From: an uncultured Solirubrobacterales bacterium
Lineage (GTDB): Bacteria > Actinomycetota > Thermoleophilia > Solirubrobacterales > 70-9
Length of the DNA stretch: 64,000 nt
Direction: 5' to 3'
Assembly: GCA_963734745.1 (NCBI GenBank)
Contig: CAVTIG010000001.1
Location: forward strand, 129,571 to 193,570
Shown here: positions 1 through 64,000 of the stretch, one piece after another
Numbering within the stretch: position 1 is the stretch's first letter
Layout: the number at the start of each line of letters is the position of its first letter
Notes under the pieces: model-generated
Database searches by the model: none
What the model was told of the DNA's origin: nothing
Seen by the model: the letters and a program-made list of their open reading frames with translations, nothing else
Made by a program: the position numbers and the translations under genes

Positions 1-22
1 GAAAAAACGAGCTCGAGGAGGG

Positions 23-1423
23 GTGATGGCCACCGAGCAGCAGATCAGAGACGTAGCCGCCGACGGTACCGGGGCGGGCGCCGACTCACTGACGGTCACC
101 GACAACCGCACGGGCCGCACCTACGAGCTGCCGATCGCCGACGGGACCGTGAAGGGGATGGACCTTCGCCAGATCAAGGTCTCCGAGGACGACTTCGGCC
201 TGATGTCCTACGACCCGGCCTTCACCAACACCGCCTCCTGCCGCTCGGCGATCACGTTCATCGACGGCGAGGCGGGCATCCTCCAGCACCGCGGCTACTC
301 GATCGAGCAGCTCTGCGAGCGCTCGACCTTCCTCGAGGTCGCCTACCTGTTGATCTTCGGCGAGCTGCCGACCGGGCCCCAGCTCGAACGCTGGACCCAT
401 GACATCACCCACCACACCTTCGTCCACGAGGACATCAAGCAGTTCTTCGGGGGCTTCCGCTACGACGCGCACCCGATGGGGATGCTGCTGGCCGGGGTCG
501 GCGGGCTCTCCACCTTCTACCCCGACGCCAACCAGATCGACGACCCCGAGGAGCGCTACATGGCGGCGGTCCGGCTGATCGCCAAGGTGCCGACCCTGGC
601 CGCCTTCGCCTACCGCCACAACATGGGGCTGCCCTACGTCTACCCCGACAACGACCTCGAGTTCGCCGAGAACTTCCTCTCGATGATGTTCAAGAAGACC
701 GAGGTGAAGTACGAGCCGGACCCGCGGCTGTCGCGGGCGCTGGACGTGCTCTTCATCCTCCACGCCGACCACGAGCAGAACTGCTCGACCAGCGCGGTGC
801 GCGGGGTCGGCTCCTCCGACGTCGACCCCTACTCCGCGGTCGCGGCGGGCGTGGCGGCGCTCTACGGTCGGCTGCACGGCGGCGCCAACGAGGCGGTGCT
901 GCGGATGCTGCGGAAAATCGAGTCGGTGGAGAACATCCCCGACTTCCTCGAGAAGGTGAAGGCGCGCGAGGAGAAACTGATGGGCTTCGGCCACCGCGTC
1001 TACAAGAACTACGACCCGCGGGCGCGGATCATCGAGCAGCGCATGGAGGAGGTCTTCGAGGCGACCGAGTACAACGCAGTGGTCGAGATCGCCCGCGAGC
1101 TGGAGAAGCGGGCGCTCGACGACGAGTACTTCACCTCGCGCAAGCTCTACCCGAACGTCGACTACTACTCGGGGATCATCTACGAGGCGCTGGAGATCCC
1201 GGCCGAGATGTTCACGGTCATCTTCGCCATCCCCCGCACCGCCGGCTGGGTCTCCCAGTGGATGGAGATGAACGACGACCCCGAGCAGAAGATCGCCCGG
1301 CCGCGGCAGATCTACACGGGCTACCGCGATCGCGACTACGTGGCGATCGGCGAGCGGGAGGGGCCCGAGAAGATCGTCGGGCCTCCGGCGCGCAGACCAA
1401 AACGGCCGCGGCGCGGCGCCTGA
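23..1423 (+). CDS. gltA: citrate synthase
   Basis: 466-aa ORF preceded by the RBS gaggagggg (14-22). Carries citrate synthase signatures LHADHEQNCSTSAVR and GFGHRVYKNYDPRA, plus a short basic C-terminal tail. Confidence 0.93.
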   Translation: MMATEQQIRDVAADGTGAGADSLTVTDNRTGRTYELPIADGTVKGMDLRQIKVSEDDFGLMSYDPAFTNTASCRSAITFIDGEAGILQHRGYSIEQLCERSTFLEVAYLLIFGELPTGPQLERWTHDITHHTFVHEDIKQFFGGFRYDAHPMGMLLAGVGGLSTFYPDANQIDDPEERYMAAVRLIAKVPTLAAFAYRHNMGLPYVYPDNDLEFAENFLSMMFKKTEVKYEPDPRLSRALDVLFILHADHEQNCSTSAVRGVGSSDVDPYSAVAAGVAALYGRLHGGANEAVLRMLRKIESVENIPDFLEKVKAREEKLMGFGHRVYKNYDPRARIIEQRMEEVFEATEYNAVVEIARELEKRALDDEYFTSRKLYPNVDYYSGIIYEALEIPAEMFTVIFAIPRTAGWVSQWMEMNDDPEQKIARPRQIYTGYRDRDYVAIGEREGPEKIVGPPARRPKRPRRGA

Positions 1424-1471
1424 CGAGCGACTTAGCCGGGGAGGCCAGTTCGTGGCGTACTCTGCGCCCCC

Positions 1472-1789
1472 ATGAGCGATTCCGGCACCGAGATCCCCAA
1501 GGGCAGCTACGCGGCCGGCAACCGGGTCAAGCTGCCGGCCGGCGCCGAGGCCCCCTTTGTCGTCTTCATCAACGGCGTCGAGCAGAGCGAGGGCGCCGAC
1601 TACGAGGTCCGCGGCGGCGAGATCGTCTTCACCCGCCCGATCGTCAAGGAGAAGGTCGGCACCGGCCGCTGGCTGGCGATGTACCTGGGCCTCTTCGGGA
1701 CCTACCGCAAGGACGAGACGATCGACCTCCAGTTCACCCGCAACGACAAGACCGAACTCCGCGACAACCTCCCGGTAGAGCCGAACTGA
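1472..1789 (+). CDS. hypothetical protein (105 aa)
   Basis: ORF with host-like G/C-ending codons between gltA and the REP pair. No domain recognised by eye. Confidence 0.5.
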   Translation: MSDSGTEIPKGSYAAGNRVKLPAGAEAPFVVFINGVEQSEGADYEVRGGEIVFTRPIVKEKVGTGRWLAMYLGLFGTYRKDETIDLQFTRNDKTELRDNLPVEPN

Positions 1790-1846
1790 GCTTCCGCTGT
1801 TCCTTTGCCCTGATATGTGCGGCTAAAGCACAGCGCAGCGGCAGAT
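1788..1846. repeat. REP-like palindromic element, degenerate copy (tandem with the next)
   Basis: The 5' arm CTTCCGCTGTTCCTTTGCCC (1791-1810) is intact. The 3' arm GGCTAAAGCACAGCGCAGCGG is a decayed version of GGGCAAAGGAACAGCGGAAG. Confidence 0.7.
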
Positions 1847-1847
1847 C

Positions 1848-1902
1848 CGAGCTTCCGCTGTTCCTTTGCCCTAAATAACTGGGCAAAGGAACAGCGGAAC
1901 TT
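1848..1902. repeat. REP-like palindromic element, perfect copy
   Basis: TTCCGCTGTTCCTTTGCCC (1853-1871), 9-nt loop TAAATAACT, GGGCAAAGGAACAGCGGAA (1881-1899): a perfect 19-bp stem. Lies between convergent stop codons at 1789 and 1910. Confidence 0.9.
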
Positions 1903-1909
1903 GGTGGGG

Positions 1910-2863
1910 CTACTTGAAGACGTAGAGCAGGGCGAAGGCGATCAGGGCGAAGGCGACTACGCCGGCGATTAGGCCCTTGTCCTCGGCGACGATCGCTGCT
2001 GTGGAGCGGTCGTCGGCTCGGTCGTAGATCAAGTAGAGGTAGCGGAAGATGCAGTAGACGGCCGGCGGGATCGTCCACATCATCTTGTTGCCGATGATCG
2101 GCGAGTTGACCGCGTAGATCGCGTAGCTGATCACGGTGCCGGTGGTGACCATGGCAACCATCTGGTCGAGGAACGGCAGCGAGTAATGCTCCAGCACCGG
2201 ACGGGAGCTGGTTCCCTCGTGCAGCTCGGAAACGGCCTCCTGGCGGCGCTTGGTGACGCCCAGGAAGAGGGCAAGCATGCCGGTGCAGAGGATCAGCCAC
2301 TCGGAGGCGTGCGCGTCGACGGCGCTGGCGCCGGCGGCGACCCGCAGGATGAAGAGGCCGGCCAGGGTCATCACGTCGACGATCACGATCTGCTTGAGGC
2401 CAAGGCTGTAGGCGACCTGGGCTATCCCGTAACCAACCACCATCAGCCCGACCTGCCAGTTCACCGTGGCGAAGGCGAGGCCGATCGCCCCAGCGGCGAG
2501 CAGCGGCGCGATCGTCATCGCCCTGCCCTCCGAAAGCTCGCCGGCCGCCAGCGGCCGGAAGCGCTTCTTCGGATGCTTGCGGTCCAACTCAATGTCAACC
2601 AGGTCGTTCACGTAGTAGCCGGCGCTGGAGATCCAGCAGAAGGCGATGAAGGTGAGGACCGCCGCCAGCACGTCGTGCGGCTGGTTGAACTTGCCCGAGA
2701 AGAGCAGCCCGGCGAAGACGAAGACGTTCTTGACCCACTCGTGCGGCCGCCCGGTCTTGATCGCGGCACGCAGCGGCGAGCGCCGCGGCACAACAGGTTC
2801 CACGCCCTCGTCCTGCCCGGCGCCAGCCGAGACGGTCGAATGTTCGGAAGTGATTGTCTCCAT
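1910..2863 (-). CDS. UbiA-family prenyltransferase, decaprenyl-phosphate phosphoribosyltransferase-like
   Basis: 317 aa, multi-TM. The motif YYVNDLVDIELDRKHPKKRFRPLAAG is typical of the DPPR-synthase (Rv3806c-type) branch. Confidence 0.85.
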   Translation of the reverse strand: METITSEHSTVSAGAGQDEGVEPVVPRRSPLRAAIKTGRPHEWVKNVFVFAGLLFSGKFNQPHDVLAAVLTFIAFCWISSAGYYVNDLVDIELDRKHPKKRFRPLAAGELSEGRAMTIAPLLAAGAIGLAFATVNWQVGLMVVGYGIAQVAYSLGLKQIVIVDVMTLAGLFILRVAAGASAVDAHASEWLILCTGMLALFLGVTKRRQEAVSELHEGTSSRPVLEHYSLPFLDQMVAMVTTGTVISYAIYAVNSPIIGNKMMWTIPPAVYCIFRYLYLIYDRADDRSTAAIVAEDKGLIAGVVAFALIAFALLYVFK

Positions 2864-2911
2864 GCGGCTGGGACGAAGCCGGGAAAGCTACGTCGCGACA
2901 GGGTAGCGCCG

Positions 2912-4384
2912 TTATGGGTCGATCAAGACGCCGGGGTTGAGCATCCCGCTCGGGTCCAGCTCGGCCTTGGCGGCGCGGAGGGCGGCGGCGAAGGGGGCGG
3001 GGCGCTGGCGGTCGTACCAGGGGCGGTGGTCGCGGCCGACCGCGTGGTGGTGGGTGATCGTGCCGCCTCCCTCTATGACCGCCTCGGAGGCCGCCGCCTT
3101 GATCTCCTCCCACTGCTCCACCTCGCCGCCGCGCACCGCCGGGGCCATCACCGTGAAGTAGGGCGCCGGGCCGTCGGGGTAGACGTGGGTGAAGCGGCAG
3201 CTGACCCGCGGCGCCCCCGGTCCCGCGGCCGGCGCGTCGCAGACCTCGGCGGCCTTCGTCCGCGCCGCCTCCATCGCGGCGGCGTGGAACTCCTCGAAGC
3301 GGTCCCAGGTGATCGCCGTCTCGAAGGTGTCGGAGAGGACGCCGCAGGCGACGAAGGTGTCACGCAGGTAAGGAGCGAGCAAAAAGGCGCTGCGCCAAGC
3401 CCCGACGGCGTCGGAGCCCTGGCCGCCGCCGCGCACCTCACCGGGAGCACCCCCATGCTCCCGAGCCACTCCCAGCGCCAGGTCCATCCAGGCGTCCACA
3501 GGGTGGTGGGCGGACTCGAACCCCAGAACCAGCAGACTCTTCTCGCCGGAGCCGGCGCCGGTCGTCCCCGCCTCCAGCGCGTCGAGCAACCGGCAGTTCG
3601 ACGGATACAGACCGGACTGGGAGATCTCGCGAACCGCCCGGGCGGCGGCGAGAAAGTCGTCGAACTCGACCCCGCACGAGGCCTTGAACTGCGGCCGCGG
3701 ACGCACCCGCACCCAGGCCTCGGCGATCACGCCGAGGATCCCCTCCGACCCGATCAGCATCCGGTCGGGCGATGGCCCCGCCCCGGACCCCGGCAGCCGC
3801 CGGCTCTCCCAGGTCCCGCGCGGCGTGATCGCCCGCACCGACTCGACCAGGTCGTCGATGTGCGTGTAGAGGGTCGCGAAGTGCCCGCCGGCCCGGGTAG
3901 CGACCCAGCCCCCCAGCGTCGAGAACTCGAACGACTGCGGAAAGTGCCGCAGGGTCAACCCATGCTCGCGAAGCTGGTCCTCCAACCCGGGCCCCGTAGC
4001 CCCCGCCTGAATCCGCGCCGCCAACGACTCCGAATCGACCTCCAACACCCGATCCAGCCGCCGAAGGTCCAGGGAAACCACCGGCCGATCGCCGGTACGC
4101 GCCTCAACCCCCCCGACCACGCTCGTCCCACCCCCGAACGGCACAACCGCAGCCCCCTCCGCCTCAGACCAGCTCAGCACCGCCTCGATCTCGGACTCGT
4201 CCTTCGGGAAGGCAACGAGGTCCGGCGGATTCTCGAACTCCCCCCTGAACCCCCGCACCACATCCCGGTAGGCCTTCCCCAACGAGTGAGCAACCCGCTC
4301 ATAGTGCTCATCCGAAAACAGGTCCCCGAACTCCGTCGGCACCTTCAACCGAGCCGCCCGAAGCTCAACCCCCTCCAGCGGCAC
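2912..4384 (-). CDS. FAD-linked oxidase (PCMH-type FAD-binding, alkyl-DHAP-synthase-like)
   Basis: 490 aa from the first canonical start (GTG 4384), with core motifs PFGGGTSVVGG and GPSPDRMLIGSEGILGVI. In-frame sequence upstream to 4510 encodes LKHWGWGYEDQAPS, the N-terminal WGWG motif of this family. The true start is therefore probably upstream. Confidence 0.85.
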   Translation of the reverse strand: MPLEGVELRAARLKVPTEFGDLFSDEHYERVAHSLGKAYRDVVRGFRGEFENPPDLVAFPKDESEIEAVLSWSEAEGAAVVPFGGGTSVVGGVEARTGDRPVVSLDLRRLDRVLEVDSESLAARIQAGATGPGLEDQLREHGLTLRHFPQSFEFSTLGGWVATRAGGHFATLYTHIDDLVESVRAITPRGTWESRRLPGSGAGPSPDRMLIGSEGILGVIAEAWVRVRPRPQFKASCGVEFDDFLAAARAVREISQSGLYPSNCRLLDALEAGTTGAGSGEKSLLVLGFESAHHPVDAWMDLALGVAREHGGAPGEVRGGGQGSDAVGAWRSAFLLAPYLRDTFVACGVLSDTFETAITWDRFEEFHAAAMEAARTKAAEVCDAPAAGPGAPRVSCRFTHVYPDGPAPYFTVMAPAVRGGEVEQWEEIKAAASEAVIEGGGTITHHHAVGRDHRPWYDRQRPAPFAAALRAAKAELDPSGMLNPGVLIDP

Positions 4385-4503
4385 CGCCTCCTCGACCTCG
4401 CCCCCGAACCCCAGCCCTTCCCTGATCCCGGCGGCAGCCTGCTCAAGCTCAGTCCTCGAGGGCGCCTGGTCCTCATACCCCCACCCCCAGTGCTTGAGCC
4501 GCC

Positions 4504-6495
4504 TTACCAGTGGACGCCTTTCATCAAGTGCGCAAAAGCCAAGGCCTCGGTGGTCGGAGCTTTGTCGGGAGCCTCTTCCCCTTTCCCCTTCGCGGCCTGC
4601 GACTCCGGAAAGAGCCTGTAGGCCGCGCTGAGGATTGTGTCCGAGAACTTCGGCGCCACGTTGTAGAGCAGCTCGCCGAAGTTGCCCAGCCTCGTCGCCA
4701 CCTTCTTCGGCCGCTCGACCATCGCCTTGGCGATCATCTCGGCCGCCTCCTCCGGGGCGATCGCCGGGAACGCGTCGTACATCCGCGTCGGGGCGATCAT
4801 CGGCGTCCTCACCAGCGGCATGTGGATCGTCGTGATGTGGACACCGTCGTCGATCACCTCCGAGGCGATCACCCGGCTGAACGCATCGAGCGCCGCCTTC
4901 GAGGCCACGTAGGCCGAGAACCGCGGCGGGTTGGTCTGGGTGCCGATCGAGCTGACGTTGATGATGTGGCCCGATTTGCGCGCCCGCATCTCCGGCAGCA
5001 GCGCCAGGATCAGCCGCACCGCGCCCAGATAGTTGAGTTGGATCGTCCGCTCGTAGTCGTGGAAGCGGTCGTAGGAGAGGGCGACCGAGCGGCGGATCGA
5101 GCGGCCCGCGTTGTTGACCAGGATGTCGACCTGGCCGTGGTAGGCGAGCACCTCGCCGGCCATCCGCTCGACGTCCTCGATGTCCGACATGTCGCAGCGG
5201 TGGACGTGGGCGACGCCGCCGGCTCGCTCGATCTCCTCCTTGGTCCCCTCCAGTTTCTCGACCGAACGCGCCACCAGCAGCACCGTCGCCCCGGCGTCGG
5301 CCACCTTCACCGCGGTCGCTTTGCCGATCCCCGACGAGGCCCCGGTGATCAGCACCACCTTGCCCCGCACCGCGCCCGACAGCGAGCGGTCCTTGAACAG
5401 GTCCGGGTCGAGGTTGCGCTCCCAGTAGTCCCAGAGGCGGTCGGCGTAGGTCTCCAGAGGCGGGACCTCGATCCCCGACCCCGCCAGCGCCGCCTGCGCG
5501 TTCGTGCAGTCGAAGGTCGTCGGGTAGTTGACGTAGCGGACAACCGACGCCGGGATCCCCATCTCATTCAGCACCGCCTTGCTGATCCGCTTGGCCGGCG
5601 GGAACAGCTTCAGCCAGGCTCCGGTCAGCGAGATCGCCGAGTCGGTCACCTCGGAGTCCAGCCGCAGCGCCATCTGCGGCGCGTCCGCCGCCCGCGCGAA
5701 GAGGTTGACCACCTCGCCCGCCGACTTCGGGTGCGGGTCGGTCAGGTGGAAGGCCTGCCCGTCCAACCCGGGCTCGTGGGCGATGTGGTCGATCGCCGCC
5801 GCGACGAAGTCGACCGGGACGATGTTGATCTCCCGCCCCTCGAGCCCCACGGTCGGCAGCCACGCCGGCAGCACCCGCCGCGCCCGCTGAAGCAGCTTGA
5901 AGAAGTAGTAGGGGCCGTCGATCTTGTCGATCTCGCCGCTCCGCGAGTCCCCGACCACGATCCCTGGCCGGTAGACCCGCCAGGGCCGTCCGCAATCCTC
6001 GCGCACGACCCGCTCGGACTCGTGCTTGGTCCGGAAGTAGGGATTGGTGTCGAGCTTCTCGGCCTCCTCGAACATGTCCTCGCGCCACTCGCCCCGGTAC
6101 AGCCCGGCGGCGGCGATCGAGCTGATGTGGTGGAAGCAGCCCGCCTCGATCGCCGTGGCCAGCTCCACCGCGTGCCGCGTCCCCTCGACGTTGGCGATCT
6201 CCTGGGCCTCGGCGCCGGCGGTCATGTCGTAGATCGCCGCCAGGTGGAAGAAGTGGTCGACCTCGCCGCGCAGCGTCACCAGGTCCTCCTCGGAGACCCC
6301 CAGCCCTGGCTGCGAGAGGTCGCCGGCGACCGGTACGACCCGTGCCCCGTCCGCTCCCCAGCCGGTCCGCAGCTCCTCCAGCCGGCCCCGCGACCCGGCC
6401 CGGACCAGCGCGTAGATCGTTCCCTCGCGCTTCAGCAGCCGCTCGACGAGGTTGCGGCCGATGAACCCGGTCGCGCCAGTCAGGAAGTAATTCAT
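4504..6495 (-). CDS. bifunctional fatty acyl-CoA reductase-like / short-chain dehydrogenase (AcrA1/Rv3391-like architecture)
   Basis: 663 aa. N-terminal thioester-reductase/epimerase Rossmann domain (YFLTGATGFIGRNL) is fused to a C-terminal classical SDR (VLITGASSGIGKA ... YVASKAAL). Confidence 0.85.
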   Translation of the reverse strand: MNYFLTGATGFIGRNLVERLLKREGTIYALVRAGSRGRLEELRTGWGADGARVVPVAGDLSQPGLGVSEEDLVTLRGEVDHFFHLAAIYDMTAGAEAQEIANVEGTRHAVELATAIEAGCFHHISSIAAAGLYRGEWREDMFEEAEKLDTNPYFRTKHESERVVREDCGRPWRVYRPGIVVGDSRSGEIDKIDGPYYFFKLLQRARRVLPAWLPTVGLEGREINIVPVDFVAAAIDHIAHEPGLDGQAFHLTDPHPKSAGEVVNLFARAADAPQMALRLDSEVTDSAISLTGAWLKLFPPAKRISKAVLNEMGIPASVVRYVNYPTTFDCTNAQAALAGSGIEVPPLETYADRLWDYWERNLDPDLFKDRSLSGAVRGKVVLITGASSGIGKATAVKVADAGATVLLVARSVEKLEGTKEEIERAGGVAHVHRCDMSDIEDVERMAGEVLAYHGQVDILVNNAGRSIRRSVALSYDRFHDYERTIQLNYLGAVRLILALLPEMRARKSGHIINVSSIGTQTNPPRFSAYVASKAALDAFSRVIASEVIDDGVHITTIHMPLVRTPMIAPTRMYDAFPAIAPEEAAEMIAKAMVERPKKVATRLGNFGELLYNVAPKFSDTILSAAYRLFPESQAAKGKGEEAPDKAPTTEALAFAHLMKGVHW

Positions 6496-6561
6496 CGCTC
6501 TCTCAGCCTACCTCCACACTGGCCAGTGCCACCTTTCGCGTTTCATAGACTGGTAAGGATC

Positions 6562-9500
6562 GTGGAGACGGCCACCCTGCAGATCGAGATGCCCGAGATG
6601 GGCGAATCGGTCACCGAGGGGATCGTGCTCGAGTGGCACGTCGCCGAGGGCGACTTCGTCAACGAGGGCGACACGGTCGTCGAGATATCGACCGACAAGG
6701 TCGACGCCGAGGTGCCGGCTCCTACTGCCGGGGTCATTACCAAGCTGCTGGCTCAAGTCGACGACGAGGTGCCGGTTGGGGCACCGCTGGCTGAGATGGC
6801 CCCCGGTGATTCCGGTGAGGGTTCAAGCGGATCGACCGCGGGGCCTGACGCGGCGTCGGGGGGGCCTGCGGGCGGGGGCGGGGCCTCCGTTCTCGGCCCC
6901 CCCGACACCACGCCACCCGCGGGTGTAACCGCTGGAACAGCCAGCGGGACCAACGGGGACGATGGAGTCCGGGCCACTCCAGTTGCTCGTCGCGTTGCTG
7001 CTGAGCTGGGGGTTGACCTTGGCGGACTCGCCGGGAGCGGTCCAGGGTCGAAGGTCACTAAGGAGGACGTGGTCGCTGCGGCGGACGGGGGCGCGGCCTT
7101 GGAGAGGCCTGCAGCTTCTGGGGAGGCGAAAGCTTTGCGGGGGCCGGCCGGGATGCTTGGCTTCGGCTATGAACGAGAGTCGGTCGGTTCCTACGGCTAC
7201 CTCGTTCCGGACCGTTGCCGTCGACGTGCTCGATGCGAAGCGCGGGGCGCTTAATGGGGTGCTGAAGGAGCGGGGGATGAAGGTTTCCTTCACCCATCTG
7301 ATCGCCTGGGCGATCGTCCAGGCCGCCAAGGAGTGGCCGGTGATGGTCCGCACCTACGAGGAGCGGGATGGGAAGCCGTTTGCGCTCGAGGGGGGGCCGG
7401 TCAACCTCGGCATCGCCGTCGACGTCGAGCGCAAGGACGGCTCCCACAGCCTCATGGTCCCGGCGATCAAGGGCGCCGACGGCCTCGACTTCGCCGCCTT
7501 CCACGCCTATTACGAGGACCTGATCACCAAGACGCGGGAGAACAGGCTCAGCCCCGACGACTTCCAGGGCACCAACGTCTCGCTGACCAACCCGGGCGGC
7601 ATCGGCACCGTCGCCTCGGTCCCCCGCCTGATGAGCGGCCAGAGCGCGATCGTCGCCACCGGCTCGATCGCCTACCCGGCCGAGTGGGCGCACGCCGCGC
7701 CGGAGCGGATCCGCCAGCTCGGCGTCTCCAAGGCGATGACGCTGACCTCGACCTACGACCACCGGGTGATCCAGGGCGCCGAGTCCGGCTCCTTCCTGCG
7801 CCGCATCGAGCAGCTATTGCAGGGCGAGGACGGCTTCTACGAGGGGATCGCCGCGAATCTCGGTGTCGAGATCGCGCCGATCGCCGCCGCCCATCCCGCC
7901 TCGGCCTCCGCCCCGCCGCTCGGCGCCGCGCCCGCCCCCGCCGCTGCGGTCCCCGACGAGGAGCTCCTCCAGGCCGTCGAGTCGGCGACCTCCCTGCTGA
8001 AGGGCTACCGCACCCACGGACACCTCGCCGCCCGCCTCGACCCGCTCGGCTCCGCGCCCGAGGGCGACCCCTCGATCCAGCCCGAGAACCTCAACCTCAC
8101 CCCGGAGCTGATGGCGAAGGTCCCCGCCTCGATCCTCCGCATCGGCGTCCCCGGCGAAACCCTGCTGGAGGCGCTGCCGCGGCTGCGGGAGGCCTACTGC
8201 GGGACGATGGCCTACCAGTTCGAGCACCTCTCCTCGCACGAACAGCGGGAATGGATGCGCGAGATGGTCGAGACCGGCGCCCACCGCCGGCCCCTCACCG
8301 ACGACGAGAAACGGCGCCTCCTCGACCGCCTGCTCGACGTCTTCGAGTTCGAGCGCTTCCTCGAGAAGGCCTACCTGGGCCAGAAGATGTTCTCGATCGA
8401 GGGGCTCGACGCGGTCATCACGATGCTCGACGAGCTGGTCACCCTCGCCGGCCGGGCCGGCGCCGAGGAGGTCGTCTTCGGGATGGCCCACCGCGGCCGC
8501 CTCGGCGTCCTCGCCCACAACCTCGGCCGCTCGGTCGAGTCGATCCTCGCCGAGTTCGAGGGCGACAAGCGGATCGACGCGGTGAAGGCCGTCGCCGCGA
8601 TCCCCCACGGGGGCACCGGCGACGTCAAGTACCACCACGGCCACCGGGGCGTCTACGAGACCAGCGAGGGCGAGAGGATCTCCGTCCGCCTCTACCCGAA
8701 CCCCAGCCACCTCGAGTTCGTCGACCCGGTGGTGACCGGCGGCGCCCGCTTCCTCCAGTCCGACCTCGACGGCCCCAGGCTCACCCACGACACGAAGCGC
8801 GCCGTCCCGGTCCTCCTGCACGGCGACGCCGCCTTCCCCGCCCAGGGCGTCGTCGCCGAGACTCTCAACCTCCAGTCGCTGAAGGGCTACAGCACCGGCG
8901 GCACCGTCCACATCATCCAGAACAACCAGGTGGGCTTCACCACCGACCCCAAGGAGGCCCGCTCCACCCCCTACGCGGCCGACATGGCTAAGGGCTTCGA
9001 CGTGCCGATCGTCCACGTCAACGCCGACGACGTCGAGGCCTGCTCGGCGGCGATCCGCCTCGCCATGGCCTACCGCGAGCGCTGGGCGCGCGACATCGTC
9101 ATCGACCTGATCGGCTACCGCCGCTTCGGCCACAACGAGACCGACGAGCCCGCCTACACCCAGCCGCTGATGGCGGCGAAGATCAAGGCCCACCCGCCTG
9201 TTTCGGAGATCTACGCGAAGAAGCTGATCGGCGAGGGGATCGTCAGCGCCGAGGACGTCGAGCGGGCGTCGAAGGAGCGCCACGAGGAGATGTCCGCCGC
9301 GCTCAAGGACCTGCGCCGCAAGATGGACCTGGGCGAGTACGAGGACCCAACCCTGACCACCGTCGGCACCGGCGAGCTGGACCGCACCGCCAGCCCCCCG
9401 GTCGACACCGCCGTGCCGGCCGAGAAGCTCCGCGCCCTCAACGAGGCGCTGCTGAAGGCGCCGGAGAGCTTCACCGTCCACCGCAAGCTGCGCCGCCCGC

Positions 9501-10573
9501 TCGCCAGGCGGCTGGAGGCGATCGAGGAGGGCGGCATCGACTTCGGCCACGCCGAGGCGCTCGCCTTCGCCTCGCTGCTCACCGAGGGCGTCCACACCCG
9601 CCTCACCGGCCAGGACACCGAGCGCGGCACCTTCTCCCACCGCCACCTCGTCCTCCACGACGAGAACACCGGCCTCGAGTACTGCCCGATGCAGAACCTC
9701 GAGGGCGCCTCTGCCCCCTTCGAGCTGTACAACAGCCCCCTCTCGGAGATCGCCTGCCTCGGCTTCGAGTACGGCTACTCGACCGCGACGCCCAGCGCCC
9801 TCGTCCTCTGGGAGGCGCAGTTCGGCGACTTCGCCAACGCCGGGCAGGTGATCGTCGACAGCTTCATCGTCTCCGGCGAGGCGAAGTGGGGGCAGACCAG
9901 CCGCCTCACCCTGCTGCTGCCGCACGGCTACGAGGGCTCCGGCCCCGAGCACTCCAGCGCCCGCATCGAGCGCTTCCTGGCGCTTGGCGCCGAGGGCAAC
10001 ATCCGGATCGCCAACCCGACAACCGCCGCCCAGTACTTCCACCTGCTGCGCCGCCAGGCGCTGATCCGAAAGCCGCGCCCGATGATCGTCTTCACCCCGA
10101 AGGGCCTGCTGCGCCTCGACCGCGCCGCGGCGACCCTGGAGGAGCTGTCCGATGGCTCCTTCCACTTCATCCTCGACGACCCGACCGCCGACGGCCGCCG
10201 CGAGAAGGTCGAGCGCCTCGTGGTCTGCACCGGCAAGGTCTACTTCGACATGGACTCCAGCGAGCGCCGCGCGGCCGCCGAGAACGTCGCCATCGCCCGC
10301 GTCGAGCAGCTCTACCCGTTCGCCCACGAGCAGCTGGCCGAGCTGATCGCCACCTACCCGAACCTGAGGGAGATCGCCTGGGTGCAGGAGGAGCCGCGAA
10401 ACATGGGCGCCTGGAAGGTGATGTCGCGCCGCATGCCGGACCTCCTCCCCGAGGGGATCGAGCTGCGCTACATCGGCCGCCCCGGCCGCGCCAGCCCCGG
10501 CGAGGGCTACTCCGCCGCCCACGCCCGCGAGCAGGAGCGCATAGTCCTCACCGCCCTCTCCCCCGGCGCCTGA
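6562..10573 (+). CDS. odhA: multifunctional 2-oxoglutarate dehydrogenase: lipoyl domain + E3-binding domain + E2 succinyltransferase core + E1 (ThDP) component; apparent 1-nt frameshift near 7160
   Basis: GTG 6562 follows the RBS taaggat. Domains in order: lipoyl domain (MPEMGESVTEG...EISTDKVDAEVPAP), PSBD (ATPVARRVAAELGVDL), E2 core (SVPTATSFRTV...TYDHRVIQGAESG), then about 900 aa of E1o (YRTHGHLAARLDPLG...). The frame changes between AKALRGPAGML and AMNESRSVPTA with no stop/start structure. Confidence 0.9.
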
Positions 10574-10902
10574 TGCGAAAGCCCGTCCCGGGGCCGCTGT
10601 TCGTGTGGGTCAAGCGGCTCTCCTGGGTGGAGCTGGCGATCTTCTCGGCGCTGATCCTGTTCTGGGTGATCCCGGGGTTCCAGACGGAGACGATGGTGTT
10701 CGGGTGGGCGCACGGGTTGGGGTTCGTCGGCCTCTGCGTCGTGATCTGGGTGGCCTGCGTGCGCCGCGAGGCTCCGTACACCCTGCTGGCCGCGACCCTC
10801 ACACCCGTGGGGCCGGTGGGGAGTGTGATCGGGGTCGAGCTGATCGAGCGCAAGGGCTGGGGTGTTGCGGGTTACCCGCAGGACGCTGCGGAATCCCCGT
10901 AA
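10573..10902 (+). CDS. small integral membrane protein (DUF3817-like)
   Basis: 109 aa with three hydrophobic segments. Its ATG overlaps the odhA stop (TGATG), suggesting translational coupling. Confidence 0.6.
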   Translation: MRKPVPGPLFVWVKRLSWVELAIFSALILFWVIPGFQTETMVFGWAHGLGFVGLCVVIWVACVRREAPYTLLAATLTPVGPVGSVIGVELIERKGWGVAGYPQDAAESP

Positions 10903-10917
10903 AGGCGCCGAATTGGC

Positions 10918-10946
10918 TTGACCCCGACCGGCTCACCCGGTATAGG
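10918..10946 (+). promoter_or_regulatory. candidate sigma-70-type promoter (TTGACC-17 nt-TATAGG)
   Basis: -35 TTGACC at 10918-10923, exact 17-nt spacer, -10 TATAGG at 10941-10946. Sits in a gene-free gap and points into a structured C-rich region. Confidence 0.35.
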
Positions 10947-10952
10947 TAGTTG

Positions 10953-11080
10953 GTGACTGCTTCCCTGAGCAGTCCCGCTCGGGGTGGCGGCCGCGTCGGC
11001 ATCCCTCCCTGGCTACCGACGCGTTGGTGCGGTGCGGGTCGCGCGGACCCCCCTGCCTCCCGCGGCCCCACCGCGCCCCT
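10953..11080 (+). ncRNA. candidate small RNA with two C-rich hairpin loops (6C-like)
   Basis: Hairpin CGCGTCGG (10992-10999) / CCGACGCG (11016-11023) has loop CATCCCTCCCTGGCTA. Hairpin CGCGG (11042-11046) / CCGCG (11060-11064) has loop ACCCCCCTGCCTC. An outer helix GGTGCGGTG / CACCGCGCC encloses the second hairpin. No credible ORF. Lies between convergent genes, downstream of the candidate promoter. Confidence 0.3.
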
Positions 11081-11088
11081 CTGCTTGT

Positions 11089-13878
<2,790 letters not shown>

Positions 13879-14679
13879 CTACCTCTTGTCCACCTGGCCC
13901 GCGGCGAGGCTCGCCGCCGCCTTCTGGCCGGCCGAGCCACCGGCGGTCCGCACCGCCATGCCCGGGCTGGCCAGCCCGATGTGGGCGAGCACCCGCTGCT
14001 GCAGCGGCGCCACCGCCACCTCCACCTTGTCCTGCTCGATCGCCCGCACCGTTGCGTCGCCGACCTGCTCGGGCGTCCCCGTCCCCAAGCCCGCCGGCGG
14101 CTTCGCTCCGGACTCGGCGAACATCCCCGCCTCTCTGATGAAGCCCGGCGAGACGAGCGAGACGCCGACGCCCCGCGGCGCCAGGTCGGCCCGCAGTCCC
14201 AGCGCGAAGCCGCGCAGGCCGAACTTGGTCGCGTTGTAGACGGAGGTGCGTGGGCTGGGCGCCTTGCCCGAGAGCGAGGCGACGAAGACCATGTGCCCCG
14301 CGCCCCGCTCCAGCATGGCCGGCGCCAGCGCCTGCGCCATCAGGATCGGCGACTCCAGGTTGACCCGCAGGGCGCGCTTCACCTGCTCCGGGGTGAAGTC
14401 CTCGAGCCGCCCGGTGCCCGGCAGGCCCGCGTTGGCGACGAGGACGTCGACGTCGCCCGCCTCGGCGGCGAGCTTCTCGGCGGCCCCCGGCTCGGCCAGG
14501 TCCGCCGGTAGCACCCGGTGTCCCTCGCCCGGCAACTCCGCCGCCAGCGCCTCCAGCGCCTCCGCCTTGCGGGCGCTCAGCAGGACGCTCGCCCCCCGCC
14601 CGGCGAGCGCCTTGGCGATCGCCCGCCCGAGGCCCCCGGTGGCCCCGGTCAGAAGAGCTGTGCGGCCGACAAGTTCCAT
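13879..14679 (-). CDS. SDR-family oxidoreductase
   Basis: Start chosen at MELVGRTALLTGATGGLGRAIA (ATG 14679). YNATKFGLRG is the catalytic YxxxK. Its stop codon directly abuts the acnA start at 13878. Confidence 0.8.
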   Translation of the reverse strand: MELVGRTALLTGATGGLGRAIAKALAGRGASVLLSARKAEALEALAAELPGEGHRVLPADLAEPGAAEKLAAEAGDVDVLVANAGLPGTGRLEDFTPEQVKRALRVNLESPILMAQALAPAMLERGAGHMVFVASLSGKAPSPRTSVYNATKFGLRGFALGLRADLAPRGVGVSLVSPGFIREAGMFAESGAKPPAGLGTGTPEQVGDATVRAIEQDKVEVAVAPLQQRVLAHIGLASPGMAVRTAGGSAGQKAAASLAAGQVDKR

Positions 14680-14794
14680 CCCAGGACGCAAGCTACCAGC
14701 CGGGCGGCCGACAGGAATCTGGGCTCCAAGTGCGAAAGGCCACAAAATGTTTGTTTTTCATGAGCAAGCGACCGGGACATCGTCTAGACTGCCG

Positions 14795-14942
14795 CGATCG
14801 AATAACCGAAACGCCGAGTCCCGTGCGCTATGGAGGCGCCGCGGGAGCGGGGGAACCACGTTTTCGGGGCTAACCCACCTCAGCTCTGGTGGGGGCGCAA
14901 GCTCCTTTCGCGCCAGCCCGACAGCTAACCCCGTAGGCCGAC
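14795..14942 (+). promoter_or_regulatory. cyclic-di-AMP riboswitch (ydaO-yuaA class)
   Basis: Contains the conserved blocks GAGCGGGGGAACCA (14845-14858), CGGGGCTAACCC (14865-14876) and CCAGCCCGACAGCTAACCCCGTAGGC (14912-14937). These match the pseudo-symmetric ydaO consensus (GAGCGGGGGACCCA ... GGGGUGAAUCC ... CCCGA..CAGCUAACCUCGUAAGC). It ends directly at the RBS GAAGGAG (14943-14949) of an NlpC/P60 gene, a typical actinobacterial context. Confidence 0.75.
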
Positions 14943-14955
14943 GAAGGAGATCGGT

Positions 14956-15513
14956 TTGCTTTCACATAGGCAGAAGCTGAAGACGGGGTTGGCGGCAGCC
15001 GGGGCAATGGTCGTCCTGGCTCTCGTGGCGCCGGCCGGCGCGTCCGCCGGCTGCGGAGGCGGCGGCCTCTCGCCCGCCACCACGGACATCTGCACACCCA
15101 CGGCCAAGGCCAAGCTGCTCGCGAACGGGATGGTGATCCCGCCGGCCAGCGCCCCGCCGAAGGTCCAGGCGGTGATCGCGGCGGCCAACAAGATCCGCAC
15201 CAAGCCCTACATCTGGGGCGGCGGCCACGCCCGCTGGTGGGACGCCGGCTACGACTGCTCCGGATCCGTCAGCTACGCGCTGCACGGCGGCGGCTTCCTC
15301 ACCAGCCCCCTCCCCTCGGGCCCGATGGAGCGCTGGGGATACGCCGGCATGGGCCGCTGGATCACCGTCTACGCCAACGCCGGCCACGCCTACGCGGTGA
15401 TCGCCGGCATCCGCTGGGACACCTCCGGCGACTCCAACGGCTCCGGCCCCCGCTGGCACCTGGACCTGCGCGACAACGCCGGCTACGTCGCCCGCCATCC
15501 CGGCGGCTACTGA
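14956..15513 (+). CDS. secreted NlpC/P60 (C40) family cell-wall peptidase
   Basis: 185 aa, TTG start after GAAGGAG, with a signal peptide. Motif YIWGGGHARWWDAGYDCSGSVSYAL carries the catalytic Cys, and a downstream GHAYAV carries the His. Confidence 0.85.
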   Translation: MLSHRQKLKTGLAAAGAMVVLALVAPAGASAGCGGGGLSPATTDICTPTAKAKLLANGMVIPPASAPPKVQAVIAAANKIRTKPYIWGGGHARWWDAGYDCSGSVSYALHGGGFLTSPLPSGPMERWGYAGMGRWITVYANAGHAYAVIAGIRWDTSGDSNGSGPRWHLDLRDNAGYVARHPGGY

Positions 15514-15621
15514 GCCACGCGGTGCGCCGCCCCGGCCAAGCGGCCGAGGCGAATTTGTCCTTGCTTTCCTGATCTGCTCGGCTAACTTCTTTATGTAACT
15601 GCTCCACCACCAGACATCCGC

Positions 15622-16629
15622 TTGGCAAGCCTCACCAAGCGTTACGGCGAGGTGGTCGCGGTTGCGGGAATTGACCTGGAGATCGAGCGGGGGGAGTTCT
15701 TCACGCTGCTGGGGCCGTCCGGCTCCGGCAAGACGACCACGCTGCGGATGATCGCCGGCTTCGAGGAGCCGACCGCGGGGACGATCGAGCTGGCGGGTGA
15801 GGATGTGCGCGGCGTCCCTCCCTACGCGCGCGCCGTCAACACCGTCTTCCAGGACTACGCCCTCTTCCCCCACATGACGGTGGGGCAGAACGTCGAGTAC
15901 GGGATGCGGGTCGCCCGCGCCCCCAAGGCCGAACGCCGCCGCCGCCGCGACGAGGCGCTGGAGATGGTCCGCCTCCCCGGCTACGCCGACCGCAAGCCCG
16001 GCGAGCTCTCCGGCGGCCAGCGGCAGCGCGTCGCCCTCGCCCGCGCGATCGTCAACCGTCCCAAGGTCCTGCTGCTCGACGAGCCGCTCGGCGCCCTCGA
16101 CCTGAAGCTGCGCGAGCAGATGCAGGTCGAGCTGAAGACGATCCAGGGCGAGGTCGGCATCACCTTCGTCTACGTCACCCACGACCAGGACGAGGCGCTG
16201 ACGATGAGCGACCGGATCGCCGTCTTCAACGAGGGCCGCGTCCAGCAGGTGAGCGGGCCGGTGGAGCTCTACGAGTACCCGGCCAACGAGTTCGTCGCCG
16301 GCTTCGTCGGCGTCTCCAACCTGCTGGAGCGCGACGGCGCCCGCTTCACGATCCGCCCCGAGAAGATCCAGCTGGTCGACCCCTCGGCGCCGCCCAACGG
16401 CCTGCGCACCGAGCGTGGCCGCATCGCCGACGTCTCCTACGCCGGCATGGTGACCCGCTACACGGTCGCCCTGGACGCCGGCGGAGAGCTTCAACTCGTA
16501 CGGCAGAACATGGAGAGCGCGTCGCTGGACGCTGCTTCTGAGCGGGGGAGGGAGGTCCTGGTCGGCTGGCGCCCGGAGCACACGGTCGCCGTCCGTGGGA
16601 AAACGACGAAAGAGGAGGAATCATCGTGA
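15622..16629 (+). CDS. ABC transporter ATP-binding protein (PotA-like, polyamine-type importer)
   Basis: Walker A GPSGSGKTT, signature LSGGQRQRVALARA, Walker B LLLDEP, and a C-terminal TOBE-like domain. The start (TTG 15622) is uncertain. Confidence 0.85.
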   Translation: MASLTKRYGEVVAVAGIDLEIERGEFFTLLGPSGSGKTTTLRMIAGFEEPTAGTIELAGEDVRGVPPYARAVNTVFQDYALFPHMTVGQNVEYGMRVARAPKAERRRRRDEALEMVRLPGYADRKPGELSGGQRQRVALARAIVNRPKVLLLDEPLGALDLKLREQMQVELKTIQGEVGITFVYVTHDQDEALTMSDRIAVFNEGRVQQVSGPVELYEYPANEFVAGFVGVSNLLERDGARFTIRPEKIQLVDPSAPPNGLRTERGRIADVSYAGMVTRYTVALDAGGELQLVRQNMESASLDAASERGREVLVGWRPEHTVAVRGKTTKEEESS

Positions 16630-17813
16630 GGAGAGAGGACGCTCATCCCGCTCGGACGGCCTGGCTCGTGATCGCCGGGCTGCTCGCGTTCATGCTGCTG
16701 CTGGCCGGCTGCGGCGGAGGCAACGGCGGCACAACCGGCAAGGAGCTGACCAAGGTCGGCAAGGGAGAGGGTCAGGTCGACCTGATCTCCTGGGCCGGCT
16801 ACGTCGAGCCGCAGTGGTCGAAGCCGTTCGAGCAGCAGACCGGGTGCAAGGTGAACGACAAGGTCGCCGGCACCTCCGACGAGATGGTCCAGCTGATGCG
16901 GACCGGGCAGTACGACGGGGTCTCGGCCTCGGGCAACGCCTCGGCCCGCCTGGTCGACGGCGGCGACGTCGACCCGGTCAACGTCAGCCTGGTTCCGAAC
17001 TATCAGACCATCTTCGCCGACCTCAAGAACCAGCCCTACAACACGTTCGACGGCACCCACTACGGGATCCCGCACGGCCGCGGGGCGAACCTGCTGATGT
17101 GGAACAGCAACGACGTCAAGCCGGCGCCCACATCCTGGGACGTGGTTCTCGATCCGAAGAAGGCCGCCAAGTACAAGGGCAAGATCAGCGCCTACGACGA
17201 CCCGATCTACATCGCCGACGCGGCCGTCTACCTGAAGGCGCACCAGCCGAGCCTGGGGATCGACAACCCCTACGAGCTGAACCAGCAGCAGTTCGACGCG
17301 GCGGTCAACCTGCTCAAGGAGCAGCGGCCCAACGTCGGCGAGTACTGGTCCGACGCCGCCAAGCAGATCTCGGCCTTCTCCAACGGGGACGACCAGGTCG
17401 GCACCACCTGGCAGTACCAGTACTTCGCGCTGAAGGACGCCGGCCAGCCGGTGGCGGCGAGCCCCGCCAGCCAGGGCTTCCTGCCGTCCGAGGGCGCGAC
17501 GGGATGGTCGGACACCTGGATGATCAGCTCCCAGGCCAAGCATCCCAACTGCATGTACGAGTGGATGAACTGGATCGTCTCTCCGAAGGCGAACGCCCAG
17601 GTGGCGGAGTTCTTCGGCGAGGCGCCGGCGCAGAGCAAGGCGTGCGACTTCACGTCGGACAAGAGCTTCTGCGCCAAGTACCACGCCGCCAACCCGGCGT
17701 TCTGGAAGCGCGTGTACTACTGGGAGACCCCGGTGGCCGACTGTGGCAACGGGTCGACCGACTGCAAGGACTACAACGACTGGGTCCAGGCGTGGACCTC
17801 GATTAAAGGTTGA
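16626..17813 (+). CDS. ABC transporter substrate-binding lipoprotein (PotD/PotF-like)
   Basis: 395 aa with lipobox LLLAGCGGG. The GTG start overlaps the upstream stop. Confidence 0.85.
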   Translation: MRREDAHPARTAWLVIAGLLAFMLLLAGCGGGNGGTTGKELTKVGKGEGQVDLISWAGYVEPQWSKPFEQQTGCKVNDKVAGTSDEMVQLMRTGQYDGVSASGNASARLVDGGDVDPVNVSLVPNYQTIFADLKNQPYNTFDGTHYGIPHGRGANLLMWNSNDVKPAPTSWDVVLDPKKAAKYKGKISAYDDPIYIADAAVYLKAHQPSLGIDNPYELNQQQFDAAVNLLKEQRPNVGEYWSDAAKQISAFSNGDDQVGTTWQYQYFALKDAGQPVAASPASQGFLPSEGATGWSDTWMISSQAKHPNCMYEWMNWIVSPKANAQVAEFFGEAPAQSKACDFTSDKSFCAKYHAANPAFWKRVYYWETPVADCGNGSTDCKDYNDWVQAWTSIKG

Positions 17814-18664
17814 GTCGCCGGCTCGCCGGGTTGTTCCAGGGGCGCCCCCGCCTTCAGGTGGGGGCGCTCCTGGCCGGCCCGGTCGGCTGGCTGGTCGTCG
17901 GGTACCTGGGATCGCTCGCGGTCCTGCTGATCGCGGCGTTCTGGACGGTCGACCCGCTCAGCGGCGAGGTCGTCCGCGGCCTCAGCCTCGGCAACTTCAA
18001 GACGCTCGTCAACGAGCCGGTCTACCGCAACATCGCCGAGCGGACGATCGCCATCGCCGCGCTCGTCACCCTCACCGACGCCGTCCTCGCCTTCCCGATC
18101 GCCTTCTACATCGCCAAGGTGGCGAGCCGGCGCGGCAAGGCGATCCTGATCGTCGCCGTGCTGCTGCCGCTCTGGTCGAGCTACCTGGTGAAGGTGTACT
18201 CGTGGCGGACGATGCTCTCCACCGACGGGGTGATCAACTGGGTGCTCGGACCGCTCGGGCTGCACGGCCCGGGGTACGGCAACGCCGCCGTCTGGCTGGT
18301 GATGAGCTACCTCTGGCTCCCGTACATGATCCTGCCGATCTACGCCGGGCTGGAGCGGATCCCCGGCTCGCTGATCAGCGCCTCGGAGGACCTCGGCGCC
18401 GGCCCCTTCACGACCTTCCGCCGGGTGATCCTGCCGCTCGTCTTCCCGGCGGTGATCGCCGGCTCGATCTTCACCTTCTCGCTGACCCTGGGCGACTACA
18501 TCACCCCGCGCCTCGTCTCCAACAACCAGTTCATCGGCAACGTCGTCTTCAACAACGTCACCACCGACCTGCCGCTCGCCTCGGCCTTCGCGCTCGTCCC
18601 GATCATGGTGATGATCGCCTACCTGCTGGTCGCCCGGAAGCTCGGGGCGTTCGAGCACATATAG
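17810..18664 (+). CDS. ABC transporter permease (PotB-like)
   Basis: 284 aa, 6 TM, EAA-type loop ASEDLGAGPFTTFRRVILP. Overlaps the upstream stop by 4 nt. Confidence 0.85.
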   Translation: MSRRLAGLFQGRPRLQVGALLAGPVGWLVVGYLGSLAVLLIAAFWTVDPLSGEVVRGLSLGNFKTLVNEPVYRNIAERTIAIAALVTLTDAVLAFPIAFYIAKVASRRGKAILIVAVLLPLWSSYLVKVYSWRTMLSTDGVINWVLGPLGLHGPGYGNAAVWLVMSYLWLPYMILPIYAGLERIPGSLISASEDLGAGPFTTFRRVILPLVFPAVIAGSIFTFSLTLGDYITPRLVSNNQFIGNVVFNNVTTDLPLASAFALVPIMVMIAYLLVARKLGAFEHI

Positions 18665-18675
18665 GAGGCGGGACG

Positions 18676-19539
18676 GTGCGACTCTCCAGACGAGCGGCGA
18701 TCCTCCTCCGCGTCGGCGTCGCGATCGGCCTCGCCTTCATCTACGTGCCGCTGATCGTGATCGTGATCTACGCCTTCAACTCCAGCGAGATCCTCGAGTG
18801 GCCGCCGCCGGGGCTGACCCTCGACTGGTTCCCAACGGCGATCCACGACCAGGGCGCCCGCGACGCCTTCAAAACCTCGGTCGAGGCCGGCGTGATCGCC
18901 ACCGCGATCGCGATAACCCTGGGCACGCTCGCCTCGCTCGCCGTCGCCCGCCACCGCTTCTTCGGGCGGGAGACGATCTCCTTCCTCGTCGTGCTGCCGA
19001 TCGCCCTGCCGGGGATCGTCACCGGGATCGCCCTCAGCGACACCTTCACCCAGGTGCTGGGGATCCCGCTCAGCCTCTTCACCGTGATCGTCGGCCACGC
19101 GACCTTCTGCATCGTCGTCATCTACAACAACGTCGTCGCCCGCCTGCGCCGCATGTCCACCTCCTTCGAGGAGGCCTCCGCCGACCTCGGCGCCCACACC
19201 TGGCAGACCTTCCGCTACGTCACCCTGCCCAACATGCAGACGGCGCTGGTCGCCGGCGCCCTGCTCGCCTTCGCCCTCTCCTTCGACGAGATCATCGTCA
19301 CCACGTTCACGATCGGCGCCGGCCAGCAGACCCTCCCGATCTGGATCTTCTCCAACCTATTCCGCCCCAACCAACTCCCGATAGTCAACGTCGTAGCCGT
19401 GATCGTGATCCTGATCTCGATCATCCCCGTCTACCTCGCCCACCGCCTGACCCGAGAGGAGGGCCCCCCATCCGCCCGCGGCGCCCGCGCCCGCTTCGAA
19501 GGCGGCGGGGTCGAGACCGAGGCGACCGCGGTTCCGTAA
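18676..19539 (+). CDS. ABC transporter permease (PotC-like)
   Basis: GTG 18676 follows AGGAGG (18663-18668). EAA-type loop EEASADLGAHTWQTFRYVTLP. Confidence 0.85.
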   Translation: MRLSRRAAILLRVGVAIGLAFIYVPLIVIVIYAFNSSEILEWPPPGLTLDWFPTAIHDQGARDAFKTSVEAGVIATAIAITLGTLASLAVARHRFFGRETISFLVVLPIALPGIVTGIALSDTFTQVLGIPLSLFTVIVGHATFCIVVIYNNVVARLRRMSTSFEEASADLGAHTWQTFRYVTLPNMQTALVAGALLAFALSFDEIIVTTFTIGAGQQTLPIWIFSNLFRPNQLPIVNVVAVIVILISIIPVYLAHRLTREEGPPSARGARARFEGGGVETEATAVP

Positions 19540-19549
19540 GCGCGCGCGA

Positions 19550-20620
19550 CTACGGCCCGCTGGGAGCTTGGGTCAACGAACTTGTGGTGCCGGAGGCGAT
19601 GAAGTCCGTCTCGCTCGGCCGGGCCTTCGGGTCGAGCGGATCCTCCTTGCTCGCCAGCACCTGGGAGGTGTTGGGGTCGACGATCAGGGAATAGACCGTG
19701 GGGCGTCCCGAGTTGGCCGATTCGGCTCCGATCGCGATTCCCTCACGGCCGATCTCGTCGCTGGCCCTGCCGAGGTACTCGACGTCGGGGACCTGCCCCT
19801 CCGCCTCGTAGAGAGCGGCCCTCAGCTCCGGGGTCGCGAAGGGGTTCTGCAGCAGGTCGGAGACCATGGTCAGGGTCCTGACGGCGACCGAGAACCCGTT
19901 CCCCGCGCCGGCGCCCGCCTTCGGGTCGGTGGCCTTGTCCTGGAGCCATTGCGCCAGCTCGTCCGGATCGGTCGGGATTTGCGAAATCTGAGTCCCGCTG
20001 TAGGGATGGTCGCTGAAGCTGCCCGGCGGGAACGACTCTGTGTCGGTGGAACTGTGGAACCCGTCGGTTTCGAAGCTGGGCTTGCCGGCGCCTATCCACG
20101 CCTCCCTGTCCTTGGCTGCCACGAACTGCGGGGCGGTTGAGCTGGTGACCCGACGGCCCGAGCCGTCTTTGGCCACCCACGTCTCGGTCACCTGGGTCTT
20201 GTAGGTCGACCAGACATGCTCCCTGTCCCAAACGGACGTGTCGGTATAGGTCCCCTGCGTCTTCGTGTAGAAGTACGGGAGGCTGGTGTCCAACGGCGGT
20301 TGCTTGGCGGCCGCCTCGGCCACCCTGTCGAGGATCGGCAGCGTGCCGTGGTCGCCGCCACCCCCACCGGGGAGGCCGACGATCGCCGCGGTCAACGCCA
20401 TTGCGCCGACGGCGGCGGCAACGAACGCGCGCCTGCTCCCCGGTCGCGAGAGGGAGCGACCGGGCGCTACTCGCCCGGTGCGGCGTTTTTCCTGCGGATC
20501 CGAGGCAAGGATCGCCGCGAGCAGCTCACCGGCCGCGGGACCTTCGAAATTCTGCTCCTCGACTCTGGCGGGATCGATCGAAGCGAGTCCTTCGTCAAGC
20601 ATCGTGTTCTTCGATTTCAT
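19550..20620 (-). CDS. membrane-anchored hypothetical protein, probable partner of the upstream ECF sigma (resembles CU044_5270-family proteins)
   Basis: Start MKSKNTMLDEG (ATG 20620) follows GGAGG and overlaps the sigma-factor stop (ATGA). One TM segment (AFVAAAVGAMALTAAIVGL) and a large extracytoplasmic domain. The 500-aa track ORF overextends into the sigma gene. Confidence 0.65.
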   Translation of the reverse strand: MKSKNTMLDEGLASIDPARVEEQNFEGPAAGELLAAILASDPQEKRRTGRVAPGRSLSRPGSRRAFVAAAVGAMALTAAIVGLPGGGGGDHGTLPILDRVAEAAAKQPPLDTSLPYFYTKTQGTYTDTSVWDREHVWSTYKTQVTETWVAKDGSGRRVTSSTAPQFVAAKDREAWIGAGKPSFETDGFHSSTDTESFPPGSFSDHPYSGTQISQIPTDPDELAQWLQDKATDPKAGAGAGNGFSVAVRTLTMVSDLLQNPFATPELRAALYEAEGQVPDVEYLGRASDEIGREGIAIGAESANSGRPTVYSLIVDPNTSQVLASKEDPLDPKARPSETDFIASGTTSSLTQAPSGP

Positions 20621-21153
20621 CGTGCCTCCGTGGTGCCGGTTCGCGGTTGGAGCTGCGATCGCTTGCTTGCTTCTCCGAGCAGATGTCCATGGGACTCGAG
20701 TTCTTTCAGCAGGCGGCGGCGGGCCCGGTAGAGGCGAAGGGAGAAGGCCGCGGCCGTGCATCCCATGACTCGAGCGGCCTCGCGCGGCTTCAGCCCGTCC
20801 CACGCAACGAGGGCGAGCACCTCGCGATCGCGGGGGCCGAGCGCCGCGAATGCCGCCGCGAACGCCTCCCGTTCGCCGATCAGCTCGGGGATCGGGGTGC
20901 CCGGATCGCGGACTTCGACGAGGTCCAGGGAAGCGTGAGGCCCGTCGGGAAGCCGTCGTTTCGACGAGCGCCTCTGGTTGGCGAGAACCTTTTTCGCGGT
21001 GCCGAGCAGCCAGGGAAGCCGCTCGTCCGGCATCTCGTCGAAGCGCCGCCACGCAACCAGATACGTCTCGGACACGACCTCTTCGGCCGCGTGACGATCC
21101 CCGGTTCGGCGCAGGGCATAGGCGAAGACCCGTGCATGGGTCTCGCCGAACAT
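20617..21153 (-). CDS. ECF-type RNA polymerase sigma factor
   Basis: 178 aa. Region 2 (AEEVVSETYLVAWRRFDEM) and region 4 HTH (REVLALVAWDGLKPREAARVMGCTAAAFSLRLYRARRRL). Confidence 0.85.
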   Translation of the reverse strand: MFGETHARVFAYALRRTGDRHAAEEVVSETYLVAWRRFDEMPDERLPWLLGTAKKVLANQRRSSKRRLPDGPHASLDLVEVRDPGTPIPELIGEREAFAAAFAALGPRDREVLALVAWDGLKPREAARVMGCTAAAFSLRLYRARRRLLKELESHGHLLGEASKRSQLQPRTGTTEAR

Positions 21154-21272
21154 CGCCTCAAATCGACATCGCCCTGCCGGCGTCCACCGGTCCAGTCTCC
21201 GCCATCTCCACTACATGTCCGCTCGCCCCCAAATCTTTCAACCTCCGGCGGCAGGACCCGCCGCGCCAACCG

Positions 21273-22841
21273 CTACAGGGGGATGTTGCCGTGCTTTCGC
21301 TTCGGCTGCTCGACGCGCTTGGACTGGAGCATCCGCAGCGCCTTGATCAGCTTCGGACGCGTCTGGCGAGGCTCGATCACGTCGTCGATGTAGCCGCGCT
21401 CCGCCGCCGAGTAGGGGTTGGCGAAGTGGGCTTTGTAGTCGTCGATCAGCTTCTGGCGGCGCTCGTCGGGGGTCGGCGAGGAGGAGATGTCCTTGCGGTA
21501 GATGATGTTGACCGCGCCCTCCGGTCCCATCACCGCGACCTCGGCGGTCGGCCAGGCGACGTTGAAGTCGGCCAGCATGTGCTTCGAGTTCATCACGTCG
21601 TAGGCGCCGCCGTAGGCCTTGCGAGTGACGACGGTGAGCTTCGGCACGGTCGCCTCGGTGAAGGCGTAGAGGAGCTTGGCGCCGTGGCGGATGATCCCGT
21701 TCCACTCCTGGTCGGTGCCGGGGAGGAAGCCGGGCACGTCGGTGAAGGTGACGATCGGGACGTTGTAGGCGTCGCAGGTGCGGACGAAGCGGGCTGCCTT
21801 CTCCGATGCCTCGATGTCGAGGACGCCGGCCAGGTGGGCGGGCTGGTTGCCGACGATGCCGATTGGATAGCCGTCGAGCCGCGAGAAGCCGCAGACGATG
21901 TTGCGGGCGAAGTGCTCGTGGACCTCGAAGAACTCCTCGTCGTCGACGATGCGGGAGATCACCTCGCGCATGTCGTAGGGCTTCGAGGGGTCGTCGGGGA
22001 CGAGCGTGTCGAGGTCGGCGTCCTCGCGGTCGGGGTCGTCGGTGGGCGCGAAGCGGGGCGGCGCCTCCAGGTTGTTGGAGGGCAGGAAGCTGAGCAGGTA
22101 GCGGGCGTCCTCGAGGCAGCTCTCCTCGTCCTCGGCGGCGAAGTGGGCGACGCCGGACTTGGAGTTGTGGCTCATCGCCCCGCCCAGCTCCTCGAACTCG
22201 ACCTCCTCACCGGTCACCGTCTTGATCACCTCGGGGCCGGTGATGAACATGTGGGAGGTCTCCTTGACCATGAAGATGAAGTCGGTCATCGCCGGCGAGT
22301 AGACGGCGCCGCCGGCGCAGGGGCCCATGATCAGGCTGATCTGGGGAATCACGCCGGAGCATTTGACGTTGCGGACGAAGACGTCGCCGTAGGCGCCGAG
22401 GCTGACGACCCCCTCCTGGATGCGGGCGCCGCCGGAGTCGTTGATCCCGATCACCGGCGCCCCCACCTGGGCGGCGAGGTCCATCACCTTGCACATCTTC
22501 TCCGCCATCACCTCGCCGAGGCTGCCGCCGAAGACGGTGAAGTCCTGGGAGAAGACGAAGACGGTGCGGCCGTCGATCGTGCCGTGGCCGGTGACGACGG
22601 CGTCGCCCCAGGGCCGGCGCTTCTGCATCTCGAAGTCGTAGGTGCGGTGGCGGACGAAGGTGTCGAGCTCCTCGAAGGAGCCGGGGTCGAGCAGCTTCTC
22701 GACCCGCTCGCGGGCGGTCAGCTTGCCCTTCGCGTGCTGCTTCTCGACCACCTCCTCGGAGGCCGAGTGGATCGCCGCCTCGCGCAGCTCGCGCAGGTAG
22801 GCGAGCTTCTCCTCGTGGGTGACCGGGTTGCGCTCTCGCAT
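21273..22841 (-). CDS. acyl-CoA carboxylase carboxyltransferase (beta) subunit / methylmalonyl-CoA carboxyltransferase family
   Basis: 522 aa. Typical motifs [35 protein letters not shown] and [13 protein letters not shown]. Confidence 0.92.
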
Positions 22842-22869
22842 CGGAGGGGCGCGATTCTATGGAGCCGGC

Positions 22870-23094
22870 TCAGGCGCTGCCGAACGGCCGCTTCTGCGGC
22901 TCGGCGAGGCCGTCGAGGATGCGCTCCAGATCCGCCGCCTCGAGGCCCGAGTCGTCTCCGGCGCGGATCGCGACCCGGGTGCCGAAGCCCTTCTCGGCCA
23001 TCGTCACCTCCAGTTCGGCGAGGCGCGACTCGGCCGCGACCAGCTCAGCGAGCTCCGGCTCGGACTTCACGAGCGTCCGTGAGACCTCGATCAT
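22870..23094 (-). CDS. small acidic hypothetical protein (74 aa)
   Basis: Start chosen at MIEVSRTL (ATG 23094). Lies between the mutase and carboxyltransferase genes on the same strand. No domain recognised. Confidence 0.4.
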   Translation of the reverse strand: MIEVSRTLVKSEPELAELVAAESRLAELEVTMAEKGFGTRVAIRAGDDSGLEAADLERILDGLAEPQKRPFGSA

Positions 23095-23137
23095 TGGCCC
23101 CGGTTTCGGCCCACAGCGGCCAAATCCTCCAACCAAC

Positions 23138-23192
23138 GGTTCCGCTGTTCCTTTGCCCAGTTATATGGGGATAAAGAACAGCGGAAGCTGGG
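23138..23192. repeat. REP-like palindromic element
   Basis: TTCCGCTGTTCCTTTGCCC (23140-23158), loop AGTTATAT, GGGGATAAAGAACAGCGGAA (23167-23186). The 3' arm has two changes. Located immediately 3' of the mutase stop (23195). Confidence 0.85.
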
Positions 23193-23194
23193 GG

Positions 23195-24841
23195 TTAGAA
23201 GAAGGCGCCGCCCTTGTACTCGCCGAAGACGTCTCGCATCGCGCCGCAGACCTCGCCTATCGAGGCGTTGGCGGCTAGGGCGGCGCGGATCGGGTGGAGG
23301 AGGTTGCCCTCGCCGCGGGCGACGTCGCGCAGGGACTCCAGCTTCGCCGTCACGTCGGCCTGGTCGCGCGCCTCCTTGAAGGCCTTGAGCCGGGCGAGCT
23401 GGCGCTGCTCGGCCTCGGGGTCGACCCTGAGGATGTCGACGTCGTCGACCTGGTCGGTGACGTACTTGTTGACGCCGACGACGACGTCCTGGCCGGTCTT
23501 GTAGCGCTCGTGGTAGGAGAGCGCCGACTCCTCGATCTCGCGCTGCATGAACTCCAGCGCCTCGACCGAGCCGCCCAGCTCCTCGACCTTCTTCATCAGC
23601 TCCCAGGAGCGCGCCTCGATCTCGTCGGTCAGCGACTCGATGAAGTAGGAGCCGGCGAAGGGGTCGACTGTGTCGGCGGCGCCGGACTCGTGGGCGAGGA
23701 CCTGCTGGGTGCGCAGGGCGATCCGCGCCGAGCGCTCGGTCGGCAGCGCCAGCGCCTCGTCGAAGCCGTTGGTGTGGAGGCTCTGCGTGCCGCCGCAGAC
23801 CGCGGCGAAGCCCTGCAGCGCGACGCGGATGATGTTGACCTCGGGCTGCTGGGCCTGCAGCGTCACCCCGCCGGTCTGGGTGTGGAAGCGGATCTTCATC
23901 GAGTTGGGGTCGGCGGCCCCGAAGCGCTCCTCGACGATCTTCGCCCACATCCGCCGCACCGCGCGGAACTTGGCGACCTCCTGGAAGACGTTGTTGTGGC
24001 AGTTGAAGAAGAAGGCGAGGCGCGGGGCGAACTCGTCGATCGCGAGGCCTCGCTCCAGCGCCGCCTCGACGTAGGCGATCGCGTTGGAGAGGGTGAAGGC
24101 GACCTCCTGCACGGCCGAGCAGCCCTTCTCGCGGATGTGGTAGCCGGAGATCGAGATCGTGTTCCACTTCGGCACGTTGTCGCGGCAGTACTCGAAGATG
24201 TCGGTGGTCAGCCGCATCGTCGGCGCCGGCGGGTAGATGTAGTTGCCGCGCGCCATGTACTCCTTCAGCACGTCGTTCTGGACGGTGCCGCGCAGCTTCT
24301 CGGAGGGAACGCCCTGCTCCTCGCCGACCAGCTCGTAGAGGAGCAGCAGGATCGCCGCCGGGGCGTTGATCGTCATCGAGGTGGAGACGCTGTCGAGGGG
24401 GATCTGGTCGAAGCAGATCCGCACGTCCTCGATCGTGTCGATCGGGACGCCGGTGCGGCCGACCTCGCCGCGGCAGAGCGGGTCGTCGGAGTCGCGGCCG
24501 AGCTGGGTCGGCAGGTCGAAGGCCATCGAGAGGCCGGTCGAGCCGTGCGCGATCAGGTAGCGGTAGCGCTCGTTGGTGTCGTCGGGGCTGGCGAAGCCGG
24601 CGTACTGGCGCATCGTCCAGAGCCGGTCGCGGTACATGCCCTCGTGGATGCCGCGGGTGAAGGGCGGCGAGCCGGGCAGGCCGAGGCGCTCTTCGAGGCC
24701 GGGGGCCACGTCCTCGGAGGTGTAGAGGCGCTCGATCTCGATCCCCGAGTCGGTGAAGACGCGCTCGTCGTCGGGGCCGACCACCGGGGCGATCGTGCGG
24801 GGGGCCTCCTCCGCGGGGGGGTTGCCGGTCTTGCGAGTCAT
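23195..24841 (-). CDS. methylmalonyl-CoA mutase family, catalytic (TIM-barrel) large subunit without B12-binding domain
   Basis: 548 aa. Motifs FTRGIHEGMYRDRLWTMRQYAGF, GTVQNDVLKEYMARGNYIYPP and SISGYHIREKG. The ORF ends before any cobalamin-binding module. Confidence 0.92.
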   Translation of the reverse strand: MTRKTGNPPAEEAPRTIAPVVGPDDERVFTDSGIEIERLYTSEDVAPGLEERLGLPGSPPFTRGIHEGMYRDRLWTMRQYAGFASPDDTNERYRYLIAHGSTGLSMAFDLPTQLGRDSDDPLCRGEVGRTGVPIDTIEDVRICFDQIPLDSVSTSMTINAPAAILLLLYELVGEEQGVPSEKLRGTVQNDVLKEYMARGNYIYPPAPTMRLTTDIFEYCRDNVPKWNTISISGYHIREKGCSAVQEVAFTLSNAIAYVEAALERGLAIDEFAPRLAFFFNCHNNVFQEVAKFRAVRRMWAKIVEERFGAADPNSMKIRFHTQTGGVTLQAQQPEVNIIRVALQGFAAVCGGTQSLHTNGFDEALALPTERSARIALRTQQVLAHESGAADTVDPFAGSYFIESLTDEIEARSWELMKKVEELGGSVEALEFMQREIEESALSYHERYKTGQDVVVGVNKYVTDQVDDVDILRVDPEAEQRQLARLKAFKEARDQADVTAKLESLRDVARGEGNLLHPIRAALAANASIGEVCGAMRDVFGEYKGGAFF

Positions 24842-24868
24842 CTCGGGGGAGGATATTGCGGGCTCTGC

Positions 24869-25804
24869 TCAGGTGGCCGCGAGCCGGGCGCGCCACCACT
24901 CGAGCAAGTCGGCCACCGTCCGCGAGAGCGGGATCTCGGGCGCCCACCCGATCGCCTCGCGGAGGCGATCCGGGCTGCCGTAGACGGTGGATGGATCGGC
25001 GGGCCGGGCCAGGGACGGGCCCGGCCTGATCTCCACCGGCAGCGGCGTCGCCTTCGCCATCTCCTCGACCACGGACTCCAGTCTCAGCGCCCTGCCGGAG
25101 CAGAGGTTGAAGGTGCCGGTCAGCTCGCGCCGGGAGGCCTCGACGAAGGCACGGGCGGCGTCGCGCACGTCGGTGAAGTCACGGGCGGCGGCGAGATTGC
25201 CGACCGCCAGCTCGACCCGCTCGGCGCCCGCCGCCTCGGCCGCGGCGATCTGCCGGGCGAAGCCGGAGACCGGAAAGGCGGGCGACTGGCCGGGGCCAAG
25301 CTGGCTGAAGGCGCGGATCACGGCGATCCGCAGGCCGCGCCCCCGCGCGTACTGGCCGCAGAGCACCTCCATCGCCAGCTTGGCGGCGCCGTAGGGGGTG
25401 AGCGGCTCCGGCGGCTGGTCCTCGGTGAAGGGAAGCTTGGCGGCGGTCGGCTCGCCGTAGACTTCGGCCGAGGAGACGCAGAGCAGGTGTGCGCCGGGAG
25501 CATGGCGCGCGACCGCTTCGAGCAGGTGCAGGACGCCGGTCGCGTTGACGGCGAAGGCCTCTACGGGGCGCTCCCAACTGGCCGCGACCGAAGCGGCGCC
25601 GGCCATGTTGACAACCAGCTGCGGATCGGCGTCGACGACACACGCGGCGACCGAGTCGGGGTCGAGCAGGTCGCACCGGATCCCGTCACCCCCATCGCGG
25701 TCGGCGGCGGCGAGACGAAGGCCCGCGGCCTCGGCGGCCTCGCGCACGTGCCCGCCCACGAAGCCGCGGGCGCCGATCAACAGCAGCGTTCGGTCGTCGC
25801 TCAA
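24869..25804 (-). CDS. NAD-dependent sugar-nucleotide epimerase/dehydratase family protein
   Basis: 311 aa. Rossmann GARGFVGGH and catalytic YGAAK. Confidence 0.8.
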   Translation of the reverse strand: MSDDRTLLLIGARGFVGGHVREAAEAAGLRLAAADRDGGDGIRCDLLDPDSVAACVVDADPQLVVNMAGAASVAASWERPVEAFAVNATGVLHLLEAVARHAPGAHLLCVSSAEVYGEPTAAKLPFTEDQPPEPLTPYGAAKLAMEVLCGQYARGRGLRIAVIRAFSQLGPGQSPAFPVSGFARQIAAAEAAGAERVELAVGNLAAARDFTDVRDAARAFVEASRRELTGTFNLCSGRALRLESVVEEMAKATPLPVEIRPGPSLARPADPSTVYGSPDRLREAIGWAPEIPLSRTVADLLEWWRARLAAT

Positions 25805-25897
25805 GGGAACCGCACGTTATCCGTGTTTTCCCCCTACTCGGCGTCCGCAGTAACCCGTCGAGTTAGCCCAAACCGGAACAAACCTTCAAAAAGAGGG

Positions 25898-25926
25898 TTG
25901 AGGCAGGTGCGTTCCGAGAATAATCT
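25898..25926 (+). promoter_or_regulatory. candidate sigma-70-type promoter (TTGAGG-17 nt-TAATCT)
   Basis: -35 at 25898-25903, 17-nt spacer, -10 at 25921-25926. Sits in a relatively AT-rich 190-nt gap about 65 nt upstream of ATG 25995. Confidence 0.4.
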
Positions 25927-25994
25927 TGGGCGTAATTCAACCTTGCCGTAAGTCGCCACTAGGGCAGCAGGGGGCGGCAACAACGGAGGTAGAC

Positions 25995-27182
25995 ATGACA
26001 GGTGTGACCCAGCCAGATCGAGGCCGGGGGACGATGCTGCCGGTGGTAATGGCAGCCGCTGCGCTGATCGCGCTGCTCGCGTTCGCCCCCTTTGCATCTG
26101 CCGCGAGCGATCCACTCGCCAGCGGCACGACCACGCTGACCCTCAACAAGGGCTTCTTCAAGAAGCTCAAGAAGAACGACGTGAAGGTGCTGAAGGTGAG
26201 CCCCGGAGCGGTGAAGAACCGCACCGTGACGCTCCCGGTCAGCGGCGGATCGCTCGACCCGACCACCGGGCTGGGCACCGTGAACGTGAGCGGTGGGCTC
26301 AAGTTCAAGCACGGCAAGAAGCAGGTGCCGCTCAAGAACCTGATCTTCGATTCCACAACCAAGTTCCTAACCGGCACGGTCGGCAAGAAGCAGATGAAGA
26401 TCGCCACACTCAACGGGCTGTCATTCGTGCGCAATGGCTTCGGTGTCGACGTGGGAGTCACCAAGCTGAGACTGACCGAAAATGCAGCCAAGCAGCTGAA
26501 CAAGAAGCTCGGCTTCTCCAACCAGAGCAATGGGAGTCACAAGAGGGCGACCACGAGCTCCGCCGACTCGGCGAATGTCGTGTTCAAGAAGAACCAGGTA
26601 ACGGGCTCCTCGGCCAGCACCACCCAGCCGTCGACCGTAGCTGTCCTGGCTCAGGGTGATGCCACTCTCGTCCCGGACCCCACTGGGGCCTTCTCGAAGT
26701 TCCCCAAACATGGGATCAACCCGTTCACCAACATCTCTGCGATCGCCCCGGCGCAGAAACAGGGAACGATCCCGAAAATTTTCTACACCTTCCCACTCAC
26801 CGGTGGGACCCTCGCGCCCAATGCCAGCGCCGGAACCGTGAATAGCGGCGGCGGCATTCAGATCACCAACCCAGCCCCAGGCGGGAATACGGTGCAGTTC
26901 ACCGCCCTCGGCATCGACTTCACCGCAAAGACGGTGCTGGCCGACAACATCATCAACGGCGTGTTGGTGGGCCATGCCTCGATCGCCGATCTCGACCTGA
27001 CGGGAGCGACGATCACCTCCGATGCCACCGCAAAGACGATCACCGTCACCGGAGCTGTGGTGAAACTGCAGGCCGTAGCGGCGGCGACCCTCAACCAGGA
27101 GTTCCCGACTCTTGTTCCTGGTGGTGAATTCGCCGCTGGCGACTCGCTCGGGGCGGTGTCCTTCACCGCGCACACGCAGTAA
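25995..27182 (+). CDS. secreted Lys/Thr/Asn-rich protein with two tandem beta-rich modules (HtaA-domain-like pattern)
   Basis: ATG 25995 lies 5 nt after GGAGG (25985-25989), followed by a signal peptide (MLPVVMAAAALIALLAFAPFASA). The module pattern TLTL..F..L....V.V....GA......LPVSGG.LDP.TG.GTV..SGG recurs in the second half. Followed by a strong hairpin terminator. Confidence 0.75.
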   Translation: MTGVTQPDRGRGTMLPVVMAAAALIALLAFAPFASAASDPLASGTTTLTLNKGFFKKLKKNDVKVLKVSPGAVKNRTVTLPVSGGSLDPTTGLGTVNVSGGLKFKHGKKQVPLKNLIFDSTTKFLTGTVGKKQMKIATLNGLSFVRNGFGVDVGVTKLRLTENAAKQLNKKLGFSNQSNGSHKRATTSSADSANVVFKKNQVTGSSASTTQPSTVAVLAQGDATLVPDPTGAFSKFPKHGINPFTNISAIAPAQKQGTIPKIFYTFPLTGGTLAPNASAGTVNSGGGIQITNPAPGGNTVQFTALGIDFTAKTVLADNIINGVLVGHASIADLDLTGATITSDATAKTITVTGAVVKLQAVAAATLNQEFPTLVPGGEFAAGDSLGAVSFTAHTQ

Positions 27183-27207
27183 CCAGTTACGCGCACTGCA
27201 TAACCGG

Positions 27208-27235
27208 GAAGGGGCGGCCACAGCGCCGCCCCTTC
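27208..27235. terminator. hairpin between convergent genes (probable bidirectional terminator)
   Basis: GAAGGGGCGGC / loop CACAGC / GCCGCCCCTTC: a perfect 11-bp stem followed by TTAT. Lies between stop codons at 27182 and 27255. Confidence 0.65.
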
Positions 27236-27254
27236 TTATGCGCGGGATGGGCTC

Positions 27255-28203
27255 TCAGTCCGAGGCGCCGACCAGGCGCTCGATACCGGCCTGCTCGATC
27301 GTGCGGCGCAGTCCCTCCCGCAGCTCGACCTGCGGCTCCCAGCCGAGCAGGTCGCGGGCCCGGCCGATGTCGGGCTGGCGGACCTGGGGGTCGTCGGTCG
27401 GCAGCGCCTCGAAGACGATCTCCGAGCGCGCGTCGGTCACCTCGATCACCGCCTTCGCCAGCTCCAGGAGGGTGAACTCGTTCGGGTTGCCGATGTTGAC
27501 GGGCGAGTGGGCGTCGGACTCCATCAGGGCGACCAGGCCGCGGATCTGGTCGTCGACGTAGCAGAAGCTCCGCGTCTGGCTGCCGTCCCCGAACACGGTC
27601 AGCGGCTTGTCCTGCAGCGCCTGCCGCAGGAAGGTGGGAATCGCCCTCCCGTCGTGCGGCCTCATTCGGGGCCCGTAGGTGTTGAACGTGCGCGAGATGC
27701 AGGTGTCGAGGCCCTGCTGGCGGTGATAGGCCATGGTCAGTGCCTCGGCGTAGCGCTTCGCCTCGTCGTAGACGCCGCGCGGGCCGATCGGGTTGACGTG
27801 GCCCCAGTAGTCCTCGGACTGGGGGTGGACCTGGGGGTCGCCATAGACCTCTGAAGTCGAGGCAAGCAGGAAGCGGGCGCGCTTGAACTTGGCGACGCCG
27901 AGCATGTGGTGGGTGCCGTACGAGCCGACCTTGAGGGTGTGGAGCGGCAGGCGGAGGTAGTCGATCGGGCTCGCCGGCGAGGCGAGGTGGTAGACGAAGT
28001 CGACGTCCTCCTCGATCGAGACGTACTCGGTGATGTCGTGGTTGAGGAAGACGAAGTCGCCGTCGCGGATGTGGGCGATGTTCTCGAGCGAGCCGGTCTC
28101 GAGGTTGTCGATGCAGATCACCCGGTGCCCCTTCCCCAGCAGGTGCTCGCAGAGGTGGGAGCCGAGGAAGCCGGCGCCCGCCGGTGACCACGCAGGTGCT
28201 CAT
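27255..28203 (-). CDS. UDP-glucuronate decarboxylase (UDP-xylose synthase)-like SDR; apparent 1-nt frameshift near 28170
   Basis: Catalytic [11 protein letters not shown]. The N-terminal [34 protein letters not shown] is recovered only by removing one G from GGCGGGCGCC. Confidence 0.85.
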
Positions 28204-28378
28204 CGAGCTGATGCTATCGGGGGCGGGGAATCCGGGGAGCGCGGGGAGTTCTCGTGCAATTTGCGTGTTTTCCGGCCGGAAAGTCGTCCAGGAGGGGGGA
28301 GAGGCCTCTCTCGTCCCGGCGTTTACCTGGCATGTTCGGTGGACAAATCCAAAGCGGTGCGAGGTTCTGAAGGGGGAG

Positions 28379-29743
28379 ATGAAGCTCGCTGGTGGGGAGT
28401 CGACGGGGGCGGCGGAGGTGGGGCGCATCGCGGTGCGCGGCGAGTCCTCTCGGCCGGCGCCCGAGGCGGCTCGGAAGCGGGCGGCGGTCGAGCTGATCGC
28501 ACGGCAGGAGGGATCGCTGCGGCGGACCGCGCGGCGCTTCTCGCTGTGCGCGGACGACGCCGACGACGCCTACCAGCGGGGCTTGGAGATCCTCCTCGTC
28601 AAGGCCCCGACCGACGACGTGCGCGAGCTGGCCCGATGGATGACTACGGTCGTCAAGCACGAGGCCTTGAAGGTGCGCCAGAACCGCGAGCGGATCCTCG
28701 GGAGCCCGGAGGCGCCGGAGCGCGAGGACGCGCCGCAGGACTGGGTGGCGTTGATCCCCTCCGAGCGCGACGGCCCGGCCGAGCGGGCCGAGCGGCACGA
28801 GCTGATCGCGCGCAGCCGCGAGGCCCTGCAGGCGCTGAAGCCGCAGGAGCTGCGGGCGCTGACCCTGCTGGCGGAGGGCTACTCCTACGCCGAGATCGGT
28901 GAGATCACCGGGTTCAGCCACACGAAAATCAATCGCTGCGTGGCGGAGGGGCGCGAGCGGTTCCGCAGCCTGGTCTCGCGCAGCGAGGACGGGCGGCGGT
29001 GCGAGGAGCTGGGGCCGCTGCTTTCGGCCTTCTGCGACGGCGAGGCGAGCGGGGAAGACGCGACGGCGCTGCGCGAGCACCTGCGCGCCTGCGCGCACTG
29101 CCGCTCGACGATGCGCGCCTACCGGGCCGCGCCGCGGGCGGCGGCTGCGCTGACGCCAACCCTGCCGCTCTGGCGATCATTGCTGGATCGAGCGCACGAG
29201 GCGTTCGCGAGCCTGCACTCGCGGCTGCCCTGGCAGGGAGGGGCGGGCGACTCGGTCGTCTCCCAGGTGGCGGCGGCGGGCGGGACGCGCGGGGCCGGGA
29301 TGGCGGCGCTGGCGAAGCTGCTGGCGGTGTGCGTGGGGACCGCGGGCGGGGCGGCGGCGTGCGTCGCGGCGGGGGTGGTGCCGGCGCCGCTGCCGCTGGA
29401 CCTCGGGGGCGATCACGTCAAGGGCCCGACGATCGAGCGGCAGCTCGATCTCCCGGCTGAGGCGGCGGCCTTCGGCGCCACGACGAGCGACACGGTGACC
29501 CATGACCCGGTTCTGCCCGAGCCGCCGCCGCAGGAGCCGCCGCCCGACCCGAAGCCCGACCAGCCGGCGTCCGACCCCGCCTCATCGCCTTCTCCCTCGC
29601 CTTCCTCGGTCGAGTTCAGCCCCGAGGCGTCGGTGCCGGCGACCCCCACCGCACCGGCGACCGCGGCGACGCCGATCTCCTCCGGCGGGGGCGGGTCGGC
29701 GGGCTCTTCGAGCAGCGGCGCCGCTGGGGAGTTCGGCCCGTGA
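28379..29743 (+). CDS. ECF sigma factor fused in frame to a zf-HC2-type anti-sigma segment, TM helix and Pro-rich tail
   Basis: ATG 28379 follows GGGGGAG. Sigma region 2 (DDAYQRGLEILLVKA...MTTVVKHEALKVRQ) and region 4 (LKPQELRALTLLAEGYSYAEIGEITGFSHTKINRCVAEGRERF) continue without a stop or frame change. They run into CEELGPLLSAFCDGEAS...HLRACAHCRS, then TM LAKLLAVCVGTAGGAAACVAAGVV, then a PEPPPQEPPPDPKP-rich tail. Confidence 0.7.
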   Translation: MKLAGGESTGAAEVGRIAVRGESSRPAPEAARKRAAVELIARQEGSLRRTARRFSLCADDADDAYQRGLEILLVKAPTDDVRELARWMTTVVKHEALKVRQNRERILGSPEAPEREDAPQDWVALIPSERDGPAERAERHELIARSREALQALKPQELRALTLLAEGYSYAEIGEITGFSHTKINRCVAEGRERFRSLVSRSEDGRRCEELGPLLSAFCDGEASGEDATALREHLRACAHCRSTMRAYRAAPRAAAALTPTLPLWRSLLDRAHEAFASLHSRLPWQGGAGDSVVSQVAAAGGTRGAGMAALAKLLAVCVGTAGGAAACVAAGVVPAPLPLDLGGDHVKGPTIERQLDLPAEAAAFGATTSDTVTHDPVLPEPPPQEPPPDPKPDQPASDPASSPSPSPSSVEFSPEASVPATPTAPATAATPISSGGGGSAGSSSSGAAGEFGP

Positions 29744-31814
29744 GCGCCAGACGAAGAGGCGGGGCCGCGGCCGCGGTCCTCTCGCTGAGCATCGCCCTGC
29801 TCGGCATCTTCTGCGCGGGGGCGGCGGGCGCCGGCTCTCTGCAGCTCAGCAACCTCCAGGTCGCCGGGGGCGAGGAGAGCTGGCACCCAACCAACAGCTT
29901 TCACCTCAGCTGGACCGGTCCAAGGGGGGTCGGCGCACCCGCTGTGGCGGCGACGCATTATCGGATCCGCACCCACTGGGGCGAGATCCTCGTCGACGAC
30001 ACCCGCCTCGCCGGCCAGGCAGAGTGGATCGACGGCCTCCAGGTCCCCAACGGCCCGGGCGAGTACATCGCCGAGGTCTGGCTCGAGGACGCCACCGGCA
30101 GCCAGGGGCCGCCGGCCCAGGCGACGCTGCGCTTCGACGACATGCGGCCGCAGAGCGCCGTGCCGCTCCCCGACTCCGGCTGGATCAACCGCACCGAGGT
30201 CCCCTTCGCCCTCCACATCGGACACCCGGGCAACCCCCTGCCGGTCTCGGGGATCAGGGGCTATGCGGTGTCGCTCGACCGCCAGCCGGCCTCGGCGCCC
30301 TGCGCGTCGGCGGCCGGCTGCACCGACGCGGAGACCGACCTTCACGGCGGGATCGGCGATGACTCCTTCCCCGTCTTCGACCTGCCCGAGGGCACCAGCT
30401 ACGTCCACGCGGTCGCCGTCTCGGAGTCGGGGATGAGGTCTGCCGAGACCGGCCACGCGATGCTGCGGGTCGACAAGACCGACCCGGTCACCACCCTCGG
30501 CGGTCCGCCGGGCGGCTGGACCAACCAGCCGGTGGTGCTGACCGCGACCGCGACCGACGCGCTCGCCGGGATGCAGGCGGCCGGCGGCGGGCCGGAGCCG
30601 TTCACCGCGATCCGGGTCGACGAGGCCTCACCGGTCATCTCGGTCGGCGATTCCGCAGCCGCGGCCGTGACCGGCGAGGGCGCCCACACCGTCGCCTACT
30701 ACGCGCGCGACCTGGCCGGCAACGTCAACGATGGCGAGGGACCCGACCGGCCCCCGTCCACCGCCGTCGTGCGGATCGACAGGACCGCGCCCAGCGTCGC
30801 CTTCGCCGACTCCCAGGACCCAGCCGACCCGGAGCTGATCGAGGTGCGGGTCTCCGACCCGCTCTCGGGGCCCGACCCCGGTGCGGGGGCGGATCGAGGT
30901 TCGCCGGGCGGGGTCAGGTGGCCGGTTCGAGCCGCTGCCGACCGAGGTGGCCGCCGGCGCACTGCGGGCTCGCTGGGACTCCGAGTCCCAGCCGCCCGGC
31001 GAGTACGAGTTCCGGGCGACCGGGTACGACGCGGCCGGCAACTCCACCACCACCGAGCGCCGCGCCAACGGCACCAGCATGGTGCTCGTCAACCCGCTGA
31101 AGACCCAGACCGCGCTGCGCGCCGGGTTCGGCGACAAGGTCCTGGTTCTGAGCCGTTGCGAGCGTCGCCGCTGCCGGCGCGACGTCGTCAGGGGGTACGA
31201 CGACCGGCGCCCGCGGGAGAAACTCGTCCCCTACGGAAGCGGCGCCCTCTACAGCGGGCAGCTCAGCACCGTGCGCGGCGCCGCCCTCGCCGACATGCCG
31301 GTGAAGGTGATCGAGCGCTTCCCGGCCGGGGCGAGCCAACTCGACCGGGTGACCACGGTGCGGACCGACGGCGACGGCGTCTTCGTCGTCAACCTGCTCC
31401 CGGGCCCGAGCCGCCAGATCACGGCGGCCTTCCAGGGAACCCGGACGCTGACCGGGTCCGGAGCCGAGACCGGCCGGCTGGAAGTGCGGAGTGCCGTTCG
31501 GATGTGGGCCTCCTCCCCCGTCGCGACGGTCGGCGGGCGGCCGATCGTCTTCCGTGGCAGGGTCGAGGCCGGAGGCGCCGCGATCCCGCCCGACGGCAAG
31601 TCGGTGCAGCTCCAGTTCCGCCTCCCCACCGTCCCCTGGACCGAGTTCCGCACCGTCCAGACCGACGCCCACGGCCGCTTCCGCTACGCCTACCGCTTCA
31701 CCGACAACGACAGCCGCGGCGTCCGCTTCCAGTTCCGCGCCTTCGTCCCGGCGCAGAACCAGCTGGCCCTACGAGCCCGCCGGCTCGCTTCCGGTCGCCG
31801 TTCGCGGGCGCTGA
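29740..31814 (+). CDS. large secreted/cell-surface protein (Ig-like and carboxypeptidase-regulatory-like repeats); apparent frameshifts near 30875 and 31765
   Basis: GTG 29740 overlaps the upstream stop (GTGA) and is followed by a signal peptide. The HTVAYYARDLAGNV motif is of the type found in OmpL47-like beta domains. The text continues in other frames (RGRIEVRRAGSGGRFEPLPTEV..., then WPYEPAGSLPVAVRGR stop). Confidence 0.7.
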
Positions 31815-31821
31815 TAAAAGA

Positions 31822-31847
31822 CGGCCGCCCCATTGCTGGGGCGGCCG
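31822..31847. terminator. hairpin between convergent genes (probable bidirectional terminator)
   Basis: CGGCCGCCCC / loop ATTGCT / GGGGCGGCCG: a perfect 10-bp stem preceded by ATAAAAGA, which gives a U-tract for the minus-strand transcript. Confidence 0.6.
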
Positions 31848-31872
31848 GGGTGGAGCGGAGTGCTCGAGGAGC

Positions 31873-32290
31873 TCAGCGGAGAGCTGAGAGCTGCTCGGTC
31901 GCTCGGTCGACCAGGTCCTGGGCGCGGGAGGTCTGCTCCTCGATCGCCTTGCGGACGCGCTGCTCGGTGGCGCGGCGGTTGCGCTTCGCCTCCGTGGCCG
32001 CTTTGCGGCGGGCGGTGGCGCCGCGGCGCTCGGCCCGTTTCAGGGAGCGGCGGACCTGGGTGCGGTAGGCCTTGACCTGTTTCTCGGCGCTGCTGCGGCC
32101 GGTGAACGGCTCGACCAACTCGGTGAGACGGTCGCTGACGTTGAGGACGATGCCGACCGGAACGTCGACGGCCGTCTGGGCGACGGTCTGGACCTGGCTC
32201 TTCTCGGGGGCCGCCGCTTTGGCGGCGGCGTTTCGCTTTGGTAGTCGTGCGCTTCGCCTGAGCTTTGGTGGTGCTGTTCTGCGTTGCCAT
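31873..32290 (-). CDS. small basic coiled-coil-type hypothetical protein; apparent frameshift near 32230
   Basis: ATG 32290 opens MATQNSTTKAQAKRTTTKAKR. After a 1-nt shift it joins AAAKAAAPEKSQVQTVAQTAVDVPVGIVLNV...EQLSALR. Confidence 0.5.
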
Positions 32291-32402
32291 GAATTGAACC
32301 CCTTCGCTGGACTCGAATTGCCTGCCTCGGTTATGGGCGAGTGTAGCGAACATACGTTCTTCACGAACACACGTTCTAAATCCGCCGCCACCCCCAGTTA
32401 CA

Positions 32403-32455
32403 AGCTCCGCTGTTCCTTTGCCTCATATAACGGGGCAAAGGAACAGCGGAGGGGG
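32403..32455. repeat. REP-like palindromic element
   Basis: CTCCGCTGTTCCTTTGCC (32405-32422), loop TCATATAACGG, GGCAAAGGAACAGCGGAG (32434-32451): a perfect 18-bp stem. Directly abuts the stop of the IMPase gene (32457). Confidence 0.9.
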
Positions 32456-32456
32456 T

Positions 32457-33278
32457 TCAGGGCTGTTGCTGGGCGGCGCGGATGACCGCCAGGCCCCGGT
32501 CGCCCGCGGCGGCGGCGATCGGGTAGCGGGCGTCGAGGCCGAGGCCGGCCTCTTCCGGCGGAAGATCCCCGAACGCCACCCTCCCCCCCGCCTCGCTGAC
32601 GATCAACTGCGCGGCGGCGGCGTCGACCGAGCGGCAGGGGCGCAGCCCAAGCATCGCGTCGAAGCGACCGGCGGCGACGTAGGCGAGGCTGATCGCGATC
32701 GAGCCGACCACGCGGAGGCGGTAGACCTTGCCGGCCAGCGCCTCCAACACCGGGAGCGCGCGCCCCGGCTCCGCCGCCTCGACGCCGAGCAGCTCCAGCA
32801 TCTCGCCGTCCTCGGCGACGTGGATCGCCTCCCCGTCCAGCGTTGCGCCTCTGCCGCGCCAGGCGACGAACTCCTCGGAGGCGCCGAAGTCGTAGACGAA
32901 GCCGAACTCGACCTCGGCCATCGAGGGGCCCGAGGCCAGCGCGACGCTGAGGCTGTGGGAGGGAAGCGTGCGACGGGCGTTGAGCGAGCCGTCGATCGGG
33001 TCGATCACGACCCGCGCCTCGCCGCCCTCGCCGAAGCCGACCTCTCCCCGCTCCTCGGAGACGGCGACGAACGACGCCCCCTCCGCCGCGAGCGCCTCCA
33101 GCTCGGCGAAGACCGCGTCCTCGCAGCGGCGGTCGATGACCAGGCTGCGGTCGCCGCCCTTGCCGACCCCCTCGTAGACGGTGCGCGCCTCGGCACCGCG
33201 AACCCGATCGAAGATCTCCTGCTGCGCCTCCACCACGCGGCGGCAGATTCCCAGCCAGTCTGCGGAAAAAACGTCCAT
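32457..33278 (-). CDS. inositol monophosphatase family protein
   Basis: Start MDVFSADW (ATG 33278). Motifs VIDPIDGSLNA and GSIAISLAYVAAGRFD. The track ORF overextends upstream. Confidence 0.85.
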   Translation of the reverse strand: MDVFSADWLGICRRVVEAQQEIFDRVRGAEARTVYEGVGKGGDRSLVIDRRCEDAVFAELEALAAEGASFVAVSEERGEVGFGEGGEARVVIDPIDGSLNARRTLPSHSLSVALASGPSMAEVEFGFVYDFGASEEFVAWRGRGATLDGEAIHVAEDGEMLELLGVEAAEPGRALPVLEALAGKVYRLRVVGSIAISLAYVAAGRFDAMLGLRPCRSVDAAAAQLIVSEAGGRVAFGDLPPEEAGLGLDARYPIAAAAGDRGLAVIRAAQQQP

Positions 33279-33311
33279 CGGCCGGATGCTATGGCGCGGT
33301 AGCGTTGGACG

Positions 33312-36144
33312 ATGCTTGCCCTGGCCGAAGCGCAGGAGCGTGTGGTGCTCCATGACGAAGGCCCGCTGCTCGTGGTCGGCACGGCCGGGACCGGCAAGAC
33401 CGAGGCGCTGGCGCGACGGCTGGCCCGGCTGGCCGGCGATGGGATCGGGCCGGAACGGGTCCTGGTCCTGACCTCGACCCGGGCCACGGCGCGGCGCCTG
33501 CGCGAGCGCACCGAGGTGCTGCTCGACGGTCCCTACGAGGAGCTCTGGATCGGGACCTGGGAGGCGATCGGCGAGCGGCTGCTGCGCGAGCACTCCACCG
33601 CCGCGGGCCTCGATCCCTTCTTCGACGTCCTGGGTCCGGCCGAGCGCCTGGCGATGCTGCTCGACCGCCTCGACGACCTCCCCCTCCGCCACCACGAGAT
33701 TCGCGGCAACCCGGCCGGCCTCCTCGCCCGCCTGCTGCAACGAATCGACGCCCTCAAGTCCGGCTCCGAACCCCCCGAGCCCGAGCTGGCCGAGTTCACC
33801 GCAGCCCACGACCGAATCCTCGCCGACTCCGGCAACCTCGACGAGGGCGACGTCTTCCTAACCCTCAACAAGCTCCTCCACGAACGTCCCGACGTCCGCA
33901 TCCAGATCGCCACAAGCTTCACGCACCTGATGGTCGACGAGTACGAGGACACCACCTCGGCCCAGCGAGCAATCCTCTCGTCCCTCCAAGCTGAGAACCC
34001 AAACCACGTCTACGCGATGGAGGACGGAGTCGCTCCTCCCGCGGAGCGCATCGTCCTTGACCGTGTATTTCGCGAGCCCGAGGTCAAGCTTCTGGCGTTG
34101 CCGCAACGAGCGCGCCCAGGCTCAGGCAGTCGCCCGCGAAGTCGAGCACCTGGTCGCCGGAGGCACCCCGCCTGAAGCAATTTGCGTGCTGTTTGGCGAC
34201 CCGGCCCGCCAGGGCGGCGCGGTCGCGGCGGCGATGGAGGAGCGCGGCATCCCGTTCCACCTCGCCGGTCCCGCCGCCCTGTTCCAGCGCCCCGAGGTCC
34301 GCGACGCGATCGCCTGGCTGCGGGTGCTGGCCGACCCCGACGACTCGGCCGCCGCGGCCCGCGCCCTGACCCGGCCGCCGGTCGAGCTGCGCTCCGCCGA
34401 CCTGGCGCGGCTGACGACGATCGCGCGGCGGCGCAAGCTCGACATGGTCTCCGGCTGCGAGGCGGCGCTCGACAGCCCCCAGATCCAGCCCGAGGCGCGG
34501 GAGCGGATCCAGTCCTTCCTGAAGCTCTACCGCGCCGCGTCGGCGGCGATGGAGGAGCGGCGCGCCGACGTCTTCGTGCGGCGGCTGATCGAGCGGGTCG
34601 GGCTGCGGCGGCAGCGGCTGTTCGCCGCGCAGCCGGAGGTCGCCGAGCGGCTGCTCAGCCTCTCGCGGCTGGCCGAGCTGGCGGCCGCCTGGGCGCGGCG
34701 CGAGCCGCACGGCTCGACCCGGGGCTTCGTCCGCTACCTGAGCGCCGTCGCCGAGGCGGGGGTGGAGATGCGCGACGGCGAGGACCCGGCGGCGGTCAGC
34801 GCCGTCCAGGGCCTCGACTTCTCCGCGGCGAAGGGGGAGGCTTTCGACCACGCCTTCGTGCTGGGGCTGGAGCGCGACGGTGGCGCGGCGCGGATCGGCA
34901 GCCCGGCGCGGGCGGGGCTCGTCCTCTCGCGGGTCGGTCACGACGCCGACGGCGCCACCCGCCCTTCCCCCTTCTACGAGGAGGCGCGCGCCGCCGCCGG
35001 GGCGCCGCGGGAGGAGGTCCACGAGGAGGAGCTGTTCGGGCCGGCCGAGGGCCTGCACGCCACCTACCGGATGCTGCGCGAGGAGGTGCTGGAGGCCTCG
35101 TGGAAGGCGGGGCGGGAGCTCTCGGAGCCGCGCCTCGACACCGCCGTCGACGTGAACAGGGCGATCGCCCGCTACCTGGAGCTGCTGAAGCTGGCGGCGC
35201 TGGCGCAGCGGCCGGGCGACGAGGCGACGGCCGAGGCGGTCGAGGCGGTCAACGGGCTGCTGCGCCAGGTCGCCACCCCGGAGCAGCAGGCCGAGCTGGA
35301 CGCCTCCCCGCTCGACTCCTACCTGCTCGACTCCGAGCGCGAGCGCGGCCGCCGCCGCGAGCTGATCGCCGCCCGCGAGGAGCCCTCGCTGGCGGCCTTC
35401 CTGCCGCGCCGCGGCGACAAGCGGCTGAGCCTCTCGGCCTCCGACCTCGGCCTCTACCTGACCTGCCCGCTGAAGTACAAGTTCGCGCGGGTCTTCGGCA
35501 TCCCGCAGGAGCCGACGATCAACCAGCGCTTCGGCATCCTCGTCCACAACGTGCTGGAGCGCTTCCACAAGGAGGACGCCGAGGGCGAGGAGGACGGGCT
35601 GCAGCGGCTGATCGGCCTCTTCGAGGCGGGATGGCGACGCTCGGGCTTCGGCTCCAGCGACGACGAGCTGCAGTATCGCGAGCGCGGGCGCGAGGCGATG
35701 CGCCTCTACTGGGAGCGAGAGCAAGTCGCCGAGGGGAAGCCGGTCTGGCTGGAGCGCAAGTTCGACTTCCGGATCGGCGAGCACCACGTGCGCGGGCGGG
35801 TCGACCGGGTCGACCGGCTGCCGGACGGCGGCCACGAGCTGATCGACTACAAGACCGGCGAGCGCAAGACCGAGGCCGACCTCGCCGAGGACCTGCAACT
35901 GGCCCTCTACCGGCTCGCGGCACGCGAGGCGTGGGGCATCGAGGCCGGGATCGGCAGCTACTACTACGTGCTCGACGCCGAAAAGGTGGCGGCGCCGACC
36001 AAGCCCGACGACGCCGAGCGGGTGGAGCGGACGGTGCTCCAGGTGGGCGAAGGGGTGCTCAGTCAGGACTTCGAACCGCGGCCCTCGACCACCGTCTGCG
36101 GCTGGTGCGACTACAGACTTATCTGTCCTGCCGCTGAGAGTTAG
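33312..36144 (+). CDS. UvrD/Rep-family helicase fused to a C-terminal PD-(D/E)XK (RecB/Cas4-like, Cys-cluster) nuclease; apparent frameshift near 34089
   Basis: Walker A GTAGTGKTEAL and DExx-like MVDEYEDTT. Nuclease motifs GRVDRVD...ELIDYKTG and a terminal CGWCDYRLICP. The frame changes between FREPEVK and FWRCRNERAQAQAVAREVEHL. Confidence 0.8.
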
Positions 36145-37001
36145 CTGCCCTGCTGTCGGAGGAAGCGCTGGAACTCGCTGGCGATCGATTCCGCCGACGG
36201 CAGATCCTCAGATTCACCGAGCTGTTCGGTCTGTTCGGCTTCGATTCGCTCGACCAGCTCTTCGATCTCGGGGTTGGCGGCTACTGCGCGGCCTATCTGC
36301 TCTTCGTAGGTTCTCGTCTCTTCCTCGAGCTCGGTTGCGTCTACGGCTATGCCGGTCAGGCCCTCTAGGCGCCGCAGCAGGGCAAGGGCCGCCTTTGGGT
36401 TGGGGACGGCGGCTACGTAGTGCGGCACCGCCGCCCAGAGCGAGGCGGAGGTCATCCCCGCCTGGCGGCAGGCGTCGTGGATGACGCCGACGATCCCGGT
36501 CGGCCCCTCGTAGCTGGAGCGCTGCAGGTCGAGCTCCTCCACCAGCTCCTCGTCCGAGGCGAGGCCGGTGATCGGCACCGGCAGGGTGTGGGAGACCTCG
36601 GCGATCAGCGCGCCCAGGGTGATCACCATCTCGACCCCGAGCGCGTCGGCGGCGGTGGCGACGATCTCGGAGAAGGTCCGCCAGCGCAGGTTCGGCTCGG
36701 TGCCGTCGAAGAGGACGAGGTCGCGGTGGGCGGCGGGAACGCGGGCGGCGATCAGGTTGTTCTCGGGCCAGTCGATCCGCCGGGTCTGGCCCTCGGTCAG
36801 CGTGATCGTCGGCCGGGTCGCCTGGAAGTCGAAGAACTCCTCCGGGTCGACCCGGGCGATCAGCTCGGAGTCGAGCGCCTCGGCGACCGTCGCCAGCGCG
36901 GTCGACGCCGCGGCGGCGGCGTCGTTCCAGCCGCGGAACGAGCAGACGAGGATGGGCGAGCGAAGCTGCGGGAGGTCGCCTTCCCAGGAAAGGGAATCCA
37001 C
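36141..37001 (-). CDS. PAC2 (proteasome assembly chaperone 2-like) family protein
   Basis: 286 aa with the typical actinobacterial PAC2 N-terminus LRSPILVCSFRGWNDAAAAAS. Convergent 4-nt overlap with the helicase stop. Confidence 0.8.
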   Translation of the reverse strand: MDSLSWEGDLPQLRSPILVCSFRGWNDAAAAASTALATVAEALDSELIARVDPEEFFDFQATRPTITLTEGQTRRIDWPENNLIAARVPAAHRDLVLFDGTEPNLRWRTFSEIVATAADALGVEMVITLGALIAEVSHTLPVPITGLASDEELVEELDLQRSSYEGPTGIVGVIHDACRQAGMTSASLWAAVPHYVAAVPNPKAALALLRRLEGLTGIAVDATELEEETRTYEEQIGRAVAANPEIEELVERIEAEQTEQLGESEDLPSAESIASEFQRFLRQQGS

Positions 37002-37041
37002 CCTTTGAGACTAGCGATCGCGATTCACTAGCCTGTCGCCG

Positions 37042-37779
37042 ATGCTCGAGCTGCGGGGGGTCGGCAAGTCGTTCACCTTGGGGGGCTCTCCGGTCGAGGT
37101 GCTGCACGGCGTCTCCTTCGAGATCAGGCCGGGCAAGCTGGTGGCGATCGTCGGGCCCTCCGGGAGCGGCAAGAGCACGCTGCTCAACCTGATCGGGACG
37201 CTGGACTCCCCCACCGCCGGCGGCGTCCTCTTCGAGGGCCGCGACGTCGGCGCCCTCGGCGCCGCCGCGAGGGCGCGGTTCCGGGCGGCAAACCTCGGCT
37301 TCGTCTTCCAGTTCTTCAACCTGCTGCCGGGGCTGACCTCCCGCCAGAACGTCGAGCTTGCCGCGGCGATCGCCGGGCAGGACAGGGCGAGGGCGCGGGC
37401 CCGCGCCGGCGAGCTGCTCGAGGCGGTCGGGCTCGGCGACAGGGTCGACGCCGCCGCCCGCAACCTCAGCGGCGGGCAGATGCAGCGCGTCGCGATCGCC
37501 AGGGCGCTGGTCAACGACCCGCGGCTGATCCTCGCCGACGAGCCGACCGGGAACCTCGACCAGCGCAACGCGGGGCAGATCCTCGAGCTGCTCCGCGCGC
37601 AGGCGACCGGCGACCGCGCCGTGGTGATGGTCACCCACGACCACGAGCTCGCCGAGCGCTTCGCCGACGAGATCGTCTCCCTCGTCGACGGCCGCGTTGC
37701 CGAGATCGCGACAGGCGATCCGAACGGCGACCGGAGCAGCGGGCTGCTCTCGAGCCTGATGGCGCTGGCGAGGAGATGA
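37042..37779 (+). CDS. ABC transporter ATP-binding protein (MacB/LolD-type)
   Basis: Walker A GPSGSGKSTLLN, signature LSGGQMQRVAIARAL, Walker B ILADEPTGNLD. Confidence 0.9.
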   Translation: MLELRGVGKSFTLGGSPVEVLHGVSFEIRPGKLVAIVGPSGSGKSTLLNLIGTLDSPTAGGVLFEGRDVGALGAAARARFRAANLGFVFQFFNLLPGLTSRQNVELAAAIAGQDRARARARAGELLEAVGLGDRVDAAARNLSGGQMQRVAIARALVNDPRLILADEPTGNLDQRNAGQILELLRAQATGDRAVVMVTHDHELAERFADEIVSLVDGRVAEIATGDPNGDRSSGLLSSLMALARR

Positions 37780-40289
37780 AGGGGGCGAAAGCCCAGGCCA
37801 GGGTCGCCGCGCTGATGACCCGCCACCTGCTGCGGGTGATGTCGCGGCAGCGGGCTCGGGTGGCCGTGCTGTGGGCCGCGCTCGTCCTCGCCCTGGGGAT
37901 CGGCGTCGGCCTGCTCGCCTTCGTCACCAGCATCGAGGACTCCTACCAGGCGCGCGGGCATGCGGTGGGCGGGCTCTCGGACGTGCAGGTCGAAGCGGTC
38001 GCGGAGTCCTCGCTGCAGCCCGGCGTCACCGCCCGCCTCAGCCGCCTCCACGGCACGCGCTACGCGGTGCCGATGGCCCAGCAACGCGTCACCCTCGAAG
38101 CGGCCGGAAGGACCGCCGTCGCCACCGCGGTCGGCGTCGACCGCTCGGCGCGCCGGCTGCGCAGCGCCGTGCAGCGCGAGCTGAAGGTGCCGTCGGGCGG
38201 CGCGGCGCGGCGCGGCCTGCTGCTGACCACGAAGCTGGCCGATCGCCTCGGCGGGGTCGAGCCGGGACACCGGATCCGGGTCTTCGCCTACGGCCACACG
38301 TTCCGGCCCCGAGTGGCCAAGGTCGTCGAGGTCGATCCCGCGATCGACGACGTCATGACCCTGCCGCGGGCCCAGCTCGAGCGCCTGCGCGGCGCGCCGG
38401 GGAGGCCGACGATCGTCTACGTGAAGCTCGATCCCGGCGCCTCCCCCGCGGCATGGGAGCGCCGCGCCCGCCACGTCCTGCCGGCCAACGCCGAGCTGAC
38501 CACGGCGGCGGAGAACCAGGCCGAGCTCAACCACGTTCTCGACTTCACGGTCAGGGCCCCGACCTTCGTCTTCGGGCTCGTCGTGCTGGCGATCCTCGGG
38601 CTGCTGATCTACGTCCTGCAGCTGATGCGAATGCTGGAGCGGCAGGAGGACATCGGCCTGCTCGGGGCGCTGGGCTCGCGGCGGGCGCCGCTGATCGTCG
38701 CCGAGAGCGCGATCCTCGCGGTCCTGCTGGCCTTCGCGGTCGTTCCGGGGGCGCTGGTCGGCACGCCGATCGCCCGCTACCTCGCAGCCCAGGTCCCCGA
38801 TTACCTGACCGACGTCTTCGGCTTCAACATGCAGGTCGCGGTCCATCCGGGCGTGGTCGCGGTGGCGGCCGGGGTCGCCCTGGTGGTCGGCGTGGCGGCG
38901 ACGGTCGCCGCGCTGGCCTCAGCGCGCGGCTCGGTCGCCGAGCAGCTCGGGCGCTCGCCGCAGGCCGGCGCGACCGTGGTCACGACGATCTCGCTGCGCG
39001 CCGCGCTCTCGCTGCTGGGCGCGGGCGGCGCCGGCCTGGCGGTCGGCCTGCTGCTCAGCGACGCCGGCCTCTACCCGTTCGCCGCGGTGACCGTCCTGGC
39101 CGGTCTCGCCCTCGTCACCCCGGGCGTGGTCGGGCTCGCCGCGATCGCGCTGGGACGAGGCGGTGGGAACGGGTCGAAGGCGGCGATGGTCGCCCGCGCC
39201 GCGATCGCGGCGAACCCGCGCCGGGCGGCGATGGCGGCCGCGATCATGGCGCTGGGAATCGCCGCGGTGGTCTCGCCGCTGCTCGCCGAGCGGGCGATCG
39301 TCAAGTACAAGGACCGCATCGTCACGGCGATCCGCCCCGGCGCCGAGGAGCTGGTCGGCTCCGACGACTCCTACTACAGCGTGCCGATCACCCCGGCCTT
39401 CGCCCGCGGGGCGCTGCGCGACCCGGCGTCGCGTGCCCAGTCGGCGGTGTTCGCCTTCGTCGACTACCGCGGCCGCAAGATCGAGCTGCGGGGCGTCGAC
39501 AGCAGCCGTCTCGACGGCATCTTCCGGGACGGCTTCGGCCTGCCGCGCGCCCTGCCGCAGCTGCGTCGCAACCCGGGAGGCGTGCTGATCTCGCGCGTGA
39601 TGGCCGCCGGGCTCGGACTCGAGACCGGCGATCGGATCCGGATCCGGACGGCGGTCGGGCCGCGGCGCTTCAAGATCGTCGGCGAGGCCGACGACATCTC
39701 CTGGCCGTCGGGGACCGTCTACCTCGACATCGGCCGCTACCGCCGGCTCTTCCGCACCGACGGCGTCAACGCGTTCGCGGTGAAGCGGGCCGGACTGATC
39801 GACCCGAAGGCGGTGGCGCGGCTCGCGCCGCTGAAGTCGATCACCGGGAGGCAGCTGATCGGGCGGATCGACGCCCAGATGAACAAGAGCACACAGGGCC
39901 TGTTCGCGATGCGGGTGCTCACCCTGCTCGCCGCTTTGGTGGCGGTCAGCGGGATCATCGCCACCGCGGTCCTGTCGCGGCGCCGCGAGTGGGCGGTGCT
40001 GCGCGCGATCGGGATGGGCAACGGCGGCCTCTTCGCCGCGCTGGCCCTGGAGACCCTCCTGGTGATGGCGATCGGCGGCGCTTGCGGAGCGCTTGGCGGG
40101 ATCGTCTCCTTCCGCGGGCCGGGGATGGCCTTCCTCGAGTCCCAGGGGTACGTGATCTCCGGCGACCTGGCGCTGCCGATCGTCGCGGCGGTGGCGGGCG
40201 GCGCGGCGGTGGCCGGGACCCTGGCCGCCGCGATCCCCGCCTGGCTTACGGCCCGGGTCCCGCTGTCGGACGCGCTCTCCTATGAGTAG
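37776..40289 (+). CDS. FtsX-like ABC transporter permease with duplicated FtsX domains
   Basis: 837 aa. Start overlaps the upstream stop (ATGA). Two 4-TM FtsX-type bundles are separated by large extracytoplasmic regions. Confidence 0.85.
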   Translation: MKGAKAQARVAALMTRHLLRVMSRQRARVAVLWAALVLALGIGVGLLAFVTSIEDSYQARGHAVGGLSDVQVEAVAESSLQPGVTARLSRLHGTRYAVPMAQQRVTLEAAGRTAVATAVGVDRSARRLRSAVQRELKVPSGGAARRGLLLTTKLADRLGGVEPGHRIRVFAYGHTFRPRVAKVVEVDPAIDDVMTLPRAQLERLRGAPGRPTIVYVKLDPGASPAAWERRARHVLPANAELTTAAENQAELNHVLDFTVRAPTFVFGLVVLAILGLLIYVLQLMRMLERQEDIGLLGALGSRRAPLIVAESAILAVLLAFAVVPGALVGTPIARYLAAQVPDYLTDVFGFNMQVAVHPGVVAVAAGVALVVGVAATVAALASARGSVAEQLGRSPQAGATVVTTISLRAALSLLGAGGAGLAVGLLLSDAGLYPFAAVTVLAGLALVTPGVVGLAAIALGRGGGNGSKAAMVARAAIAANPRRAAMAAAIMALGIAAVVSPLLAERAIVKYKDRIVTAIRPGAEELVGSDDSYYSVPITPAFARGALRDPASRAQSAVFAFVDYRGRKIELRGVDSSRLDGIFRDGFGLPRALPQLRRNPGGVLISRVMAAGLGLETGDRIRIRTAVGPRRFKIVGEADDISWPSGTVYLDIGRYRRLFRTDGVNAFAVKRAGLIDPKAVARLAPLKSITGRQLIGRIDAQMNKSTQGLFAMRVLTLLAALVAVSGIIATAVLSRRREWAVLRAIGMGNGGLFAALALETLLVMAIGGACGALGGIVSFRGPGMAFLESQGYVISGDLALPIVAAVAGGAAVAGTLAAAIPAWLTARVPLSDALSYE

Positions 40290-40291
40290 CG

Positions 40292-41040
40292 CTACGGCGC
40301 TGTCCGCAGCGCGCGCCTGACCAGCTGGACGGCGATGAACAGCGCCAGTGCGGCGAAGGAGAGCTGGAGGACGCGCTCGGAGACGTTGTTGGCGATCTCG
40401 ACGCCGGCCAGGACGCCGATCGGGGAGAGGGCGCCGACGATGACGGCGCTGCGGAGGTCGACGTTGCCGTAGGAGCTCTGGCGGAAGGCGCCGACCAGGG
40501 CGACGATCACGATCATCAGCAGCGAGGTCGACTCGCCCTCGACCTGGGAGAGGCCGATGAAGATGGTCAGCGCGGGGACGAAGAGGACGCCGCCGCCGAC
40601 CCCGACGATGCCGCCGGTGAAGCCGCCGGCCATCGCGATCAGGGCAGCGATGAGCTCGTTCACAGGATCAGCTCGATCGCGATCCCGACCAGCAGCGCCG
40701 CGAAGAGGAGGGAGACGGCGCGCTGGGAGATGCGCTGCTGCACCGCGGTCCCCAGCACCACGCCGACGACCGCGGGCAGCGAGAGCAGCAGGGCGGTGCC
40801 GACGTGGACGTTGCCGTAGATGCCGCCCTGCGCGAGCGCGCCGAGCAGGCCGATCAGGACGATCGCCGCCAGGCTGGTCCCGGTGGCGAGCCGCTCGCCG
40901 TAGCCGAACCAGAAGATCAGCAGCGGCACGATGATCGTCCCGCCCCCGACCCCGAACAGGCCGCTGAACGCCCCGGCCGCGGTGCCGATCGCGGCGAGCT
41001 TGAGGATGGGACGGGAGGGGAGCGCCGGATCGGGGTGCAT
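40292..41040 (-). CDS. TauE/SafE-family anion exporter, read here as two overlapping half-size ORFs (40660-41040 and 40292-40663)
   Basis: Both halves carry the family repeat (GLFGVGGGTIIVPLL and GIVGVGGGVLFVPAL; YGNVH and YGNVD). The junction is a GTGA overlap. A single GG-to-G undercall (CTGGTG to CTGTG) would produce this split from one 250-aa gene. Confidence 0.75.
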
Positions 41041-41059
41041 CGCCGCGATACTAGATGCC

Positions 41060-41873
41060 GTGTCTTCCGAATCCGCCCCGGCGGGGGGCAAGCCGTGCTC
41101 GACGCGCTGCGTGCCGACCCGGCGCGGCACGGCGATCCTCACCGACGTCGACGGCACGCTGGCCCCGATCGCCCCGCGACCCGAGGATGCGGCGGTGCCG
41201 GAGAAGGCGCGAGCCATCCTCGCCGAGCTGAGCGAGCGCTACGGGCTGGTCGGCGCCATCTCCGGCCGCCGTGCGGTCGAGGCGCGGCGGCTGGTCGGGG
41301 TCGACGGGATCGCCTACGCCGGCAACCACGGGTTGGAGCTGCTGCTGCCGGGCGAGGAGGAGCCCCGGCTCGATCCCTCGCTGGAGGGCCGCGAGGACGG
41401 CGCCGCCGAGTTCGTCGCCGGCCTCGACGCCGAGGGGCTGGCGGCGCTCGGCCTGCGCCTCGAGGACAAGGGCCCGATCCAGGCCCTGCACTGGCGCGGC
41501 GCCGCGGACGAGCGGGCCGCCGAGGCCCGCGCCCGCGAGATCGCCGCGGCGGCGGGGCGCGCCGGGCTGGAGCCACGCTGGGGCCGCAAGGTGCTGGAGC
41601 TGCGCCCGGTCGGCGGCGGCGGCAAGGACGCGGCGGCGGCGGCCCTGCTCGCCACCGACGGGGTCGGCGCGGCGGTCTACGCCGGCGACGACCGCACCGA
41701 CCTCGACGCCTTCCGCCGCCTCCGCGAGCTGCGCGAGGCCGGCGAGCTGAAGGTCGCCGTCTGCGTGGGAGTCGCCTCCCCGGAAGCGCCCCCGGAGCTG
41801 ACGCGAGGAGTCCGACCTGATCGTCGACGGCCCCGCGGGCTGGCTGGAGATCCTCGAGGCCCTGGCGAGGTAG
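41060..41873 (+). CDS. otsB: trehalose-6-phosphate phosphatase; apparent frameshift near 41805, start uncertain
   Basis: HAD motifs ILTDVDGTLAPI and YAGDDRTDLDAF. The C-terminal EESDLIVDGPAGWLEILEALAR stop lies in a different frame. An alternative start (GTG 41095, VLDALRADPAR) would need one more indel. Confidence 0.7.
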
Positions 41874-41875
41874 CG

Positions 41876-42382
41876 GTGCCCTACACCGACCTCCTCCGCC
41901 TCACCGTCTTCCTGACCGGAGCCGAGGCCACGGCGCTCGGCGCGATCACCGCGATCGCCGCCGGCCGGAGCAACGACACCACCACGGTCGGGGTGGCGGC
42001 TGCCTGGTGGCTCGTCTCCCTCGCCATCGGCCTCTACCTGGGCCGCCCCGCCCGCGCCGCCGACGGAGTCCGCGACGCCCTCGCCCAGGCCCGCACGGCA
42101 ACCAGCCTCCCCTCCGAGACACCGGCCCGCATCGCCGTCGGCCGCCTCTGGCCGATCGGCCTCACCGCCCTGGCGGCCGGAGTCCTCGGCATCTTCTTTC
42201 CCGGCGTCGCGGCGATCGGCGCCGGCTACGCCCTCCTCGTCTCGCTCGCCTGGCGCACCCGCGAGGCGGCCGTCCTCGGCGTCGAGCACCGCGACGGCGT
42301 CAAGTTCTACGTGGTCCCGAACTCGGCCCTGCGACCGATCGAGCTGGTCCGCACCCCCGGCCTGCGCAGCATCCCGACCTAG
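41876..42382 (+). CDS. hypothetical integral membrane protein (168 aa)
   Basis: GTG 41876 lies 2 nt after the otsB stop. Four hydrophobic segments. No domain recognised. Confidence 0.5.
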
Positions 42383-42395
42383 AATCCGCCGCCCG

Positions 42396-45300
42396 ATGCC
42401 CGGCTTTCGCCCCGTCGACCCCAAGCAGTCCTTCCCCGAGCTGGAGGAGCGCGTCCTGGCGCGCTGGCGCGAGCGCGACGTCTTCCACCGCTCGCTCGCC
42501 AACCGCGAGGGCGCCGAGGTCTGGAGCTTCTACGAGGGGCCGCCGACCGCCAACGGCCGCCCCGGCTCCCACCACGTCCTCTCCCGCGTCTTCAAGGACG
42601 TCTACCCGCGCTACCGCACGATGCGCGGCTACCGCGTCCCGCGCAAGGCCGGCTGGGACTGCCACGGCCTGCCGGTCGAGCTGGAGGTCGAGAAGGAGCT
42701 GGGCATCTCCTCCAAGCAGGAGATCGAGGAGTACGGGATCGCCGAGTTCAACCGGCGCTGCCGCGAGTCGGTCTTCGAGTACGTCGAGGAGTGGAACCGG
42801 CTGACCGAGCGGATCGGCTTCTGGATCGACCTCGACGACCCCTACGTCACCCTCGACGACGACTACATCGAGTCGGTCTGGTGGTCGCTGCGCAAGCTCT
42901 GGGACGACGGGCGGCTCTACGAGGGCCACAAGGTCGTCCCCTACTGCCCGCGCTGCGGCACCGCGCTCTCCTCGCACGAGGTGGCGCTGGGCTACAAGGA
43001 CGTCGAGGACCCGTCCATATACGTGCGCTTCCCGCTGCTCGACGAGGGCGGCGGCGAGACGGGCGAGTCGCTGCTGGTCTGGACGACGACGCCGTGGACG
43101 CTGCCCGGCAACGTCGCGGTCGCGGTCGCGCCCGACGTCACCTACGTGCGGGCGCGGGTCGGCGAGCGAGACGCTGGTCCTCGCCGAGCCGCTGGTCGAG
43201 AAGGTGCTCGGCGAGGACGTCGAGGTCGCTCGACCGCTTCCCCGGCCGCGACCTGGTCGGCCGTCGCTACAAGGGCCCCGTCTTCGACGCTCACCGACCG
43301 CGGGCCGCGGCGGCTTCCCGGTCCTCGCCGGCGACTTCGTCACCACCGAGGACGGCACCGGCCTCGTCCACATCGCCCCCGCCTTCGGCGAGGACGACTA
43401 CGCGGTGGCCGCCGAGAACGGCATCTTCGACCCGACCAGCCACGGCACCCTCTACAACCCGGTCGGCCTCGACGGCAACTTCGACGACCGGGTCACCGGC
43501 TTCGCAGGGCCGCTTCGTCAAGGACCCCGAGGTGACCGCGGGCGCTGATCGCCGACCTCGACGCGCCGCGGCCTGCTCTTCCGCGAGCAGGTCTACGAGC
43601 ACGCCTACCCGCACTGCTGGCGCTGCGGCACGCCGCTCCTCTACTACGCCAAGTCGAGCTGGTACGTCGCCACCTCGCAGGCACGCGACGCAGCTGCTCG
43701 CCAACAACGAGCAGATCGGCTGGCACCCCGAGCACATCAAGCACGGCCGCTTCGGCAAGTGGCTGGAGAACAACGTCGACTGGGCGCTCTCGCGCGACCG
43801 CTACTGGGGCACGCCGCTGCCGATCTGGGAGTGCGCCGGCGAGGGCTGCGACGGGCGCTTCTGCGCCGGCTCGGTCGCCGAGCTGCGCGAGCGGGCGAGG
43901 GGCGAGGTCCCGGACGACCTCCACCGCCCCTACATCGACGAGGTGACGCTCGACTGCGAGCGCTGCGGCGGCGAGATGCGCCGGGTCGAGTCGGTGATCG
44001 ACACCTGGTACGACAGCGGCGCGATGCCCTTCGCGCAGTTCCACTACCCGTTCGAGAACGAGGAGCTGTTCGAGGAGCGCTTCCCGGCCGACTTCATCTG
44101 CGAGGCGATCGACCAGACCCGCGGCTGGTTCTACACCCTGCTCGCCGAGTCGACCCTGCTCTTCGACACCTCCAGCTACCGCAACTGCGTCTGCCTCGGC
44201 CTGATCCTCGACCCCGAGGGCCAGAAGATGTCGAAGAGCAAGGGCAACGTGGTCGAGCCCTGGGACGTGATCGGCGCCCACGGCGCCGACGCCTTCCGCT
44301 GGTACTACCTGACCGCGCAGCAGCCCTGGTCGGGCTACCGCTTCTCGGTCGAGACGGTCGGCGAGTCGGTCCGCCAGTTCCTGCTCACCCTCTGGAACAC
44401 CTACTCGTTCTGGGTCCTCTACGCGAACGCCGAGAACCTGGGCCCCGCCGACTTCGACCCCCCACACCGCTTCGCTGTTCCTTTGCCCCGAATAGCGGGG
44501 CAAAGGAACAGCGGAACGCGGGGGAGGACCTCGACCGCTGGGCGCTCTCGCGGCTGCAGGCGACGATCGCGACGGTGCGCGAGCGGATGGACGAGTTCGA
44601 CTGCACCGCCGCCGGGCGGGCGATCGCCGCCTACGTCGAGGAGCTCTCCAACTGGTACGTGCGGCTCTCGCGCCGCCGCTTCTGGGACGGCGACCGCGCC
44701 GCCTTCGCGACGCTGCGCCACTGCCTGCTGGAGACGGCGGCGCTGCTCGCCCCCTTCACCCCCTTCCTCGCCGACGAGATCCACCTCAACCTGGCCGGCG
44801 GGGAGGCGGAGGAGCTGGGCGAGCTGCCCGACTCGGTCCACCTGCGCGACTTCCCCGAGCCCGACCCGGCGCTCGCCGACCCCGAGCTGGAGGCGGCGAT
44901 GGAGGCGGTGCGGCTGCACGGTCGAGCTGGGCCGCGCCGCCCGCGCCCAGGCGAAGGCCAAGGTGCGCCAGCCGCTGCGCCGCGCCGTGATCGTCGCCAC
45001 CGACGCCGAGCGCGAGGCGATCTCGGCCCGCGCCGACCTGGTCAAGGCCGAGCTGAACGTCAAGGAGCTGGACTTCGTCTCCGAGCGAGGGCGAGCTGGT
45101 CAGCTACGCGGTCAAGCCCAACTACCGCGCGCTCGGGCCGCGCTTCGGCAACCGGATGCCGCAGGTGGCCGCCGCGGTCGAGGCGCTCGACCCGGCGCAC
45201 GTCGCCGAGGTGATGTCCGACGGCGGCGAGGTCGGGATCAACGTCGACGGCGACGACCACACGATCGGCCCCGACGACGTCACCCTCGCCCTGCAGCCGC

Positions 45301-45620
45301 TGGAGGGCTACGAGGTCGAGGCCGAGGCGGGCCACGCGGTGGCCCTCCAGCTGGAGCTCGACGACGAGCTGCGCCGCGAGGGCCTCGCCCGCGAGATCGT
45401 CCACGCGGTCCAGAACGCCCGCAAAGAGGCGGGCCTGGAGATCACCGACCGGATCGAGCTGACCCTGGGCGGCGACGAAGAGCTCCTCGCCGCCGCCCGG
45501 GAGCACGAGCCCTACCTGACCGGCGAGGTCCTCGCCACCTCGGTCGCCTACGACGCGACCGACGGCGCCGCGGCCAAGGTCGACGGCCGCGAGCTGCGGA
45601 TCGCCCTCAGCCGGGCCTGA
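42396..45620 (+). CDS. ileS: isoleucine--tRNA ligase, interrupted by about 10 apparent 1-nt frameshifts and carrying an intragenic REP-like element
   Basis: Conserved IleRS text is recoverable across three frames: [99 protein letters not shown] and the C-terminal ELRIALSRA. No in-segment nonsense codons. Confidence 0.9.
44468..44520. repeat. REP-like palindromic element inside the ileS coding sequence
   Basis: TTCGCTGTTCCTTTGCCCC (44471-44489), loop GAATAGC, GGGGCAAAGGAACAGCGGAA (44497-44516). The 5' arm lacks one C relative to its own 3' arm and to all other copies. Confidence 0.9.
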
Positions 45621-45626
45621 AACCGA

Positions 45627-45652
45627 GTCGCGCCTCCCGAAGGAGGCGCGAC
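45627..45652. terminator. hairpin between convergent ileS and trxA (probable bidirectional terminator)
   Basis: GTCGCGCCTCC / loop CGAA / GGAGGCGCGAC: a perfect 11-bp stem. Confidence 0.6.
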
Positions 45653-45677
45653 GAGGAGGTACCGGTTGTGAAGGTCG

Positions 45678-46003
45678 CTAGGCGAGCGCCGGCTCCAGCT
45701 CGGCCTCGAGGCGGCGCTTCGGCATCGCCCCGATCACCTTCTTGGCGATCGCCCCGTCCTTGAAGAGGATCAGGGTCGGGATCGAGAGCACCTCGTACTG
45801 GGCGGCGCTCTGCTGGTTCTCGTCGACGTTGAGGCTGACGATCTTCAGGTCCTCGCGCTCGGCGTCGATCTCCTCGAGGACCGGGTGGACGACGCGGCAG
45901 GGACCGCACCAGGGGCCCAGAAGTCGACGAGCACGGGACCGTCGGCTTCGAGGACCTCGGACTTGAAGGTGGCGTCTGTCACGTCGTGGAGCTTGCCTGT
46001 CAC
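45678..46003 (-). CDS. trxA: thioredoxin; apparent 1-nt frameshift inside the active-site codons (about 45918)
   Basis: GTG 46003 follows GAGGAG and opens [31 protein letters not shown]. After restoring one C in a C-run the text reads [18 protein letters not shown]...[10 protein letters not shown]... Confidence 0.85.
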
Positions 46004-46045
46004 TGGGATCGGTCTCCTCGGAGTCGAGTTTCGAGGCTCAATACT

Positions 46046-46817
46046 TCAGAAAGTATAGCGACGGCTTTCGGCGGTCGCCCCCTGCCGTTCGGCGGGCTTG
46101 CCGTTGAAGCGTAGAAGAGGGACCCGCCAGATCGCCTCGGCGACGATCGAGCGGTTCATCTTCGAGGAGCCGACCTGCCGGTCGTGGAAGACGATCGGCA
46201 CCTCGACCACGCTTGAAGCCGCGCTGGATCGCGCGGTAGGTCATCTCGACCTGGAAGGCGTAGCCGCGCGCCTGGATCGAGTCGAGGTCGATCGCCTCCA
46301 GCACCTCGCGACGGAAGCACTTGAACCCGCCCGTCAGGTCGTGGACGCCGACCCCGAGCACCAGCCGCGCGTAGGCGCTGCCGCCGCGGCTGATCGCCCG
46401 CCGCAGCGCCCCCCACTCGCCGACCCCGCCGCCGGGCACGTAGCGCGACCCGATCACCAGGTCGGCGCGGTCGGCGGCCTCCAGCAGCCGCGGCAGGTAG
46501 GCGGGATCGTGGGAGAAGTCGGAGTCCATCTCCAGCACCAGGCCGGCGCCGCCGTCCAGGGCGCGGCGGAAGCCGGCGATGTAGGCGGGGCCGAGGCCCT
46601 CCTTCTGCGGCCGGTGCAGGACGCCGACGTTCTCGTGCTCGGAGGCGAGGCGGTCGGCGATCCCGCCGGTCCCGTCCGGCGAGTTGTCGTCGACGATCAG
46701 CACCCGGGCGGAGGCGGGCAGCTTCTCGCGCACCGCCGCGACGAAGGCCTCGATGTTCCCGGCCTCGTTGTAGGTCGGCAGGATCAGCCAGGCGGGACCT
46801 GTCTCGGACTGGAGCAT
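46046..46817 (-). CDS. polyprenol monophosphomannose synthase (GT2, Ppm1-like); apparent frameshift near 46205
   Basis: LILPTYNEAGNI, IVDDNSPDGT and MDSDFSHDP. The C-terminal FKVVEVPIVFHDRQVGSSKMN lies in another frame. Confidence 0.85.
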
Positions 46818-46888
46818 CGTCCCCGATGCTATTCGGCAAGCGAAAGGGCGGTTAAAGAGGAGCCCGCCGGGGCGGCTAACTTGCAGAC

Positions 46889-47930
46889 GTGACGACCAAC
46901 GCCGAGATCGGGGCCGCGCTGGAGGAGCTGGGCACGCTGTACGAGCGCGACGGCGCCGACCGCTACCGGGTGCGCGCCTACCGCACCGCGGCGCGAGGCG
47001 ATCCGCGACTGGCCCGGATCGGTCGCCGAGCTGGCCGCCGCCGGGCGGGTGAAGGAGATCCCCGGGGTCGGCAAGACGCTCGAGCAGAAGATCCTCACTC
47101 TGCTGGAGACGGGCGACATCCCCTCGGCGGCGAAATTGCGCCAGGGATTGCCGACACCGTTGGAGGAGCTGGCGGCCTTCCGCGGCGAGCGCACCGACGA
47201 CGACCTGGTCGATATGACCGACATCCGCGGCGACCTCCACGCCCACACCACCCTCTCCGACGGCCGCAACACCCTCGAGGAGATGGCCGCGGCGGCGAAA
47301 GCGCGCGGCTACGCCTACCTGGCGCTGACCGACCACTCGGCCAGCCACGGCTTCGGCGACAACGTCACCGACGACCAGCTCTGGGAACGGATCGAGGAGA
47401 TCCGCAAGTGGAACGCGGGCAAACGCGGGTTTCGCCTCCTCGCGGGATCGGAGGTCAACATCGGCCCCGACGGCTCGCTCGACTACCCCGACGACCTGCT
47501 CGAAGCCCTGGACTGGGTGATCGCGAGCGTCCACACCTCGTTCTCGATCTCCGAGGAGCGAATGACAGCTCGCATCGTTGCCGCGATCGAGAGCCCCAAC
47601 GTCGACTGCATCGGCCACCTGACCGGGAGGCTGATCGGCAAACGCGATCCCTACGCCGTCGACGTCGAGGCGGTGATCGAGGCCGCAGCGCGCGCCGGCA
47701 CGATGTTGGAGATCAACGGCAACCCCAACCGGCGCGATCTCAAGGAAGAGCACGCCAGGCTGGCTGCCGAGGCCGGTGTCCCGATCGCCCTCAACACCGA
47801 TGCCCACGGCATCGACACCCTGGACAACATGGCTTACGCGGTCATAGTCGCCCGCGGCGCCGGCCTGACCCCCACACAGGTGGCCAATTCCCGCGATTGG
47901 CGAGACCTCTCCAAGCTCATCGCCAGATAG
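46889..47930 (+). CDS. PolX-related protein: helix-hairpin-helix N-terminus plus PHP phosphoesterase domain, no polymerase core; apparent frameshift near 46993
   Basis: GTG 46889 opens VTTNAEIGAALEELGTLYE..DRYRVRAYRTAA and VKEIPGVGKTLEQKI (HhH). PHP motifs GDLHAHTTLSDG, LALTDHS and NTDAH. About 346 aa in total. Confidence 0.8.
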
Positions 47931-47940
47931 GCTGCGGCGA

Positions 47941-48807
47941 ATGCCCGCCTACAACTTGAACGGCAAAGTCGCGCTGGTTACCGGCGCCGCGCGCGGGATC
48001 GGGTACGAGACTGCGCGGCAGCTGCATCAGCGCGGGGCGTCGGTTGCGGTGGTCGACCTCGACGCAGGCGAGGCGCGGGAGGCCGCGGAGCGGATCGGGG
48101 AGCGGGCGATCGGGATCGGCGCCGACGTCACCGACGCGGGGGCGATGCGATCCGCGGTCGCGGAGACGGTCGAGCGCTTCGGCGGTCTCGACATCGCGAT
48201 GGCGAATGCCGGCATCGCTCCCCCGACCACCACGACGATCCGCATGGTCTCCGCCGAGGAGTGGGAACGCGTAATCGACGTCAACCTGCTCGGGGTCTGG
48301 CACACGGTCCGCGCGGCGCTGCCGCAGATCGCCGAGCGCCAGGGTCACATCGTCGTCGTCTCCTCCGCCTACGCGATCGCCAATGGGATGCTGAACAGCG
48401 CCTACGCGATGGCGAAGTCGGGGGTCGAGGCCTTCGGCCGCGCACTGCGAACCGAGCTGGCGCCGCTCGGAGCGAGCGCCGGCGTCGCCTACTTCGGCTG
48501 GGTCGACACCAAACTCGTCCAGGACGCCTTTGCCCGGCCGGGCGCCGGTCGGCTGGAGGAGACCATGCCCGCCTTCCTGATGAAACGGATCACCCCCGCC
48601 GAGGCCGGGGCGTCGGTCGTGCGCGGGATCGAGGAGCGGGCGCCGCGTACCTTCGCGCCGAGATGGTGGCGATACGTGTCGGCGGTGCGCGGCCTGATCA
48701 ATCCGCTGCTCGACAGGCGGGCCGAGCGCGACCCGCGCTTCCTCGAGGCGATCCGCGACGCCGAGGCGCTGAGCGCCGGCGACGCGGCCTCAGCCGCTAC
48801 GCGTTAG
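47941..48807 (+). CDS. SDR-family oxidoreductase
   Basis: 288 aa. VTGAARGIGYE and catalytic SAYAMAKSG. Confidence 0.85.
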   Translation: MPAYNLNGKVALVTGAARGIGYETARQLHQRGASVAVVDLDAGEAREAAERIGERAIGIGADVTDAGAMRSAVAETVERFGGLDIAMANAGIAPPTTTTIRMVSAEEWERVIDVNLLGVWHTVRAALPQIAERQGHIVVVSSAYAIANGMLNSAYAMAKSGVEAFGRALRTELAPLGASAGVAYFGWVDTKLVQDAFARPGAGRLEETMPAFLMKRITPAEAGASVVRGIEERAPRTFAPRWWRYVSAVRGLINPLLDRRAERDPRFLEAIRDAEALSAGDAASAATR

Positions 48808-51700
48808 CTCTTCCAGCAGGAAGACGAAGGACTCGTACGGCGCGCCGGTGGCGCGGGTGAGGCCGATCTCGCAGGTGCGGTTGCTGGAGAGGTGGGCGTC
48901 GAAGCTGGCGGCCGCTGAGCTCCTCGGCCTGATCGCGCGTTGCGGAGGCGGTCAACTCGGGGTGGGAGATGCCGCGGTCGCCGGCGAAGCCGCAGCAGGT
49001 CGCCGACGGGGCGACGTAGACGTCGTCGGCGAGGGCGTCGGCGAGAGAGCGCGAGCCGCCCGGCGAGACCCATGTGGCGGGTCGCGCAGGTCGGGTGGAC
49101 GGTGGCCGAGCCGACCCGCTCGCCGACCTCGAGCCAGGGCAGCAGGCGGTCGTGCGCCCAGGCGACCGAGTCGACGATCTCCAGCTTGCCGAGCCGCTCG
49201 GCGTTTTCCTCGCTCAGCACCCCCTCGCCCGGGTCGACGACGCCATGGGTACAGGAGGCGGCGTCGATCACGATCGGCAACGCGCCCTCGCCGCTCCAGT
49301 CCCAGAGGCGCTCGACCATCTCGTTCGCCTTGTGGCGGTGGGCCTCGCCGAAGCCTTTCGAGCTCCAGGGCAGCCCACAGCAGGTGCCGATCACGTCGTC
49401 GGGTATCCAGACGGGCAGGCCGGCGCGACGCGAGACCTCGACCAGAGCCTCGGCGACCAGGCGACCACCGCCGATGGGCCTGAAAAGTGCGCCTATATCG
49501 TCGACTTTTCGGCCCATCGGCGGGGGGGGGCCGAAGATGCGGTTGGTGCAGGAGGGGACGTAGACGGCGGCGGCGCCCTCGTGCAGGGTCGTTGGCAGCT
49601 TCCCGGGCGCCGGCGCGGGCAACCCCCGCCCTCGCTTGGTCCGCCGCGCCAGCGGCCCGCCGAGGCGCAGGCCGGCGCGCGACGCGCCTCTCGACCACGC
49701 CCCAGCGCTTGGCGATGGCGAGCGCCGCACGCTCCGCACGCTCGGTGTGCCGCTTGGCGCGCAGCTCCTTGACCAGCTTGCCGGTGTCGATCCCGAGCGG
49801 GCAGGCGAGCTGGCAGGAGCCGTCCGCGGCGCAGGTCTCCAGCGAGTCGTACTCGTACTCCTCCAGCAGCGCCCGCTGTACGCGGCGAGCCCGCCGGCTG
49901 GCGGGCCATCTCGCGCCGCAGCACGATCCGCTGGCGCGGCGTCGTGGTCAGGTTGCGGCTCGGGCAGACCGGCTCGCAGAAGCCGCACTCGACGCAGGTG
50001 GTCGCGGACTCCTCGATCGCGCGGCGTCGTTTTCAGGTTGCGCAGGTGCGCCTCCGGGTCGCGGTTCAGCACGACGCCCGGGAGCGAGCACCCCGTCGGG
50101 GTCGGCCAGCCGCTTCACCCGCCACATCAGCTCGGTCGCCTTCTCCCCCCACTCGCGCTCCACGTAAGGGGCCATGTTGATCCCGGTGCCGTGCTCGGCC
50201 TTCAGCGAGCCGTCGTACTTGCCGACGATCAGCTCGACCAGCTTCGCCATGAAGGCCTCGTAGCGGTCGAGGTCCTCCTGCTTGGCGAAGTCGGGGGTGA
50301 GCATGAAGTGGAGGTTGCCGGCGGAGGCGTGGCCGGCGACGCCGGGCAGGAAGCCGTGCTCGCCGAGCAGCGCCTGCAGGTCGCGGGCGCCCTCGGCGAT
50401 CCGCTCCGGCGGCACGCAGACGTCCTCGACGATCAGCGACGTGCCGGGCAGCCGCAGCCGGCCGACCAGCCCGTGCAGGCCCTCGCGCACGCGCCAGGCC
50501 AGCTCGATCTCCTCGGCGTCGCGGGTGAAGGCGATCGGGCGGATCAGCTCGTGGGAGGCGAGGATCTCGTTCGCCTTCGCGACGTAGTCGTCGAGCTCCG
50601 CGTCGGTGGCGGCGCCGAACTCGACCAGGAGCACCGCCGACTCGGGCGGCAGCTCCTTCCACTCCTCGGGGGCGCCGACCATGTTCCAGGCGGCGGTGAT
50701 CAGCGCCGGGGCGACCATCAGCTCGACCGCGGTGGCGCCGCGATCGACCAGGTCGCGGACCGGGGCGACCGCCTCGTCGATGCCGGGGAAGTGGATCCAG
50801 GAGGTGGCGGTGCGGGCGGGCAGCGGCACCGTCTCGAAGACCGCCTCGGCGAGGAAGGCGAGCGTGCCCTCCGAGCCGACGATCAGGCGGCGGAAGATCT
50901 CCAGCGGCTCGTCGGCGTCGAGGAAGGCGCAGAGCCGGTAGCCGGTCGTGTTCTTGATCGCGAACTTGCGGCGGATGCGCTCGCTCAGCTCGGCGTCGGC
51001 GCGGATCTCGTCGCGGATCGCCGCGAGGCCGGCGGCCAGCTCGGGCTCCGCGGCGGCGAAGCGCTCGGCCGCGCCGGGCGCCGCGGTGTCGATCAGTCGT
51101 GCCGGAGGGCAGCACGAAGGTCATCGAGCGGACGGTCGAGTAGGAGTCGTGGACGACGCCGCAGCGCATCCCGCCCGAGTTGTTGGCGATCACCCCGCCG
51201 ACCGTGGCGATGTCGGTGCTGGCCGGGTCGGGGCCGAGCTTGCGGCCGTGCGGGGCGAGGACGCGGTTGGCGTGGCCGAGCACGGTGCCGGGCTTGACGC
51301 GGGCCAGAGCGCCGCCCTCCTCGACCGAGACGCCGCCGAAGTGGCGGCGCACGTCGACCAGGATCCCGTCGCTCTGCCCCTGGCCGTTGAGGCTGGTGCC
51401 GCCGGCGCGGAAGGTGACGGGGACGCCGCGCTCGCGGCCGTAGGCGAGGACCTTGGCGACGTCGCCGGCGTCGCGGGCCATCACCACCGCCTGCGGGAAG
51501 AGCCGGTAGGGGCTGGCGTCGGAGGCGTAGCGGACGATGTCGCTGACGCGTCCCAGCACCCGGTCGGCGCCGAGCAGCGCCTCCAGCTCGCCGCGCAGCG
51601 GCTGCGCGGCGCCGGCGGCGAGCGCGTCCGGGGCGCGGTCGGGGGCCGGCTCCGAGGGCTCCGGCGCCAGCGCCTCGACCCTGTGCTTCAGCAGCGCCAC
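48790..51700 (-). CDS. FAD-binding and Fe-S/CCG-domain oxidoreductase (GlcD-GlcF-type fusion, D-2-hydroxyacid dehydrogenase-like), at least 5 apparent frameshifts
   Basis: GTG 51700. FAD domain (FRAGGTSLNGQ, ATVGGVIANNSGG), oxidase C-domain (GSLKAEHGTGINMAPYVEREWG) and a Cys-rich C-terminal half (TCCGLPWSSKGF, DAASCTHG, CCGFAGDRG). The text is distributed over three frames. Confidence 0.8.
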
Positions 51701-51709
51701 CGGCCGCCC

Positions 51710-53322
<1,613 letters not shown>

Positions 53323-53336
53323 CTACCCCGCCTCCC

Positions 53337-53392
53337 CGCTCCGCTGTTCCTTTGCCCCGCTATATCCAGGCAAAGGAACAGCGGAAGCTTGT
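53337..53392. repeat. REP-like palindromic element
   Basis: TCCGCTGTTCCTTTGCC (53340-53356), loop CCGCTATATCCA, GGCAAAGGAACAGCGGA (53369-53385), flanked by AAGCTT. Lies in the divergent gap between the ThDP enzyme and the M15 peptidase. Confidence 0.88.
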
Positions 53393-53439
53393 GTGCGGCA
53401 TTCAAGCTCACCTCGGGTGTGGTCGATAGGCGGAGTGAC

Positions 53440-54159
53440 GTGACCGCACCGACCGACAGCCCTCGACAGCAGGGACATCCGGTACGCGCGGCGCGCTCGC
53501 ATCGAGTCGCTCGCGGCCCTCGCCCTGACGATCCTCGTCTGCGTCACGGTCGGCCTCGCGCAGGCCGGCCCGGCCTCGGTTCGGCTGCATCAACGACGAC
53601 CGGCAGGATCGTCCCGATCCCCGCCTCGATCCCCCACCAGGCCGGGAGCATGATCGACAGCCGCCTGATGCCGGACCTGCGCTGGCTCTCCTCCCACTTC
53701 CCGATCTACATCAGCGAGGGCTACTCCGGCCCGCTCCCGGACGGCAGCTACGTCGGCTGCCACCGCTGCCACGTCAACAACTCCGACCACTACAACGGGC
53801 TCGCCGTCGACATCGTGCCGCTGAGCTGGAGCCCCCACTGCGATGCGAACTGGAATGGCGTCACCCGGCTGGCGAAGTGGGCCGAGCCGCAGCAGAACCG
53901 ACCGGTCGCGCCCTTCCGCTGGGTCGGGTACGACGGCGACGCGGGCCACGGCTGCGGCAACCACCTCCACCTCTCCTGGGACCACGCCCCGGCGCCTCCC
54001 CACACCCTCGCCGACTGGGTGGCGGTGTTTCCGGTGGGTGCGCCGAGCGCCCGGCCCAGCAAGAAGACACAGCCCCCGCCGGCCAAGCCGAAACAGCCGC
54101 CGGGGCCGACCGGGGGGTTCGAGCCGTCGACCCCCGGCGGGGTCTCTCCCGGCGACTGA
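53440..54159 (+). CDS. secreted LAS-type zinc peptidase (M15/VanY-like); 5' end uncertain
   Basis: Zn-ligand motifs NNSDHYNGLAVDIVP (SxHxxGxAxD) and GHGCGNHLHLSW (HxH), with a Pro/Lys-rich C-terminal tail. A signal-peptide-like stretch (RRARIESLAALALTILVCVTVGLAQAGPAS) lies in a different frame at 53480-53585. Confidence 0.65.
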   Translation: MTAPTDSPRQQGHPVRAARSHRVARGPRPDDPRLRHGRPRAGRPGLGSAASTTTGRIVPIPASIPHQAGSMIDSRLMPDLRWLSSHFPIYISEGYSGPLPDGSYVGCHRCHVNNSDHYNGLAVDIVPLSWSPHCDANWNGVTRLAKWAEPQQNRPVAPFRWVGYDGDAGHGCGNHLHLSWDHAPAPPHTLADWVAVFPVGAPSARPSKKTQPPPAKPKQPPGPTGGFEPSTPGGVSPGD

Positions 54160-54168
54160 CCGCTGCAA

Positions 54169-54215
54169 CCGGTGCAACGTTTTGCCCCCGCATCGGGGGC
54201 AACGCGTTGCACCGG
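54169..54215 (+). terminator. compound two-tier hairpin downstream of the M15 peptidase gene
   Basis: Outer stem CCGGTGCAACG (54169-54179) / CGTTGCACCGG (54205-54215). Inner stem TTGCCCCC (54182-54189) / GGGGGCAA (54195-54202), loop GCATC, with symmetric 2x2 internal loops. Confidence 0.5.
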
Positions 54216-54246
54216 GGAATCTCGGCCTCCATAGGATGGGATCTCG

Positions 54247-54722
54247 ATGCGCGCCTTCACCGCGATCCTCGTCGCCGCCGTCGCAATCCTCACCGCGGTC
54301 GGCTGCGGCGGGCAGAGCGACGCGACGCCGGTCGCCTGCCTCGACGGCGCCGGCGCCTACCTTCGCGCTCTGGGCGACGCGCCCGGCGAGGTGAGGCTGC
54401 GCGGCGAGGCGCCGATCAGCGACTGCCTGGCCGAGAACCAGAAGGGCGGCGACCTCGCCACGGTCGGCGCCGCGATGGTCTCCGCGGCGACCCGGCTCAA
54501 CGCGGAGGCCCGCGCCCACCCGGGCGGCGCCGCCAACCTGCAGCTCGGCTACCTGCTCGGCGCCGCCCAGCGCGGCGCCGACGGCACCAACGGCATCCAC
54601 GCCGAGCTGGTCCGCCGCCTCGCCGCCGCCGCCCGCTACAGCCCCGACAACCGGCCCGCTTCCCGCCGGCCTTCCTCCGCACTTATCGCCAGGGCTACGA
54701 TGCCGGCCACAAAAATGGATGA
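54247..54722 (+). CDS. lipoprotein, function unknown; apparent frameshift near 54650
   Basis: Signal peptide plus lipobox (LTAVGC). The C-terminal AFLRTYRQGYDAGHKNG stop is in another frame. Confidence 0.6.
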
Positions 54723-54764
54723 CTACGAGCGGCCGGTTTGCAGCGACCGCGATTAAGGAGACAG

Positions 54765-56082
<1,318 letters not shown>

Positions 56083-56095
56083 CCTCGCCGCTCCC

Positions 56096-56148
56096 AGCTT
56101 CCGCTGTTCCTTATCTGCAAATAACGGGGTAAAGGAACAGCGGAGCGA
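56096..56148. repeat. REP-like palindromic element (tandem pair, copy 1, slightly degenerate)
   Basis: CTTCCGCTGTTCCTTATC (56098-56115), loop TGCAAATAAC, GGGGTAAAGGAACAGCGGAG (56126-56145). Confidence 0.85.
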
Positions 56149-56157
56149 CGCTTCCCA

Positions 56158-56210
56158 CGCCGCGCTGTTCCTTTGCTCCATATAACGGGGCAAAGGAACA
56201 GCGGAAGCTT
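56158..56210. repeat. REP-like palindromic element (tandem pair, copy 2)
   Basis: CGCGCTGTTCCTTTGCTCC (56161-56179), loop ATATAAC, GGGGCAAAGGAACAGCGGAAG (56187-56207). Ends 3 nt before the convergent ALDH stop (56213). Confidence 0.88.
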
Positions 56211-56212
56211 CT

Positions 56213-57643
56213 CTAACCCTGAAGGGTTACGAAGCGCTCTTCGGTCAGCTCGATCACCGCGTAGGCGGGGCCCTCGCGGGTGTTGCCCGAGTCCTTGACG
56301 CCGCCGTAGGGCTGCTGGTCGGCGCGGAAGGTCGGGACCTCGTTGATCAGGACGCCGCCGAACTCGAGCGACTCGGCCGCCTGCAACCCGCGCCCCACGT
56401 CGCGGGTGAAGACACCCGCCTGGAGGCCGAACTTGGAGTCGTTCGCCATCTCCAGCGCCTCTTCGAAGCCCGAGTAGCGGTCGACCGTCGCCACCGGGCC
56501 GAAGACCTCCTCGCACCAGACCTTGGCCTCGCGCGGCGGGGCCTCGATCACGGTCGGCGCCAGGCAGCGGCCCTCGTCGACCAGCTCGCCGCCGGTCAGC
56601 AACTTCGCGCCGGACGCCACTGCTTCGTCGATCCACTCCTTGACCCGGTCGCGGTCGTGCCGGGAGATCAGCGGGCCGACGTCGGTCTCGGGATCGAGCG
56701 GGTCGCCGACCCGCAGCGCCTCGGCGTTGGCGACGAAGCGCTCGATGAAGGCGTCGGCGACGTCCTCGTGGACGAGCACCCGCTGGACCGAGATGCAGCT
56801 CTGTCCGGCGTGGGAGAAGGCGTGGAGCTTCGCCTTGTCGGCGGCGGTCTCCCAGTCGCCGTCGGAATGGACGATCAGCGGCGCGTTGGAGCCCAGCTCC
56901 AGGTTGACCTTCTTGTGGGGGACGCGGCTGCGGATCCCCCAGCCGACCTTCGAGGAGCCGGTGAAGGTCAGCGCCCGGGTCAGCTCGTGCTCGACGATCG
57001 CGTTGCCGACCTCTGCGCCGGGGCCGGGGATGACGCTCAGCCACCCCTGCGGCAGGCCCGCCTCGGCCAGCACCTCGGCCAGCTTCAGCGCCGAGATCGG
57101 GGTCTGGCCGGCCGGCTTGAGGACGACCGCGTTGCCGGCGGCGATCGCCGGCCCGAGCTTGTGGGCGACCAGGTTGAGCGGGAAGTTGAAGGGGCTGATC
57201 GCCCCGACCACGCCGTAGGGGACGCGCAGCATCACGCCGAGCTTGCCGGCGCCGGCGGCCGAGGCCTCCATCGGCACCGTGCCGCCGGTCAGCTTGCGCG
57301 CCTCCACAGCGGAGAAGGTGAGGGTGCTGACGCAGCGGGCGGCCTCCACCCGGGCGGTCTTCAGCGGCTTGCCGGCCTCGGCGGCGATCGTCAGGGCGAG
57401 GTCGTCGAGCCGCTCGCCGACCAGCTCGGCGGCGCGGTCGAGCACCGCGGCGCGGGCGTGCTGGGGGAAGCCGCCGCCCTCGAAGGCCTCCTGCGCGGCG
57501 CGCGCGGCGCGGTCGACCAGCGCGGCATCGCCCTGCGCGACCCGCCCGACCACGGTCCCGTCGTAGGGGCTGCGGACCTCGTCCCACTCATCGGTTGCCA
57601 TCCACTCGCCGGCCGCGAAGAGCTTGTGGTCGACCGCTTCCAC
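56213..57643 (-). CDS. NAD(P)-dependent aldehyde dehydrogenase
   Basis: 476 aa, uninterrupted. FTGSSKVG, ELGSNAP, and FSHAGQSCIS carrying the catalytic Cys. Confidence 0.9.
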   Translation of the reverse strand: MEAVDHKLFAAGEWMATDEWDEVRSPYDGTVVGRVAQGDAALVDRAARAAQEAFEGGGFPQHARAAVLDRAAELVGERLDDLALTIAAEAGKPLKTARVEAARCVSTLTFSAVEARKLTGGTVPMEASAAGAGKLGVMLRVPYGVVGAISPFNFPLNLVAHKLGPAIAAGNAVVLKPAGQTPISALKLAEVLAEAGLPQGWLSVIPGPGAEVGNAIVEHELTRALTFTGSSKVGWGIRSRVPHKKVNLELGSNAPLIVHSDGDWETAADKAKLHAFSHAGQSCISVQRVLVHEDVADAFIERFVANAEALRVGDPLDPETDVGPLISRHDRDRVKEWIDEAVASGAKLLTGGELVDEGRCLAPTVIEAPPREAKVWCEEVFGPVATVDRYSGFEEALEMANDSKFGLQAGVFTRDVGRGLQAAESLEFGGVLINEVPTFRADQQPYGGVKDSGNTREGPAYAVIELTEERFVTLQG

Positions 57644-57650
57644 CGTCTGC

Positions 57651-58642
57651 TCAACCGTCGGGGTAGGGCTGGATCGGGACGCCGTGGGTCGTCTCCCTCA
57701 TCCCCAGCTCGTAGGCGGCGCCGGCCTGGAGGTTGAAGGTCCGGGTCGATCTGCCCGGGCGTTCGACCGTCAGCTCGAGGTCGGCGATCGAGCAGTTGAT
57801 CGTGTTGTGCTCCGGCCCCTTCGGGTCCGCGTAGATCCAGCCGACGAAGTCCTCCCGGGGTGCGGAGACCCTGCCCCGCACGAGCACGTCCTTGCCGGGC
57901 AGGACGAACTCGCAGGCGTCCGAGGACTCCTTGATCGACGCCGAGCGGATCTGGCCGAAGCCACCGAGCCGGTAGGCCTCGGCCTCCACGACCATCATCC
58001 CGGAGGGGATCCACGGGGTCGTCCAGGGGCCCAGCTTGATGCGGGCGGCGCCGGCGTCGAAGTAGGTGCCCGGCGAGCCCTCGAAGCCGGTGCCCTCCAG
58101 CCAGACCCAGCGCTCGGCGTGCTCTGTGCCCCAGTTGTGGCCGATCATCCCCGGCCAGCCGGAGACGTCGATCGTCTCTGCCGTCGACCTCGAGCTTGCC
58201 CTCGAAGCGGGCGTTGGGGTAGGGAGCGACGAACTTGGTGCGGGGAACCGGGGCCCCGTAGAGCCAGTCGGCCGGCAGGTACTTGCAGGGCTTGGCGTCG
58301 CCGGAGAACTCGAAGCTCCAGGAGGCCTTCAGCGCCTCGGTCTCCGACCGCGCCCTCCGCCCTGCCCGGTCCCAGCTCGGCGCCCGCCACCCGGATCCAG
58401 CCGCCGGCGGGCGCCGACAGCTCCGCCGCCGGCACCGTGACCTTGGTCGCCCGCGGGCCGTCGGCGCCACCGTCGAAGAGCGCGAACCAGATCGACCCCT
58501 TCGGCTCGGCCCCGGGCCGCTTGTGGACCGTGTGCCGGATCCACACTCCCTGCCCGCCGCCCGGCCGGCAGGCCTTGACGTAGAAGCTCTCGTAGTGGCC
58601 GGCCTTCGCGGCGACCTGCGGGAACCTCGCTCCTTGATCCAT
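57651..58642 (-). CDS. conserved hypothetical protein; apparent frameshifts near 58345 and 58180
   Basis: Three ORF pieces join into one coherent text: MDQGARFPQVAAKAGHYESFYVKA..., ...ASWSFEFSGDAKPCKYLPADWLYG...EGKLEVDG, ...TIDVSGWPGMIGHNWGTEHAERWVWLEG... No domain confidently recognised. Confidence 0.55.
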
Positions 58643-58645
58643 GGG

Positions 58646-59721
58646 TCAGACCTTAATGGTGATCACGTCTCCATCCTGCGACGACGTAGTCGCGGCCCTC
58701 GATGCGGAGCAGGCCCCGGTCGCGCGCCGCGGTGTAGCCGCCGCACTCGACCAGCTGCCTCCCAGCCGATCGCCTCGGCCTTGACGAAGGCGTCCTGGAT
58801 CTCGGTGTGGATGGTGCCGGCCGCCTCCCAGGCGGTGGAGCCGCGGGGCAGCGGGCGGGCGACCGCCTCCTTGCCCTCGCCGGCGGTGAAGAAGGTGATC
58901 AGGTCGAGCAGGTCGTAGGCGGCGCGGACCAGGCGCGCCAGGCCCGAGCCCTCGACCCCGTAGGACTCGCGCATCTCCTCCGCCTCCTCGGGGTCCAGCT
59001 CGGCAAGCTCGCCCTCGATCCGGGCGCTGACCGCGACCGCCCCGGCGCCGACCTCGGCGGCGTGGGCGGCGACCGCCTCGGGCACCTCGGCGTCGCCCTC
59101 GTCGACGTTGGCGACGTAGAGGATCGGCTTCGAGGTGAGCGCCTGGAGCAGTCGCGTCGCGTCCGGCGCGGCATCGGGGACGGGAACCGAGCGCGCCGGC
59201 CGCCCGGCCGCGAGCGCCTCGCGCACCGCCTCCAGCCAGTCGCGCTCGGCGAGCGCCTCGGCTTCGCCCGTCTTCGCCTGCTTGGTGACCCGCCCCAGCC
59301 GCCGCTCCACCTGCTCGAAGTCGGAGAGCAGCAGCTCGGTCTCGATCGTCTCGATGTCGCGAATCGGGTCGACCCGCCCGTCGGGGTGCGGCACCCCCGA
59401 GTCGGCATGGCAGCGCACCACGTGGCAGATCGCGTCGGTCTCGCGGATCGAGGCAAGGAACTTGTTCCCCAGCCCCTCCCCCTCCGAGGCCCCCTTGACC
59501 AACCCGGCGATGTCGTGAAAGGCAATCGTCGCCGGCACGACCTCGGAGCTCCCCACCGTCTCGGCAACCCGCTCCAACCGCTCGTCCGCCACCTGAGCCA
59601 CCGCCACGTTCGGCTCAATCGTCGTGAACGGATAGTCCCCCGTCTGAGCCCCAGCCTTGGTCAGCGCGTTGAAAAGAGTCGACTTGCCCGCGTTGGGCAG
59701 CCCGACGATCCCGACCTTCAT
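58646..59721 (-). CDS. ychF: redox-regulated ATPase YchF; two apparent frameshifts near the 3' end (about 58745 and 58690)
   Basis: MKVGIVGLPNAGKSTLFNALT and DIAGLVKGASEGEGLGNKFL. The C-terminal LVECGGYTAARDRGLLRIEGRDYVV and DGDVITIKV stop lie in shifted frames. Confidence 0.9.
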
Positions 59722-60178
59722 AGCGAGAGGGGGACGAGGAGGCCGAGGACGACGCCGAGCATCGCGCCGGCGAGAACGTCGGACGGGTAGTGCATCCCCA
59801 GGTAGGGACGCCCAAGCGAGAGCGCCCCGGCCAGCAAAAAGGCGAGGGCGCCCAGCGACTCGACCCGAGTCATCGCAGTCGCCACCGCGAACGAAGAAGT
59901 CGCGTGCGCCGAAGGAAAGCTCAAAGAGCTGGGCGCCCCGCCCAGCGGCGGCAGTCCCTCAAGCTCGGCCGCGGCCGACGCACGACCAGCTTCACCACGT
60001 AGTTCAACCCAATCGCAACCGGCCCCAGCGCCGCACAGATCAACCAGGCCTCTCGGTTAGCGCGATCGAACAGAGCAAGTAGGAGACCGACAACCACCCA
60101 GACAGCCCCATTGTTCCCGGCCTTCCCAAGCGCCTTCGAAGCCTTCTCCAAGCCGGGCGCGTGCCCCCGGGTCCGCAT
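59718..60178 (-). CDS. PAP2-family phosphatase; apparent frameshift near 59957
   Basis: KLVVRRPRP (KxxxxxxRP), SFPSAHATSS (PSGH-like) and GRPYLGMHYPSDV (SRxxxxxHxxxD-like) are spread over two overlapping ORFs. The stop overlaps the ychF start (ATGA). Confidence 0.8.
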
Positions 60179-60273
60179 GAAGCGCAGCAGCCTGAGGTCG
60201 AGGTTCTTTCACGGCGCGGCGCAGGATAGGGCGTCGGACGCCCGAACCCCGCCCGCTCGGGCAGAATCCGTCC

Positions 60274-61248
60274 GTGCCCTTCGTCCCCGACTACGTCCAC
60301 ACCCCCGGCCACCACTGCGGCTCGACCGCCCTCCGCAACCTCCTCGCCTTCCACGGCGTGGAGATAACCGAGGAGATGGCCTTCGGCCTCGGCGCCGGAG
60401 CCTGCTTCTACTACGTCGCCCTGGACGAGGCGTCCCCGACCCGCTGGTTCAACGGCCGCACGGCCCGGCTGGAAGAGAGCTTTCGCGACCTGACCGGCGC
60501 CGCGCTGGAGATGCGGACCTTCGAGCCGGGAGACGGCGACGCCTGGGAGGCCGCCCGCAGCGCCGTCGACGACGGCCAGCCCGTGCTTCTGCTCACCGAC
60601 CTCTACTACCTCGACCACTACGGCAACTCCGCCCACTTCCCGGGCCACGCCGTCGTCCTCGCCGGCTACGACGACGAGGTCGCCCACCTCTCCGACACCG
60701 GCTTCGAGGAGCTTCAGACGACGCGGCTGGAGAACCTCGACAAGGCTCGCCACAGCGCTCACCCGGCCTACCCCCTCCAGGGCCACATGTTCACCGCCTC
60801 CGGCGGGGTCGCGCCCGAGCAGCTCCGCGACGCGATCCCGGCCGCGATCGAGCGGGCCGCCACGGCGATGGTCGAGCCCGAGTTCCGGGACTTCTCCGGC
60901 CTCGACGCCGTGCGCCGCCTCGCCGCCGAGGCCGGCTCCTGGCCCGAGGCGACGGAGGACTGGCAGTGGTGCGCACGTTTCGGCTACCAGGTGATCGAGC
61001 GGCGCGGCACCGGCGGCGGCGCCTTCCGCCTCATGTACTCGCGCTTCCTCGAGGAGGCGGGCCGTCCCGAAGCGCCGCTCGCCGCCGAGGCGGCCGCCCG
61101 CTGGACGGATCTGGCCACCGCGTTCCACGCGGCCAGCGAACGCGACGACCCGGACCCGGCCCTCTGGCGCGACATCGACGCCGCCGCCCACCGCGTCGCC
61201 GAGGCCGAGGAGCGGCTCTGGACGGAGCTAGCCCGAGCGCAGGGGTGA
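60274..61248 (+). CDS. BtrH-N/DUF4872-like papain-fold protein
   Basis: 324 aa, GTG start. The N-terminal HHCGSTALRNLL (candidate nucleophile Cys) and later GHAVVLAGYDD (His) fit the BtrH-like peptidase fold. Confidence 0.7.
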   Translation: MPFVPDYVHTPGHHCGSTALRNLLAFHGVEITEEMAFGLGAGACFYYVALDEASPTRWFNGRTARLEESFRDLTGAALEMRTFEPGDGDAWEAARSAVDDGQPVLLLTDLYYLDHYGNSAHFPGHAVVLAGYDDEVAHLSDTGFEELQTTRLENLDKARHSAHPAYPLQGHMFTASGGVAPEQLRDAIPAAIERAATAMVEPEFRDFSGLDAVRRLAAEAGSWPEATEDWQWCARFGYQVIERRGTGGGAFRLMYSRFLEEAGRPEAPLAAEAAARWTDLATAFHAASERDDPDPALWRDIDAAAHRVAEAEERLWTELARAQG

Positions 61249-61777
61249 GGAGACGATCGAGTCGAGCTTCCAGGCGCCGCCCTCGCGGCGGATCGGCAGC
61301 TCACTCGGCAGCATCGCGATCGATCTGAACAGCACGTAGCCATGGTCGGCCTTGACCCGCGCCCCGGTCACCTCGACGGTCCGGTCGAGGCGCCGGAACT
61401 GCGGCGGCGCCTTCTCCATCTCCGAGGTCAGCGCCGGGCCGCAGCCCCTGCCCCGGGTCGCCTTGGACCGGCCGAACGCCAGGACGACCGCATCGCGCGC
61501 GTCGGCGGTGAGGTACGTGCACCCCTTGGCGCCGTCGGCCGCGGCGTAGGAGTCGTAGAAGCCCTTGACCGCCGCCGTGATCGCCGCCTTGTCGGCGCCC
61601 GTGGCCGCCTCGCCCAGCGTCTGCACGTGGCGCTGGAAGCCCGTCACCGGGGCCGCAGTTGGGGTTGGCCGGCTCGGTCGGGAGGGAGGTCGAAGCCGGT
61701 GCTCCCGTCGCCGCCCCCGCAGGCCGTCAGCGCCGACCGCCAGGAGCAAAGCCCACCAAGACCACCAGAGCGCGCAT
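61228..61777 (-). CDS. lipoprotein, function unknown; several apparent frameshifts in the signal-peptide region
   Basis: The mature part is a clean ORF (AITAAVKGFYDSYAAADGAKGCTYLTADARD...). The signal and lipobox (MRALVVLVGFA.. / ALTACGGGDGSTG) are recoverable only by frame-hopping at 61680-61777. Confidence 0.55.
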
Positions 61778-61989
61778 CAGCCGCCGTGGGAGAAGCCGAC
61801 CCTGTGCTCGCCGGAGTCGATCCGCAGGAAGGTGACCTTGCCGAGGTCGACGGCGAGCATGCCGTCGTCGGTCTGAAGGTCGTGCCAACCGCCCTTCTCG
61901 AGCTGCCTGCGCAGGTCCTTCAGGTCCTCCCCGGTCAACCGCGCGGCGATGACCTGGCCGCCCTCGATGCCGATCTCGACCCGCTGCAC
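61777..61989 (-). CDS. small conserved hypothetical protein (70 aa)
   Basis: MQRVEIGIEGGQVIAARLTGEDLKDLRRQLEKGGWHDLQTDDGMLAVDL. The stop overlaps the next start (TGATG). Reminiscent of DUF3107-type proteins (weak call). Confidence 0.5.
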   Translation of the reverse strand: MQRVEIGIEGGQVIAARLTGEDLKDLRRQLEKGGWHDLQTDDGMLAVDLGKVTFLRIDSGEHRVGFSHGG

Positions 61990-61996
61990 GTCAGCC

Positions 61997-62401
61997 TCAT
62001 GGAGCCGGCTCCACGATCTCGGTCAGGACACCGCCGGTCGAGCGCGGGTGCAGGAAGGCGACGCGGCTGTCGCGGATGCCGACGCGCGCCTCCGTGTCGA
62101 TCAGCTCCAGCCCCGCCTCCTTGATCTTGGCCAGGGTCGCGTCGATGTCGTCGACGGCGTAGGCGACGTGGTGGAGGCCGGGGCCCTTGCGGGCGAGGAA
62201 CTTTCCGACCGCGGTGTCCTCGCCCAGCGGGCGAAGCAGCTCGACGTGGCCGTCGCCGACGTCGAGCAGGACCGCCTCGACTCCCTGCGACTCGACCGTC
62301 TCGCGGTGCGCCAACTCCATCTCGAAGCTCTGCTCGTAGAGCGCGATCGCGGCGTCGATGTCCTCGACGGCGACTCCGATGTGGTCGATCCTTCCGAACA
62401 C
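61997..62401 (-). CDS. mce: methylmalonyl-CoA epimerase (VOC/glyoxalase fold)
   Basis: Start GTG 62401 (VFGRIDHIGVAVEDID). Second metal motif GPGLHHVAYAVDD. 134 aa. Confidence 0.8.
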   Translation of the reverse strand: MFGRIDHIGVAVEDIDAAIALYEQSFEMELAHRETVESQGVEAVLLDVGDGHVELLRPLGEDTAVGKFLARKGPGLHHVAYAVDDIDATLAKIKEAGLELIDTEARVGIRDSRVAFLHPRSTGGVLTEIVEPAP

Positions 62402-62411
62402 GGGGCGCAGT

Positions 62412-63247
62412 CTACGTGGCGGGCGGCAGCTCGTCCTCGGCACCGCCGACCTGCTCGGCGCGGAGGATCTCGGCCAGCGCGGCGACGCCGACCTCGAGCT
62501 GCTCGGCGGTCGGCTCCTTGGTCGCGAAGCGCCGCTGGACCTCTCGGCCAGGTGTGTGAAAGGCACGCGCCAGCGCGGTGTCGTGGTGGCGGTCGCTCCA
62601 GGCGAACATCTCGACGGCGATCGAAGCGCCGCCCAGCCCAACCCCGGCGCGCGCCATCGGCCCCGGCCGATCGACCAGCCGCTCCAGCAGCACGGTGCCG
62701 CCGGCCGAGAGCAGCATCATCGGGGCGATCAGGTTGGAGCCGCAGCGGTCGTGCTCCTTCGGGACCGTCGCCGGGTCGTCGACCCCCTGCTCGTAGGCGG
62801 CGATCGCCTTGTGCTCGACCCCGTGGTAGGCGGCGAGGTCGCGGTCGATCAGGGCGACCGCGGCCGGCACGGCGCCGATCGCCTGCACGACCCCTTCGCG
62901 CAGGGCTGAGCTGCCATCCGCCTCCGCAGCGCCGCGGTGACCGCCAGCGTCGCCCCCACCGCGGCGACCACCCGCCAGTCCTCGAACGGCAGCCGCGCGG
63001 CGGGCAATCGCCGCCGCACCAGCGGCAGCACGGCCATCGCCTCCGCCAGTTTCAACGGTCCCCGCACCCCGGGCACCCGACCCGCCAGTTTCGGCGCCAG
63101 CTCGGGCTTCCGCTCGGACACCACCTGGATCTCCCCGTTCCCGTCCCGCACCGCGGCCGCCCAGTGGGTCGGCCCGTGGATCAGCAGGCCGTTGCGCAGC
63201 GCCATCCCGCCAAGGCGCAGCGGCTCCTCTCGTGCGGTGGATTCCAT
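62412..63247 (-). CDS. DUF1385-family membrane protein; apparent frameshift near 62920
   Basis: GGMALRNGLLIHGP at the N-terminus and YHGVEHKAIAAYE, GSNLIAPMM in the second frame. Confidence 0.75.
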
Positions 63248-63428
63248 CCACCTACATTAGGCGGTCGGCAGCCGCCCCCTCGCGGGTGCGGCTGCTGAGT
63301 CCCTCCCTGAGTAAGTGTCCGGCCGAGGGCCCCCAGTCCAGGCCCCCGGCCGGTGTGTCGGCTCTCCCTGGCTCAAACTTGGAAAGCCGACTTTGAAACA
63401 CAGGCGGCGTTCTGAAGTTGCGCACGGA

Positions 63429-64000
63429 TTAAGACCTGCGAAATCGCTTTCGCAGCGCCTCGAGCCGGCGGCTCAGCTCGGCCTCGAAACCGCGGTCGGT
63501 CGGCGCGTAGAAACGGCTGTCCTCCAGACCGAGCGGCAGCAGCTGTTGGTCGCTCACCCCGCCCGGCTCGTCGTGCGCGTAGCGGTAGCCGCCGCCGCGC
63601 CCGAGCTTCTCCGCGCCGGGGTAGTGGGCGTCTCGCAGGTAGTCGGGAGGGGTCTTGGCGCCGTTCTCGCGGACCTCGCCGCGGGCGGCGCCGAGGCCTT
63701 TGTAGGAGGCGTTGGACTTCGGCGCCAGGGCCAGGTAGACGGCGGCCTGGGCGAGGTTGAGCGCGCACTCCGGCAGGCCGACCCGGTCGACCGCGCTGGC
63801 GGCCGCGTCGGCGATCAGCAGCGCCTGGGGGTCGGCGTTGCCGACGTCCTCGGAGGCGAGGATGACCATGCGGCGGGCGATGAAGCGCGGGTCCTCGCCG
63901 CCCTCCAGCATCACCGCCAGGTAGTAGAGCGAGGCGTCGACGTCAGAGCCGCGGGTCGCCTTGATCCAGGCCGAGATGAAGTCGTAGTGCCGGTCGCCCT
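63429..64000 (-). CDS. rarA: replication-associated recombination protein A (MgsA/RarA), C-terminal part; gene continues beyond the window
   Basis: DRHYDFISAWIKATRGSDVDASLYYLAVMLEGGEDPRFIARRMVILASEDVGNADP...PPDYLRDAHYPGAEKLGRGGGYRYAHD. Confidence 0.88.
   Translation of the reverse strand, partial: GDRHYDFISAWIKATRGSDVDASLYYLAVMLEGGEDPRFIARRMVILASEDVGNADPQALLIADAAASAVDRVGLPECALNLAQAAVYLALAPKSNASYKGLGAARGEVRENGAKTPPDYLRDAHYPGAEKLGRGGGYRYAHDEPGGVSDQQLLPLGLEDSRFYAPTDRGFEAELSRRLEALRKRFRRS

Follow-up and report, generated by a model that had tools for sequence, protein, structure and literature searches.

A REP-like family of mobile 47-nt palindromes in soil Solirubrobacterales, and its link to an AbiEi-DUF559 nuclease gene

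Among the described systems of short palindromic repeats, the closest to the family reported here are the REP elements of E. coli and Pseudomonas together with their RAYT genes (REPtrons). Like the hairpins analysed below, these are short palindromes that number in the hundreds and lie for the most part directly behind genes; they occur as singles and as regular pairs, leave no target duplication, and include one protein gene bracketed by repeats. To our knowledge, RAYT is the only enzyme family that has so far been tied to REP-like repeats, and we know of nobody who can name what spreads or reads most hairpin repeat families, TRIT included. Elements of the IS200/IS605 group and their gene-less derivatives (PATEs) are also similar in their end hairpins, in the lack of target duplication, and in having both gene-carrying and short gene-less forms. 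Rickettsia palindromic elements (RPE), which are 100-150 bp long, alphaproteobacterial and unrelated in sequence to our hairpins, share with them the palindromic form and the in-frame insertion into genes, including essential ones, to which a short peptide is added. The Tuberculosis Rho-independent terminator (TRIT) is a conserved palindromic hairpin, reported only in Mycobacterium, that is bidirectional and clade-restricted, with ~10^2 copies at a very narrow distance from stop codons, the centre lying about 8 nt ahead of the stop (Gardner et al. 2011, PMC3152330). A specific binding factor was suspected for TRIT, and that paper reported neither an associated gene nor in-frame copies (PMC3152330). 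Finally, AbiEi antitoxins recognise their own promoters through inverted repeats, to which they bind (PMC3985639, PMC7319586).

The DNA under study, referred to as the window, is a 64-kb stretch with a G+C content of ~70%. A preliminary description made from its sequence had reported eight near-perfect palindromes, and all eight were confirmed at the positions given below. A search with a 21-nt arm, allowing up to three mismatches, returned 10 matches in the window against 0.00 expected from 100 shuffles. With a 12-nt core and up to one mismatch there were 16 matches against 0.29 expected, 15 of them within the eight hairpins. An nhmmer profile run on the window found the same eight places only, at 48-62 bits, and nothing weaker.

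To describe the element, we compiled 107 copies from the window and 77 related loci, the latter retrieved by an exact 13+13-nt pattern; 99 of these copies could be oriented by their central triplet. The element is 47 nt long and consists of an 18-bp stem (TTCCGCTGTTCCTTTGCC / GGCAAAGGAACAGCGGAA) enclosing an 11-nt loop (nnRnATARCgg), with the consensus yTCCGCTGTTCCTTTGCC - nnRnATARCgg - GGCAAAGGAACAGCGGAr over the 99 oriented copies. The stems of 17-19 bp and loops of 7-12 nt proposed earlier are thus real hairpins, refined here to an 18-bp conserved stem and to 15-nt arm cores that lie exactly 11 nt apart in 101 of 107 copies; the copy at 53337 has 12 nt. In the oriented set, stem positions -2 to 15 pair with positions 27 to 44 at 62-100% Watson-Crick (partner-shuffle test), the lowest value belonging to the outermost pair (62%) and the other 17 pairs ranging from 81 to 100%. 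By the same test the 11 loop nucleotides are no more complementary than their composition predicts. An apical covariation, proposed because the 4+4 nt nearest the loop look complementary by eye, was rejected (shuffle z = 0.2 to 1.5). Outside the stem, the 5' flank is enriched in C and the 3' flank in G (40-59% G at most of positions 46 to 58, past the stem), a mirrored bias that does not amount to pairing in individual copies. The G-run that had been noted after the 3' arm is accordingly a tendency and not a fixed feature.

A few copies carry compensatory stem variants (CCCAGCTG/CAGCTGGG, CTGAGCTG/CAGCTCAC and TTCCGTGG..CCACGGAA), and because these changes affect both arms they indicate that the stem itself matters, not the sequence alone. 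The family nonetheless coheres by sequence identity, with only these few compensatory variants. Neither solo arms nor distant arm pairs around a larger element were found in the copy catalogue or the profile search; the arms are not the termini of a known insertion sequence, and none of the findings that the preliminary description had named as refuting it was made. The profile search met almost no decayed copies; as the loci had been retrieved with a pattern requiring 13+13 exact nucleotides, the conservation of the arms and the shortage of decayed copies are partly an effect of retrieval. RNA folds of the window copies reach -32 to -43 kcal/mol, with z-scores of -6.6 to -9.1 relative to shuffled sequence. 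Copies occur in both orientations. Some are single; others form head-to-tail pairs, whose period is always 61 nt and whose 14-nt spacer is conserved in part. An 'inside-out' unit inserting into loops, suggested by the 61-nt period, was discarded as a general mechanism: isolated right-arm/left-arm units never occur.

Genes around the hairpins were called by third-position G+C, a crude method, and those neighbouring the window copies were checked with Pfam. Two dimers are present in the window, at 1788/1848 and 56096/56158. The first unit of the former (1788..1846, minus strand; variant subtype, profile score 47.9 bits) starts 1 nt past the stop of a plus-strand gene (1472-1789), and has one arm of the form CGCTGTGCTTTAGCC on the minus strand and one canonical arm. 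The second unit (1848..1902, plus strand) is canonical, with a perfect 19-bp stem, the loop CTAAATAACTG and a predicted fold of -41.6 kcal/mol, and its end is 8-10 nt short of the stop of a convergent UbiA-family gene (1910-2863, minus strand). A single copy at 23138..23192 (minus strand), supported by fold and profile match, sits within a same-strand gene run, 8 nt past the stop of a methylmalonyl-CoA mutase gene (23195-24841, minus strand) and upstream of a carboxyl-transferase gene. The copy at 32403..32455 (plus strand), flanked by a C-run and a G-run and folding at -43 kcal/mol, is 5 nt from the stop of an inositol-monophosphatase-family gene (32457-33809, minus strand), and the copy at 44468..44520 (plus strand) lies inside the isoleucyl-tRNA synthetase (IleRS) gene. 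The 12-nt-loop copy at 53337..53392 (minus strand), again supported by fold and profile match, lies immediately 5' of a TPP-enzyme gene (51710-53311, minus strand). In the second dimer, the first unit (56096..56148, plus strand) starts 16 nt past the stop of a plus-strand gene (55651-56082) whose called product has a fumarase C-terminal domain, and the second unit (56158..56210, plus strand) ends 6 nt before the stop of a convergent aldehyde dehydrogenase gene (56213-57643, minus strand). The orientations that had been read from the asymmetric loops were borne out, with ATA at 1856, 32408, 44473, 56102 and 56163 and TAT at 1795 and 23143; the copy at 53337 reads GCTATAT, as claimed, and was left unoriented given its 12-nt loop.

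This placement at gene ends is general. Among 144 distinct evaluable copies, 71 start 0-70 nt past a stop codon; their median distance is 8 nt, with quartiles of 4 and 15 nt, and the element lands mostly 0-20 nt past the stop. Gaps between convergent genes are filled by nine copies, and only three copies lie between divergent genes. Copies located after stops show no orientation bias relative to the upstream gene (29 same, 22 opposite), and the polarity of the flanking dinucleotides relative to loop orientation is not significant (20 versus 11). No U-tract follows the hairpin, T making up only 4-25% at positions 45-58 of the 99 oriented copies; lacking a downstream T-run, the hairpins are not canonical intrinsic terminators. 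Judging from their position and fold stability, the resident copies, whose RNA hairpins at the 3' ends of transcripts would be very stable, probably serve as 3'-end barriers or stabilisers, much as has been proposed for TRIT (PMC3152330), and such a role might be the reason why they are tolerated there. By description, TRIT resembles them in its actinobacterial host, its ~10^2 copies, its bidirectionality and its narrow gene-end position, whereas the hairpins start at a median of 8 nt past the stop and TRIT is centred about 8 nt before it.

About 5% of the copies are intragenic, and at least five are inserted in frame, in genes for IleRS (the window and locus L053), a TPP enzyme, Hydantoinase_B, RibD and SDR; in the last four proteins the Pfam domains run on to either side of the insert. 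In every in-frame copy, translation runs in the ATA orientation and gives SAVPLPxIxGQRNSG or RCSFAxxSxAKEQ, an addition of 16-17 codons. The window copy at 44468-44520 occupies an IleRS linker that precedes the DRWxLSRL motif of the anticodon-binding domain. Its left arm lacks one C, and it is in frame once this C is restored; the window IleRS gene contains about eight frameshifts, from which we conclude that the window assembly is indel-noisy. The IleRS orthologue of locus L053 reads straight through the hairpin (..DDFRCSFASDSDAKEQLNDLDLW..), that of L059 has a decayed in-frame version, and in those of L111, L096 and L121 a short unrelated linker stands in place of the hairpin. Compared by description with RPE, the hairpins are shorter, at 47 nt, actinobacterial, and only in this small fraction intragenic. 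The possibility that solo hairpins are relics of lost gene cassettes, like solo LTRs, was rejected: it leaves unexplained why essential genes such as that for IleRS contain copies in frame, and these copies show that the short hairpin itself moves.

Searches of species-representative genomes returned at least 77 loci in at least 17 assemblies, and JGI soil metagenomes contributed 47 further loci, so that the copy number extends well beyond the eight seen at first. Among the matches listed, the assemblies are nearly all MAGs of uncultured Solirubrobacterales or of 'Actinomycetes' / 'Actinomycetota', mostly from Microflora Danica, and the hairpin-bearing genomes include a complete 2.56-Mb chromosome (OY969702.1). 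Four listed loci come from a MAG labelled Syntrophothermus. The best fetched loci are 77-91% identical to the window, none exceeding 91%, so that the window's own genome is not among them, and look-ups of two window proteins by exact match gave no record. In the 1.03 Mb of DNA retrieved we counted 187 hairpins, or approximately one per 5-8 kb in a sample enriched for hairpins; extrapolated from the window, which has one per 8 kb, a genome would carry a few hundred copies. Neither viral contigs nor plasmids gave a hairpin match, and Rfam gave only meaningless sub-threshold matches to microRNA precursors, as is typical for any long hairpin. Because the literature search was negative as well, the initial impression that the repeat belongs to no named family holds for all four sources.

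Comparison of orthologous sites in related genomes indicated that the hairpin is often absent, or is exchanged for a hairpin of another family or a unique hairpin. The TPP-enzyme copy, for instance, appears as 51 additional in-frame nucleotides in L071 relative to L055, and a 55-nt insertion in L074 relative to L026 splits two genes that are translationally coupled in the relative through a TGATG overlap; occupancy also differs between L032/L064 and L112. Net insert sizes between filled and empty orthologous sites are 51, 55, 55-59 and 68 nt. No target-site duplication was found at the filled/empty pairs or around the dimers of locus L075, in junction comparisons between species that are 10-20% apart and with several assemblies that are long-read MAGs containing indel errors. 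Ragged junctions, with 4 to 21 extra nucleotides, were seen between diverged species. Locus L075 contains two 108-nt dimers located 1.1 kb apart that are identical except for 1 nt, have unrelated flanks, and begin and end their identity exactly at the outer stem feet. Loops moreover come in genome-specific flavours: GGGTATAGAGG in OY969702, CGAAATAACAG in CAWDUO, GGGCATAGCGC in CAWANE and YCATATAACGG in the window. At the eight variable loop positions, copies differ by 4.00 within a genome and by 4.64 between genomes, a contrast that none of 2000 label permutations reached. The differences in occupancy, the exact-end dimer, the genome-specific loops and the near absence of decayed copies and solo arms point to amplification within lineages and turnover at the time-scale of speciation. 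The hairpins are therefore a REP-like family of mobile palindromes, copied with exact ends and without target duplication. The preliminary description had proposed a REP- or MITE-like nature with recent mobility or strong selection, and had suggested comparing orthologous loci for presence/absence differences and target-site signatures; sites are indeed filled or empty between related genomes, and no target duplication was seen.

The ORF located between the two L075 dimers combines an AbiEi-like N-terminal part with a C-terminal DUF559/REase_MTES_1575 (Vsr-like) domain. The predicted product of this partner gene is ~300 aa long, an AbiEi-like wHTH followed by a DUF559 nuclease of the Vsr-like PD-(D/E)xK type. 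PADLOC matched residues 7-167 to AbiEi (E = 1e-25), Pfam matched the protein to DUF559 (E = 3.5e-8) and MTES_1575 (E = 1.7e-9), and the nuclease-motif residues D208, E219, D221 and H226 are shared by all of 10 homologues. Throughout the 1.03 Mb of fetched DNA, hairpins lie within 250 nt of the AbiEi-DUF559 gene at 12 of 12 distinct loci, and metagenome-locus homologues of the L075 gene are likewise flanked by hairpins. Public data contain more than 1,271 homologous proteins, many on 1-2 kb contigs, under no other names than 'DUF559' or 'very-short-patch-repair endonuclease'. Seven homologues on long contigs were selected, protein similarity (53-69% identity to the query) being the sole criterion. 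Every one of the seven has a family hairpin at the 5' end of its gene and five have another right past the stop, and the seven genes stand at different sites among housekeeping genes, such as the glmM/glmS gap or the position after rpoC. Given a background of only ~1 hairpin per 5 kb, seven independent upstream hairpins are far beyond chance.

The gene and its hairpins appear to form a unit. A hairpin-gene-hairpin arrangement is found just after IleRS in L111, L096 and L121, where the window has 60 nt with a unique hairpin. The window itself contains neither the AbiEi-DUF559 gene nor fragments of it, and no ORF with an HUH motif, in line with the earlier statement that it lacks a transposase. 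The gene-proximal hairpin is a recurrent variant with the arm CGCTGTGCCTTAGCC, an arm that has only three other matches outside gene loci in a census of the fetched DNA, two of them in gene-less dimers, namely L022-1032 and the window copy at 1788-1846. That window copy had been called decayed, and its arm is indeed odd; it represents this recurrent variant, found upstream of the nuclease gene, and not simple decay. At 9 of 11 loci (seven flagged by script, plus L129 and L131 read from printed translations), the central triplet of the upstream-hairpin loop is in frame with the nuclease ORF, as ATG in four loci and ATA in five. With the triplet in frame, the right arm of the upstream hairpin encodes protein residues 2-8 (A-x-Q-R-N/H-S-G), and the conserved, asymmetric ATA(R)C of dispersed loops mirrors the ATG-GCN start of the gene. 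A promoter within the upstream-hairpin loop was considered and dropped, its spacing to any -35-like sequence being far too short. The hairpin family is thus tightly linked, both structurally and positionally, to the AbiEi-DUF559 nuclease gene. We found no paper in the literature that ties DUF559, AbiEi-fusion proteins or Solirubrobacterales to palindromic repeats.

The likeness of this gene to AbiEi systems lies in the match over the N-terminal 170 aa and in an inverted repeat overlapping its own 5' end, an arrangement also seen in autoregulated abiE operons. It departs from them in its C-terminal nuclease, in an 'operator' that is dispersed in hundreds of copies, and in being solitary, with no adjacent AbiEii (DUF1814) toxin gene in the seven contigs. 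With respect to REP/RAYT, the differences are that the gene encodes AbiEi-wHTH and DUF559 (PD-(D/E)xK) domains and not a Y1 HUH transposase, that the stem is a longer, perfect one of 18 bp and the pairs stand head-to-tail at a constant period of 61 nt, and that the start codon of the partner gene lies in a hairpin loop and the site of the gene differs by genome. The foot of the hairpin also lacks a GTAG-type tetranucleotide, neither GTAG nor CGTC being present in the 99 oriented copies. IS200/IS605 elements differ from the family in having Y1 TnpA or TnpB and a conserved cleavage tetranucleotide, neither of which was seen here, where the palindromes are full and symmetric. The family therefore works like REP/RAYT but without the GTAG tag, and with no RAYT found in ~1 Mb. 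This sample was drawn from many genomes and searched with one RayT sequence and a motif pattern. Queried by phmmer with E. coli RayT, the ~1 Mb of repeat-bearing DNA gave no homologue (best E = 0.41), and the PxHxH-type HUH motif was present in none of 8,730 ORFs of at least 60 aa in ~0.98 Mb, a weak negative, given that the DNA searched covers parts of many genomes. A large protein search with RayT returned enterobacterial relatives only. The RAYT partner that the preliminary description had suggested seeking was thus not recovered from the repeat-bearing DNA, and the hairpin-associated gene is instead AbiEi-DUF559.

We consider it somewhat more probable than its negation, at roughly 55%, that these hairpins are non-autonomous mobile palindromes of the REP kind in a clade of soil Solirubrobacterales, and that the AbiEi-DUF559 protein, in place of a RAYT, is their cognate. 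From the association we infer that this protein mobilises the hairpins. A more specific proposal, which we offer tentatively and would not call probable, is that AbiEi-DUF559 fusions are non-HUH repeat-associated enzymes that excise or copy the 47-nt hairpins as well as their own hairpin-bounded gene, and would be analogues of RAYT with a different fold. The protein might bind the two hairpin arms as a dimer, as AbiEi antitoxins do with the inverted repeats of their own promoters, and its nuclease domain might cut the palindrome or close to it. A hairpin unit freed or copied in this way could then, speculatively, be captured at DNA breaks; such capture would account for the exact ends of the element, for junctions that are ragged and free of target duplications, and for insertion in random orientation. 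We know of no PD-(D/E)xK nuclease that can transpose DNA alone.

Other explanations share parts of this evidence. A functional 3'-end signal comparable to TRIT, that is, a terminator or mRNA-stabilising hairpin read by a host factor, maintained by selection and merely borrowed by the nuclease gene as operator or terminator, would fit the start of the hairpins a few nucleotides past stops, the filling of convergent gaps in both orientations, the very stable folds with pairing kept through compensatory changes, and the substitution of other-family or unique hairpins at orthologous sites; TRIT has the same features (PMC3152330). Yet it does not explain the arrival of identical sequences at new sites, the genome-specific loops or the exact-end duplication of the dimer, and it sits poorly with the lack of a U-tract, with in-frame copies in essential genes, and with copies between translationally coupled genes. 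We regard it as unlikely as a full account, while noting that a 3'-end role can be compatible with mobility. The AbiEi-DUF559 gene could alternatively be a selfish, homing-type gene that cuts pre-existing hairpins and copies itself into them, the hairpins having spread by other means. Its different sites in different genomes, its polymorphic presence and the hairpins on both sides are what such a gene would produce; the near-identity of the L075 dimers would be expected after target duplication or repeat-guided recombination, and the many homologues on 1-2 kb contigs are as expected of repeated or mobile genes. However, the hairpin upstream of the gene is of one specific variant that moves together with it and bears its start codon, which makes this hairpin look like part of the gene unit and not like a split target, and the post-IleRS site of the window holds no hairpin of the 47-nt family that could have been a target. 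This homing scenario, too, we judge improbable.

A classical REP-RAYT system, in which a Y1 (HUH) transposase of the IS200/IS605 type is encoded elsewhere in the genome and the AbiEi-DUF559 gene is only a frequent neighbour, would agree with short, abundant, mostly extragenic palindromes found as singles and pairs without target duplication, and single-copy RAYT genes are easily missed in a ~1 Mb sample. The failure of both the RayT query and the HUH motif search argues against it, as do the hairpin foot without a GTAG-type tag, the head-to-tail and not inverted pairs, and the nuclease gene itself, which is hairpin-associated at every one of the 12 loci with the loop triplet in frame (ATG in 4 of 11); we consider it decidedly unlikely. 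A MITE derived from an insertion sequence with a DDE transposase, the arms being its terminal inverted repeats, seems to us scarcely credible. The perfect 18-nt inverted-repeat arms and the short, abundant character of the family would suit a MITE, but target-site duplication is missing at the filled/empty pairs and at the duplicated dimer, distant arm pairs and solo arms do not occur, and no plasmid or viral sequence matches. Without target duplication and without a parent insertion sequence, the family is not a MITE.

Taken alone, the repeat family would be one more, new member of the REP-like kind; what is novel is the different partner enzyme, provided that it is functional. The reading that we prefer, in which the AbiEi-DUF559 protein is the cognate of the hairpins, supplies a concrete and testable candidate for a repeat-mobilising enzyme, a nuclease with an AbiEi-type DNA-binding domain. 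If the link proves functional, it would provide a first role for the large actinobacterial 'DUF559 / very-short-patch-repair endonuclease' family (more than 1,200 homologues) and a second kind of repeat-mobilising enzyme beside RAYT, and would explain why a compact genome of high GC content has short hairpins at the ends of genes and even within essential ones. Hairpin repeats also have practical consequences, in that they fragment assemblies and mislead gene calling in soil MAGs.

The arms have one further resemblance, a TGTTCC/GGAACA hexamer in common with parS, which we take to be a coincidence; the spacing and the remaining bases do not fit the parS consensus.

All six intragenic copies of the family 1 hairpin (the 47-nt REP-like repeat) that are read in frame are read in the ATA orientation, in which the core of the asymmetric loop shows ATA. 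These are the window copy at 44473, within the isoleucyl-tRNA synthetase (IleRS) gene, and copies in five related loci (L071 2411, L044 3876, L067 2313, L037 5290 and L053 7534). The hairpin has five stop-free frames in total, three of which lie in the opposite orientation; if the frames are assumed to be equally likely, simple arithmetic gives p ~0.004 for an ATA-only reading of six copies. No orientation bias of this kind was found among the copies that start shortly after a stop codon.

The window IleRS gene (42396-45620, plus strand) is broken across approximately eight reading-frame changes. Because this gene is essential, the changes point to indel errors of a long-read assembly, and homopolymer lengths and ORF calls in the window are therefore unreliable. 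Between IleRS and the convergent next gene lies a unique hairpin, GTCGCGCCTCC-CGAA-GGAGGCGCGAC (45630-45665). At the corresponding site, L111 and L121 carry a cassette in which the AbiEi-DUF559 nuclease gene is bracketed by hairpins, and L053 carries an insert of ~3.1 kb. Given these differing contents, the site looks like a hot spot for insertions.

A further copy of the nuclease gene (L128 3001-3984) has inserted downstream of rplM-rpsI and separates glmM from glmS, in what is normally a tight run of housekeeping genes; here a hairpin is present upstream only. In the list of public protein matches, many AbiEi-DUF559 homologues are known solely from contigs of 1-2 kb, as would be expected if flanking hairpins break short-read assemblies.

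We also observed a second palindromic repeat family, with arms CCGAYGGGCCGAWWT and AWWTCGGCCCRTCGG and a loop of ~20 nt, at window 49465-49526 and in L016, L018, L033, L055, L074 and L077. It occupies the same type of site as family 1, namely between convergent genes, and in two orthologous site pairs it stands where a relative has family 1 (window 49465 and L059 5118; L074 ~2442-2568 and L026 1230).

Four of the related loci (L026, L041, L053 and L065) come from JBLNAC01 contigs labelled Syntrophothermus sp. MAG187, and they bear family 1, the Solirubrobacterales hairpin; across the IleRS region, L053 shares 75-91% DNA identity with the window. Probably, either the label is wrong or these contigs were misbinned.

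Elsewhere in the window, a 93-nt tRNA-Val called by ARAGORN (5690-5782, plus strand) falls within a minus-strand coding region (4504-6495) and is probably a false positive. A c-di-AMP (ydaO-type) riboswitch was identified at 14802-14954 on the plus strand (Rfam RF00379, 67 bits versus a gathering score of 38).

Follow-up and report, generated by a model that had tools for sequence, protein, structure and literature searches.

A REP-like palindrome, probably translated as a tolerated loop, in the isoleucyl-tRNA synthetase gene of a GC-rich Solirubrobacterales bacterium

The stretch of DNA analyzed here (64 kb, hereafter the window) comes from a soil actinobacterium of 71% GC and carries an isoleucyl-tRNA synthetase gene (ileS). 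Homologs of the encoded enzyme (IleRS) possess the PF00133, PF08264, and PF19302 domains and the KMSKS motif is present, which places it among the type-2 (eukaryote/archaeal-like) synthetases. The best PDB match of the IleRS is 8c8w (E = 2e-289), with residues 5-1050 covered. Between the catalytic half, whose last helix is ...WVLYANA, and the anticodon-binding domain, which begins with the helix DLDRW.LSRL, lies a variable linker. Its length is 39 to 45 nt in most relatives vs 92 nt in the window. The gene and its linker have the following features.

42396-45617, + strand: ileS, type-2 isoleucyl-tRNA synthetase with a C-terminal DUF5915 domain (three-frame translation and frameshift-aware alignment to the IleRS of the relative L003)
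44435-44526, + strand: entire variable linker, bounded by ...WVLYANAE and DLDRW; 92 nt, lacking 1 nt to be divisible by three
44458-44463, + strand: C-run, outer part of the extended palindrome, pairing with the G-run at 44520-44524 (folds and flank consensus)
44468-44518, + strand: core hairpin of the REP-like element; stem of 23 bp with 2 mismatches, apical loop of 5 nt
44470-44489, listed on the + strand with the arm-motif match on the - strand: 5' arm CTTCGCTGTTCCTTTGCCCC, lacking one C between 44473 and 44474 (TTC^GC)
44490-44496, + strand: loop GAATAGC, with a TAG stop in the third phase (window frame 0)
44497-44516, + strand: 3' arm GGGGCAAAGGAACAGCGGAA, 20/20 nt identical to the copy at 56187-56206
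44520-44524, + strand: G-run, 3' partner of the C-run at 44458-44463 (folds and flank consensus)

The palindrome at 44468-44518 is near-perfect and lies within ileS where the original prediction had placed it, as one member of a dispersed family with seven other copies in the window. Its layout, GCTTC[C]GCTGTTCCTTTGCCCC-GAATAGC-GGGGCAAAGGAACAGCGGAACGC, is that of a full-length member of the family, and its 5' arm is the reverse complement of its 3' arm minus one C (TTC^GCTG vs TTCCGCTG). The 92-nt linker has a folding energy of -53.9 kcal/mol. In three-frame translation, frame 0 across the element reads ...LFLCPE*, and the remaining two phases are stop-free. The element was also considered as an Rfam RNA and rejected, as it retrieved only miRNA-precursor look-alikes at 30 to 35 bits vs gathering scores of 82 to 100.

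The arm motif has 13 matches in the window vs 0.01 expected by chance. The seven other hairpin copies, which bring the total to 8 in 64 kb, are all intergenic and occupy five positions (no strand assigned).

1790-1900: intergenic doublet between convergent genes, with units at about 1790-1838 (degenerate 3' arm) and at 1851-1900 (complete)
23138-23188: intergenic family copy found by the arm-motif search
32405-32451: intergenic family copy just 3' of an inositol-phosphatase-like gene
53338-53388: intergenic family copy about 28 nt 5' of the start of a TPP-enzyme gene
56097-56208: intergenic doublet 3' of the fumarase stop codon, with units at 56097-56146 and 56159-56208

Both doublets are direct rather than inverted pairs, and both adjoin stop codons. 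Complete palindromes of the same family were found at 27 metagenomic loci, and most of the metagenomic copies are not spanned by an ORF of coding quality. In its other open phase the family is also read through within the gene of an FMO-like protein (PF00743, E = 7e-83) and within two further long ORFs on short-read contigs. In an oriented alignment of 31 copies the 5' flanks are C-rich and the 3' flanks G-rich, and no more than 3 of these 31 copies have GTAG/CTAC or CGTC/GACG close to an end, at no fixed position. The family thus consists of dispersed, short, imperfect palindromes that are mostly intergenic, near gene 3' ends and often paired, as in REPs in the broad sense.

In-frame palindrome insertion is already known from other bacteria. 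REPs tagged with GTAG/CGTC have been surveyed in eight phyla, Actinobacteria not among them, and an intragenic minority lies wholly within ORFs of several species, where it amounts to ~20 to 30 residues (Di Nocera, De Gregorio & Rocco 2013, PMC3733652). The same survey lists tRNA synthetase genes of X. oryzae, E. litoralis, and S. alaskensis among the hosts and describes different REPs at about the same site in the orthologous recB genes of two Xanthomonas species (PMC3733652). The family described here resembles tagged REPs in being short, dispersed, mostly intergenic 3' of genes, and often dimeric, with a minority of copies in ORFs. It differs from them in the lack of a terminal GTAG/CGTC tag, in its longer hairpin (a 47- to 53-nt core, up to ~70 nt with the C/G runs), and in its origin from Actinomycetota (Solirubrobacterales). 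Rickettsia palindromic elements, as presented in the papers that cite Ogata et al. 2000 (PMC3184786, PMC3733652), are 105 to 146 bp long, bear a CGTC tag, and belong to AT-rich, obligate intracellular alpha-proteobacteria. According to these accounts they also reside in frame in protein-coding genes, essential ones included, and are translated, with the inserts thought to fall in tolerant surface regions. The ileS element is ~50 to 70 nt long, untagged, different in sequence, and hosted at 71% GC, so that in-frame gene residence is the only trait in common with the Rickettsia elements as these papers describe them. REPIN/RAYT systems, to the extent that PMC3733652 outlines them (Nunvar 2010; Bertels & Rainey 2011), likewise comprise dispersed hairpins with lineage-specific variants and adjacent doublets, but the GTAG recognition tag of those systems is absent here and the window doublets are direct, not inverted. 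Among bacterial MITEs, Nezha, BOX/SPRITE, and the enterobacterial RU elements have been found fused in frame to ORFs (Delihas 2011, PMC3184786). Our family shares with MITEs the small size, non-autonomy, stable stem-loops, and occasional location inside coding sequences (PMC3184786). A MITE, however, has a core enclosed by terminal inverted repeats and is accompanied by direct target-site duplications, whereas here the whole element is one hairpin; its flanks are complementary with no direct repeats evident, although its uncertain boundaries may hide duplications of 2 to 4 nt.

The precedent extends beyond the Rickettsia elements on which the original prediction drew, given the intragenic REPs of other bacteria, including those in tRNA synthetase genes (PMC3733652). 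The prediction named no known equivalent for a GC-rich actinobacterial REP family; Actinobacteria lie outside that survey, and we found no description for Solirubrobacterales. The ileS element extends the range of selfish palindromes residing in frame in essential genes to the Actinomycetota, here a soil lineage that is rich in GC and for the most part uncultured (Solirubrobacterales), as well as to repeats without GTAG/CGTC tags.

Related ileS genes show the element in frame. The relative L001 reads the junction GAC CCC CCC CAC CGG TTC CGC TGT in frame, with its arm reading TTCCGCTGT, and L003, a MEGAHIT short-read metagenome-assembled genome (MAG), encodes an intact IleRS of 1,070 amino acids with a palindrome in frame at the same linker site. 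Eight other ileS elements are also in frame, all in the same codon phase. Palindrome-type inserts are present in 26 of 71 related IleRS, and 35 of the 71 have the short linker only. The insertion lies immediately before DLDRW.LSRL, between the catalytic half and the anticodon-binding domain, as had been predicted. Palindrome-free orthologs (L004 and L114/P0001) and the solved structure 8c8w have no homologous residues at this site, a comparison that had been set beforehand as a possible refutation of the insertion.

These observations are well explained by a REP-like mobile palindrome in the IleRS linker that is translated as a tolerated loop, with the frame break seen in the window being an assembly error, and we consider this combined reading highly probable. 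The element, a palindrome of 50 to 70 nt, occupies a linker of the type-2 IleRS that is variable by nature. Of its two phases without stop codons it is in one, so that it would be transcribed and translated together with ileS. Translation in the window organism is suggested by the open frames and the intact orthologs. The IleRS would thereby gain approximately 16 to 18 residues (about 18 in the original prediction), which would form a flexible loop at the surface and be tolerated by the enzyme. An AlphaFold model of a 408-amino-acid fragment (mean pLDDT 66.5) is in line with the expected loop: the insert is modeled as a low-confidence coil (pLDDT 47-69) between two confident helices (pLDDT 87 and 97). 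Conservation of the insert as a peptide was considered and rejected, since its amino acid changes are coupled across the arms (Cys...Gln vs Gly...Pro), as base-pairing predicts.

The linker turns over rapidly among close relatives. The window and L115 have ileS genes that are 94.5% identical and element types that differ, and another relative, ~92% identical to the window, has an empty linker site. Empty sites occur in about half of the close relatives, some of them at 95 to 97% amino acid identity, and among orthologs that are 95 to 98% identical the linker is either empty or occupied by at least four palindrome types (A-D). Type D is a completely unrelated palindrome in the same linker of other relatives. 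The tree requires at least 19 gain or loss steps; it is a neighbor-joining tree of ~270 highly similar residues, its resolution may be poor, and recombination would inflate the count. Turnover as dense as this at a single site, with types A-D as well as empty sites in 71 orthologs, is unreported in PMC3733652. The ileS copy matches the family of its own genome in L083, L005, L001, and the window, with an arm identity of 19/19 in L083. No type A or C copies occur in the 10-kb flanks of L003, L084, L085, L086, and L115, so the own-family comparison rests on the former four. A second palindrome (L001:9010-9095) has no further DNA-level copies in all loci examined, and the signature-indel listing for Thermoleophilia in PMC6544083 contains no IleRS indel. 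We infer that the insert is neutral, as well as how the element moves: across the clade the linker would act as a permissive landing site, with repeated gain, loss, and overwriting by each genome's current palindrome variant. The 13- to 16-residue IleRS linker offers a natural series in which the movement and replacement of REP-like elements, the absorption of hairpin-encoded loops by a protein, and the decay of such loops can be followed.

A different history, which we regard as possible though rather unlikely, is that of one ancient insertion into the linker, later changed in place by hairpin-templated repair or gene conversion, with the empty sites representing deletions. The ileS elements of types A, B, and C share not only their codon phase but also approximately the same distance from DF and DLDRW, while in its three hosts other than ileS the family is read in the other phase, and the window, L001, and P0053 have the junction DFDPPxxFRC in common. 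The uniform phase within ileS is equally compatible with repeated insertion and with a single old insertion that was later subject to conversion. Speaking against a single insertion are the family signatures of the own genome that the ileS copies bear, the differing types or empty sites in nearly identical IleRS, and the unrelated type D palindrome in the same linker. It is also conceivable that the linker is a genuine hotspot of insertion or holds a "safe-haven" master copy; an ileS element might be kept vertically and might seed, or be refreshed by, the family of its genome. This would explain both the match to the own genome and the pristine copy in the window.

An improbable alternative to neutral tolerance is that selection retains the hairpin because its RNA or DNA structure has a function, such as a translational pause at the domain boundary, a determinant of mRNA stability or a protein-binding site, which would account for the compensatory stem changes. 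Across nine diverged elements 174 of 207 stem cells (84%) are paired vs 79 to 99 with the partner slid, and changes on both sides are seen at 14 of the 23 stem positions. The recurrence of palindromes at one site in the 26 relatives points the same way, as does the pristine state of the window copy next to the apparently orthologous L001 copy, which has accumulated ~8 changes in 47 nt. However, independent insertion of ready-made palindromes gives the same covariation signal, and about half of the close relatives do without the structure. Several copies are decaying, namely the 5' arm of L001 and the apical stems of L003, L083, and L084. In addition, an unrelated palindrome family uses the same site, and elsewhere the same elements are ordinary intergenic repeats. 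The contrast between the pristine window copy and the drifted L001 copy is poorly fitted by simple neutral tolerance.

The frame break in the window was examined by three-frame translation and by a custom frameshift-aware alignment, which was used to place the junctions as tblastn alone was insufficient. The upstream and downstream frames of ileS meet inside the 5' arm, as first noticed from the sequence, and the required shift is -1 (window frame 2 to frame 1). One added C in this arm fuses both frames without a stop and restores the symmetry of the arms, as had been proposed, and the resulting junction is the one that L001 reads in frame. The missing C is present in the 3' arm of the element itself, in the seven other window copies, in the listed metagenomic copies, and in the L001 ortholog. 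The expectation that all seven other window copies carry the extra base was thus borne out, but the exact sequence expected there was not: TTCCGCTG occurs in only four of the seven, CTCCGCTG in two, and GCGCTG in one.

Aligned to the intact 1,070-amino-acid IleRS of L003, the window ileS has 11 frame breaks, including that in the element, and 22 more were found within 13.9 kb of neighboring genes (fumarase, TPP enzyme, FAD oxidase, UvrD, thioredoxin, and T6P phosphatase). These numbers suggest an indel-prone assembly and not a dead gene, and with ~33 indels in the neighborhood no particular weight attaches to the fact that one frame change falls within the element. Most indels in the assembly are +1 insertions; that in the ileS element is a deletion. 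Judged from the sequence, the deletion of C in the 5' arm most likely arose as a consensus error, the metagenome assembly being prone to indels and probably built from long reads.

Eleven frame breaks in 3.2 kb could also be taken as the mark of a decaying pseudogene with a real frameshift in the palindrome, its role being filled by an intact ileS at another place in the genome. We consider this very unlikely. The same single-base indels affect unrelated housekeeping neighbors, and the frame segments of ileS remain 82 to 98% identical to intact orthologs, with no in-frame stops and strong GC3 periodicity. No second ileS is present within the 64-kb window. Relatives from Flye-named assemblies show broken ileS calls and ORFs that stop at the element, with the artifacts at differing positions. 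An early hint of a pseudogene from the GC3 frame plot, in which ileS seemed to be the sole broken gene, was dropped in view of the 22 indels in its neighbors.

If the single C were real, full-length IleRS might be produced by programmed -1 ribosomal frameshifting, and synthesis of an essential aminoacyl-tRNA synthetase would depend on a recoding site that a mobile element had brought about. The C-run at 44458-44463 and A44464 form the heptamer C_CCC_CCA (44458-44464; zero frame GAC CCC CCA), an X_XXY_YYZ sequence located 3 to 5 nt upstream of a very stable hairpin of 20 to 23 bp. Known -1 frameshift sites such as that of dnaX have a similar geometry, and the required shift is exactly -1. This explanation is nonetheless scarcely credible: ten other frame breaks in ileS lack such signals, which makes an assembly error the simpler account; L001 is in frame in the same context with TTCCGC, so a requirement for frameshifting is not conserved; the family consensus includes the extra C; the spacer is short of the required 5 to 9 nt; and reliance of an essential enzyme on inefficient frameshifting is implausible.

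In practical terms, hairpin repeats combined with indel-prone long-read MAGs lead to split gene calls for essential genes, and many database IleRS entries of this clade are fragments for this reason.

A dispersed family of palindromes occupies the window, and one full-length, near-perfect copy lies inside ileS, the gene for a type-2 isoleucyl-tRNA synthetase (IleRS). The 20-nt arm motif of this family occurs 13 times in the 64-kb window against a chance expectation of 0.01. All seven of the other hairpins are intergenic; they follow a stop codon, separate two convergent genes, or precede a start codon by 28 nt. The 5′ arm of the ileS copy is one C short (TTC^GCTG), an extra base being present in its own 3′ arm, the other window copies, and the metagenomic copies. 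The upstream and downstream ileS reading frames change over inside this arm. The third reading phase of the element meets a TAG stop within the loop. The original prediction of such a palindrome in ileS, with one missing C and an otherwise open frame, is essentially right, and the palindrome is real.

Elements of the window's palindrome family
44468-44518: near-perfect palindrome in ileS (arms 44470-44489 and 44497-44516, loop GAATAGC)
~1790-1838, 1851-1900, 23138-23188, 32405-32451, 53338-53388, 56097-56146, 56159-56208: the seven intergenic hairpins
L096:3021-3057: element in an ORF of a metagenomic contig
L100:5403-5439: element in an ORF of a metagenomic contig
L105:6811-6847: element in an ORF of a metagenomic contig

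The element falls in the variable linker that joins the catalytic half of the protein (...WVLYANA(E)) to the DLDRW helix of the anticodon-binding domain. This linker measures 39 to 45 nt in most relatives; over the relatives as a whole its length ranges from 5 to 44 residues. As had been anticipated, the extra residues are lacking in orthologs without the palindrome: the linker is short in the close relatives L004 (84% identity; RLAPSDFAATPEPGG) and L114/P0001 (DFDSSPQPTD), as well as in the nearest solved structure, the type-2 IleRS 8c8w, where the palindrome-encoded residues align opposite a gap. A subset of relatives possesses linkers of 69 to 93 nt (93 in L001, 87 in L003, 69 in L005, 90 in L083, 87 in L084, 84 in L085, and 75 in L086) with a strong hairpin (−36 to −51 kcal/mol), in frame and in the same codon phase every time. 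The predicted repaired junction peptide is read in frame in L001 (GAC CCC CCC CAC CGG TTC CGC TGT), and L003, a MEGAHIT short-read contig, encodes an unbroken 1,070-aa IleRS including ...ASRGSLSVPDGQKEPRDAN-DLDRW. Of the 71 IleRS sequences spanning the site, 35 show nothing beyond a short linker, 10 are unclear, and the remainder carry one of four insert types.

Insert types in the linker (of 71 IleRS)
Type A, RGS(F/L)...KEP(R): 9
Type B, the window's type, CS(F/L)...KEQ: 8
Type C, SSF/TSH...KDE: 7
Type D, unrelated longer insert, ...PEKSDMDPA.LPRP...: 2

The repaired window fragment (408 aa) was modeled in AlphaFold2 with 49 homologs. The model, of modest mean pLDDT (66.5), renders the insert as coil (about residues 247 to 275, pLDDT 47 to 69) between the helix ending ...WVLYANA (pLDDT 87) and the DLDRW helix (pLDDT 97). 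This low-confidence coil and the variability of linker length among relatives support a tolerant, flexible loop. The L001 IleRS also contains a second, different palindrome translated in frame in another loop (L001:9010-9095, ...SSAAATPEKSDMDPASLPRS...), with a stem of ~30 bp and an AT-rich loop (GAAATCAGATATGGA). No further DNA copies of it were found among the relatives' loci compared, and its peptide type fills the YANA-DLDRW linker in the protein entries P0083, P0074, and P0055.

A metagenome scan recovered the complete palindrome at 27 loci, and the window's family appears to be translated in genes besides ileS. In three short-read JGI contigs (L096, L100, and L105), the element sits within long ORFs with coding-level GC3 on either side, in the other stop-free phase (...SAVPLPxIxGQRNSG...). 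In L105, the element takes up residues 297-316 of a bona fide FMO-like monooxygenase (PF00743, E = 7e-83, profile positions 3-439). Pfam gave no match for the ORFs in L096 (779 aa, apparently encoding a membrane protein) and L100 (345 aa).

Occupancy of the linker changes between very close relatives. The window and L115 (P0022) are 94.5% identical across 1.2 kb of ileS and their occupants differ, type B in the window (CCGCTGTTCCTTTGCCCC) and type C in L115 (GCGTTCGTTTTTGTCGCG); the site is empty in L114, ~92% identical to the window. Among the 12 IleRS nearest to that of the window (95 to 98% amino acid identity in the flanks), one has an unclassified insert, the others have type C, type D, or an empty site, and none has type B. 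The presence/absence pattern takes at least 19 steps on a neighbor-joining tree, a count that is rough because the tree rests on ~270 very similar residues. Copies in the relatives' 10-kb flanks, wherever found, share lineage-specific features with the ileS copy of that genome: the L083 ileS arm (CATCGCGCGGTTCCTTTGT) matches a copy 10.5 kb off at 19/19 positions, the three L005 copies have TTATGG in common where the window family has TTTGCC, and L001 and the window follow the same pattern. This own-family match suggests that the linker has been repeatedly colonised, or overwritten by the current family variant of each genome. One older insertion with later conversion is a possible but clearly less favored history, allowed by the constant codon phase of the ileS elements and by the DFDPPxxFRC junction that the window, L001, and P0053 have in common. 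This shared junction suggests that the element was inserted once. The window copy equals the family consensus except for the missing C, whereas the apparently orthologous L001 copy (L001:10497-10541) differs at ~8 of 47 positions. This one-sided change may stem from conversion by other copies, replacement, or selection.

Across the nine ileS elements in a shared register, 174 of 207 stem cells form standard pairs, compared with just 79 to 99 after a shift of the 3′ partner by 1 to 3 nt. Both sides have changed at 14 of 23 stem positions. A Cys/Gly difference in the 5′ arm (TGT versus GGT) goes together with a Gln/Pro difference in the 3′ arm (ACA versus ACC), and CTGTTCC/GGAACAG in the window becomes TTCGTCC/GGACGAA in L085. 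The persistent feature at the site is the palindrome and not the peptide. Selection for an RNA function of the hairpin is improbable: the site is empty in about half of the close relatives, an unrelated palindrome occupies the same site, and several copies are in decay (three mismatches in the L001 5′ arm; eroded apical stems in L003, L083, and L084).

Three-frame translation revealed 11 frame changes in ileS (42396-45617), located by frameshift-aware alignment to an intact ortholog at 43160, 43227, 43288, 43311, 43503, 43537, 43562, 43689, 44458 (the element), 44916, and 45085. Of these breaks, nine insert a single base and a tenth is a −2 event with the same net effect as +1; a net −1 is seen only for the break in the element. 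The predicted frame break inside the element stands but is not unique: alignment of syntenic L001 proteins to the window found 22 further indels in 13.9 kb of neighboring genes (16 of them +1), including those for fumarase, a TPP enzyme, an FAD-linked oxidase, UvrD, thioredoxin, and trehalose-phosphatase. These 22 indels rule out the impression from a GC3 plot that ileS alone is frame-broken. Within each frame segment, the proteins are highly conserved and stop-free. An indel-prone assembly, rather than gene decay, is the simplest reading of the ileS breaks, and the break at the element is most likely an artefact. That ileS is a pseudogene is very unlikely, since unrelated neighbors are equally damaged and conservation is intact. 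Programmed −1 frameshifting can be given even less weight: a heptamer C_CCC_CCA (44458-44464) lies 3 to 5 nt 5′ of the hairpin, and slipping by −1 there would exactly recover the reading frame, but the ten other breaks lack such signals and the same context in L001 is in frame.

Between 32400 and 56100, ~33 single-base indels fall in housekeeping genes, ~25 of them +1 and often an extra C or G (GACGCTC in place of GAGCTC, for example); examples outside ileS are at 49686, 50018, 51094, 52793, and 55320. Error density may be uneven along the contig, as some long genes (7591-10501 and 37741-40231) seem to keep a single frame on the GC3 plot. A PolX-like gene (46892-47921) matches the 573-aa PolX of L001 only at residues 1-109 and 333-572, with at least 2 frame breaks; the apparent absence of ~220 residues may reflect either a true deletion or a misassembly. 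The nearest relatives are Solirubrobacterales MAGs, many with MFD... labels and Flye-style contig names, and show fragmented ileS calls, out-of-frame N or C termini, and ORFs ending in or beside the element. Both assembly and gene calling seem prone to fail at the hairpin. Many public IleRS entries of the clade, from contigs as long as 2.4 Mb, are 340- to 700-aa fragments with out-of-frame ends (P0003, P0011, P0036, P0041, P0084, P0086, P0089, and P0094, several stopping in or beside the palindrome), and contig L002 terminates 60 nt beyond the palindrome.

Palindromes within genes have clear precedent in a review of repeats internally fused into coding sequences (Delihas 2011, PMC3184786) and a catalogue of intragenic repetitive extragenic palindromes (REPs) in several species (Di Nocera et al. 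2013, PMC3733652). In the latter, many intragenic REPs encode 20 to 30 residues, hosts include tRNA synthetase genes of X. oryzae, E. litoralis, and S. alaskensis, and recB of two Xanthomonas species carries different REPs at about the same site. That survey covers 8 phyla with Actinobacteria unmentioned, and its REP superfamilies are defined by terminal GTAG or CGTC tags, which the window family lacks. For Solirubrobacterales and Thermoleophilia, we found no published account of palindromic repeats, and no Rfam family matches the element. Given these precedents, the survey's scope, and the absent tags, the phenomenon is already known, and what is new here is the phylum, the untagged family, and the unusually well-resolved turnover at one site.

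Other palindromes also occur in these genomes. The window contains a different strong palindrome at 54169-54215 (CCGGTGCAACGTTTTGCCCCCG-cat-CGGGGGCAACGCGTTGCACCGG, 22-bp stem), at or just beyond the 3′ end of a conserved hypothetical gene (53650-54200), and the relatives harbor further families, e.g., L005:1457-1516, L005:20770-20823, and L005:18354 together with L086:18814.
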